Shown here one piece after another: positions 1-51,190 of a DNA stretch of 51,190 bases; position 1 is the first letter of the stretch, and every line of letters starts with the position of its first letter. The position numbers and the translations under genes were made by a program. The stretch spans positions 1 to 51,190 of the forward strand of contig BAAIJX010000095.1 in assembly GCA_054600435.1 (NCBI GenBank), read 5' to 3'. Below the pieces are notes generated by a model, which was not told the origin of the DNA, made no database searches, and worked only from the letters and a program-made list of their open reading frames with translations. Origin of the DNA: Neophaeotheca triangularis (Eukaryota).

Positions 1-4
1 CCCC

Positions 5-94
<90 letters not shown>
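1..94. repeat. poly-C homopolymer at contig start (probable assembly/read edge artefact)
   Basis: About 90 consecutive C at the extreme edge; mirrored by poly-G/low-complexity sequence at the other end. Confidence 0.85.
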
Positions 95-97
<3 letters not shown>

Positions 98-730
98 TTG
101 GTTTGTGTATTTGTTTAAGCCGGTTTGGTGGTGGGTTGGGGAATGGACGGATTTAGGGGAGTAAGTTGTCTTTGGAGCAACAAGTTTAGAGACTGGAGCG
201 GAGCTAGAAGGAGTCGTGGGAGAAGTGATATTAGAGAAAAAGAGAGGGAGGTGACTTGGTGATAGAACTACCCTTTTACGGTTCTGATGGTGCCTTCCCT
301 ACCCTCGGTCGTGATGGTTCCTCGACCCCTCTATCAACAATTGGATATCTAGAAGTCGGCATACCCCACTTGCTTCGGCTAACAAGGCAAAGCTCGCTTC
401 CTCTTGTTATGGAGGCAGCAACATGAGGTCTTGTGTTTGCCTGACAATCAATCTTCAGGACAGGAAGGAAAAGATGCGGTTAGTTTCACTGTCCATCTGC
501 AATGGGCCATGATTGGAGCCGTTAGGAGTGGTCAAGGTTTTTGTGCTCGCACATTGCAACAACTGAGGCCCCGAGACTCAAGAGTATTGACTTGACTGCA
601 TAGCTAATGATGATTCACGAGTGTTTACGGTCTTGACAGGAATCGAGTCTTTTGAAGGGTTGGAAGGGCTCATTGTTTTACTTGGCAGAAGCGTGCCGAT
701 GGTTACAGTAAAAGTAAAAGATTACCTTTG

Positions 731-758
731 AGTGGGCAGTGGGCAGTGGGCAGTGGGC
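731..758 (+). repeat. (AGTGGGC)4 tandem repeat; canonical G-quadruplex motif
   Basis: Four perfect 7-nt units giving GGG-CAGT-GGG-CAGT-GGG-CAGT-GGG. Confidence 0.85.
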
Positions 759-868
759 ACCCTAATGGGTTTGATCTGTCGATCATGTGCTGTTCATACG
801 ACAGCCTGATATCTCCCCAACTAACGCACGCAAAGGTAGCACAAGGCACGGGGCGGTGGGCGGATTTG

Positions 869-920
869 GGGAAGCGATGCGGTTCGCTTGGGGGGAAGCT
901 GGGAAGCGATACGGTTCGCT
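869..920 (+). repeat. 20-nt direct repeat, each copy a small hairpin
   Basis: GGGAAGCGATGCGGTTCGCT (869-888) and GGGAAGCGATACGGTTCGCT (901-920), 19/20 identical; AGCGA...TCGCT is self-complementary. Confidence 0.75.
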
Positions 921-1244
921 GGGGTCGATGAGGCCGAGAGGAGAACAAGGACATGGTCTAGTCCTCGATTAATCCGATGGCACGCAGTCGTTGCACAAGG
1001 CAGGTAACTGGGGTAATCGTCAGGGTTAGGTAGATACCCCCGTTCTTTGGCTCTGGGGAAGAAAGGAGCACGGATGAGCAGTGGTGCATATCATCTGTAG
1101 GTACATAGTACATGTACAGTTACAGTGGAGAATCGAGTCTCGAGTCTACTACTACTAGTACAACAAAACCATCCTCTTTACCGCCATGTCCTACAAATAA
1201 TCATTCTTCTACTTCACTTCTACTTCACTTCACTTCCTCCCTCT

Positions 1245-1254
1245 TATATATAAA
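1245..1254 (+). promoter_or_regulatory. candidate TATA box upstream of ATG13
   Basis: TATATATAAA after a CT-rich tract, followed by a C-rich, initially AUG-free leader. Confidence 0.45.
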
Positions 1255-1986
1255 CTACTCTCCTCGTGACTTGTAGCTTGTTAGGTACTATACCATTCCT
1301 ATCGCTTTTGCCTCCGACGTCGCTCCCGGAACAGGAGCTCGTAGCCGAAAGCTCTCGAGAGCTTCCCGACCCATTCCCGTCGAGTCACGTTGACGACGAC
1401 CACACGATCACCGTCTACCAACTCTCCTCTCCGCCGTCATCTGTCGCTACCTACCACTACCTACACCGCAACTCATCCTCGAGCTGCTACTACCCTTCCT
1501 CCATCCTCCCATCTACTTTTTTCCACCTGCTTGTAGCTCTACCCCCTGCGATAAGCTTATCAACACCGCCGACCGACCTAGGCACCGGGCGGCCAACAGC
1601 GAGCTTCAAGCCTCCGACAGGTCGAGACCACCGGACAACCAAGACGACAACGTGAGCCGGCCTTCACAACATTCTATCTTGCTGCCTTACCCAAGCTTGC
1701 TATGGAGACGTTTGAATAAAATCACCATTGTCTGCAGCAGCGTAGCAACCTTCTCTTCCACCTGCCTGATCGACCGCCCCTCATCACCCAAGCAGGCGCC
1801 TGAGGATTCCCTCTTACCATGGAGCCTAGCATATGCTCCCAATCTCCCCTCATCACTCTTGCATAGCCCCAATCCCCCTCTAATCATACATACGACTTTC
1901 ACTTTCACCCCTTCCTATTCACCTCCAAGTCGGCCACCTCAGCATCCTCCAAATTTGAGCCTTTCGAGGCTCTAAAGCTAGCCACA

Positions 1987-4526
1987 ATGCATCAACACCC
2001 TCGACCCTCACCCAGGACCTCGAACTCAGGGAACAATTCAACGACAAACCCCGAGCGGCCAAACAACCCGCGGGACCAACTCCCTACCCGCACACGATCA
2101 AGCGTGGATCTGCAGTCATATACAGAAAGAGCTGGACGAGGGGATGCACACGCTGGGCCTTCTACTGAAGCTCCCTCTGATCGCGAGCAGACAAAAATGA
2201 ACCAAATTATTCAGGTACGCTGAAAATGAAAGCGGATTGGGAGAATAAGGCCTTTTTGCTGATTGCCAACACTAGAATTTCCACACCAAAGCAGCTTTAA
2301 TGATCTGCTCGGCTCGCGCGAGTCTACCTCGAGTTTACAACAAGAATGGAGATGTCAGGCAGAATCGATGGGTAGGTGTCACTCTTCTTCTTCATATTTT
2401 TGTTGCCACGGTGTATTTGAGGGAACTCGGTCCTACTCGATTCGCTGCGAGATAGCACAGCGGCTCGCAAGTTCTCAGCGTAAAGGCCGAAGGTCACGCT
2501 TTGCCTTTCTCTCGAGCCCTGTTTGGTAATGGCCAGCACTTTTTTGAAGTCGAAGGATCGGCCTTTTCAGACCCCAAGTTTAGCATATACTCTTAATCCT
2601 CAAAGCTGATGAATTTGCCAGTTCAACACCGTCCTTGATGATACAGATGCTCTTGTGCAAGACCTCCAGGAATGGAAAAGGCCAGATCTCGCCGATCACA
2701 GTCCGCCTCCGCTAGTTGTTGAAGTCTACCTTGACGCCTCCCACCTAACCCATAATCAAGCCCTCGTTCTCGTTGATGACACTGGCAAGCGGTGGGATGT
2801 TGCCGATGCCTTGGCGACCTCGAGGGATTCGAGTCCCAGGCCGACAAAATCCGGTAGTCAGCATTGTGAGGTGGTTCTTGAGCGATGGATGGTGCAACTC
2901 GGCGAGGGAGAGGACTATACGGCTGCCGAATTGAACGACCAGCTCCCCAACGTCTACAAGAAAGGAGTGGTACTCTTCAGGTCGCTCTACACTTACCAAC
3001 GACTGCTTCCTGCGTGGAAACTGCACAAGAAGCTCAGAGGGCGACAATCCAACAACCAGCAGGGTCCAAAGTTGAAGTTCAGGATCAAGCAGGGTCACGG
3101 GGCGCCGCTTGGCAAAGACTCGCTGTACACCCCCCTCTGCCCTGCTGATGCATACGACAACGTCACTGAACAACATCACTTTGCACCCCTCTTATGCCCA
3201 GCCGGACCTTTGAAGATATCCGTGTCTTGGCGTACAAACTGCGACTTCACCATCGCAGACGCTGAAGCGCTGTTGAGTTCAAGATTCCAAGGCTTCGACG
3301 AGCAAGTCACGCTGCCTCCTGCTGGAAGGTCGCTACCAGGAGCACGGATTGCGCGGCCGCTTACTTCAGACTACGGCGTCGGTGCTGCGACGGCTGGCGT
3401 AAAGCGATCAAACTTTGGCGCCTACGGAAGTCTCGGCAATTATCGCACAACTGGGGAGAGAGAGTCACCCGCTGGGGCTTCGACACAACCTGGAAGCGGT
3501 GAGAGTGACACCATGTTCGCCCAGCAGATGGCAGAACGTAGGGCTAAAGAGGCGAGAGAAGGTGAGGTGCAGACCGGCAGAGGGCAAGTTATTGCTCGCT
3601 CTACCTCGACAAACTACATGGAGAACCCACCGTTCAAAGCCGGCTCGCTCTCATCATCGCCACGTTTCGGAAGCAAAATGCAATCACCATCACCAAGCAG
3701 CTCCCTGGGAAAAGGCGGCACGTACATGAAGACTTCAGCTCAGTCCACCTCGCATCAAAAACGCGCCTCTCTCAATACGCTCCCACAACAAGCTCTTCGC
3801 GCCGGTCCGTCCTTTGCTAATGAAACAGCGATTGCCTCATCGGGCTCTTCCTCGCCAAAACCGGCACCCGTTCATCGGTACAGCAGCAGCTTCGCAGATC
3901 GCAAAACAAAGAAACCAGCAGCAGCAACAGGCAGCTCGAGCAAAGTCGCAGAAAGCAATACCTCCTCGGGCCGTGCAAGCAGTTCCAGCAAGGAGAAGTC
4001 CGGTCAGCTCGGCAAAGACGGCAGCAACGGCAGCGCCAAAACCGACGAAGATGACATTGCCGATTTCATTAGCCTTATCGAGCAAAAGAAAGATCTCAAG
4101 GCTTTCCGGCCCCGGCCAGCTTCTAGGGACAATCCTAACACGGTCAATCTGAGCAAGTATAGCATCCTACGTGACGGCAGCTCCCAGCTTGCGGAAGAGA
4201 TGAGCTCTTCGAGTCTCGTGCACCAGCAACAGACCCCTTCGACGCCGCCTAGTAGACGCTTGAGTAACGTGCCAGGACTGTCGACGAGTTCGAGCCCGAG
4301 TCGCGCCGGTCTGAGCTATCAACCGTACGTCAGGTCGAGACTGAGCACTCACAGCATTGTCGAAGAGAGGGGAGGCGAGGGTTTAGATCCTGGAACCGCG
4401 GCCAGGACGGGTAGTCAGGGCAGCAGTAGTCTGCGAGAGCAGCCGCAGCAGGGATCTACGGGTGCGGAAGAGAGGGGCGGGGAAGAGGAGGACGAGATGC
4501 TATTTCCCTTTAGTACTGGGATGTAG
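1987..4526 (+). CDS. ATG13: Autophagy protein Atg13 (HORMA domain + disordered Ser-rich tail), ~742 aa; exons 1987-2214, 2276-2371, 2622-4526
   Basis: Spliced product reads KMNQIIQ|NFHTKAALMICSAR...NRW|FNTVLDDTD...PPPLVVEVYLD...EVVLERW...LPNVYKKGVVLFRSLYTYQRLLPAWK, characteristic of fungal Atg13; GT-AG introns with GCTGAT branch sites keep frame. Confidence 0.92.
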
Positions 4527-5302
4527 CTCGCACGAGTGCAGCGATCAAATGGCGCTTTCTAAACGGTGTTTTGGGTTGGTTTCGAGCATAGGGCTCTGGC
4601 AAGCTGGTTGTTTTTTCATGGGACTGGACAGCGACTGACTGTTTTCTCACCACCAGCGGTAGGCGCTCTCGGATATGGCTCGTGGGTAATACAGCCAGGC
4701 ATAGACTGCGAAAGGGCGTTCTGGGGGAATGAATTCTAGCGTCTCGAGCGTTGCTTTCTTCTGTTTTTTTTTTTTTCCCCAATCATTTTCCCACGCATAG
4801 CTCGGTATGCTTGTGGTCCACTGCGTACTTTAGCTCGTGGCATAGAAGCAAACAACGAGACAACCTACCCTGGAATGCGCAAGTCTTGCAACAAGGCCGC
4901 TTGGCATTTGTCAAGTTTCAAGCGAGTTGTGGGCTTATCAGTTGGCACGCTCGGTGGCTGGAGGTCGCCGGCGGCCTATCTTTTCTCTGCAGTGCTGCGT
5001 TGGCATCAATAATGTCGCTGTGAAGATAGGTAACCGTTTTGTAGGCGCTGTTTGGCACCTTTTGACATGCAGCTAGCAAAGCTGTGGAAGCTGTTCCTGC
5101 GTTGGCGTCGACGGCTGACTCCACAACGGCCATCTCGAGGATTCTTGGCAAGAGATAAAGCACCGAAACTCCTTCGACGACGACAGCATCCTTCCGAGAG
5201 CGGCCGTCGATGTTGTGACTGACCAGCCTCCGCGATGCATATAAAGGGGGGAGGAAGACGTGGAAGGGTAGGCTGTGTCGTCCAAGTTTCAAAGTCGTCA
5301 AG

Positions 5303-7412
5303 ATGCGGTCCTTTCAATTCTCCTCCGTCTTCTCCATCCTCTCGCTTTCCCTCTTCACGGCAGCAGCACCACTTAAACGCCATGACATCTCAAACATCCA
5401 CAAGGCCGGCATCAATGTCACGCTCTTCGACTTGGGAGAAATCGGTTACATGGCCAACACTGCCCACCCCAAGGCTACTGTACATTCCGGCCACTTCCCC
5501 CCGGGTCTGCAGCTGCCCGTTACCGTACTCTCGACGAATGCCACAGAGATCACAGCTTCCACTTTGAACGAAACAATCTCAGCCTACCTCGCCGGCGACG
5601 ATGTTTTCAATGAAAGCTTCCTGCACGGAGTCTACATCAGTTCCACAGCCAAGAGCGCTGTCCTCGACGCCTCAGCCCTCAGCCTACTCAAAGATATGGA
5701 TATCGAAAACGTGATGCTAAGCAGCGGCATTAAGTGCACCGACTCCAGTTATAGCCTCTCGCTCCAAGAGCTTTCCGACCAGATCGCAACCCCACCTCCG
5801 GGCCCCTACCTGCTCACTACCGGCAATGATATGCTCGCCCTCTCGACCGTCTACCGTCTCTACACCGACAGTTATCGGGACTTCATCTTCGGCGCTTACG
5901 AGTCATCACCCGGCTTCTACGCAGCCCTCGACGTCACTTACGACAGTTTCCGCTACTCCGCCATCCCCGTGCCCTCGCGCCTCTACTGGCTGGGGGATTC
6001 TCGTCCTCTCGCTGGTGAGAGGGTCGGTATCAAGGACCTCTACGATATCAAGGGTTTGCAGACGGCCGCAGGCTCACCGGCTTGGGCGGAGATTACGCCC
6101 GTTGCGGATGGAACTGCGCCGGCTGTGCAACGGATTTTGGACCTGGGTGGCGTGGTGGTGGGGAAGCAGAAGTTGGCGCAGTTTGCTTCGGGGGCGAACC
6201 CTTGGGAGTGGTGAGTGCAAGATTTACATGGGTGCTGTTGTTTGTGGATTTTGTGTGGCTAATCGATTCGACAGGCAAGACAATCACTACCCTTTTAACC
6301 CTCGTGGTGATGGCTGGCAAACTTGCTCTGCTTCTTCTTCGGGGGGTGGATGCTCTATCGCTGCCTACGACTGGCTTGACTACGCTATTGGTAGCGACAC
6401 TGGCTCTTCCATGCGTCGACCTGCCGCCGTATCCGGTACTTATGGTCAGAGGCCAAGCCAGGGCATGATTTCGCTGGAGCGCGTCGTACCTCTCGGTGCA
6501 GCTACGGATACGGCAGGCGTTTTTGCCCGCGATCCATACAAATGGATCAAATTCTCCAAAGCGTGGTACACCCCCGAGCTCTACCAAAGCCCCGAGACCA
6601 CCGGCCTCCGCCCCCTCTCCGTCCCAGACACCAACGACTTCCCCACCACCATTATCTACCCGACCGATTACTTCCCCATGGCCAACCCAGCAGCCGAAGA
6701 GATCCTCCAAACCTTCATCGGCCACCTGGAGCGCATCTTCGGTATGACGACCATCGAGCTCAACTTCACAGCCACAGTCCAAAACATCTCCGACCCCCTC
6801 ATCAACAACTTCACAACCCTAACCAGCGAATCCACCAGCATCATAAACCGCTACACCCAATACACCGAGGTCGCCGAGCCCCTAATCTCCGCCTGGGCCG
6901 AACGCTACGACGGGCGCTTCCCCCCCATCGACCCCGCCCGCCGCGGCTGGTGGCGCACTTACAACGAAACCGGCACCAACGCCAGCACCTACGCGGCCGC
7001 GCTGGAGCGCAAAAACCGCGCCGTCGAATGGTGGGAGCGAGAAATCCAACCCACGACGCCAGAATCCTGCAGCTCCAGCCTCTTCCTCACCGACATCGGC
7101 ACCGGCGGGCTGCCCTCGTACCGCGAAGAATCCCTCAACGAAACCCCCGACGCCAGTTTCCTCGCCGTGACACCGGAGCGAGCGGGCATCAGCGAGGCGA
7201 GTCTCAGTCCGATTTATGGGGGAGCGGATTTCACCGTCCCGATCGGGCAGGTCCCGTACTTTAGCAACGTTACTTTTGTCGAGGAAATGTGGCCGGTTTC
7301 GGTGAATTTGATGGTGAGGAGGGGTTGTGATTTTGTGCTTTACAATCTTGTGGAGAAGTTGGCGGATGAGGGGGTGCTGAGGGCTGTGGGGACGGGAAGG
7401 GAGGCTTTTTAG
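5303..7412 (+). CDS. Secreted amidase-signature family protein, ~681 aa; exons 5303-6210, 6275-7412
   Basis: Signal peptide [28 protein letters not shown] (Lys), [19 protein letters not shown] (Ser-cisSer-Lys triad); the GTGAGT...GCTAAT...ACAG intron joins two ORFs in frame; TATAAA at ~5240. Confidence 0.9.
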
Positions 7413-8122
7413 GTTTTTGCGGAAAGGGGGTGATGGGGGAGGTTTGGCTGTGAGTGAGATTCTGGACAGAGCGGACGACGGGATCGTGAGATGTTGAGAT
7501 TCGATGGGATGAAGTCCGGGTCGGCTGGGGCGGGTTTCATGTGCTTTTTTTTTTTTCCGTTCTTGTGTGCGCCTATCGGTCGATCTTGAAGTTCTCGGGC
7601 TTCGATCTTTACTCTCTACAAGGGCTCGAAATGCTCAGTGCTGCTACGGTCTGTGTCGTCAGGGGCAAGTCTTTCTCTTTGGCCAGCGTCATGTTTCGCG
7701 CTGGTATATCTGGACGCGTGCTTTTTTTATCGTAAACAACATACCTTCCTATGTAGGTAGCTGTATGACTAGTGGAAAGTACGCACAAGGGATGTTTGAA
7801 CAGAATCTAAAAGGGATCTTACTAGTATGCATGGATGGAGGGGGATTCATCTCGTGCCTTGACTGTCTATCGCTCGGCGTTTGTGATTGGCTACGATCTA
7901 AACGACGCTAGGGGCAGCACGGTTCCTTGTTCCCCGGCCCTGGAGACTGTGCTTGCCTTTAGGTCTACAGTGTCAACAACACTTCACCTTCTTCAATGTG
8001 TTCGCAACACTATCATCACTCTCGAGGATGAATGGGACTCGCCTCTCTTCAACACCAACATTCAACGGGATCTCAGCATGACTGGCTCCTAAAGATTGCA
8101 ATATTGACTGAACCGCGGCAAG

Positions 8123-10561
8123 ATGGCCACCGAAAACCGCAAGCAGTCACCCACTTCGGTAGTCGCTCACTTCGTCAAACAGCTGCAAGATGGCTGCGGC
8201 AACAAGACCTGCACAGAGACCATGTGCCTCACGGGCCGAAGAAACGTCACCACAAACCCAATACGACAGTACACACCGCGCTCCGCCCGAGCCATGGCCT
8301 TGATGCTCGCGGATACCGCCGGCATGAGAAAACACCTCTGCCCACACCTCCAGGACGAGTCGAAGACCGTGAGAGACGCCAAGCCCGGTCCCAAGGATAC
8401 GGCGTCCATTGCCCAGCAGCTTGCGGACACGTCGACGGTGCAGGCTGTTTCGGGGGGAGTGGCGCTGGATGCGATTTACCAGCCGGATCGGCTTGCGAGG
8501 GAGTATTGCTATTACTGGCATTGTTTGGACGGCTTGCGGAAAGCTCTGCCGGACAATGTCGCAGAGCAGGGTTTCCGATTGCTTTCGAACAAGAAGGCGG
8601 CACGTCTGGTTTTTGAAAGCCTGGAATGGGTTTGCGGCAAGCCCAACTCGGACCATAGAGGTGTGCGGGTTGAGTCTACGACGGAGCCGATGCTTGATAA
8701 TGAGCGCAAACTTCGCTTTGTTGCTCATGCTTGCCGGGCTGTTGCTTCGCGTCTTGTGTTGCAGAAGGCGGTGGAAGCTAGATCGAAAAGCGTCGAGGCT
8801 CACCTCAGCATTGCGCATCTTGTCATGAACAAAGTTTTTGGGAAGGGAGACACGTCTGAGGCGCAATCTGCCGGAGACAGGTCTCAGCTCAGTCAAAGCT
8901 CTGTGTTCGAGCTGCAGTGGGCGTTGGTGCATGTGTTTCGATACCACTGGGACCCAAGTCAGAGGATCCCGCTCGGCTCTGCCATGTCAGGCGCTTTACA
9001 TCTCTTGGACCATTTTGCGCGATTGGACAGGGTTAGTATTCTTGCCTTTCTGAGCTCAATGGACACAGGCTCGTGGCGGTTGCACAAGCTGGATGTATTT
9101 CGAAGCTGGAAACAGTACCTCGACAGGCGTGATCCGTATGAGACTCATCTTCTCGCGTTCCCGAATCTGGTTCGAGACGACGACGTCTACTTCTACTTCC
9201 GAGCTTACAACCACCAAGAGATGGCAAAAGCTTCTGCGGCTTCCGATACGGCTTCGCGCGTGCTACAGAGCTTGTCGCATGATTTCGATCACTTCCACGG
9301 GGTGTCAATGTACGATGAGAGAGCTCAGCATCTCGAGACGGCCTACCTCTTGCTTACTGTCAGCCGGACCAAAGTCCTCGAAGACGCAATGAATCAGTTA
9401 TGGCATCGTCGGGAACACGAACTGCGCAAGCCCCTGCGGGTACGGTTGGGAGAGATTGACATGATCGAAGTCGGCCACGATCTTGGAGGTGTGCAGATTG
9501 AGTTCTTCAACTTGGTCTGCAAAAGCATGATGTCTGAAGATTTGGGCATGTTTGCTTCGGATCCTTTGACTGGGAAGAGCTGGTTCAAGCCTTGCAGCCT
9601 GCAGCCTTTGCACATTTTTGAACTGTTTGGCATTATTGTCGGACTGGCGGTTTACAATGGCATTGCTATTCCTGTCAGTTTCCCAAAAGCTTTCTATGGC
9701 TTCCTACACAGTGGACCTACGAATCCTGTGGAGCTCATTGACGACCATTGGCCTGTCGAAGCTAGATCACTTGGTTCTCTGAAAGCGAACGAACTCGATG
9801 GTTTAGACTACAGCTTTCCACTTGAAGCCAACGGATTGAGATTATCCGTATCGGACTATCAAGCGCTTGCAGACGGCCGCATGATGATGAAAGTGAGCGA
9901 TGTGACCCCGATTCATTCCAGCCACGGCACCACAAGTAAAGCAGCTGTTTCCAACGCTGTTCCGAAGCCAAACAGCGACGGCGTCTTCGAACTAGGTTGG
10001 CCCGGCTGGGACGTCCACAAGTCCAACAAGCCCGACAAACCCCTAACTGCAAAAATTCTCCCCTCCTTCATCGACAGATACACCTTCTGGCTAGCAAAAG
10101 CCTCCGTCTGGCCGCAACTCCACGCCTTCACAACCGGCTTCAACCAAGTAATCCCCCAAGAAGCACGTTCCTTCATCCGCCCAGACAGCCTCCAAAAAAC
10201 CATCGAAGGCGACGACCTCGAGCTCGACATCCAAGCTCTCCGCGACGCCACCCGCTACGACGGCTACACTCCCAGCGACCCATACATTTCCGACTTTTGG
10301 GAAATCGCCGCCGCCTGGTCGCAGCCCGAGCAGCGCCAACTCGTCAAGTTCGTGACTGCCGTTGAGCGCATCCCCGCCGGCGGCTCGGGGAGTATCCGGT
10401 TCGAGATCAAAAGGGCCGAGGCGTTTGACGTCGAAGCTTTGCCCACGAGCTCGACGTGTTTTGGCACGTTGAACTTGCCGAGGTATGGGAGTAGGGAGGT
10501 TTTGGAGAGGAAGCTGGGGATTGCCGTCAAGTATGGGGTCGAGGGGTTTGGGATCAGTTGA
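8123..10561 (+). CDS. HECT E3 ubiquitin ligase with N-terminal AZUL-like Zn finger, 812 aa
   Basis: N-terminal QLQDGCGNKTCTETMC (AZUL-like); HECT motifs GHDLGGVQIEFF, GLAVYNG, FVTA..RIP and catalytic LPTSSTCFGTLNLPRY at the C-terminus. Confidence 0.92.
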   Translation: MATENRKQSPTSVVAHFVKQLQDGCGNKTCTETMCLTGRRNVTTNPIRQYTPRSARAMALMLADTAGMRKHLCPHLQDESKTVRDAKPGPKDTASIAQQLADTSTVQAVSGGVALDAIYQPDRLAREYCYYWHCLDGLRKALPDNVAEQGFRLLSNKKAARLVFESLEWVCGKPNSDHRGVRVESTTEPMLDNERKLRFVAHACRAVASRLVLQKAVEARSKSVEAHLSIAHLVMNKVFGKGDTSEAQSAGDRSQLSQSSVFELQWALVHVFRYHWDPSQRIPLGSAMSGALHLLDHFARLDRVSILAFLSSMDTGSWRLHKLDVFRSWKQYLDRRDPYETHLLAFPNLVRDDDVYFYFRAYNHQEMAKASAASDTASRVLQSLSHDFDHFHGVSMYDERAQHLETAYLLLTVSRTKVLEDAMNQLWHRREHELRKPLRVRLGEIDMIEVGHDLGGVQIEFFNLVCKSMMSEDLGMFASDPLTGKSWFKPCSLQPLHIFELFGIIVGLAVYNGIAIPVSFPKAFYGFLHSGPTNPVELIDDHWPVEARSLGSLKANELDGLDYSFPLEANGLRLSVSDYQALADGRMMMKVSDVTPIHSSHGTTSKAAVSNAVPKPNSDGVFELGWPGWDVHKSNKPDKPLTAKILPSFIDRYTFWLAKASVWPQLHAFTTGFNQVIPQEARSFIRPDSLQKTIEGDDLELDIQALRDATRYDGYTPSDPYISDFWEIAAAWSQPEQRQLVKFVTAVERIPAGGSGSIRFEIKRAEAFDVEALPTSSTCFGTLNLPRYGSREVLERKLGIAVKYGVEGFGIS

Positions 10562-11401
10562 GTTTGAATGGGTGCACTTGAGCGACGGCTCGCATCGCTT
10601 TCTTCGCTGGTGGCGGAAAAAGCCGAGTGCGTATTCTTGCAGGGTTGGGGTTTGAGATGCTTCGTGCATGCGTGTATGGCGGTCTATGGGGCCTGTTGGG
10701 TTCTAATGTTTTGCTCTCGTGCAAACAGTGACTGTTCTTTCTGGAGAGATGTAAGAAGTAGAGCATTGTCAAGCCGGCGAGGTGGGTTACTACAAGAGGT
10801 GCGATTGCTCGGGAGTGTTCAGGTCAGAGATCGGCTCAGGTTTGCGGAAAGCTTCCAATGTGAGGAAGCCTTAGACAGGACCAGCAAATTAGGAGGCAGT
10901 TCAGTGTAGTGTCAGGGGTCGCTGTAACGACGCTAGGTGCAGGTTCGTAGGCTCTAGACTGACGGGTGTAGTGGAGACGGCAGGGCTCAAGACTAGCTGT
11001 TCGTATGAAAGCAGTAGTAAAGACTACGCGCTCGTGCCGTGCTATACGCTTGCACATTAATTACCGAAGGAAACAAGCTCAAGCGGTGCTTGCTAGAACG
11101 ACGACGTAGTTTTCCCATTGGGACACTGATACACTCAGTAGAGATACAAAGGCAACGAGCGTCTCTTCGCTCGCCGCCAACCATCTATCAATACAATAAC
11201 AACAATAAAGAGCGTCCCTTGCTTCAACCCGAACGTATCGGCAGCGCCATCGTCCAGCGCCAATGGTATCATAACACATCAGTAAGAAAGAACGCCATCA
11301 CCCCCCAAACCGAGTGACATCTGATGCTTAGTCCCCACTCAAAGAATGCCACAAGCCTCAGCGACCGCCGCTCACCAAACAAAAGAATACAACACCATCC
11401 C

Positions 11402-14400
11402 TCACGCAAGCCCCAACAACTTCTTATTCTTCTTAATCATCTTCCTCAAAGCATTCTCCCTCTCCTCGCCCACCCTCTTCGCATCCGCCATCTGGCGCTC
11501 ACCAACCCCACTTCTCACAGCGGCAGCAGCACCAGCCCTGGAAGCCTCGTCCTGCGCGCCCGCCTCAACCTGCCCTTCAGCGCCGCTATAACGGCCGTTA
11601 GCACCAGCCATGGAAGCCGCAGGAGGCATGACGAATTCGTTGATGTACCGCTGCGCCTCGTCGACGAGGAAAGCGCCCTTCTTAGAACCGCCGTCTTGCA
11701 CCATTTGCTCCATGACGCTGACGCCACGCCCGCTCTCGCCGCCGGATTTGCCCCACGCGCCTCCCCGCCCTTGAAGTTGTTGCCGGTCGAGGAAGGCGCG
11801 CTTCATCGTGTCCAGATCTAGGGCCGGGAAGCCTAGCTCGTTTTGCGGTTTGGTCGTATGGAAGCGGAGTTCCTCAGGGAGAGTGCGCATGTGCGCCTCG
11901 AGCTCTAAGAACCGCTGCTCGAGTTCTTCCGTCAAGGCTCGAAGGTGCGCGCCAGTGGGCGTGACGACGCCGCGGCCCCAGCTAGATCTGTTGCCGCCGC
12001 TCGAATAGTGTACGGCGGGTGCGGCTTCCTTGAGCAGCGCGTCAATCTCGTTCTTAGTGAGGCTGACCTTGAAATCGCCGTTCCAAAAGGCAGAGTTGAC
12101 GGGATTGGAAATGTCTTGAGCGGTGATTGGGTGTGGCGCTTTGACATTGGGAGATTGATGTGGGGTGCGCAGTATGGCCTCCAGACATCTCTGCATTCCC
12201 GGATCGAGAGACTTGAGCTCATCAAGAATGGCGGCCGGTGTCAGGGTTGGAGTCGGTGGCGATGTGGGGCGCTCAGTAGGAGGCTGGACTTGAGGAGCCT
12301 GAGTTGGAGTCTTTGGTGGTGGTGTTGTTGACTCTGGAATAACTTCCTCTTTGGCGACTTCGACAACCGGAGATGGCTTTGGACCCGGGCTGGCGGGTCT
12401 ACTAGCCGTGGGTGTTGTGTCGGCAGTACCTGCAGGCTCCCTCGCCTTCGCTTTGGTTTTCGGCTCCTTCTCCTTCTTAGTCTTCTTCTTCCTACTTACG
12501 ATTGCCTCTTGCTGTTGGTAGGCCTCATCCGCAGCCTTGTTCTTCTCCTTCTCCTCTTCTGCCAGCCGAAGTCTTTCTTCTTCGATAGCCTTGGCACGTT
12601 CCTGCCTGTCCTTTTTCATTTGGTTCTTTGTCTTGGCTCGCACAGGCGCAGACCCAACCTTTCCGCCTGGCGGAGGCGAGTTGGCACGTGAGATGGGAGC
12701 AGATGCCATTGAAATATTATCCGAAATGTGTTCGCTCGAGGGGGTATCGGGTTGGTTCATGCTCGCCATACTCGGCTGTCTGGATGGCATTTTGAAAGCC
12801 GCAGGGACTGCAGAAGGTGTCGGTAAAGCGGGTTGCACGGGTTGCGCGGTCGGTTGTGTCGGTGCTTCTTCAGCTTTGGGTGTTTGAACGACACGAAGTG
12901 TCTTTGGTACATTACGGACAGCTGGCGAAGAGGCACCTGGACTAGGAGGAGCCGAGATACCAGATGGAGTCTGAGCATTGCTGGCCGGTTGCGACTTTTT
13001 CGGGGTACTGGTAGAGGCAGGAGAAGCCTTTGCGATGGGTTTCTCTTCCTTTAGAGCTGGAACGGCCGCTTGACTTACCGCGGCTGTAATGTCAAGCTTG
13101 CCTGGATGTTTACGCTTGCCCGTTTCGGGTTTCGATTCTTCAGGCTTCGGCTCCTCAGGTTTGGCCTTTGTTGTTGAGACCGCCTTGTCGTCTTTGGCAG
13201 GAGTTTGCTGTACAACCTTGGCCGCTGTCTTCGGGGTAGCTGGCGCTTCAGGCTTCGGCTCTTTTGGCTCTTTGGCTGGCACATTGGCCTTGGAGGAAAT
13301 GTCGCGTTTTGGTTCAACGGCCGTCTTTTTCGATGTGGCGGCAGGTTTGGTCGACTCTGCGGTTGGAAGGGGCTGGCTCGGCTGAGCATTCTCTTTCTTG
13401 ATCTCCGATTCAACCTTTTTAGCTACAACGGCGGTACTTTTGGACCTGGCCTCTTCTTTTGTGCCGATAGGATCGGGAAAAGGCGCCTTTGAAGATTCTT
13501 CTTCTGTAGTGTCTTTATTAGTAGGCTTTTCATCTTCCTTTGTCCCTTTCTCGTTTGATGGCTTCGCCTGGGCAGGAGTCGAAGGCCTCAATGGCAATAC
13601 GGGCGTGATCTGACTTGTTGTACGTTTGATACCAGCTCGAGATGACGGTCTCGATCCAGCTCGCGATGATGGACTTGATGCAGTCCCTTCGAGGTCAGGA
13701 AGCGCAGTGGGCTTGGTAAGTCCCGGTGGCACCGAAGGGGTCGAACGCCGGCTTTCTACAGCGGCAAGGTCTATGTGTTCGAACCCTGGTGGAACCGGAG
13801 GTGTCGAAACCCGAGAACTGATCGGCTCGTTAAGCGAGATGCTTTGAGTACGTGAGGGCGGTCCGAGAGGGGGGAAGTCGACATCACCTGTAGAAAAAAC
13901 GTTAGCGAACGGGTTCTTTTGGCTGAGAGCGTAAAGCGTGAATCCTCCTCTTTCAGCAACGCATCCTCCTCTTTAAGCCTTGGCGGCAACGATGGCAACG
14001 GCGACGGCGACGGCAAATAAGCCCTACCTATAGCTACACTACGAAAGCAGCGCAAGGCTCGAGCTATGTACACTTGAGGGTTTTGCGGTCTCTGGAAAGA
14101 TCATAATTGCAAGCCACCAAATGCTGACTCTGGACTACCTAATATCTATCAGCTTATCAGCCTCGTCGCGAAAGCTGAGCGAAAGCTGAAGAGCTGAGAT
14201 ACGTACAGGTGTGTGCAGTGTGTTCGAGCCGAATGTAAAAGGAATCTTGCTCCGATAACACCATGCTCGAAAGCCTCTCAAGAACCGGTGGGTGAGCAAC
14301 TCGCTGATGAGGATGTTCGTAGTCGTCCCAGATTTGCGCAAGCTCAAGCTTCGAGCGAGCCAACGCTTGGCTGCCGTCCATCTTGTGTGATATTCTCTTG

Positions 14401-16906
14401 CAAATCTTGCTCCAGAAACGCCATGCATAAAAACACGCCGCAAACCACATTGTACCGAGAGACGCCGTCGCTAATCACCATCGCCCACCATATCCGCCGC
14501 CGCCATGCATGTTGCCGTATGCGCCCAGACCACCAGCCGCAGCTCCACCATAGACACCGAGCCCGCCCTGTTGAAGCCGCGCTTGAAGCATGTGATCATC
14601 CACGCTTCCAGACATTGACGAAGAAGAAGTGTTAGCACCTCGATGGTGCTTCTTGCCTTTCTTCTTGCGCTGCTTCTCGCCTTCACTGCCCGACCCGAAA
14701 GCCGACAGGGAGGCATAAGGGGCATGGTTATTCGGTCCATAGATTTGCGGGCTGGCGGCCTGTGCCATATGATGTGTGTAATTAGGATAAGAAGGGTACT
14801 CACGCTTTGCGGCGTCATTCTGCGCCATGCTCGGGTCGCGTCCACCGCGGAGGAGAGAGCGCATCATTTCCTCGTTGGCGTTGCGACTCGTAGCGCTATT
14901 CACACCATATTGCAAGCCTCCTGTGGTGAAGTTGTGGCCCTGAGAGAAAGTCATGCCACCACTGACCGGAGGCGTCCCTGTAGTCTTCAAACCAGGTGGA
15001 GGACCTTGAACGTTGGACGTAAAGAACTGACCGTTTGGCGCTTGGTGTTGATTGCCGAAGTGATTGCCAGCACCTGCAGAAGGCATCATGGAAGATTGCT
15101 GGTTCATAAGCTTGGGGTTCGCAACAGGCTTCACAGCGGTCGAGGCCGAGGCAGTGTCGTTTGCGAAGGAGAATCGAGATACGTTGCGTTGATGTCCCGG
15201 AGGCTGAGATGGCTGCGGGCCGGGCTGGGTGGCATTCGCGTAGCCCTGGTTGACGCCGGCACCCCTCATAGTCTGCAGAAGGAGCTGTTGGTGCTGTTGT
15301 GGAGTAAGTCCTCTTTCAGCAGGAGAAGCAACACCGCTAAGATGAAAGCGTGGATCTATTGCAGAATCTTGCCCGACACCTGGAGAGGCTGAGATTTGGC
15401 TTAGCCCTTGTCGTTCCTCGGGCTCGCCACCAAGCTGCATGCTGCCGCTCATCTCAGGATTGTCCTCATTCTCCCCGGCTGCGATTTGTTGCTGCTGCGC
15501 CAATCGAAGCTCCTGTTCCTGCCTTCGCTGCTCTTCTTCCCGCTCTTGCTGTGCTTCTTCGCGCTGCTTTCGAGCTCTCTTCTTCGCACCCCCGTCGTGA
15601 TCAAACAGTGGCGCAAACTTGTCAAGAATCATGGCATCTGTTTCAGAGAGAGCTTGCGGAGAAAACACAAAACGGAAGTCATCAACGGTAAGGGTTTTGA
15701 GCATGTCCAGAAGCGGCGCATCGCCCTTTTCTTTCTTGGGGCGAGTTTGCTTAGGAGTAGCTTGAGAGACGGCCGAGGCATCTTGTGCTGTCGCAGCTTC
15801 CACCGGAAACTGATCCTGAGCTGATGCTGATGGTTCCGGTTCCGTAGAGACCGGATCGGCTTTGGCAGGCGCAGGGCTTTCGACAGTACCACTAGTGGAT
15901 CGACTCTCAGTCCGGCTTTGTTGCGCTTGGGGCGGTCGAGAAGCCCAACTTGCGGTGGATGGCAACGCTGGTCTCTCTCCCGCAGGACTTGAAGGCTGAT
16001 CGCTCGGCTGCCGCTGCATTGGTTGCGAGGAAGAGGCCGAAGCGACTGGCTGCTGTGACTGAGGCGGTGGTTGTCTCGAGGCGGCTTGGGAAGTGTTCGC
16101 GTTCAGGCTGGAGAGATCGGCTCGCGAGTAACTCTCGTTTGCTTCTCCAGGCTCATGCAAGAACATGCAATTTCTATTTGTACAAGTTTCGCCTCGGAGG
16201 TATGCTGAGCAGTACTTGGTGGTTCCAAATTGCGCGCGAAGGGTCCTGTCGCCATTGTCGGAGCCGTCGACCATGCGGATGCAAGTGGCAGCGTCTTCCT
16301 TCCGTTCGTAGGTGACGTAGATACCAACGCTCTGGGGATGAGTCGGATCTTTGGCCTTTGACACGACGATTTTGATGATTTTGCCGTATTGTCCAAAGTA
16401 TTGGTCGCCCCTCAGAGTTGCCAACAATTTGTCTTCCTGGCTACTAGGGCTTAGACCTGTCACATAAACGAGGTTTTTCTGCACCACTCGTAGTCCTGCC
16501 AGATGCTTGCGGCTCAGGCTGTCAGCCTCGGCCTTTTGCTTCTCCTTTTGCGCGGCGGACTGGGCCTTCTTCTGCTTTTGTGCTTGTCGAAGCTTATGCG
16601 CTGCGGCTTCCTCGGGGGTGATGACTTTGTACTCGATATCCTTGTCATTGTAGGGCCGACGACACGCAGGACAGAGGCCGTTCATGTTGGTCTTGACGTT
16701 GTGGTAGCAGAACTGGCATATTTGGTAGCCACACGGACCTAGATGAGTAAGTCAGTGAATACTGTGTGTCAAGCGAGGCGTGTTGCGAGAAAGGCCTTAC
16801 ATGGTCGGAAGCCTTGGTCTGTAACGTCCAGCTCCTCTACGCAAAGCGGACATGTCTCCTCCTCGTCCTCCTCGAATATATACTGGTCCATCTGCGTGCG
16901 GGACAT
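11402..16906 (-). CDS. NOT4: CCR4-NOT E3 ligase Not4, long isoform ~1508 aa; exons 16906-16801, 16738-14804, 13887-11402
   Basis: RING CPLCVEE...C|PCGYQICQFC...CPAC, RRM (VVQKNLVYVTGL...YFGQYGKI), C3H1 (TKYCSAYLRGETCTNRNCMFLH). Donor AAGC|GTGAGT (14803) and GCTAAC...CAG| acceptor (13888) are both phase 1 and join the 776-aa downstream ORF, which has no ATG start of its own. Confidence 0.75.
14475..16906 (-). CDS. NOT4: Not4 short isoform ~789 aa (reads through the 14803 donor into a His/Lys/Gly-rich tail); exons 16906-16801, 16738-14475
   Basis: The ORF continues ~110 codons past the donor (REYPSY...RKKKGKKHHRGANTSSS...GGGGYGGRW*). Confidence 0.7.
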
Positions 16907-17367
16907 AGCCGCGGTGTTCGTGCGTTTTCACGCGTCGTAGTGGCGGCGTGGCGTAGGGTATGCCCAAACGTGGATGAGCACCGAAGCAAGTGCTGTGGGG
17001 AATCCAGGATGGCGTGGCTTTTCAGCGGCGGAGGTGGTGATGGAAGGGGTAGAAGAGACGGTGGCGGTGATTAGAGTAGTATAGATGGCGGTGGGGGTGG
17101 TTCCGTGTCGGGCGTGATGGAGATGGAGAGGGAGAGAGAGGGGGTAGGGGGGTGTTTGTGTCGTGTTACAAGATGGGAGAGCTGCCGGAGAGGTGAAGAT
17201 TGGAAGGAAGGTACGAAGTCACGGGCACCGCTTGCTTCCAGTCCGCGCTAGTGTTGCTTGGCACTAGCATCCGAAGCGAGCAGCGACAGCATCATCAACT
17301 GCACCTACCGAACGACGGCCGTCGCGCATATTGATTTCATACTTGACGAATTCTCAATCACACTACC

Positions 17368-18433
17368 ATGGCAATGAGACGCAGTGCGGCAAAGCCCTTG
17401 AGGTCCGTGGTGGACGCCGTCAAGAGCTCCAACGGCTCGTCGGCGGCCAGGGCCTTCGCCACGACCGTCTCGAGGCCCAAGGAGCTGGCGGGAGATGTCT
17501 CTGATCGCCCCAACCTGCGCGTAGGTTACACTCAAGAGCATTTTGCCGTGAGAGAGGTAATTATACTGACACGCGAGGACTCAGCATGCTCAGCGCGGCG
17601 CCCAGGGCAACTTCCACGCCCCCATAGTCAACCCAGCCGACCGACACCAAGAGAAGGCCGAAGCCCTCCACAAATACGGCCAATACCTGCTCTCATGCCT
17701 GCCAAAATACATTCAACAGTGCGAAACGACTCCATGCCACCTGACGCAACCTGCAAGCATACTAAACAACTTACAGATTTTCCGTCTGGAAGGATGAGTT
17801 GTGCATCTTCATTGCCCCAAACGCCGTGACCCCAGTCTTCAAGTTCCTCAAGTACCACACCGCCGCCGAATACACTCAGGTCTCCGACATCACTGCCGTC
17901 GACTACCCGACTAGAAACATGCGCTTCGAAGTAGTCTACAACATGCTCAGCATGCGACACAACTCCCGCATCCGAGTTAAGACCTACGCTGATGAAGCTA
18001 GCCCTGTGCCATCCATCACCGACCTCTACGACGGGGCGAACTGGTACGAGAGGGAGGTTTACGATCTATTCGGCGTGTTCTTCACAGGCCACCCTGATTT
18101 GAGGAGGATTTTGACAGACTATGGCTTTGATGGACACCCGCTGAGGAAGGATTTCCCTCTTACGGGTTACACCGAGATTAGATATGACGAAGAGAAGAAG
18201 CGCATTGTGGTAGAGCCATTGGAGTTGACGCAGGCTTTCCGGAACTTTGAGGGTGGTACAGCTGCGTGGGAGCAGGTCGGGCCGGGACACGATCGAAAGC
18301 CAGAGAGCGTAAGTAGGAATGACGGCCGGCGAGAGGTCACACGACTAAGATCGGAGGGTACTGACACAATGGACAGTTCAAACTCCCAACACCGAAGCCA
18401 GAGCCCAAGCCCGAGGGGGAGCAGAAGAAGTAG
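17368..18433 (+). CDS. NDUFS3: NADH:ubiquinone oxidoreductase 30 kDa subunit (NDUFS3/NuoC), ~291 aa; exons 17368-17520, 17585-17718, 17777-18308, 18377-18433
   Basis: Mitochondrial presequence; [57 protein letters not shown]; three GT-AG introns keep frame; divergent from NOT4 (~460 bp). Confidence 0.96.
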
Positions 18434-18921
18434 TGGTATCGCTACGGTCACAGGCGGCGTGTATAGAATATGTACATACGCATCACAAGGATGGTTTAGC
18501 AGCACAATCATTCCGTTCTCACTGCTTTCACGTTATAAATTTGCCATCTTAATGACTCTGTCCACACGTCCTGGTGTCCACTGGTAGATGCTGCAGGTAT
18601 GCATACAGTACTTTATAGTGGGGGGTTGACAGACACCCGACCCTGTGATGTGGATTTCAAAGTCGGGCGACAACGATCCGAATCACAAAATATATAAAAC
18701 ATCACTCGTCCGTGACTATCAATGTCTCATTAACAAGTGGTAGGTTTTCGACCTTCGACTATCGTAGCCAGTCGTAACGAGAGGGCTTCCAAACTCTGTT
18801 GTGAGATAGAACAAGTCTGTTCGTTTCCAAGGTTCTATTTCGACTTGAGCGAAGCCATCCTCGCCAGAAAGGCACAACTCAAGAAACCAGATCACTTCGA
18901 TCCACAGCCGCCACGCCCATT

Positions 18922-19911
18922 ATGGCAGACAGAGAAAATCTCAGCAAAAGGGCCATCCCCTTCATGACCCTATCAGATGGCTCCGAAGCCTCAGCAACAG
19001 CTCCTCCGCCACCAATGCCACATTACCTGAACGCCGAAGGTCGAGCACTCGCCCGTTTCGCAGTGGAAGGCAATGTAGTCGGTACGTACACAGTAGTTTC
19101 CGCTCCTCTTAAAAAAAAAAAAAACACCACCTAATTAACGCAACCCCCTGCAGTCACCGGCGGAGCAGGCACCCTCGGACTCTCCGCCGCCCGCGCACTC
19201 CTCGAACACGGCGCCAGCGGCATCGCCCTCTGGGACCTCGAAAGCACGCTGCGGTCGTCCCAAACCGCGATCCACGCCCTGGCAGCCGACTTCCCCCAAG
19301 TCCGCGTCTTCGGCGCCGCCGTCGACGTAACCTCACCCGAAGCGATCTCGGAAGCCCTCTCCGCCACCATCGCCACCTTCAGCGGCGCCAGCATCTCGCA
19401 CCTCTTCTGCTTCGCGGGAATAGTCGGGTGCGTGCACGCCATGGAAATGACGGCAGAGCAATGGCGCAAGACCCTCGACGTCAACTCCACCGGAGCATTC
19501 TTGTGCGCGCAAGCCATCGCGAAACACATCACCGCGCAGCCGAAACCGTCGCCAGGCGGGAGCATCACTCTCACGGCGTCGATATCCGCGCATAGAGTCA
19601 ATTTCCCGCAACCTCAGGCCGCTTATAATGTTTCCAAGGCGGCGATTGTGGCGCTCAAATCGAGTTTGGCGGCCGAGTGGGCGCATTTGGGGGTTAGGGT
19701 TAATAGTATCAGTCCCGGGTATATGGACACGGTCTTGAATGAGGGGGAGGGGTTGAAGGAGGCGAGGGATGTGTGGGCGGGGAGGAATCCAATGGGCAGG
19801 ATGGGGGCGGTGGGGGAGCTGGATGGGATGTGTGTTTTGTTGGCCAGTAGGGCGGGGAGTTATATCAATGGGGCGGATATGGTCATTGATGGCGGTGCCA
19901 TCATTTTTTAA
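18922..19911 (+). CDS. Short-chain dehydrogenase (sorbose reductase / D-arabinitol dehydrogenase-like), ~305 aa; exons 18922-19081, 19154-19911
   Basis: V|TGGAGTLG Rossmann motif after splicing; ASISAHRVNFPQPQAAYNVSKAA (YxxSK); RVNSISPGYMDT; GADMVIDGG. Confidence 0.9.
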
Positions 19912-20263
19912 CAATGTCGATGAGGGGATGATACGGTCAAGAGCGGCCTTGTGAGATATGGGGCTGAGTCGACTCGATAGGCGCTGACATAGATGGACAC
20001 GAAAAGAAATACAAAGCGAAATTGTTTTCAGATAACAAGTTCCGGGTTCCATACTTTGGGTATCATTGATTAGGTATTATTGCAACACCACGTAAAGGTA
20101 CACCGCAGAGAAAACGCCAGCCCAGTCCATCCCATCACCAACCCCGTCGCTCGATAACAAAACCCCATCAAAGTGTCGCCATCGCTCGTCTCCTAACGCT
20201 TGAAGGAACCCGCGACTCCCTTGATCTTATGCTCTCAGCATCTTGGAAGCGCACGCGCCTCTC

Positions 20264-20798
20264 TCAAACCTTAGAAGAGCTGCTGCTGCTGCGGCCACGG
20301 CGCCAGATAAGCGTCTGCATGACAGCAGTGACAATGTAGAGGATGACGCTGAGGACGGCGACAGCGAAGGCGGCCATGAAGAGACGGCATCCACTGCTTC
20401 CGCTTCCGTCGTAAACTACACGCGGGTATGCTGGGCTGCTGCAACCCTCAGTAGCGCTGCGGTTGACGATCGCGACAGCCATCATGACGCCCACGAAGAG
20501 GATGTCGATGGCGATCCGTGGGATGGCGAAAAAGGAGATGCCGGCCGTACAGCAGATGAGGAAGAATGAGATTGAAGACCAGAGAAGACTGGCGCAGCCG
20601 AGGGCCAGGGAGCCGATGTTGCGCTTGCTGATTTGGGTTGCGGTGAACTGGGAGACATGTTAGGGAGGGCAACCATCATCTATTGCTAGGAGTGCAACAT
20701 ACCCATGCAAAGGCCGCGGTGATGATGATGCTGGAGCACCAGATAATGCCGTAGCAGGACATCATGGTGATGCGCGCGAGACCGCCTTTGATTGCCAT
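20264..20798 (-). CDS. Small 4-TM membrane protein (MARVEL-like), ~159 aa; exons 20798-20703, 20647-20264
   Basis: MAIKGGLARITMMSCYGIIWCSSIIITAAFAW|FTATQ...; four hydrophobic segments and a Cys pair in the last loop; GTATGT...CCTAAC...CAG intron; TATATATA at ~20985. Confidence 0.72.
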
Positions 20799-21600
20799 TG
20801 TATTGGTTGATTTGGTTTGGGCAGGTAGTGTTGAGTTGAGAGGCTGGTTAGGCTGGAGAGAAGGAGGGAATGTCGTGGAAGATTGCTCGTTAGGAGACGC
20901 TGTTAGTCTGTAGGGTGAGGTTGAAGGTGATTGTTGTTTGCGAAGTGAGGAAGCAAGGGAGTCAGGGGATAATAACAGGATCGCTATATATAAGGTACTT
21001 CACCCGGAGAGATTGGGTGACACAGGCAAGCGCCATGGAACCTTCACCTGGGCATTCGAAGGCCAAGGCAGGGCGCGTCACCAAACTGTCCATAACCTTG
21101 GAAGTCGCAACCTGGAAGTCCAAGGCCACGAACATGTTTCATCGGCATCACGCATGATTTATTAACCTTGACTACGTGGACAGCCACGCTGTCATTTGGG
21201 CGGTACTGCTGCTTGTCATGAGAATTGGTAGACATTGCCCCTTGGCAAGACGTAATTGCTTTCTGTGTGAAGGTCGACCTTGGATGTTTAAAGAGACGCG
21301 CCTGTAAGGTATGCTTGGCGCAGAGCCTTACCTTAGGGCTGAGAAGGCTGCAGGTGACGTAGAATTGTGGCGCAGACCCGACGTGCCGGCTGGGTGTTTC
21401 TTGATTAAGGTTACCTACTGTAGGTACCTATTACCTAGGTACTAGATTGGACTACGGCAATGCCCGCTCAGTGCGCTCCCGGCGCTAGTCGCCGTGACAA
21501 CCACCTCAACGGTGTCAGCCACAAACATCCCAGCATTCGTACCCACATTCCATACCATAGAAATTCAAAATACTTGAGATTACAATCTTACGTCCCAGCA

Positions 21601-23916
21601 ATGCCAAATACATCCCGTGAAAGGGATTCCCGTGCATCGCCCGCGAGACGAGAACGTCGCCGACGGACTCACCAAAGAATTGACAGCAGCGGAGATGTAG
21701 CTCCGCGGAGTAGGAGGCCTCGCGATGAGGAATATGACGAAGAACCCGGATCGCCGTCGCCGACCAAGAGTAGACCGAAGAGACCGCATCGAGAGCGTGA
21801 GATGCGAAGTTCACGGCCGGTCGAGTCAGCTACCACCGCCTTGTCGTCTGATCAGCTCGCGCAATTGGACAAGCTGAATCGTAAGCTGGGGTGGGAAGAG
21901 AACGATGGGGTGCGGAGAAAGCGGGTCCAGGATGACGAGGACGCGAGAGTCGAGGACGATCGCAACCGGGCGAGAGAGAGGGAAAGAGAGCATGAGCGAC
22001 GGAGACAGGAGCATAGAGAGAGGAAAAGACGGAGGCGAGAGGAGGAGAAGGCTGCTGCTGCTGCGGGGGCGGCTTCTGTGGATGGTGGAGGTTTTGGCTA
22101 TGATAGACGTCAAAGGTCAAAGGGGAGGGTTGTCAGCGGGCAGAGATTGGAGAGAGGACCGTCGGCGTATTACAGCGAGAAGGACGACTACCGTGAAGAC
22201 GTGAGAGGAAGAGATGGAGACGGGAGTTCTGAGGATTACGACGAAGAGGCGAGGAGGCGGAAACGCAAAAAGTGGATCTATATCATGATTGGTGTTCTTG
22301 TAGTTGTGGCAATCATTGTCGGTGTTGCGGTGGGAGTCACGATGACGGGTGGCTCATCAGACGATGACGATGATGGAGGCTCCGGCGGAGGCTCTGGCGG
22401 GTCATCTTCCTCACCAAGCAACAGCAATCTCAAAGATATATCAGAAGACGATATACCGGACTCAGCAAAGGGCACTGAGCTGGATCCATTCACATGGTAC
22501 GACACGAATGACTTCAACGTTACATACACAGATGAAAAAGTTGGTGGTCTTTCCGTCATGGGTCTAATGAGCGATTGGGACGACAGTGAGAGGGCAAACG
22601 AGAACGTACCACCTCTGGATGAGAAATGGGAGTACGGAACGATGAAGATCAGGGGGGTGAATCTCGGCGGCTGGCTGTCGATTGAACCCTTCATCAGTCC
22701 TTCGCTCTTTTCAGAATGGAGCTCGCGTGACGGTGTGGTAGATGAGTACACGTTGACCGAAAGACTTGGCTCTGACCGTGCAAAGACCAAGCTAGAAGAA
22801 CACTATTCCACTTGGGTGTCAGAGCAAGACCTGAAAGACATACAAGACGCAGGATTCGACCATGTCCGCATCCCCTTCAGCTACTGGGCTATTACAACCT
22901 ACGACGATGATCCCTACGTCGCCAAGGTAAGCTGGCGCTACCTCCTCCGTGCCATCGAATGGTGCCGCAAACACGGGCTCCGAGTCAACCTCGACCTCCA
23001 CGGCGCACCCGGCTCTCAAAACGGATGGAACCATAGTGGGCGTCAAGGCGCCATCAACTGGCTCAACGGCACCGACGGCCAAAAGAACGGCGACCGCACC
23101 ATCGACATCCACAAACAGATCTCCGAATTCTTCACCCAGCCTCGCTACAAAAACATCATAACCATGTACGGTCTCGTCAACGAACCTCGCATGGTCGAGC
23201 TCGACACAGAGACAGTGCTGACGTGGACCAACAACGCCGTCGACGCCGTCCGCGCCAACAACTTCACCGGCATCATCATCTTCGGCGACGGCTTCATGGG
23301 TCTCGACAACTGGCAAGGCAAACTGCAAGACCAAGAAAAGCTCCTGCTCGACGTGCACCAATACGTCATCTTCAACACCGACCAAATTGTCCTCAACCAC
23401 AAAGACAAGCTCAACTTCGCCTGCAAAGGCTGGACAGCGCAAGCCGTGCGCTCGCAAGACACCTCCACAGGTTTCGGGCCCACGCTTTGCGGCGAGTGGT
23501 CGCAAGCCGACACGGACTGCGCGACAAATCTCAACAACGTGGGCGTGGGCAGCCGCTGGGAGGGAACGCTGAACATGGCGTCCGGCCCCGGCGGCTCTTC
23601 CGATGGTTCCGTGCTAGACCCGACGTGCCCGACGGACAACTCGCCGCGCTGCAGTTGCGAGGAAGCGAATGCCGATCCCGCCGACTACAGCGATGAGTAC
23701 CGGAAGTGGTTGAAGATGTTCGCCGAGGCGCAGATGCATAGTTTTGAGCAAGGGTGGGGGTGGTTTTATTGGACTTGGAAGACGGAGACGAATGCGCAAT
23801 GGAGTTATAAGGATGGGTTGGAGGCTGGTATGTTGCCTGAGAAGGCTTTTGAGCGGGATTATAACTGTGATGAGGAGGCGCCGGATTTTAGTAGTCAGCT
23901 GCCAGAGTTTTATTGA
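21601..23916 (+). CDS. exgD: Membrane-anchored GH5 exo-beta-1,3-glucanase (ExgD-like); in-frame upstream ATG at 21460 also possible
   Basis: Arg/Glu-rich cytosolic N-terminus, single TM (WIYIMIGVLVVVAIIVGVAVGV), RGVNLGGWLSIEPFI, DHVRIPFSYW, LDLHGAPGSQNGWNHSG, catalytic NEP and GEWS. Confidence 0.9.
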   Translation: MPNTSRERDSRASPARRERRRRTHQRIDSSGDVAPRSRRPRDEEYDEEPGSPSPTKSRPKRPHREREMRSSRPVESATTALSSDQLAQLDKLNRKLGWEENDGVRRKRVQDDEDARVEDDRNRAREREREHERRRQEHRERKRRRREEEKAAAAAGAASVDGGGFGYDRRQRSKGRVVSGQRLERGPSAYYSEKDDYREDVRGRDGDGSSEDYDEEARRRKRKKWIYIMIGVLVVVAIIVGVAVGVTMTGGSSDDDDDGGSGGGSGGSSSSPSNSNLKDISEDDIPDSAKGTELDPFTWYDTNDFNVTYTDEKVGGLSVMGLMSDWDDSERANENVPPLDEKWEYGTMKIRGVNLGGWLSIEPFISPSLFSEWSSRDGVVDEYTLTERLGSDRAKTKLEEHYSTWVSEQDLKDIQDAGFDHVRIPFSYWAITTYDDDPYVAKVSWRYLLRAIEWCRKHGLRVNLDLHGAPGSQNGWNHSGRQGAINWLNGTDGQKNGDRTIDIHKQISEFFTQPRYKNIITMYGLVNEPRMVELDTETVLTWTNNAVDAVRANNFTGIIIFGDGFMGLDNWQGKLQDQEKLLLDVHQYVIFNTDQIVLNHKDKLNFACKGWTAQAVRSQDTSTGFGPTLCGEWSQADTDCATNLNNVGVGSRWEGTLNMASGPGGSSDGSVLDPTCPTDNSPRCSCEEANADPADYSDEYRKWLKMFAEAQMHSFEQGWGWFYWTWKTETNAQWSYKDGLEAGMLPEKAFERDYNCDEEAPDFSSQLPEFY

Positions 23917-24849
23917 GGAGGTGGGGGTGAGGGTGCTTGAGATGCCTCAATTGCATTGAGATTGATGCAGTGGCTTGGAGCTCAACTCATGGACCTGCTG
24001 GACCGCGTTGGCTTGGAATTGCTTTTACCTTGAGAATACTTGTTCTGGAGACATCTGGCATGATGCTTTGGCATGCTTTTCTAAACACCTCTTCGAGCGC
24101 GAGCATTTGCGTACTTTGTGCCCTGGACATAGCATAGCGTACATACCCCTGAATTTGACTGTTGCATGAGTTTGGTGATTCTGAAGACATCTGTTTCTCT
24201 TCTACCACCCTAGGTGCTCAGGCGTGGGTTGAACGAGGTGTGCCAACAACCAACGGCAGACCTACGGTAGGAACTCACCATTGTGAAATTGTGAAGTTTG
24301 GGCCGCAAGTGTACGTACCTACATGTAGCTAAAAGGGGGTTCCAGGGTTGCCCGTTGTACGAAGCTTCAAGCAGCAAGCGATGGCAATGGAAGAACATAT
24401 CACCGCGCCGATGCAGCATGGACCCAGACGAGAAGAGACGAGACTTCGTTCCTTCAAGCTCGTCAGCAGCATCGGGCTTTCGACATCAGTCGACAGAAAT
24501 CATCACCAATTCTTGCGTCGATCGACAACAATGTCTCTGTCTCTTCGCCATTATTGCCGCCGTCGCCTCATACTAGATTGGAGCGCGGGGCACGTGCTCA
24601 CCTCGCAGTCGGCGAGCCCTCTTTGGTCACGATTCCAGCGCATACTGCATACACCCACTCACTCTACCTCTATGCCCACGGTAAGCGAGAAGATGCCGTG
24701 TACATGTTTCCTTGGTCTACCTCATTTCATTCCGTGTCTGCTTTACTCACTCCTGCACACACCTTGGAGAAAACATGTGCCTTTGATTGGGTGAGGAGTG
24801 TGTCCCGACTATACGCTCAGACCTCACAGTATACCAGCGCACGCCCATA

Positions 24850-27135
24850 ATGGCCGAGAGACACGGCGACTACCCTTCGCCCTCGGGCCACGACACTCAG
24901 CATCCCTTCTACCAGGAACTTCGCGACGCTGTCCGCTCACAGCAGGATGACCATGATGAGGGCACCCAAGAACCTGCTCCGTCGAGCCATCACCAAGTAC
25001 CCGACGATCCTCAATTGCGCGCAAACCTCGCCAGCATGATGGGCAACATGGGCGCCAACTTTGGAAGCTTCGGTTCAGTGCAGCACAGTGAAGCTTTCGA
25101 TAACACCAATGATACCAACAACGAACTGCCTCCAGACTCGATAGCCTACCGACAGACCAGCGATTCCCCTGCTGGACCACCTGCTCAGCCCAAGAACCCA
25201 GACAAGCGCACCAAAACCTCGAGGGCATGCGACGAGTGTCGTAGGAAGAAGATAAGATGTGATGCTGTGGACGAGAACTCTGATATGCCGTGCACAAATT
25301 GCGCAAGGACGGGCGCGAGTTGTGTGTTCAATCGGCAACCTATGAAGCGGGGGCCGAGTAAAGGTTATATCAAAGAGCTGGCCGAGCGTTTGAATAGCTT
25401 GGAACAGCAAGTACAGCCTCCACATTTGCAGCAACAACATGAGTACGAGATACAACGGGTGCAGCAGGCTATGGCTGCGGAGACTGGCGGGCAGGTGCAT
25501 ATTGCGCCGAATAATGGCATGGATCCGAGGGTTGGGGATAAGAGACCGTATGCTGCCATGGATGGTTATCAGCATGCGCGAAACGAACATGGTGCACCTT
25601 GGGGCAGTGCGAACGCTCCGCAACCTCAGCAATCTGTGGGCAGAGCGGCGCAACCGAATTTCCAGACACAGGATGCAACGAGACCCTTCTGGAGGCATGG
25701 TGGACCAAGCACACGCCCGGAACCTCAAAGCTTACCTGCTAGCAGTGCGACTGGTAATACTGTTGCGGTGGAGAATTACGAATGGGACGACGAAGTGATT
25801 GACGAGTATTATCGACTAATCCATCAAACCTTTCCCCTTTTGCCGAGCAACAAGAACCGCCTTCGACAACGGCTGGCAGACTGTCCAACCTCCCTGAGAA
25901 AAGGTTTCTTGACCGCTCTAGACTGTCTCATGCGTACCTTCCCGACTACAAACCTCCCAGCGAACGAGAACTACTCCGCCGCCATCAAGAGTGCCGCTGA
26001 ACTGCTTGCTCGGTACCCATTTGATAACCCAAGCTCCCACACCAATGCCACCAACCTCGTGTACCTCCAAACTTTGCTGCTCATGGCTCTCGAAAGCGAT
26101 AATCACGGTCCTGCAACGATACGAGGCCAAGCTGGACCTTCACGAGCAGAGTGGTTAGGGCGTGCTGCTGGTGTTGCTGGTCATCTCGAGATCAACATCC
26201 TTCACAATGGCAGCCAGAGTATGCTAGAAGGGGATCGTGACAGTGAAGAGCGTTTGGCCCGGCGAGTGTGGTGGGTGCTCTTTATCCTTGACCGCTGGCA
26301 TGCCTCCTCGACCGCGGATCTCCTCAAGCTCCCCGAGAACAGCGTCGTCTTGCTTCCCGAAGATCAAATTCTTCTGGGCGAGTCCACTTACCATCTTGCC
26401 CGCCTATCCTTCATCATCGGCCACCTCGCTGCCATCCTCACAACCACAAAAACTCCCTCTACCGATGTCATGGCACCGTCAAACCCCGCGTCCTCCCTTC
26501 TCGGCCTCACGCTTGCAGGGGAAATTGACCGCTTCCGCGAATCCGTAGAATCCGTCTGGGGCTCACTTAACCTGGTACATCTCTCCTACCACCACTGCCA
26601 CTTACTTATCAAACGCCTCTCCCCGACAACCGAACCCACCGAAGTCGTAGGCCACGCGGTCAAAGTCGCCATGGTTCTCAACTCTCGCCAGACACCCGTA
26701 ACACCCCTCAACCACCACTTCGGCGCTCTCGCGGCAATGACGCTCTGCGAGCTCTGCGACATCCCCAAGACTCGCTCGGAAGCGCTCAAGGGGCTGGAGA
26801 ACATGGTCGAATGTCTTTCGCAGAATCGCGGGTTGGCGGGGAAGCAGGAGAGTGAGGGGTGGGACGGGGCTGTGAGAAAGTTGGTTGAGGGGAAAAAGAA
26901 GAAGCTGCTGGAGAGTGCGGGTGGGTTGGAGCTTGTGGCTTTGGACTCCGCGGGGAGGGAGAGGGCAGATTTACGCAGTCTTGCTGACGCGGCTGTGGGA
27001 AGTGGGGTGGGTGGTGCTGGTATTGGAACGGCCGGGGCTGGGATGCGTGACGAGGAGTTTCGGTTTGATGCGGTGGGCTTGACGCGGTATGGATATCTGA
27101 CTGCGCTTGGGCAGGGGAGATTCAAGAGTGGTTGA
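24850..27135 (+). CDS. Zn(II)2Cys6 transcription factor with fungal TF middle-homology region (Rgt1-like DNA-binding domain)
   Basis: RACDECRRKKIRC...CTNC...CVFNRQPMKRGPSKGYIKEL; RRVWWVLFILDRW motif. Confidence 0.9.
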   Translation: MAERHGDYPSPSGHDTQHPFYQELRDAVRSQQDDHDEGTQEPAPSSHHQVPDDPQLRANLASMMGNMGANFGSFGSVQHSEAFDNTNDTNNELPPDSIAYRQTSDSPAGPPAQPKNPDKRTKTSRACDECRRKKIRCDAVDENSDMPCTNCARTGASCVFNRQPMKRGPSKGYIKELAERLNSLEQQVQPPHLQQQHEYEIQRVQQAMAAETGGQVHIAPNNGMDPRVGDKRPYAAMDGYQHARNEHGAPWGSANAPQPQQSVGRAAQPNFQTQDATRPFWRHGGPSTRPEPQSLPASSATGNTVAVENYEWDDEVIDEYYRLIHQTFPLLPSNKNRLRQRLADCPTSLRKGFLTALDCLMRTFPTTNLPANENYSAAIKSAAELLARYPFDNPSSHTNATNLVYLQTLLLMALESDNHGPATIRGQAGPSRAEWLGRAAGVAGHLEINILHNGSQSMLEGDRDSEERLARRVWWVLFILDRWHASSTADLLKLPENSVVLLPEDQILLGESTYHLARLSFIIGHLAAILTTTKTPSTDVMAPSNPASSLLGLTLAGEIDRFRESVESVWGSLNLVHLSYHHCHLLIKRLSPTTEPTEVVGHAVKVAMVLNSRQTPVTPLNHHFGALAAMTLCELCDIPKTRSEALKGLENMVECLSQNRGLAGKQESEGWDGAVRKLVEGKKKKLLESAGGLELVALDSAGRERADLRSLADAAVGSGVGGAGIGTAGAGMRDEEFRFDAVGLTRYGYLTALGQGRFKSG

Positions 27136-28499
27136 AGTCATGGGTATGGTTGTTGATACCGGTGCTGCTGTCCTCGGCGAGGGTATCATAATTAGTAGAG
27201 TGCCATACTGGCGGACATGGCTGACCGGTTGCTGTAGCCCGCCCACGAAGCCTGGCGTTAACGATTAATATTTACGGATAGGCGGCCGCGAAACAGTCGG
27301 CAGCTGGAATGTTCGAAAGCGCCGCTCTTCCTGGCTGCTTTGGCAATGAGAGTACGAATAACACGATTGAAAAATAAAAAGTGATGGCTCCTCCCGGCTA
27401 TTGGCTATCTGTCTTGTTCCCCATATTTGGAAGTACCATCGCCAGGACCTCGCAAGATGCATGCCGGATGCCTAACGATCTCAGCAATCTTCCGCTCTGT
27501 GAAAGCCCAGGCGCTGCACTCTTACGGTACAAGCACTACCCTCCGTCGCTGCCCCGGCTGCCTCGAGCTGTCTACTATCCCAGTGTTACTCCTTGCCGGG
27601 AGCCCCATGTATCGTGGGGATAATCTCAAAATGCATGCCTCTAAGCCCTCATCTTCTGCTCTCCGGTCAATGTCGTTCGCCTTCCCTATTCTGGGCATAA
27701 GGCAAGTGTCCACCACAACAAGCGTAGGTGCCCTTGCAAATCTCTTCTCATTCGGCTGCGAAGCATACCTTGGATTTGCTTTTCTTCCGGCATCTTACTC
27801 TTGGTCTCTGGATGGCGTACCTTTCCCAACCATACTGTCTCTCCTACCAGCATAGGAACACACAACAGCGCTTCTTACCACCGAGGCAACCATATAGACC
27901 ACATGCAGCACACCGAGCGCAGCGCATACAAATCTCTTCATAGCTCCAACGACCTCGCAAGTGCTGGCACTGTTGTTGCAGCGCCTTCCCTGAAGGCTGT
28001 GCTGTGTATTTTCTATACCGCAGCTGCCCCTGCCAAGACATCAACATCAGTACACAGTCACGCGCGCGCGCCAGGAGAGCAAGTCCACTTGAAAAACCTC
28101 ACCTAGATTGATGAAACTTTGGGATAACCTCACCTCGACAACCTTACTTGAGAGAAGGATACCTACCACAGAAACACCATCCACCTACATACCAACGACC
28201 AACACACCATCGACACTTACCATCGACAGCCATTCCACAGCGATAACATCCAAAGCGATCAGTATTCCTCAAACATCACCACCAAACCTCCAATACAACT
28301 CCCATCTCGAATACTCCAGGCAACCCCAAACAGCATCAACGACATCAGCACCACCATCCCCGGCGCCTAACCACCATCAACAATCCTGCCATTCTCCAAT
28401 ACAACTCCTATCTTCAAACCTCCACCAGCGCAGCCGCAACAACAACAACCCCTACAAACCTCCAATACATTTCCACTCTCCGGCAACCAGACCACCAAA

Positions 28500-29411
28500 A
28501 TGTGCCGCCCCTACGCCTTCTTCTACAACTGCGACCACTACAGCCACACGAAGCTCAGGCGCTGCCTCCTCTCCCTCCACTACCGCGACGGCGCAATCTG
28601 CGCCCCCATCGACCCTCCTGGCCTCGACCTCGAAATCCCAGCGCCTTGCCAGACTTGCGGTGGGCGCGGCTACATCGCCGAGCTGGACGCGTACATGGCG
28701 GTCGCGAGCGGTGAGGAAGTGATGGTTGTGGACGATGGCGTCGAGGCTACGGCCGAGGAAGACGAGTTCCGCGCCGAAGAGACGCTGTTGGCGGAGGATA
28801 TGGAGATGGAGGTTGATGGGGCCGAGGGCGAGGGCGAGGGGGAGTCCGAGGGTGAAGATGGGGACGGGGATGTCGGCATGGCTGAGGCCGGCGAGGGTAT
28901 CTCTACTCTTCCGGGCGTACTTCACCGCACTATCGCTAACCGCAATTCCCGAGACTACGGTCCCGGCGAGCCCGCCACCACCGACGAGGGCCCCTCCGAC
29001 GACTCCGACGAAGGAGAAAACGAGGAAGAAACCCTCGATCCCCGCGCCGCTGGCAGTGAGTCCGCTCCCGCCTCCGGCTGCTTAACCCTCCCAGCTAACG
29101 TGCTAGCCCTCTTCGGCCGCGTGACTCGCGGTCGCGAAGCCCTGGTCGAAGTTCTGCGCGGCGAACTCCGCCTGCAAGCGCCTGAGTTCGCGGCCGTTAT
29201 CGACCCGCTGCTGCTCGCGTACGACCGCGAGAACGCTCGGAGGCGCAATCGTGGCCGCGAGGAGCTGGATCTGCGGGCTTTGGAGGAGGAGGTTGGGGTT
29301 TTGGAGATGTTGGGGCGGAGGGAGGAGGGGGTCGAGGCTGCTGCTGAGGTTGTGGGGGGGAGAAGGGGGGTGGGGAGGAGTATGGTGCTTGCTGATCGGA
29401 CGAAGAAGTGA
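28500..29411 (+). CDS. Hypothetical protein, N-terminal Cys/His cluster followed by acidic region, 303 aa
   Basis: Good start context (caaaATG), gene-like codon skew, MC-x8-C-x-H-x8-C-x11-C-x15-CxxC; no family recognised. Confidence 0.65.
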   Translation: MCRPYAFFYNCDHYSHTKLRRCLLSLHYRDGAICAPIDPPGLDLEIPAPCQTCGGRGYIAELDAYMAVASGEEVMVVDDGVEATAEEDEFRAEETLLAEDMEMEVDGAEGEGEGESEGEDGDGDVGMAEAGEGISTLPGVLHRTIANRNSRDYGPGEPATTDEGPSDDSDEGENEEETLDPRAAGSESAPASGCLTLPANVLALFGRVTRGREALVEVLRGELRLQAPEFAAVIDPLLLAYDRENARRRNRGREELDLRALEEEVGVLEMLGRREEGVEAAAEVVGGRRGVGRSMVLADRTKK

Positions 29412-29750
29412 AGGGGGGGCTAGCTTGGGGGGTGTTGGGGTGGCGAGTAGATAGGCTAAGATTTTTTTGCCTCGTGCTCGCGGCGAGTTACGGTTTCGAA
29501 TGATATGGAGACGTCTTGGTCAGATCTGGGTTACTGGGCTATGAACTGGCCTGGTGTGAAGACCAAGAGCTACACCGTCAGGTACATACGGACGCCGGGA
29601 GGACAGGTTTACTTGAGCGGTCGTGCCCTGGCGTGTTTAAGCTCGAGTAGTATCAAGTACCAGTAAGATCATCTGGCCGACCAAATCAGTAGCATATTCA
29701 CCACTGTAAAGTAAGAAGAACACACATGCACTCCTAAAACATGACCCCCC

Positions 29751-30497
29751 TCAACCATCCCTATAAAACTTCCCCAACTCAGTCAATTTGCCCTCCCCAT
29801 CCAACATCCTCGCACTCTTGCCCACAGTCCCACAATCCCGCATAGCCCCAAACCAAGCATACCGCTCCACCCACTCCAACCCATCCAAATACTTACAAGC
29901 ATCCCTCGCAAAAGCCAAAACATGACCCTGCTCAAGCGGACTCTCGGGATTCCAATTCGTCGGCGCAAACTCGGTAATCCACACGGGCCTATCGGGACCC
30001 AGCTGATGATACGTCGACCAGATGTAATCGTAAAACTGGCCCAGCGTCTCGCCGTACCAGTGGAAACAGTAGAAATCGACATCGGAGCCCTGTTGGCGGA
30101 CGACTTGCAAAAAGTGCTTGAGCCAGGCCACGCCTTGCGGGGCCGAGGAAATGCCCGGCGAGCCAGCGCGCACGCCCTGTTGGCGCAGCGGCTCGATGAC
30201 CCGGAGCCATTCTCTCGCTGCCAGGTCGACGGGCATGTTGGATTGGTCGGGGAGTTCGGGTTCGTTGAAGCCGAGGAGGGTTTTGGCGCCGCTGGTGGAG
30301 AGTTTGGAGGGCAGCGCGTCCATGTTGACGTGGTTCCATTGCATCGGGCTGAAGGAGAGGGAGCTTGCGTTTGGTGTGGCGTCTGGAGACCAGTTGTAGA
30401 GCCAGCTTACTTTGCTGCCGGGTTTGGTGAAGGTGTGCACGGGGTCGGTTGCGTGGTTGTCGGTTGGCCAGCAGAGGCCGCGTTTGGTCGGGGCCAT
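29751..30497 (-). CDS. GH128 (Asl1-like) beta-1,3-glucanase catalytic domain, ~248 aa, no signal peptide; probable 5'UTR intron 30715-30545
   Basis: KRGLCW, SWLYNWS, PMQW, LLGFNEPE (acid/base), FHWYG, PVWITEFA (nucleophile), VERYAWFG. Confidence 0.88.
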   Translation of the reverse strand: MAPTKRGLCWPTDNHATDPVHTFTKPGSKVSWLYNWSPDATPNASSLSFSPMQWNHVNMDALPSKLSTSGAKTLLGFNEPELPDQSNMPVDLAAREWLRVIEPLRQQGVRAGSPGISSAPQGVAWLKHFLQVVRQQGSDVDFYCFHWYGETLGQFYDYIWSTYHQLGPDRPVWITEFAPTNWNPESPLEQGHVLAFARDACKYLDGLEWVERYAWFGAMRDCGTVGKSARMLDGEGKLTELGKFYRDG

Positions 30498-31094
30498 GAT
30501 TTGGTTTGTGAGGGTTTGAGGGTGTCGGGGGTTTTGACACGGGTCTAGCCAATTTGCGAGGAGAAGGGTTAGTTGGATTGTTGGTGAGTACTTCATGCGG
30601 GTGTTGTTGAAGGCTTGGCGCCGCGTGGATGGATTGCTTTAATGATTAGGCAGGCAGCGGCGATGTGTGACGGACAAACTTGAGCACGAAATCGAACGTA
30701 TATACAAATCCTTACCAAGGCTGGAATATCAATCAGATGGTCGTTTCCAACGAGTGGCAGGAATACAAAGAATGGGAAAGGTAGTGGTTCCCGTCGCTTT
30801 GAAGTGAGGTTGATCGAATCGCCAAGAGAGATACCGATTCGTCCGCCAGCTGAAGCGCTAACGGATGGCTGGGGCCCTGACACTCGACGACTTCCACATT
30901 GTCGGCACGCAGGAGTCAGGTGGGGCGTTCCTTGCCCCGCGCGAGAGTTAGGGTATAGATGACGTCTACCAAAAAGTCCCACACCACCCGACCAACAGTG
31001 GCAACCTGACCAGTCCAAACAAACCACAACCACTACACCTCTCGCAAAACCCACTCACCCATCAAAAACCAAAACACATAAAAGCAAAGATCCC

Positions 31095-31916
31095 ATGCGC
31101 CTCCCCAGCTACCGCGCCTTCGTCTCCAGCCTCTACGCCTTCAGCAGCAGCACTTTCGCTCGCAGCAGCAGCATCAACCCCATAGCCTCCTCGTCGTCCC
31201 CAGCTCTCGGACGAACTACCAGCACTGCTCTACGCAGTTCCATGCCCCTGCCATTCCTCGGCGCCCTATTCAGCACAGCCGAAAGCCGGAAAATGTCGTA
31301 TCCCGTACAGAAGAGTGATGACGAGTGGCAAGCGCAGTTGAGCAAAGGTGAGCTTATTACCTACGCACCTTTTATAATCCAAACGAGTCGGGATAGTGGT
31401 GGCGGGCCACCTTGATGGGCACGCGCCTCTTCCGACACACGGCGCATGGTGGGAAACGAACATCACCAACACGCAACGCCTTGCCAACGAAAAAAAAACA
31501 ATTAAAAGAAATTAAATAGCTAACCCCTCAACCCCCCGTCGTGAACAGACCAATTCCGCATCCTCCGCGAGAAAGGCACGGAGCCGCCGTTCACGGGCGC
31601 CTACGACAAGCACGCGCCGACGAGCGGAACCTACACGTGTGCGGGCTGCGACGCACCCCTCTACACGGCCGAGCACAAGTTCAAATCCGGTTGCGGTTGG
31701 CCGGCCTTTTTCGACGCCGTGCCCGGCGCCGTGACGCGGCACACGGATAGCACCTTTGGCATGGAGCGGATCGAGATTGTCTGCTCCAATTGCGGCGGGC
31801 ATTTGGGACATGTCTTCAAGGGCGAGGGCTATCCCACGCCGACGGATGAGAGGCATTGTGTTAATAGTGTTAGTTTGAGGTTTGGCAAGGGGGAGGGGGG
31901 TGAGTCCAAGGCTTGA
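31095..31916 (+). CDS. msrB: Peptide methionine-R-sulfoxide reductase MsrB, ~206 aa with presequence; exons 31095-31347, 31549-31916
   Basis: KSDDEWQAQLSK|DQFRILREKGTE, Zn ligands CAGC and CSNC, SGCGWPAF, GHLGHVF, catalytic RHCVNS. Confidence 0.95.
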
Positions 31917-32023
31917 GAGCTTGATTGATGGGGGTTTGGGGTTATAGATGGGAATGTGTACTATCTTTGTTCTTTTGTTCTTTCCCTTCTTTTTCTTCTT
32001 CTTCTTGCTACAGGCTACGATTA

Positions 32024-33759
32024 CTACTTTTGTATGGCTTCGCCGACATACTTGGCCAGCGCAATCATCTTCTCTTCTTGCAGTCTCCGGCCCACCAGCT
32101 GCACGCTCACGTGGGCGCCGTCGTAAATTTCCGGGTCGTCTGCGTAGGGAAGCAAGGTCAGCACGGCAGACATTATTTCGCAAGCAAGTGGGGAGCAAAC
32201 TCACAAAGGTCCTGATTCTTCTGATCCGTCTCATCCACGGCCTTGAAGCCCTCGACCTTCTTGTCCACATTCTTGTCCACAGTCGTAACCGGTACGACCA
32301 CGCTCGAGTAATCCAACACATTCACAAAAGTCGAGTAGTTGTAGTACAGATACCCTTGCGGTCTCGCGGCTGCAAAAGGCGCCAGAGGCGAAATGACGGC
32401 GTCGACGGCCCGCCCGGTGCCTGTGAGCTTCGTCGTGGAATTCCAATACTCCATGTACTCCTTTTGAGCCTCGCGCTGGGCAATATTCCACTTCATAATC
32501 TCCGTGGCGTTGGCCTGGGGGTTCTTCATCACGAGAGCTTGAGGGGCGGCTGGCTCGCCTGACAGTTCGAGGTCTTTGCTGCAGTCCGCGCCGCCGTCGA
32601 AACCCCAGATTGCCAGGCAGATCTCTCCCAAGCGGGTGTGAGAGGGTGTCGGGTTCCAGTCTATGACTTTGTGGCCCAGTTTTTCGACGGTCTTGACCAC
32701 GATGTCGACGGCGCGGGAGACGGGGGGGTGGGGAGCGCAGCCTCCGTCGTGGCGGTGGACGCCGAAGCATAGTTGGCCGCTTTTGCCATTGGCGAAGTCG
32801 AGGACGGATTGCTCGGCTTCGGAGCGCCAGGGGATTTCGTGGACGAGCGGGTCGTGGAGCCATGGGCTCTTGCTGAGGAGCGCTTCTATGACGAGTTTCA
32901 GAGCTCCGGGTGTGGGTGCGAGTGGGCCGACGACGGATAAGATGCTGTTTTGGCCGTCCATGCTGTTGGCCATGCCTTCGTAGGGGAGTCTGCCTGCTGA
33001 GGGACGGATACCGTAGAGACCGTTGAAGGCGGCTGGAATACGAATGGAACCACCAATGTCCGTGCCAAAACCCACTGGGCTGCCTCGCAAACTCATCAAG
33101 GCACCCTCGCCGCCGGAGCTGCCGCCAGAGGAGAGGTTGCGGTTCTTTGGGTTTTGCGTGTAGCCGATGATGTTATTGATAGTCTCACCGCACATCAGAG
33201 TATGAGGGACGCTCGTCTTGCAGTAGAAGATTGCTCCCAGCCAGCCTAGCTCTTTGACCATTTCCGACTCGTAAGTCTTGTATCGCGAATCGCCTTTGTT
33301 GCCCTGAAACGTGCCAATCCATCCGACATATCCCATGCTCGTCTCCACGCCCTTGACATGGAACTGATCTTTCAAACTGATTGGCAATCCGTGAAGAGGA
33401 CCGGTAGGCTTCTTGTGCTCGGCATAGAATTTGTCGAGCTTTTCGGCGTTGGCAATCGCTTGATCGAAGAAGATCTCGTGCAGACAGTTGACGAGCTGGT
33501 GAGCGATGGCGGCTCGGTGACAGAAGGCTTTGGCTACTTCTACTGCAGTCCATTTTCCGGAGCAAGTCTGCTTGACGATGCCCACGGCATCTGTTTCTGT
33601 GATGTCAATTTCTTTCTTGTCGAGGAATTGCTGGATGTATGGTCCGGTGACATCGCGCTGTTCTTCTGGCGAGGGTATCTTTTCTAGACGCCATTCTTTG
33701 GGGATGGATTCGTTGACTGCATTTGCTTTGACCTGGGCCGTCTCTTTCCAGTCAGGCAT
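32024..33759 (-). CDS. Acetamidase-type amidase (AmdS family), ~556 aa; exons 33759-32205, 32139-32024
   Basis: GPLHGLPISLKD, GGSSGGEGAL, GFGTDIGGSIRIPAAFNG; the last intron restores the typical ending Y|DPEIYDGAHVSVQLVGRRLQEEK. Confidence 0.93.
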
Positions 33760-33903
33760 GGTGGCGAGTGTGAGGAAGTGGGAGTATTAGAGAGGTGCAT
33801 ACAAGTATGTCAAGTTAGTGTGAGTTGTACCTCAGCTCTCCGTTTCCATTACCTTCCTATCAAGGGAGTTGGCGGGGCAGAGGTGTTGTCATTGAGCAAG
33901 AAA

Positions 33904-33960
33904 GCCGGTTCCGGCGTCGGAAGATGATAACGATTGATGAGATGAGATAAGATAAGATAA
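33904..33960. promoter_or_regulatory. GATAA array (AreA/NIT2-type sites) plus GCCGG-TT-CCGGC inverted repeat upstream of amidase
   Basis: GATAA at 33926, 33946, 33951, 33956; inverted CGG element at 33904-33915; ~150-200 bp upstream of the amidase ATG. Confidence 0.55.
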
Positions 33961-34566
33961 TCATGGCGAGGGCGACGTTCTTTGTCAGCATTCCTCTACC
34001 TCCCACTTCGCCAACCACACACACCCGGGACCTTTCCTTTCATTTTCGATTCCCAAGTAAAAAGAGAAGGAAGACGAAAACTCCCTACTATCACCACATC
34101 AGACTGTCATTGTCTGAACCGTTGCAACTGTCGACGTGAAGAAAAGAAGAAGCACATCTTCGCCTCCTCATCACAGCAGCCCAGGCCAGACGTAAGGTAT
34201 ATCGGAAGTTTGGATGCACCTGACGAAAACGAAGTACACGCGCCAAACAAAGGAAGACGGCGATACAGTACAGTACATACCTACCTTGATGTAGGCAAGG
34301 GGTCATGGTGCCACAAATGGATCCATCCTATTGACTGCCTTTACCTCCTACCGTTCATTACTACTCCCCTCCCCCTCCACTACTATTCTCATAAACGACT
34401 CGTTTCCACTCTAGTCACCTTTCCAATTCCTTCTATAATCTCATCAATCATCTTTAACCCTCTATATACCACCGCATGGTTACATCTCGCCACGTTCCCT
34501 TTGAGGCTAACATTCCCACTCTGTATTTCTAGCAAATAATTTGCATCTCTCCTAATCACCATCAAC

Positions 34567-35666
34567 ATGGCAACGTCTTCATTCTTCGACTTCTTCGCCG
34601 GCATCTTATTCGGCCTAGCTCTATTCGCCTCTGGTGTCTACCAACCACAAATCATCCTCTCGCAGCTACGGCTTGACTCATTCCATGTGGTCACGACGAT
34701 GCTAGGGGCCAGCGCTTCAACAGCGTGAGTATCTCACTGTACGCAAGAGATCAGCACCCCAGATCTAATCATCGATATCATAGCCTTGTTCTATACGCCG
34801 CCGATCGCACCAACTTTGTAATCGTAAAACCTCCACCGCCATCGCAGTACGGCTTCTTCGCTTATGATGGAAACGTCATCGGAGGAGCGCTTATTGGACT
34901 GGGAATGGCCTTCACTGGAGCCTGCCCTGGCACTGCTCTAGTCCAAGCTGGCGTGGGTTTGAAGAGTGGCATGATAGTCACACTGGGCGGCTTGGGAGGA
35001 GGGCTTGCGTTTTCCATGCTGCGACCGTTGATGTTGCAAAAGCCAGAGACACCCTTTGCCAAAGCTGAAGTAATGATCGCCAACCTCCAGCCTATTGAAA
35101 CCCCCACCCTCGCCAGCCTTTTAGGCGTTGATCCCGGAACAGTTCTCGCCCTATGGATCCCCTTCTGCCTGACAATCATCTACTTAACCGTCACCTTCGA
35201 CTCCTCCCTCAGCTCGATCGGCAACGCTCAAGTCATGATCGCACCTCTTTACAGCGGCATCACCATCGGTCTCGCCCAAGCGTCCAGCCTCCTATTAAAC
35301 CGCCATGCCATCGGCGTCTCGGGAGCATACGCAGACATCGGCAATTGGATCACGCAATACCTGCCTGGCTGCGCCTCGGGAGCAAAATGCCTAATCACGC
35401 CCGCAGTGACTTTTGCGATTGGCATGACTGCTGGCGCCGCTGTTCTGGGTCGGGTGGTCTTTCCTAACCTCGTTGCTAGCGATCCTACACAAGTGGATGC
35501 AGTAAGGGCGCTAGGCGGAGGTTTCGCAATGATACTCGGTGCGCGGATCGCAGGGGGTTGTACGAGTGGCCATGCTATTACTGGGATGGCGTCGTTTGGG
35601 CTCGCTAGCTTTGTCACTACTGGAGCCATGTTCGCTGCTGGGATTGTCGGTGCCGCAGTCTTGTAG
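34567..35666 (+). CDS. YeeE/YedE family (thiosulfate/sulfur transport) membrane protein, ~346 aa; exons 34567-34724, 34784-35666
   Basis: Multi-TM; GILFGLALFASGV, IGGALIGLGMAFTGACPGT, GGFAMILGARIAGGCTSGHAITG are YeeE/YedE Cys motifs. Confidence 0.88.
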
Positions 35667-35900
35667 TGAGAGGATTGGAGATGGAACAATTGATGGGCCA
35701 TTTGATAGGGGTTTTGAAAGTGACTAAGCGAGGAGTTAGGAAGGATCCATTGATCTCGGACTTTGCGTCAGGCCTGCTCGTCTCTACGTATACTCCTGGT
35801 AGCGGCGGGCTCTGCGTTCTAGCTATCCGTTCGTAACGACATGACTTCCACCCTCCATCGCTATCATCATCGTCAAGTATTCCATGATCACCATCATCAT

Positions 35901-37184
35901 CTACACCACAACCTCCCGTCCACCGCCAACCACAACCTCGCCAACCTTCCCACCCTCCAACCTCTCAGTCTCCACAGCCAAAACAGCCATCTCAACAACC
36001 TCCCCAACAACCCCAGCAACCACTCTCTCCCGCTCCCTCCCCAAAACCCTCCCCCAAGCCTCAGCAAAAAAATCCCCCTCCTGAACCCCAACCCCCTCCA
36101 CAACCCTCCCACCCACAAACCCCAAATCCACCAACCCCCCCTGCTCACCCAACCCCAAAAACCTGCCCCCTCGCGCCCTCCCCACCGCCTCCAACCCCAA
36201 AACCCGCCCCCCCTCCCCCCCACCAAAACCCCCCACAGTCTCCCCCCCATTCTCCACCACCACCACCAACAACCCCTCCAACCACACGCACCCCCGCCGC
36301 AAATCCAACACCACGACTTCCGCGCCCTCGTCCCCGGCCACGAACATCTCGCGCACCTGGTCGAAGAGCTGGGTATCCGTGGCTTTCGCCTGGGCGCGGG
36401 AGTCGCGGGCGCTGGTGCCGGTGCCGGTCGTGGTCGCGGTAGTAGACAGTCGCTCGCCGTAATCGCTCTCCAGAGCGCGGAGCAGGCCGAGGAGGTCGCG
36501 GGGCGTGAGAGCTAGTCGTCCCGTCGGCGGGATTCCCGGCGCTAGGCTGCTGCTGGTGATGGTGGCGGTGGTGAGGTGGGAGGCGAGGTGGTGGGATTTG
36601 GCTGCCAAGGCTGGGGGCGTGGGTGTGGGTTCGGGGGTTTTGCTTGCCCCGGTGGTGGTGTGGGGTAGGGGGGTGTTGGGTTTGGGCTTTTTCGCGGCTC
36701 GGGGGGATGGGGTTGCGGGGTTGGGGGAGAGGTGCTTGCGCTTTTGATTGGGGGGTTGGGTCGTGGGGGGTTCGGGGGTTGGGGTGGCGCCCGGAGAGAT
36801 GGGGTTTTGAGTCTTGGGAGCATAGTTTGGTTTCCCGGTTGCTTTGGTGGTGATTTGGGGCTGTGTGGCCTTGGCTTTGGTGGTGCTTGGTGGTGGTGAT
36901 GCGCTTATGGGAGTTCCGTTCAGGGGGTTGGTGGGTTTGGCGGCTTCGGCGCCCGGGACGACGTCTTTGGTGGGTTTTGAGCGGGTTTTGGCCGGTTTGC
37001 GAGACTTTTTCGTCTTTCTTTTTGGCGAGGGGAGGGCTGCGGGCACGATGCCGTCGGCGAGCAGTTTGGCGCGGTGTTCGGCTTTTATGGCTTCGAGGGT
37101 GCTGGCGGTGCTCGTTGGGGTGCTGGTGGTCTTGACTGAGGAGGCTGGAGTGGCCGGGGAGGTTTTGTTGATTGGGGAAGACAT
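35901..37184 (-). CDS. Hypothetical protein, Pro/Thr/Lys-rich N-half and Gly/Val/Glu-rich C-half, ~427 aa
   Basis: Long ORF with gcaATG start (MSSPINKT), NLS-like KRKTKKSRK, central helical-looking segment; composition strongly skew-driven. Confidence 0.55.
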   Translation of the reverse strand: MSSPINKTSPATPASSVKTTSTPTSTASTLEAIKAEHRAKLLADGIVPAALPSPKRKTKKSRKPAKTRSKPTKDVVPGAEAAKPTNPLNGTPISASPPPSTTKAKATQPQITTKATGKPNYAPKTQNPISPGATPTPEPPTTQPPNQKRKHLSPNPATPSPRAAKKPKPNTPLPHTTTGASKTPEPTPTPPALAAKSHHLASHLTTATITSSSLAPGIPPTGRLALTPRDLLGLLRALESDYGERLSTTATTTGTGTSARDSRAQAKATDTQLFDQVREMFVAGDEGAEVVVLDLRRGCVWLEGLLVVVVENGGETVGGFGGGEGGRVLGLEAVGRARGGRFLGLGEQGGLVDLGFVGGRVVEGVGVQEGDFFAEAWGRVLGRERERVVAGVVGEVVEMAVLAVETERLEGGKVGEVVVGGGREVVV

Positions 37185-38133
37185 TGCTGCTGATGTCTTG
37201 GGATTGGTGCGATTGGTGTATTGGAGGTCGAGAGTTGTCTTTGCTGAAGTATTTTGGTATTCTTTGTTGGCTGTGGTTGTCGAAAGCGGTGGTCTTGGTT
37301 GGATGTTGTTGACAAAGAGATTGTTGGAGAGGATGAAGGAAACGGCTCTTATGGTCGTAGAAACGAGACTATCAATAGGACGATAAGACAATAGGATAAC
37401 GGGATGGCAGGACAATAGGACAATAGATCAGAAGAGCCTACTGTTGTGAAGGAGCAAGTCGTAAAGCTATTGTTGGGTTTGTCTGAGTGAAATCGAGAGT
37501 GAAGTCGTGCGGCTTCACTTGCGTGTCGAAGTAAATCAAGACTCAAAAGCTTGTCGATGTCACAACCGGCGACTGGAACTTGCCACGTACCAGCACGTCG
37601 AGATGAGAGAGCAGATATAGATGGTCTCCACCGAGCGCAAACACGACGTTCGCACCTAAGTTATCTCACTCGCTACCTACCTGTTGCTGGGCGCTGCAGA
37701 AACGTCCGGGGGGCGATTTGCAAATCCGCAAGTCTGCATCTTATCGCCATACTGATAAATTACTTGCCCCAGTATGAGGGAACGTACAACTCGAACCTGC
37801 CTAGAGCGCGATTCTGAGCACATTTCCATCAAGAATTTCCCCTACCCGGATGATCCAGAAGTACAGTTGATTAGTGGTAGCCTCAGAACGATATGGATGT
37901 GATCCGAGCAGAGTCCAATGAGACGTAGCTGCGTTTGGTTAGTAGATGTAGCAGTGTAAGCGATCCCGGATGGTCGATAGATCTATGAGGACATTGAGGA
38001 CATGAGCAATTGTAGAAAACCTGGACCTTCCCGGCGGTATTCTCACGATTCAACGATTCACCACTTCAACTTCAATACGCAGTCTTGATCCGATAGAAAG
38101 CATCGCATCGAGTATACCGACAATCCAGCAACC

Positions 38134-38742
38134 ATGTCGACCCTAGACAATGCCCAGCTAGAGGCCATTTTCCGGCGCAACTTGGCCGAATTCTTAGAGC
38201 AGCAATCAACGCACTACACCAAAGAGGAGATCCATCGGGTCATAATAGGCCAGGATTCAGAACCAGGTCCAGCACGGTACGCGATTCGTCAATCGTCCTG
38301 TTGGGTAATGGCAAAAACACTAAGTCTTGGCAGCGCTCCTAGTACAACCACCACCACTACCGCAATCGCCTCTACCAGCAAGAAATCGCCTACCAGCAAC
38401 GGCGAAACAACAGTGACGGAAGCCAGGTCCCCTGCCCCCGAAGACCACTCGCTGTACAACGAAGCTCTCCGTCGCAGCACTCGCAAGACCAGGGCCAAGC
38501 CTCCCCGACGCCTTTCAGAGGACTTGGAAGTCAGGCCCCGCCTGTACTTCCAGGAGAGCGCGGAGCGCCAGAATGCCGGCTATGATGGGGGCGAGCAGTT
38601 CAAAGCCAAGTTTAAGGCGCCGGCGAAAGAATCTGTTCAAGTGTCGGAGCGGGAGATCCAAGAGTGTGCGGAGATTTTGCTGGCGCTGAGTGATGATGAT
38701 TGGCAGTCTGGAGATATTTGTGAGGATTGTGGCCGCACTTGA
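38134..38742 (+). CDS. Hypothetical protein, 202 aa
   Basis: Strong start context (accATG), basic patch RRSTRKTR, C-terminal ECAEILLALS and CxxC; no family recognised. Confidence 0.55.
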   Translation: MSTLDNAQLEAIFRRNLAEFLEQQSTHYTKEEIHRVIIGQDSEPGPARYAIRQSSCWVMAKTLSLGSAPSTTTTTTAIASTSKKSPTSNGETTVTEARSPAPEDHSLYNEALRRSTRKTRAKPPRRLSEDLEVRPRLYFQESAERQNAGYDGGEQFKAKFKAPAKESVQVSEREIQECAEILLALSDDDWQSGDICEDCGRT

Positions 38743-38986
38743 AATCTGGGTTGAAGGGAGTTCAGTAGGTCTGCTAATGACGATTCGTTGGAACTTGTTG
38801 TATGACTTTGATGGGAAGAGAGCATGAGATGAGAGATGAGGTTCACGAACGTTGGCGGGGCAGCAGGGGTTGTTGTGTACGGACCACGTGCAAATTCAAA
38901 AAAAAAAGCGCCCATGTTTTCTTGTCCTCTTTTCTAACGTACCATCATCACACACCCCAACTTCATCACCCAACAATGTCCCTCTC

Positions 38987-40039
38987 ATGCCAACGGTGAA
39001 AGTCTTCTTCATCCGCCATGGCGAAACTGTAGACAACGTCGCCGGCCTGTACGCAGGGGTACGCGACAGCGCTCTCACCAACCATGGCGTGGACCAAGCC
39101 CAACGTCTAGGCTCCTACCTTGCTCGCGAAAGCGTCAAGCTCACTCACATCTTCTCCTCACCCTTGCAAAGGACCTTGAAGACTGCTGAAGCAGTGCGTG
39201 CTGCTCAGCCGAGAGGCGAGGATGGCACTACGACGCTGGACATCAACAAGGTGCCGGAGCTGATTGAGCAGGATTTTGGCTTCTACGAAGGTAAACCCTT
39301 TTACACTCGCTCCGCTAGCAGTCCGAGAAAGAGCGGGAAAGATATGCATCGCGAGAGGCATCGAGATGAGCCTGGGTTTGTGGATGTCGAGAGCAAGGAG
39401 TCGATGGCTAAGCGTGCTGATACCTTTTTGGACCAACATCTGCTGCCGCTGTTGGATGTGGATCAGCGAGAGGACCTGACTGTTGCTCTCGTTTCTCATG
39501 GCATGCTCTTGTCGAGTCTTTGGAAGAGGTTGCTGCTGAGATTGCCGAAGAAGAGTTTGAGTATCGCACCGGCTGTCATCGCTGCTCGGGGCGAGATCAT
39601 ACTCGAGCACCTTGGCGGTTGGAGCAATACGGGTTACCTTGAGCTCGTGCTCGCTGCCGAACCGGAGAATGACAAAGTCCATCCACTCGTCAAAACGATT
39701 GATTGTCCGAACCCCAACAGTTCCGGCGACACTACTGCTAATAAGTCTTTAGGGGGTGGACTTTCAGAACAGGCGGAGTCCGTCTCAACTTCTTCCGAAC
39801 CAGCCGTCGCGCTTGATACACTTGCTCCACCGCCAGCTGTCGCCGAGATGCAGGAAACGGCGGATCCGAATGTCCGTTCTATCCGCGTGCTGCAGGGCTG
39901 GTCGACTAGTATCGTTGCTATTGATAGCAAGCAGCATTTGACCGGCCTGAAAAGGCAGCGAGGAGGCATCGGTCGGCTTGCGTACGATGAAGGCCAGAAG
40001 AAGCTTGACGGCTTTTTCAAGAAGCAACGTAAGACTTGA
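38987..40039 (+). CDS. Histidine phosphatase / phosphoglycerate mutase-like protein, ~350 aa
   Basis: FIRHGETVDN, SSPLQR, EQDFGFYEG, LVSHG motifs. Confidence 0.9.
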   Translation: MPTVKVFFIRHGETVDNVAGLYAGVRDSALTNHGVDQAQRLGSYLARESVKLTHIFSSPLQRTLKTAEAVRAAQPRGEDGTTTLDINKVPELIEQDFGFYEGKPFYTRSASSPRKSGKDMHRERHRDEPGFVDVESKESMAKRADTFLDQHLLPLLDVDQREDLTVALVSHGMLLSSLWKRLLLRLPKKSLSIAPAVIAARGEIILEHLGGWSNTGYLELVLAAEPENDKVHPLVKTIDCPNPNSSGDTTANKSLGGGLSEQAESVSTSSEPAVALDTLAPPPAVAEMQETADPNVRSIRVLQGWSTSIVAIDSKQHLTGLKRQRGGIGRLAYDEGQKKLDGFFKKQRKT

Positions 40040-40171
40040 CAGTCTCGATCCGTGGCGACATCACGGATATGTTCGCTGCGGGCCGACGGCGTGGAATAGT
40101 CAAGCAATCGACCTCACGCCGCACCCGGCACTTGGTGAGTACTATCGTCTTTCTTAACCCTGCCCCCACCT

Positions 40172-40253
40172 CGTATGATGAAGCAACAATAACACAGACC
40201 TGATCCGAACTACAACCATGTAGATTCACTATTGTCCAACTGCTGTCTGATAC
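40172..40253 (+). ncRNA. snR56: Intronic box C/D snoRNA, snR56/U25-like, with a second (25S) guide
   Basis: C box ATGATGA 40175-40181; guide CACAGACCTG (40193-40202) complementary to conserved 18S CAGGUCUGUG, then D' CCGA 40205-40208; guide GTCCAACTGCTGT complementary to conserved 25S ACAGCAGUUGGAC directly before D box CTGA 40247-40250; GTA/TAC closing; lies inside a GTGAGT(40135)...GCTAAC...TAG(40321) intron. rRNA sequences recalled from memory. Confidence 0.85.
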
Positions 40254-41017
40254 CCACACCGACACTATCATTTATCTCGCGCCAGCGCTACTTGCGGTTC
40301 ACGGCTAACAGCGCATTCTAGATGCTCTCAAGTTCTCAACGTCTGGCAAAAGCAAGGTTCGGTCTCGTGTGGCGCGAAAGCTGCAGGTTTAGGCATGCAA
40401 GATGAAGCGCTGTCGGTCGGTGCCCGATGAACACGACTGCTGAGGCTTGCGGCATTGTCGGACAGCATGGTAGCAGATTTGTGTAGCGTACGTAGATGGC
40501 AGGAATCTAATAGTTTTTGACTCCCGACTCATTTGTTTCCGATGATCTGTTTTGACTTGATAACAATGATGACTCAACGAGTTTCTCCAACTACCGTGAG
40601 CATAATAAGAATATTCCCCATTTCCGATGTCCGTATCCATAGGTGGGTATATGTGTCGACGCTACAGTTGTACGGGAGAATAATAAAGTTCATCATCTCC
40701 CCCGAACCTCAGATATCCGGGTAGGAACTACTGGGGCAACGGCTTGCTCCAAACACGTTAGCGCGCGGGTCGGATGTTGCTGTGGCTGCGTTGCCGGCCA
40801 CGCACCAGCCACTTCCCGCACAAAGCTAAGTCAATAAAGATGGTGGTTAACCTTTAGGGTTGGCCCGCCGCCTGAGTCCGAACTTGTTCATTAGCGACTA
40901 CACCTCATCAACACCATCTAAAACAACTCTCGATTCTCACTCACACACACTAGGGCATGAAACAATCCAGGCGAGTAAGTAATAGGCAAGTTCCTTGCGG
41001 GCGGGTAAGTGAGTGGC

Positions 41018-41078
41018 TATGGTATGGTATGGTATGGTTATGCAGTGTGCCTTGCATCGCTGGCAGCACAGCACAGCA
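41018..41078 (+). repeat. (TATGG)4 and short (GCACA)n microsatellites
   Basis: tatggtatggtatggtatgg at 41018-41037; gcacagcacagca at ~41066-41078. Confidence 0.7.
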
Positions 41079-41550
41079 TAGTACAGTGTGCTGCAGACAC
41101 CCTCGTACACACTGCAGGCACACGTTGAAACATGGCGTATGGCGTCTTAGTATGTAAGTTATGAGAGAGACCACACGTAGACTAGCCTCACCGGTAGCAC
41201 GACACTAACGTCGTAGCAAAAGTTGGCGCAGGTGAGTTTAAAAAGTGCCTTCTCGGTGGCCGGCCGGACAAGGTGGCTGGGCTGCCTCAGGTTAGTGCGC
41301 TAGCGGCAGGGCTGCAGGCTGCTCCTTCCCTTCTATAAACATTTAGGTACCCTTTGATTTTCATACACTCCCTCTCTTGCTAAACCTCTCTTTCTCACCT
41401 TCACCTTCACCTTCAACAACAACAACACATATCACAACAACTCCTCCATCCCCATACCAACCACATTCGTTACCGTCGTCCATCTCCAACGAGCATATCC
41501 TCACCTTCACTACTACTTACTCCACTACCCACAAAACTCCCTCCTCCACC

Positions 41551-42582
41551 ATGCGCTTCAGCATCTGTCTCGCCATTGGCGCTGCCGCCTTCGCTGCTGC
41601 CCACGAGGCCGACGACTGCGACTACGACAACAAGCCTGAGCAGCAGCACCAGGAGCAGCAGCACGAGCCCGCCACCGTCACCATCACCAACTTCGTGACC
41701 GTCACCGACTGCGATGTTCCGGGTGAGTGCGAAGAGGAATCTGATGCCCAGTCCAGCACTAGCACAGCACATATCGCACAACGCGCTCCCCAACAAGAAT
41801 CCCCTCCCTCACAAGCCTCCACCTCCCTCGCTGCACTTAGCATCTTATCCAATGCACTCTTTACCACTACTGCATCACCAAATGCATTCGATGTGCTAGA
41901 GTCTGCCTTGGGCAGCTACACTCAGCCTTCACTGCAAACATCCTTCCCTGCTGCCCTGTTCTCCTCGTATGGCCTGGGAACCCCTGTGGACAGCTTAGCT
42001 TCCGTGTCAGGAACCGCGCAAACGGATGGCCCACAGACTTTCACCCCCACGGATACCCCCACCGCTTCACCCCCTTCCACCCCTCCCTCCACGCTCATCA
42101 CTTCCGTCTCCCCCTTGCCAGCGAGCGGCAGCACCTTGATCGTGCTAAGCTCATCTTTGTCTGCTACAGGTGCCACCCCGGTTCCGGTCGAGACCGAGAC
42201 CGTCGACGTCCCTGCCGAGGAAACCTCTGCGCCGGTCGACGTTCAGCCCACGGTCTCTGAGACTCTCCCTGTGGAACCCACCACCACTGAGGAGGTCGTC
42301 GTTCCCACCATGACTGAGACCGTGCCTGACGTCCCCGCCACCACCACAGAGGTCGCCACTCTCACCACGGCTACCGGCACTACGACCACCACCGAGGCCC
42401 CGGCTGAGGAGACTAGTGATGAGCTTGAAGGTGAGCAGACCCCATCCAGGACTTCCAGTGCTCCGGACGCAGCTACAACTACTCCAGCTCCCGTTGCGCA
42501 AGAGGGCGCCGGCAACCTCAACTACCCCATCACCACCATGGCCGCCATCATCGTCGGTGCTGGTGCGTTCTTGCTCTTCTAG
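41551..42582 (+). CDS. GPI-anchored Ser/Thr/Pro-rich cell-wall protein; 343 aa unspliced or 194 aa if 41723-42169 is spliced
   Basis: Signal peptide MRFSICLAIGAAAFAAA; Thr/Glu/Pro/Val-rich stalk; GPI-type C-terminus EGAGNLNYPITTMAAIIVGAGAFLLF; TATAAA at ~41334. Confidence 0.85.
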   Translation: MRFSICLAIGAAAFAAAHEADDCDYDNKPEQQHQEQQHEPATVTITNFVTVTDCDVPGECEEESDAQSSTSTAHIAQRAPQQESPPSQASTSLAALSILSNALFTTTASPNAFDVLESALGSYTQPSLQTSFPAALFSSYGLGTPVDSLASVSGTAQTDGPQTFTPTDTPTASPPSTPPSTLITSVSPLPASGSTLIVLSSSLSATGATPVPVETETVDVPAEETSAPVDVQPTVSETLPVEPTTTEEVVVPTMTETVPDVPATTTEVATLTTATGTTTTTEAPAEETSDELEGEQTPSRTSSAPDAATTTPAPVAQEGAGNLNYPITTMAAIIVGAGAFLLF

Positions 42583-43116
42583 AGTAAAAGCGCTCCAACA
42601 CTCTCGAAACGATTTTGCATGGCTTTACGACTGCTTATACGGCGAACGACTTCCCTTTGGCGGACGCTAGGAAAAGCGGTTTTAGCGGGTTGATGGCGCA
42701 TCAAGGCGTTTGTTCTTCACTAAAGGGAGAGGGTGACAGATACCTCGGGGCATGTCCAAACAGGTTTGAAAACAGTGAAGCATGGAGTCTAATGGCATGG
42801 AGGTGGAGAGTACAGTACCCTCACTCACGGACCTTGATGGATGTGGTTTGGATGGAGGCAATGGGTATTCACTCGTAGCTACGTCTAATCAATCTTCGAT
42901 CAACTTCATCAATCTTCTACTTTTTCTCGTCCGTGCCAAAAACGTATATACTCCCGGACAACATCCGCAAACTTGAATCGATGAGATGATGATATGAATT
43001 TGCGTAACGTGTCTTTGGAGGAAAAAGAAAAGAAAGAAAAACCCAACGCCGCAACCGACATGCATGCATGCATCACCCCACAAGCAGCAGCTAGCCCAAA
43101 AAAGAAAAAGAAAAAA

Positions 43117-46100
43117 TCAAATACTAACAAAAAAGCTCCTCTCGCCCTCCTCCCTCCTCACCTCCGCCCTCCTAAGAATAGGATCCACACAACTCGTCCT
43201 GATCCTCTCCACGGTGGCGGGACTCTTCAACTCCAAAACCTCCCGGACCCCATACTGGGCCCTCGCGGCCTTCAAAGCCATGCGAATGGCGAAAAAGACC
43301 GAACTCCCCAAAAACAAAGGCGGCTCGCCAACGCCCCTACTCCGCTGAATCGTCCTCAAATTCTCCCAATTGACATCCTTCAACAAGCCGACGTTGAGCC
43401 GCTGCGGCACGTCCCTGAAACCGGGGATTTTGTAAGCGCCCGGGCCCGTGGTGGCCAGCCGTCCGCTGGCGCGGTGCCAGAGGCTCTCTTCCATGGTGAA
43501 CAGGCCGAGGCCTTGCAGGAAGGCGCCTTCGATTTGCCCGTAGTCGATGGCTGGGTTGATGGAGCGGCCGACGTCCATTTTGATGTCGGCCCGCGTGCAC
43601 GTCCAGTCGCCCGTCAGTGTGTCCAGTTCGATTTCCGCGCTGGCTACGCCTTGGGTGAAGTAGAAGAACATTTGGCCTGTGTTGGGGCCCCAGACGTAGC
43701 TGGAAGGGGGAGAAGGGGGGTTAGTTTGGAGTGGAGGGGCAGGGGGGTGTATGGGGTTGCTCACCCGATGTCAGGGGTTTTGTAGAAACCGTTGGCGGAG
43801 AGGTTGACGCGGTCGAAGTAGGCGGCGTGAGCGAGGTCTTTCATCGCGGCCTTGGGGCCGAGTTTCTCTCGGTAGGGCGCAAGACGGGCGTTGATTTGCG
43901 CGCAGGCATTGGCGATGGCGTAACCGTTCAGGTCTGAAGACGCCGAGGCCGCGGTTGAAGAAGTGTTGGCGACGGTGTTGGTGGCGGTTTCGGAGATGAA
44001 GACGTTGTCGAGGGGTACGTCGAGGGCTTCGGCGGCAATCATCATCATTTTCGTGTGGAGGCCTTGGCCCATTTCCGTGCCGCCGTGAGCTACGAGGACG
44101 GAGCCGTCGTGGTAAATGTGCACGAGGGCGCCGGCTTGGTTGAGGAAGAGGGCGGTGAAGGAGATGCCGAATTTGGTCGGGATGAGCGAGATGCCGCGTT
44201 TCTTCCATTTAGACTTGGCGTTGAAGTCGGCAATGGCGGACTTGCGGGCGGCGTAGTTGGATTCCTGCTTCACTTGCTCGTACATGAGCGGCACGTACCA
44301 GTCCTTGAGCTCTTGCTTGAAGTGTGTTGTTTCCCCGGGTTTGTACATGTTGAGCGCGCGCAGCTCGTCTACGTCCATGCCCAAGTGATCGGCGACTTCT
44401 TCCATGTAGCTCTCTGCGATGAACATGCCCTGGGGCCCGCCAAAACCGCGAAAGGCCGTGTTGGAGACGGTGTTGGTTTTGGCGATGCGGCCGCGGACGT
44501 GGACGTTAGGGATTTTGTACACGCCGTCGATGTGGCTCATGGCACGGTCAACGACGGCTCCACTGAGATCTTGACACCAGCCGCCGTTGTTGAAGACGTC
44601 CGCGTCCAGTGCCAGAAGCTTGCCTTCTTTGGAGACACCTACTTTCCATCGAGCGAGGAAGGGGTGTCTTTGGCCTGACGTTACAATGTCTTCGTCACGG
44701 TTCAGCATGCATCGCACTGGCCGGTTGGCTTTCTTGGCCGCAGTCGCGCAGATTCCCGCAAGCTGTATCGAACGAGTCTCTTTGCCGCCAAATCCTCCTC
44801 CCATCCGCTTGACTTTGGAGACAATCTTGTTAGCAGCTACGCCTGTGACTTGCGCCACATATGCTTGGGTTTCGCTAGGGTTCTGCGTCGAGCTGTACAC
44901 CTCCATCTCGCCGTCCTCGGGCTTTGGTACGACCACACACGCGTTTGTTTCGAGGTAGAAATGCTCTTGACCTCCAATGCGAGCGACACCAGTGAAGACG
45001 TGGTCAGCTTCCGCAAAAGCCTTCTCCATATCACCGTTGTGGATGTATCGGTAGTGATCGAAGTAACTATCCGCTTCGATCGCTTCCTCGATGGTGAAGA
45101 TTGCCGGCAACTCCTCGTACTCAACTTTTACAGCTCGCATACCGGCTTCGGCTTGTTTCGCAGAAGTCGCGAGAATCATTCCAATCGGTTGGCCGGCCGT
45201 GAACACTTCGTCGACCGCGAAGAATGTCTCGTCACACACGGGAGCACCCCACCAATTGGCCTTTTCGTTCGGCAGGTCCGTATGATCGACGTACTCGTGA
45301 ACGCCAGGGATATCAAACGCAGGGTTGGCATCGACGCTCAAGATCTTCGCGTGGGCTTTTGTGGACAGCAACAAACAACCGTAAAGCTCGTTTCGCTGCG
45401 GAGGAATGTCGTCGGTATACTGAGCCTCGCCTGTGCACTGTTTCATAGCTGCGACGTGAGGTTGCTCCTTGCCGAGAATCTTCTGCTCGTATGCATTTCC
45501 CGCGGTATGATCTTTTTGGCCCTTTGAAATCTCACGCTCAATCTCGTCGAGAGCGTCTTGGTCGATTTCAGCATCTTCCGGGTTTAGCTCCTGCAGCACC
45601 TCGTGGTAGAAACGATAGAAGAATCCAAACGCCAGAGACCTTCTGTATGTAGCCATGCCACCCGGGACGCCGAAGCGTAGATCAAAGTCCTGCTCCAGAG
45701 CATTCATGACGCCTTCCAAAGTCTTCGGGTCGGTGAACTTTTTCCCTTCAAGGTAGGCGACTGCATTCTTCGCTGCGATCGTCATGGGCGCCATTCCGCC
45801 ATATACGAGACTGCAATCTTCAACCATGTTGCTTTCGTCCAACTTTACTCGAAGTGCAGCGTTGACGATAGCAATGTCGTCGTCTTTTCGCTTGGCTTGC
45901 TTATAAGCACGCATGTACTCGCCCTTCTCACGGAAGACGGGGATCTTGATCGATGAGATGATGGCGTCTGGCGGTAAAGCGGTGACCCTGTACGCTTTGA
46001 AGAAATCGGACATGGGGATTTCAATGGTTTCATCGAGGCTCTTGGCCACGAGCGTGGCGTTTGTACCGACAAAGACAGGGTTCAGATCGGAAATGGGTGA

Positions 46101-47261
46101 TGCTGTTGCGAGGTTACCGGCCGGTGTTCCGACGTTGCGGATTTGTCGACCAGCAAAGTATCGAATTTGCTTGAAGATGGCTGCAAATGGTTGACCGCGC
46201 ACTTGGCCGTACTTTTCGAGCGCTTCCTGCGTAATGTCTTCCAGATCCGTGAGGACTACATTGCCTCCGATCTCGAGGTAATCGTCTTGGAGCTTGTACT
46301 GCCGAAGCTCTGGAATGTCACCAACATAAACTGATGCGGTGTATTGCATAGCTTTGAACTTGACCTCGATCTGCGTTTCGGTACTACCTCCGATGATCTT
46401 GGCCGAAGGGTATGCGCTCTTGATCTCGAGAAGCTGCTGTAGTGTTGTTGGTCTGAACCACCTTTTACGTTTATTGCCAAAAGCCAACGGTTTGTATTCA
46501 TGCCGACGCAGTGCAGGGGGGAAGATGAGCTCGGTAGATGAGTTGTATTCAATGAAGTCTGGAGAAGGGAAACGTTTCGCTGGCGGAGCTTCCTCGCCGT
46601 TCGTGCCATTGCTTTTACAACAGCCGTCACCGTTGGCTTTCTGTTCCATACAGCAGCCACTCCCACCATTCGCTTTGGCCATACCGCATCCACCTCCCTT
46701 GCTGAATGATTGAGCGGCATCTAAGATCGGTCGATAACCTGTACATCTGCATAGGTTGCCATCGAACGCTTCCTCGACGTGCTGCTCGCTTGGATTCTCA
46801 TCGTTTCTGAGCAGAGCGTACAGACTCATGACGATACCGGGGGTACAGAAACCGCACTGACTGCCATTTCCCTTGGCTATCCTCTCTTGCGCTGGGTGTG
46901 GCTTCTTGACATTGCCTATTCCTTCCACAGTAATGACATGCTTGCCATCTATGCTGACCAGCGGCGCGAGACATGCGTTGACACTGGCATGATAGATCTT
47001 CCTTGTTGTAGGGTTGAACTGGCTAACGACGACCGTGCAAGCTCCGCATCCTCCCTCAGCGCAGCCCAATTTGGTGCCCGTCAGACCAATGCCTCGGAGG
47101 TACTCCAAAAGTGTGACTTCGGGGTCTGCGGTATCGAGGACTATTTTGGTGCCGTTCAGGTAAAAGACGATGGTATCGGTGTAGTCGGCCGTGACCGATT
47201 CGAGAGAGCGTTGGGTTTCGTCTTTGACCGCGGGCTGCGGTTCTACAAGGCCCGGGGCCAT
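43117..47261 (-). CDS. hxA: Xanthine dehydrogenase, ~1359 aa; exons 47261-43765, 43699-43117
   Basis: 2Fe-2S motifs GCAEGGCGAC, QCGFCTPG, NLCRCTGY; FAD domain (ASPISD, KQAKRKDDDIA); Moco motifs GGGFGGKE, AFRGFGGPQG, GVGEPP. Confidence 0.97.
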
Positions 47262-47912
47262 GGTATCGTTTCGTTTCGTTTCTTTTCTTTGTCCGTCGCT
47301 CCTTATCGCGCTGCTATTGTGGGAACGACGTGGTTATCGAGGGGAGATGTGACGAGACGGGACGATGAGCGAGAGAAGGAGAGGGAAGGAAAAGTGAGTC
47401 GCCAACCTTGGATGGAATGTACGTATGTATGCTACCTGGAGAGCTCCCAGAGATAGTGAGGTAGTACTATGCTGTCAACCTTGCCTCGTTGACCAAGCAT
47501 ATCGCGTATCACATGGGCGCGAGAGCCTATCGCAGTGAAGCTGTTAGTACTAGAGTATGTTGTTACCTAGTTAGTCCCATCGCAGCTCGCCGATGGGAGT
47601 GGGACTCCGCCGCAGACCACGCACGTGATGAAATTGAATGTCTGCCTAACCTCTCAGGCTTCAATGTTTGCTAGCGTCTCGTCTCAAAGCTCCAGGCGCA
47701 ACCTTGCGTTACTAAGTACTTGCAAGCTCGAGCGAGCTTGATAACAACTTCTCACCTCCGACACGACAACAACGACACAACACAACAGTCCTCTTCATCC
47801 ACCTCCACCTCAACACCCACACAAGAATACCATCACCGCCTACCTCACGTGCGCTTCCGCCTTCACCGACACTTTCAGGCGCGCGCCGTCACTCGCGCAT
47901 CAAGTCGTCGCA

Positions 47913-49931
47913 ATGGCGCAACCCGACATCAACGCGATACTCGCGCAGCTCAGTCAGTTGCCTGTTGATTATTCCTACACGCGTGACACACCACTAACCT
48001 CACTTCGGCCAGACCCACAGCAAGCCTCAACATCCCAGGCACCGACTCCTCAGCATGGCCCCCCTCCTCATCAGCCTCCACCCCAGCAGCCTCCCCCGGG
48101 CATGTATGGCGGACACATGCCGATGCCCGCGCATTCGCCAAGCGCTGGGCCCGCGCAGGGCTACCTTCCTCCTCCATCCAATACTGGCAGTGTCGATCTG
48201 AGCGCCGTCAGGCCGGCCAACACTGGTACCCTGAACATTCAAGATGCAATTGCTCGCGCTAGAAGCATTGCGGCAGAGAACAATATCAGCCCTGGTGAGT
48301 ACTCTAAGCCGGGCATTCGCCCTCCTTCCCCACGGAGCCTCCCTTGAAAAGGCTTCTCTTGGTCTGCCAACCATGCGCAACCAAAGCGAATAGCGAGTCT
48401 TGCCAAATATATCCGTTTCAGAATAGAGTATGCTAACGTCTATGGCCATGAAGCTCAAGCTCGCGACAGTCCACGTGACCCACGCCTGGCAGGAAGAGGC
48501 TACGGCCCGCCGCCTGCTCGCTCGAGATCTCGCTCCCCCGCCAGACAGCGCGACAATTATGAAGGCAATCCCTATCGTGAGGAGCGCCGCGATGACCCAC
48601 GCCGAGCTGGTGGTGGCGGTTACCGCAGATCATCTACCCCCGATCGTAACGTTCGAGGCTCCAGGGATCCGCCAGCTGGCTACCGTGCCAACGATGGAGA
48701 GACAGAGACAATCCGCGTTAAATCCGCGTTGGTAGGTTTGATCATCGGTCGCAATGGCGAGAACCTCAGAAGGGTCGAAACCGAAGCTGGAGCGCGTGTT
48801 CAGTTCTTGCAACCCAAGGCTTCCAACACATCCGAACGTGAATGCACCATCTCCGGCTCTACTCGCGCTCGTGAAAGTGCCAAAACGGCCATTTTCAACA
48901 TCATCGACGAAAACGGAGGATCCAACATCCCCGCCGACAAGGGTGCCTACACCGCCGGCATGCCTGGTAGAGCCAAGGTCAATCTTCCTGCGTTGCGTGA
49001 GGGTGAGGCGCAGACTCAAATGATGGTGCCTGACAAGACCGTTGGCTTGATCATCGGTAGAGGTGGTGAAACTATCAAAGACCTACAGGAGCGCAGCGGC
49101 TGCCACGTCAACATTGTCGGCGAGAATAAGAGCGTCAATGGTCTTCGTCCAGTGAACTTGATTGGTAGTGCTCAGGCCACCGCTCTCGCCAAGGAGCTCA
49201 TTCTTGAGATTGTCGACAGTGATAGCCGCAATGGTAGTGCTGGCGGTGGTGGTGGTGGTGGCGCTCCTCCTGGTAGCAACCAAGCTCCACCTCAGCGTGA
49301 CCGCGGCTATGGCGACTTCAATCGTAGCGGTAGCGCTGGAGGTGGTGGCGGCAGAGACCACGTTGAGAAAACTATTCAAGTTCCGTCCGAGGCTGTTGGT
49401 ATGATTATTGGGAAAGGCGGCGAGACCATCAAGGACATGCAACGCTCTAGTGGTTGCAAAATCAATGTCAATCAGCCCAAGCCACCAGACGTGACCCGTG
49501 ACATCGACCTCGCCGGCTCTGCCCAAGCCATGGCCGAGGCCGAGCGTGCCATCTGGGATAAGGTCGATACCGTGCGTCAGCGTGATGCCCAGGGAGGTGG
49601 AGGGCGTCGTCAAGGTGGCGGTCGAGGTCAGGACCAGCGTGGTGGAGGAGGTGGTGGGTACGACGGATACTCACAACAGCCCCAGGGTTACGGACAATAC
49701 GGTAGCCCGCAGCAAGGTGGCTACGGCAATGTTCCGCCGCAAATGCCCGCCTTCCAGATGCCTGGCATGCAGCAACAGCAGCCTCAAGCCCCCCAGCAAT
49801 CTACCGCTGAAGATCCTTACGCTGCCTATGGTGGGCAGCAGGCCGTCTACGCGTGGTATGCGCAGCAGATGGCCCAGGCTCAGATGCAGCAGCAAGGTCA
49901 AGGACAGCAACCTCCCGGATCTGGACAGTGA
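47913..49931 (+). CDS. Three-KH-domain RNA-binding protein (FUBP/KSRP-like), ~599 aa; exons 47913-47952, 48013-48294, 48454-49931
   Basis: Three GxxG KH motifs (GLIIGRNGE, GLIIGRGGE, GMIIGKGGE), RS-like segment, C-terminal EDPYAAYGG..YAWY; the second intron needs an AAG acceptor. Confidence 0.85.
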
Positions 49932-50542
49932 TGCCTCGCCGTGCCGTGAACAGGTCGTGCTCGCTCCTCGCTCATTTTTCTCTCTGTCGACTGCCGCTTG
50001 ATTAAGATCATCTTCTGGAGTGACATCTACCATGACCCTCGACCTGACATGTGTGACTGTCGTCAATGTCATCGTCAAGCGTCCTCGTCTTTCCTCGGGC
50101 AGAAACACGTCATACAACACCTCGATGTGCGTTGGCTGCTATGACAGTGCCGTTCGTCTAACTATGCTATAGCCTTCACTCGGCCTGTCCAGTGGCCGCT
50201 CTCCTCTTGATCTACTGGGCATCGTACCCGAGTGCATAACATGTCGACTCTTGGTCGCCCCCCTCCGTCCGGATAACAAGACACTTTAGGATCGCCATAC
50301 GGTGGGTGCTGGATGTTATTTTAGGTGTTAGCCACCACCGCTGCACGTCATTTGGGTCGATAGGTCTCGAGACAGTCTACATGCCATGAAATTCTTCACA
50401 AACATGGGAGGGAAATACGAGCGCGGTGAGCGCTCACGAGGGTAGTCGAGGATACTCAATAGCCGCGGTCCATTTCCTAGTGTACTACTGCTTTCCCATA
50501 GCCCGCTGTAAAAAAAAGTTCCCACTTCATCAACACTTTCCA

Positions 50543-50930
50543 CTACATAGCCGTATACCCCCCATCCACAGGCAACGCCACGCCAGTAATCCACGCAACA
50601 TCCTCACTCGCAAGAAACACTGCCGCTTTCGCCACGTCCTCTGGCGTCCCCATGCCGCCCAAAGGATGCTTCTTGTCGATCTCCGCTTGGGCTGTGGGGT
50701 CTGATTGCAAGTTTTGGGTCATCGTCTTGCGTGGGGCGTTTTTTTTGCGTAAGCTTGGGATGAACATATCACCGTCTGTGGTCCTTTTTGAGTGGAGAGA
50801 GGGGTGGGCTTACCGTCCGCAAGAAGCCAGGGCACAGGGCGTTGATGTGGATGCGGTGCGGGGCGTAGTCTATGGCGGCTTGTTTTGTTAGGCCGGCGAC
50901 GGCGTGTTTGGACGCGGTGTAGCTTGGTGT
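50543..50930 (-). CDS. Short-chain dehydrogenase, 3' part only (5' part lost at contig end); exons 50930-50814, 50725-50543
   Basis: [43 protein letters not shown]...[21 protein letters not shown]...[15 protein letters not shown]. Confidence 0.85.
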
Positions 50931-51089
50931 CTGAGGGGTTGGTTTGTTAGCTTGTCGAGGTTATTTTGATTGGAGGTTGAAGTTCTTTCATGTTTTTCTG
51001 GTGGCGGCTGGGTGTTTGTCTCGTCCTTCTCGGTTTTTGATGTGGGCTGGGACGGTGTCCGTGGTGGTGGGAAGGGGCGCTATCAAGGA

Positions 51090-51190
51090 GGGGGGGGGGG
51101 GGGGGGGGGGGGTTTTTGTTTTTTTAAAGAAAAAAAAAACACAAAAAATTTAACCCCCCCAAAACGAACACCAAAAACCCCCACAAAAAA
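51090..51190. repeat. poly-G and A/C homopolymer-rich contig end (low reliability)
   Basis: G run 51090-51112 followed by T, A and C runs to the edge. Confidence 0.75.

Follow-up and report, generated by a model that had tools for sequence, protein, structure and literature searches.

A probable intron-encoded box C/D snoRNA with two rRNA guides, a Dothideomycete-like orthologue of Nc CD41 from the snR56/U25 family

The stretch of DNA analyzed here (hereafter the window, 51,190 nt) carries a histidine-phosphatase-like open reading frame followed on the same strand by a predicted intron, and inside this intron lies a box C/D snoRNA sequence with two antisense elements. The features of the locus, in window positions, are the following:

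38987 to 40039, + strand: open reading frame of 350 aa, histidine phosphatase (phosphoglycerate-mutase-like), Pfam PF00300 with E 6.6e-31; probable host gene of the snoRNA intron
40135 to 40321, + strand: predicted host intron of 187 nt, with signals GTGAGT at 40135-40140, a CTAAC branch site at 40305-40309 and AG at 40320-40321
40171 to 40254, + strand: box C/D snoRNA of about 80-84 nt, found by Rfam snR56 and by our own model R1
40175 to 40181, + strand: C box AUGAUGA, read directly; its column is invariant in alignment A1, where it was also part of the search pattern
40193 to 40202, + strand: D' guide CACAGACCUG, forming a 10-bp duplex with 18S CAGGUCUGUG; C40200 selects the first G (snR56/U25 site)
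40205 to 40208, + strand: D' box CCGA, aligned to CUGA of the Rfam snR56 consensus
40219 to 40224, + strand: C' box UGUAGA; A1 shows conservation of its T, G, G and A columns, which played no part in the selection
40233 to 40246, + strand: D guide UGUCCAACUGCUGU, forming a 14-bp duplex with LSU ACAGCAGUUGGACA; G40242 selects the second C
40247 to 40250, + strand: D box CUGA (CTGA in the DNA), read directly

The general marks of a box C/D RNA, namely an RUGAUGA C box at the 5' end, a CUGA D box at the 3' end and a terminal stem, are all present. The stem is short, with only 3 bp (GUA with UAC) formed by positions 40173-40175 and 40251-40253. A guide should also have at least 10 nt of antisense before D or D', with the target opposite the fifth base, and such elements lie before both boxes: they form 10 bp at D' and 14 bp at D with the rDNA of contig L152, which belongs to another organism. 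An intronic location is indicated by the GTGAGT, CTAAC and AG signals, which are spaced as in the relatives described below. Folding showed no stable structure in the 187-nt intron (z = +1.8).

Two spacer bases lie between the D' guide CACAGACCTG and the D' box CCGA. The fifth base 5' of CCGA is C40200, whose partner is the first G of 18S CAGGTCTGTG. The D guide, read as (T)GTCCAACTGCTGT at 40233-40246, adjoins its box directly; here the fifth base is G40242 and its partner is the second C of 25S ACAGCAGTTGGAC (also written ACAGCAGUUGGAC). We took CCGA as the D' box because it aligns with CUGA of Rfam snR56 and falls in a column that reads C[CT]GA across 24 environmental relatives. The CCGA form itself occurs in 10 of these 24 and in Nc CD41, a box C/D snoRNA of Neurospora crassa. 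Another candidate for the D' box, CTGA at 40200-40203, was dropped: it is situated inside the guide, leaves a duplex of 7 bp and conflicts with the family alignment. The initial annotation, made from the letters of the window, had reported C, D' and D boxes with two antisense elements and had chosen CCGA as D'. Direct reading bears out these boxes and their register and finds the C' box too, and both alignments agree with the choice of CCGA. Positions 40171-40254 are read as a real and, very probably, functional box C/D snoRNA, an orthologue of Nc CD41.

The complementarity of the guides was assessed on rDNA of other eukaryotes. We obtained it by searching a collection of prokaryote genomes with primer NS7, a fungal primer that exactly matches eukaryotic rDNA stretches in at least 40 bacterial or archaeal assemblies or MAGs (L118-L157). 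These stretches are evidently contaminant contigs; one of the records is titled UNVERIFIED_CONTAM. In contig L152, from a species other than that of the window, Rfam marks SSU, 5.8S and LSU. It contains the D' guide target CAGGTCTGTG, the target G lying 372 nt from the 3' end of the SSU. Over 14 nt, beginning at the base that adjoins the D box, the D guide is perfectly complementary to L152 ACAGCAGTTGGACA, and the target C corresponds approximately to LSU nt 1496, within the Rfam LSU match.

Both assignments of the initial annotation agree with these registers. It had directed the D' guide to the first G of 18S, the site of snR56/U25, and this is also the residue given for Nc CD41 (18S-Gm1423) in the accessible part of Liu et al. 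2009 (PMC2780460). It had directed the D guide to the second C of 25S, and the Nc CD41 duplex printed in the same part of that paper has the same residue. Its statement that SNORD5 serves this position in vertebrates holds as well, as far as the available passages of two papers go: SNORD5 is mgh28S-2409 (PMC13664452), and 28S-Cm2409 is assigned to SNORD5 (PMC8393311). The site was also said to be outside the S. cerevisiae set, and indeed no homologue of the 26S-Cm1489 guide is listed for S. cerevisiae or S. pombe in the accessible part of PMC2780460.

Are these sites peculiar to one lineage? In the passages available from Hoeppner and Poole 2012 (PMC3511168), the 18S site is common to Arabidopsis (Gm1431), human (Gm1490) and yeast, and the LSU site is common to Arabidopsis (Cm1510) and human (Cm2409), without a yeast entry. 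The name of the human guide for the LSU site differs between sources, being U49 in the part of PMC3511168 consulted and SNORD5 in those of PMC13664452 and PMC8393311. Since the LSU position is listed as methylated in Arabidopsis and human, it would be an old eukaryotic site rather than a lineage-specific invention. The initial annotation had proposed one RNA with two guides and a lineage-specific 25S Cm; the two guides stand, while the lineage specificity gives way before Arabidopsis Cm1510 and human Cm2409 as listed in those passages of PMC3511168. The 25S Cm looks like an old eukaryotic site that has been kept in filamentous fungi and is missing in the two model yeasts.

Relatives were collected by a metagenome scan whose pattern consisted of the C box, the D' guide and the C[CT]GA D' box only and disregarded the D guide. 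The scan gave at least 121 matches at a minimum of 117 loci. The matches were sorted by the bases preceding a D box 25-85 nt downstream, with this result among the matches listed:

CAACYGCTRT, the window's D guide: 25 of 121 matches, 24 distinct (18 CTGCTGT, 7 CCGCTAT)
CATGCACCACT: 27 matches, 16 distinct
TTGGAGACCT: 18 matches, 15 distinct
GTTGCCTTCCTT, snR52-type: 7 matches, 7 distinct
None of these: 44 matches, 42 distinct

The last class includes L032, which is cut off by the end of its locus, and evident chance matches in GC-rich sequence. We take CATGCACCACT to pair with the snR55/U33 site of 18S and TTGGAGACCT with the snR62/U34 site of 25S. For most copies of CATGCACCACT, the record name of the contig suggests sea water as the source. 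Read from these matches, the second guide that accompanies the snR56-type D' guide varies from organism to organism, in keeping with the published "clan", and the guide pair of the window is a common version among the matches listed.

In all 25 matches of the window's class, CAACYGCTRT sits directly before a CTGA. The C box, the D' guide, the D' box and the 10-nt D-guide core were selection criteria, and their conservation in the alignments is therefore circular. This does not apply to the base 5' of the D-guide core, which the selection left free. Among the 25 aligned sequences (window included), 21 have C and 3 have T there, and both bases pair with the G of the rRNA. The spacers have drifted within the class, with a mean column identity of 67%. 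One further locus, L067, keeps the host-gene tail and the snR56-type 5' half, but its D box is preceded by TGTCCAAATACTGG; the 25S guide of this possible class member may have decayed.

Family membership was evaluated with Rfam and with a model of our own. At gathering thresholds Rfam gave no match anywhere in the window. At permissive thresholds snR56 (RF01188) was the sole match at E <= 0.1 in the 51-kb window, so that no other snoRNA was found there at this level; it covers 40171-40252 with 39.8 bits (E 0.045). The whole model aligned, and its D' guide ACACAGACCUG to the 18S G1428 site is identical in the window. In 39000-42000, Rfam searched up to E 10 gave no match to the SNORD5/U49 families, and it is the target site alone that is shared with them. 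The comparison with Rfam that the initial annotation had suggested thus recovered snR56, at a score below the gathering score of 54 bits, and gave no match to a SNORD5 family. Model R1 is a sequence-only model built from the 24 environmental relatives with the window left out. On both strands of the 51-kb window it gave a single match, at 40174-40252 (+), with 51.6 bits and a rough E of 3.6e-15.

If the Rfam score of the window is low, then we can ask: Is this a property of the copy or of the model? Rfam snR56 at E <= 0.01 listed 15 of 20 related double-guide loci, with 40.2-48.7 bits, and none of them reached 54. Because the relatives are also below the threshold, the low score reflects the model rather than the window copy. 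With the gathering score as cut-off, this double-guide subfamily escapes the Rfam snR56 model, as the window and all 20 tested relatives fall short of it.

The same score has a bearing on whether the locus is a silent relic, that is, a snoRNA-like sequence which is no longer expressed or processed. Such a reading could point to the 39.8 bits against a threshold of 54, to the terminal stem of only 3 bp and to the RNA-type runs X3 and X4, whose short pieces fall within the coding region (39296-39870) and leave 39905-40900 uncovered; as these runs consist of contigs only, the gap carries no weight in either direction. We consider it very improbable. The relatives that share the low scores have just been described, and all four boxes and both guides of the window are intact. 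The intron signals and the spacing of the branch site are like those of the relatives: a motif resembling a 5' splice site (GTRNGT) occurs 28-74 nt upstream in 18 of 25 relatives (36 nt in the window), and YTRAY follows the extracted snoRNA end, set 4 nt beyond the D box, by 36-62 nt in 22 of 25 (50 nt in the window).

Comparison with X2, a second sample of the same organism, speaks in the same direction. It showed 22 differences in 39909-40900 and none in 40144-40269, which contains the snoRNA. About 1.9 differences would be expected in the 84-nt snoRNA, and the variation-free stretch is consistent with constraint, although zero is not significant (P ~0.15). Between the two samples the downstream region varies more than the CDS, where 10 differences were counted in 38903-39868. 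Of the other runs compared over 38900-40900, X1 shows no difference from the window and may be where this DNA comes from, and X4 has one joint that "goes back", located inside the CDS. Positions 40322-40700 are the presumed downstream exon; this part has no Rfam match and contains a AATAATAAA stretch near 40680.

The second guide can be compared with its target across organisms. The CCGCTAT guides pair with the LSU form AGCGGTTGG, present in L120 and N. crassa, and the CTGCTGT guides pair with the form AGCAGTTGG, present in L152. Contig L120 carries ACAGCGGTTGGACA, which is the form printed for N. crassa in the accessible part of PMC2780460. Judged from sequence comparison, the variants of guide and rRNA target go together. 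The D guide of the window would pair with either LSU form, with one G-U pair in the form of L120 and N. crassa.

This covariation bears on the suggestion that only the 18S guide works, the RNA being a plain snR56/U25 orthologue and its 25S complementarity either an accessory pairing (for rRNA folding or snoRNP docking) or functionless. Methylation of the LSU C in any filamentous fungus was not found in the parts of the literature examined, and in yeast, according to the available passages of PMC3116282, snoRNAs including snR56 have additional conserved complementarities with no role as methylation guides. However, most of the accessory pairings in those passages do not adjoin a D or D' box, while the complementarity in the window starts immediately 5' of a canonical D box and places a C at the fifth position. 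The C so selected is the residue listed as methylated in Arabidopsis and human (PMC2780460 and PMC3511168, accessible parts). Moreover, the D guide is kept in 25 of the 121 independently selected relatives among the matches listed, and it co-varies with the rRNA variant. An RNA with a working 18S guide only is in our opinion quite unlikely.

The lengths of the two duplexes raise the converse question. In the window the 18S duplex comprises 10 bp, is flanked by A-A mismatches on both sides and is the shortest of 25 sequences compared; the 24 relatives have 12 bp (13 sequences) or 13 bp (11 sequences). Position 2 before D' is A in the window and T in 24 of 24 relatives, and this position was free in the search pattern. 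The 25S duplex of the window, with its 14 bp, is among the three longest of the 25. Besides, N. crassa has two guides for 18S-Gm1423, CD19 with 13 bp and CD41 with 12 bp, as given in the accessible part of PMC2780460. These data could mean that only the 25S guide is active and that the 18S (D') guide is eroding, the 18S site being covered by a second snR56-type snoRNA like Nc CD19. Yet the 10-nt core of the D' guide is intact and the 51-kb window has no second match to model R1. For box C/D guides, a 10-bp duplex with six G-C pairs is approximately the minimum that still works; the 18S duplex of the window has exactly this length and six G-C pairs, and so lies near the working minimum. We therefore regard the loss of the 18S function as unlikely, somewhat less so than the loss of the 25S one, and retain the reading with two working guides.

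Turning to the gene in which the snoRNA is placed, the open reading frame at 38987 to 40039 ends with a stop codon 95 nt before the 5' splice site of the predicted intron. Its homologues span 99% of it and reach the C-terminus. The nearest named ones, with 51-59% identity, come from Dothideomycetes including Teratosphaeria, Friedmanniomyces and Hortaea. Synteny was judged from 300-nt flanks of 27 related loci, namely L032, L067 and the 25 that belong to the class. The conserved C-terminal tail of this same phosphatase-like protein was encoded on the same strand, ending 50-191 nt before the C box, at 20 of the 27, and a motif resembling a splice site lies between its stop codon and the snoRNA in 19 of these 20. 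At the Neurospora-like locus L083 the snoRNA is plainly behind a phosphatase-like ORF. In some loci the distance from stop codon to splice site is only 4-45 nt. This leaves no space for a promoter and a first exon of a separate gene. The simplest reading of this arrangement is that the snoRNA intron lies in the 3' UTR of a histidine-phosphatase-like mRNA, the ORF of the window being its probable host gene.

The published passages on these snoRNAs that were accessible to us do not state a 3'-UTR relationship with a phosphatase-like host. For N. crassa, the accessible part of PMC2780460 describes H/ACA RNAs that reside in the 3' UTR of a "phosphoglycerate mutase-like" gene. A link to these RNAs was considered and dropped, as the coding sequence at the end of the printed Nc ACA16 is, by eye, a different one. 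The same was done with Nc ACA10, whose start is unlike the 200 nt after the intron in L083, also by eye.

The C-terminus of the host protein itself (window 39998-40039) has the pattern Q-x-x-[ILVM]-x-x-[FY]-[FLY] followed by basic residues; in the window it reads QKKLDGFFKKQRKT and ends at the stop. The motif was present in 21 of 21 recovered C-terminal tails. Besides the window, these come from the flanks of L010, L013, L023, L032, L034, L057, L059, L065, L067, L068, L069, L072, L073, L077, L083, L084, L092, L098, L105 and L107. It resembles what we take to be the consensus of the PCNA-interacting (PIP) box, and a PIP-box-like motif would be unexpected on a phosphoglycerate-mutase-like enzyme.

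Taken together, we hold with good confidence that the locus encodes an intronic box C/D snoRNA, a Dothideomycete-like orthologue of Nc CD41 which combines the snR56/U25 family guide with a second guide. The snoRNA would be released from the spliced 187-nt intron in the 3' UTR of the histidine-phosphatase-like mRNA, trimmed to its C/D terminal stem and packaged with the usual box C/D proteins, i.e., fibrillarin/Nop1, Nop56, Nop58 and Snu13. The element before D' would then pair with 18S and direct 2'-O-methylation to the first G of CAGGUCUGUG (Gm1428 in yeast, Gm1490 in human). The element before D would pair with 25S/26S, for which the stretch ACAGC(A/G)GTTGGACA is required, and direct 2'-O-methylation to the second C of ACAGCAGUUGGACA (Cm1489 in N. 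crassa, Cm1510 in Arabidopsis and Cm2409 in human).

A further-reaching scenario, which we find doubtful, joins the shortened 18S duplex with the position of the gene. In it two snR56-type paralogues divide the work between them, a process that would be in progress here, and the snoRNA has long been kept in the 3'-UTR intron of one particular histidine-phosphatase-like gene, the one whose protein has the PIP-box-like C-terminus. Residence there would tie the production of the snoRNA to the transcription and splicing of the host mRNA, and possibly to its decay. Its 18S guide would have shrunk to the 10-bp core and its 25S guide would have grown to 14 bp. The window copy may now be chiefly a guide for an ancient LSU Cm that is absent from the model yeasts.

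For our preferred reading, an orthologue of Nc CD41 with two working guides, the gain is one unannotated snoRNA gene added to a fungal genome; the biology itself is textbook. The LSU Cm common to plants and animals is only predicted in filamentous fungi, and our literature search found no RiboMeth-seq study of a filamentous fungus. The gene offers a clean deletion target for testing this methylation.

The two-guide design and both of its targets have been published for N. crassa in 2009 and are not new. According to the accessible part of Liu et al. (PMC2780460), Nc CD41 (EU780964) is an intronic RNA of 72 nt from chromosome II, obtained as a cDNA clone. There, its D' guide is assigned to 18S-Gm1423, with snR56 of S. 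pombe and S. cerevisiae, Arabidopsis snoR19 and human U25 as homologues. Its D guide is assigned to 26S-Cm1489, with Arabidopsis U49 and human mgh28S-2409 listed and neither yeast represented. The sole evidence code for Nc CD41 in Table 1 of that paper is "C" (cDNA clone), and the 26S Cm is only predicted in N. crassa.

Among other known systems, the fungal snoRNAome (PMC5824354; details are in its Supplemental Section S9) groups snR56 with snR52 in "clan CD_19", and by the passages available from it the design of the Nc CD41 type belongs to this snR52/snR56 clan. Nc CD19 and other snoRNAs of clan CD_19 resemble the window RNA in C box, D' guide and overall construction, while their D element guides other sites or is absent. 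Human SNORD5 (mgh28S-2409) and Arabidopsis U49 address the same LSU position as the window RNA (accessible parts of PMC2780460 and PMC3511168). However, they are separate snoRNAs, and a sequence relationship to the window RNA was not detected (Rfam E <= 10). Yeast snR56 (RF01188), human U25/SNORD25 and Arabidopsis snoR19 (RF00054), united in clan CL00049, share the D' guide and the 18S target with the window, whereas the yeast snR56 consensus has a U-rich stretch before the D box where the window RNA has its 25S guide.

Nc CD41, as printed in the accessible part of PMC2780460, is the system that shares most of the design. It is intronic and of similar size (72 nt as cloned versus about 80 nt in the window), has a CCGA D' box and a UGURGA C' box (UGUGGA in Nc CD41, UGUAGA in the window), and has the D guide GUCCAAC...CUGA, both targets and the duplex registers of the window RNA. 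The two differ in the D guide, which is CUGCUGU in the window and CCGCUAU in Nc CD41, following the A or G variant of the rRNA. They also differ in the lengths of the duplexes, with 14 bp in the window versus 12 bp at D and 10 bp versus 12 bp at D'. The spacers are unrelated (the printed sequence was compared without an alignment tool). The environmental locus L083, compared by eye, differs from the printed Nc CD41 in one base. The window RNA in its turn has both elements that define the Nc CD41 type: its D' guide is of the snR56 type, and its D guide selects the LSU C that corresponds to Nc 26S-Cm1489.
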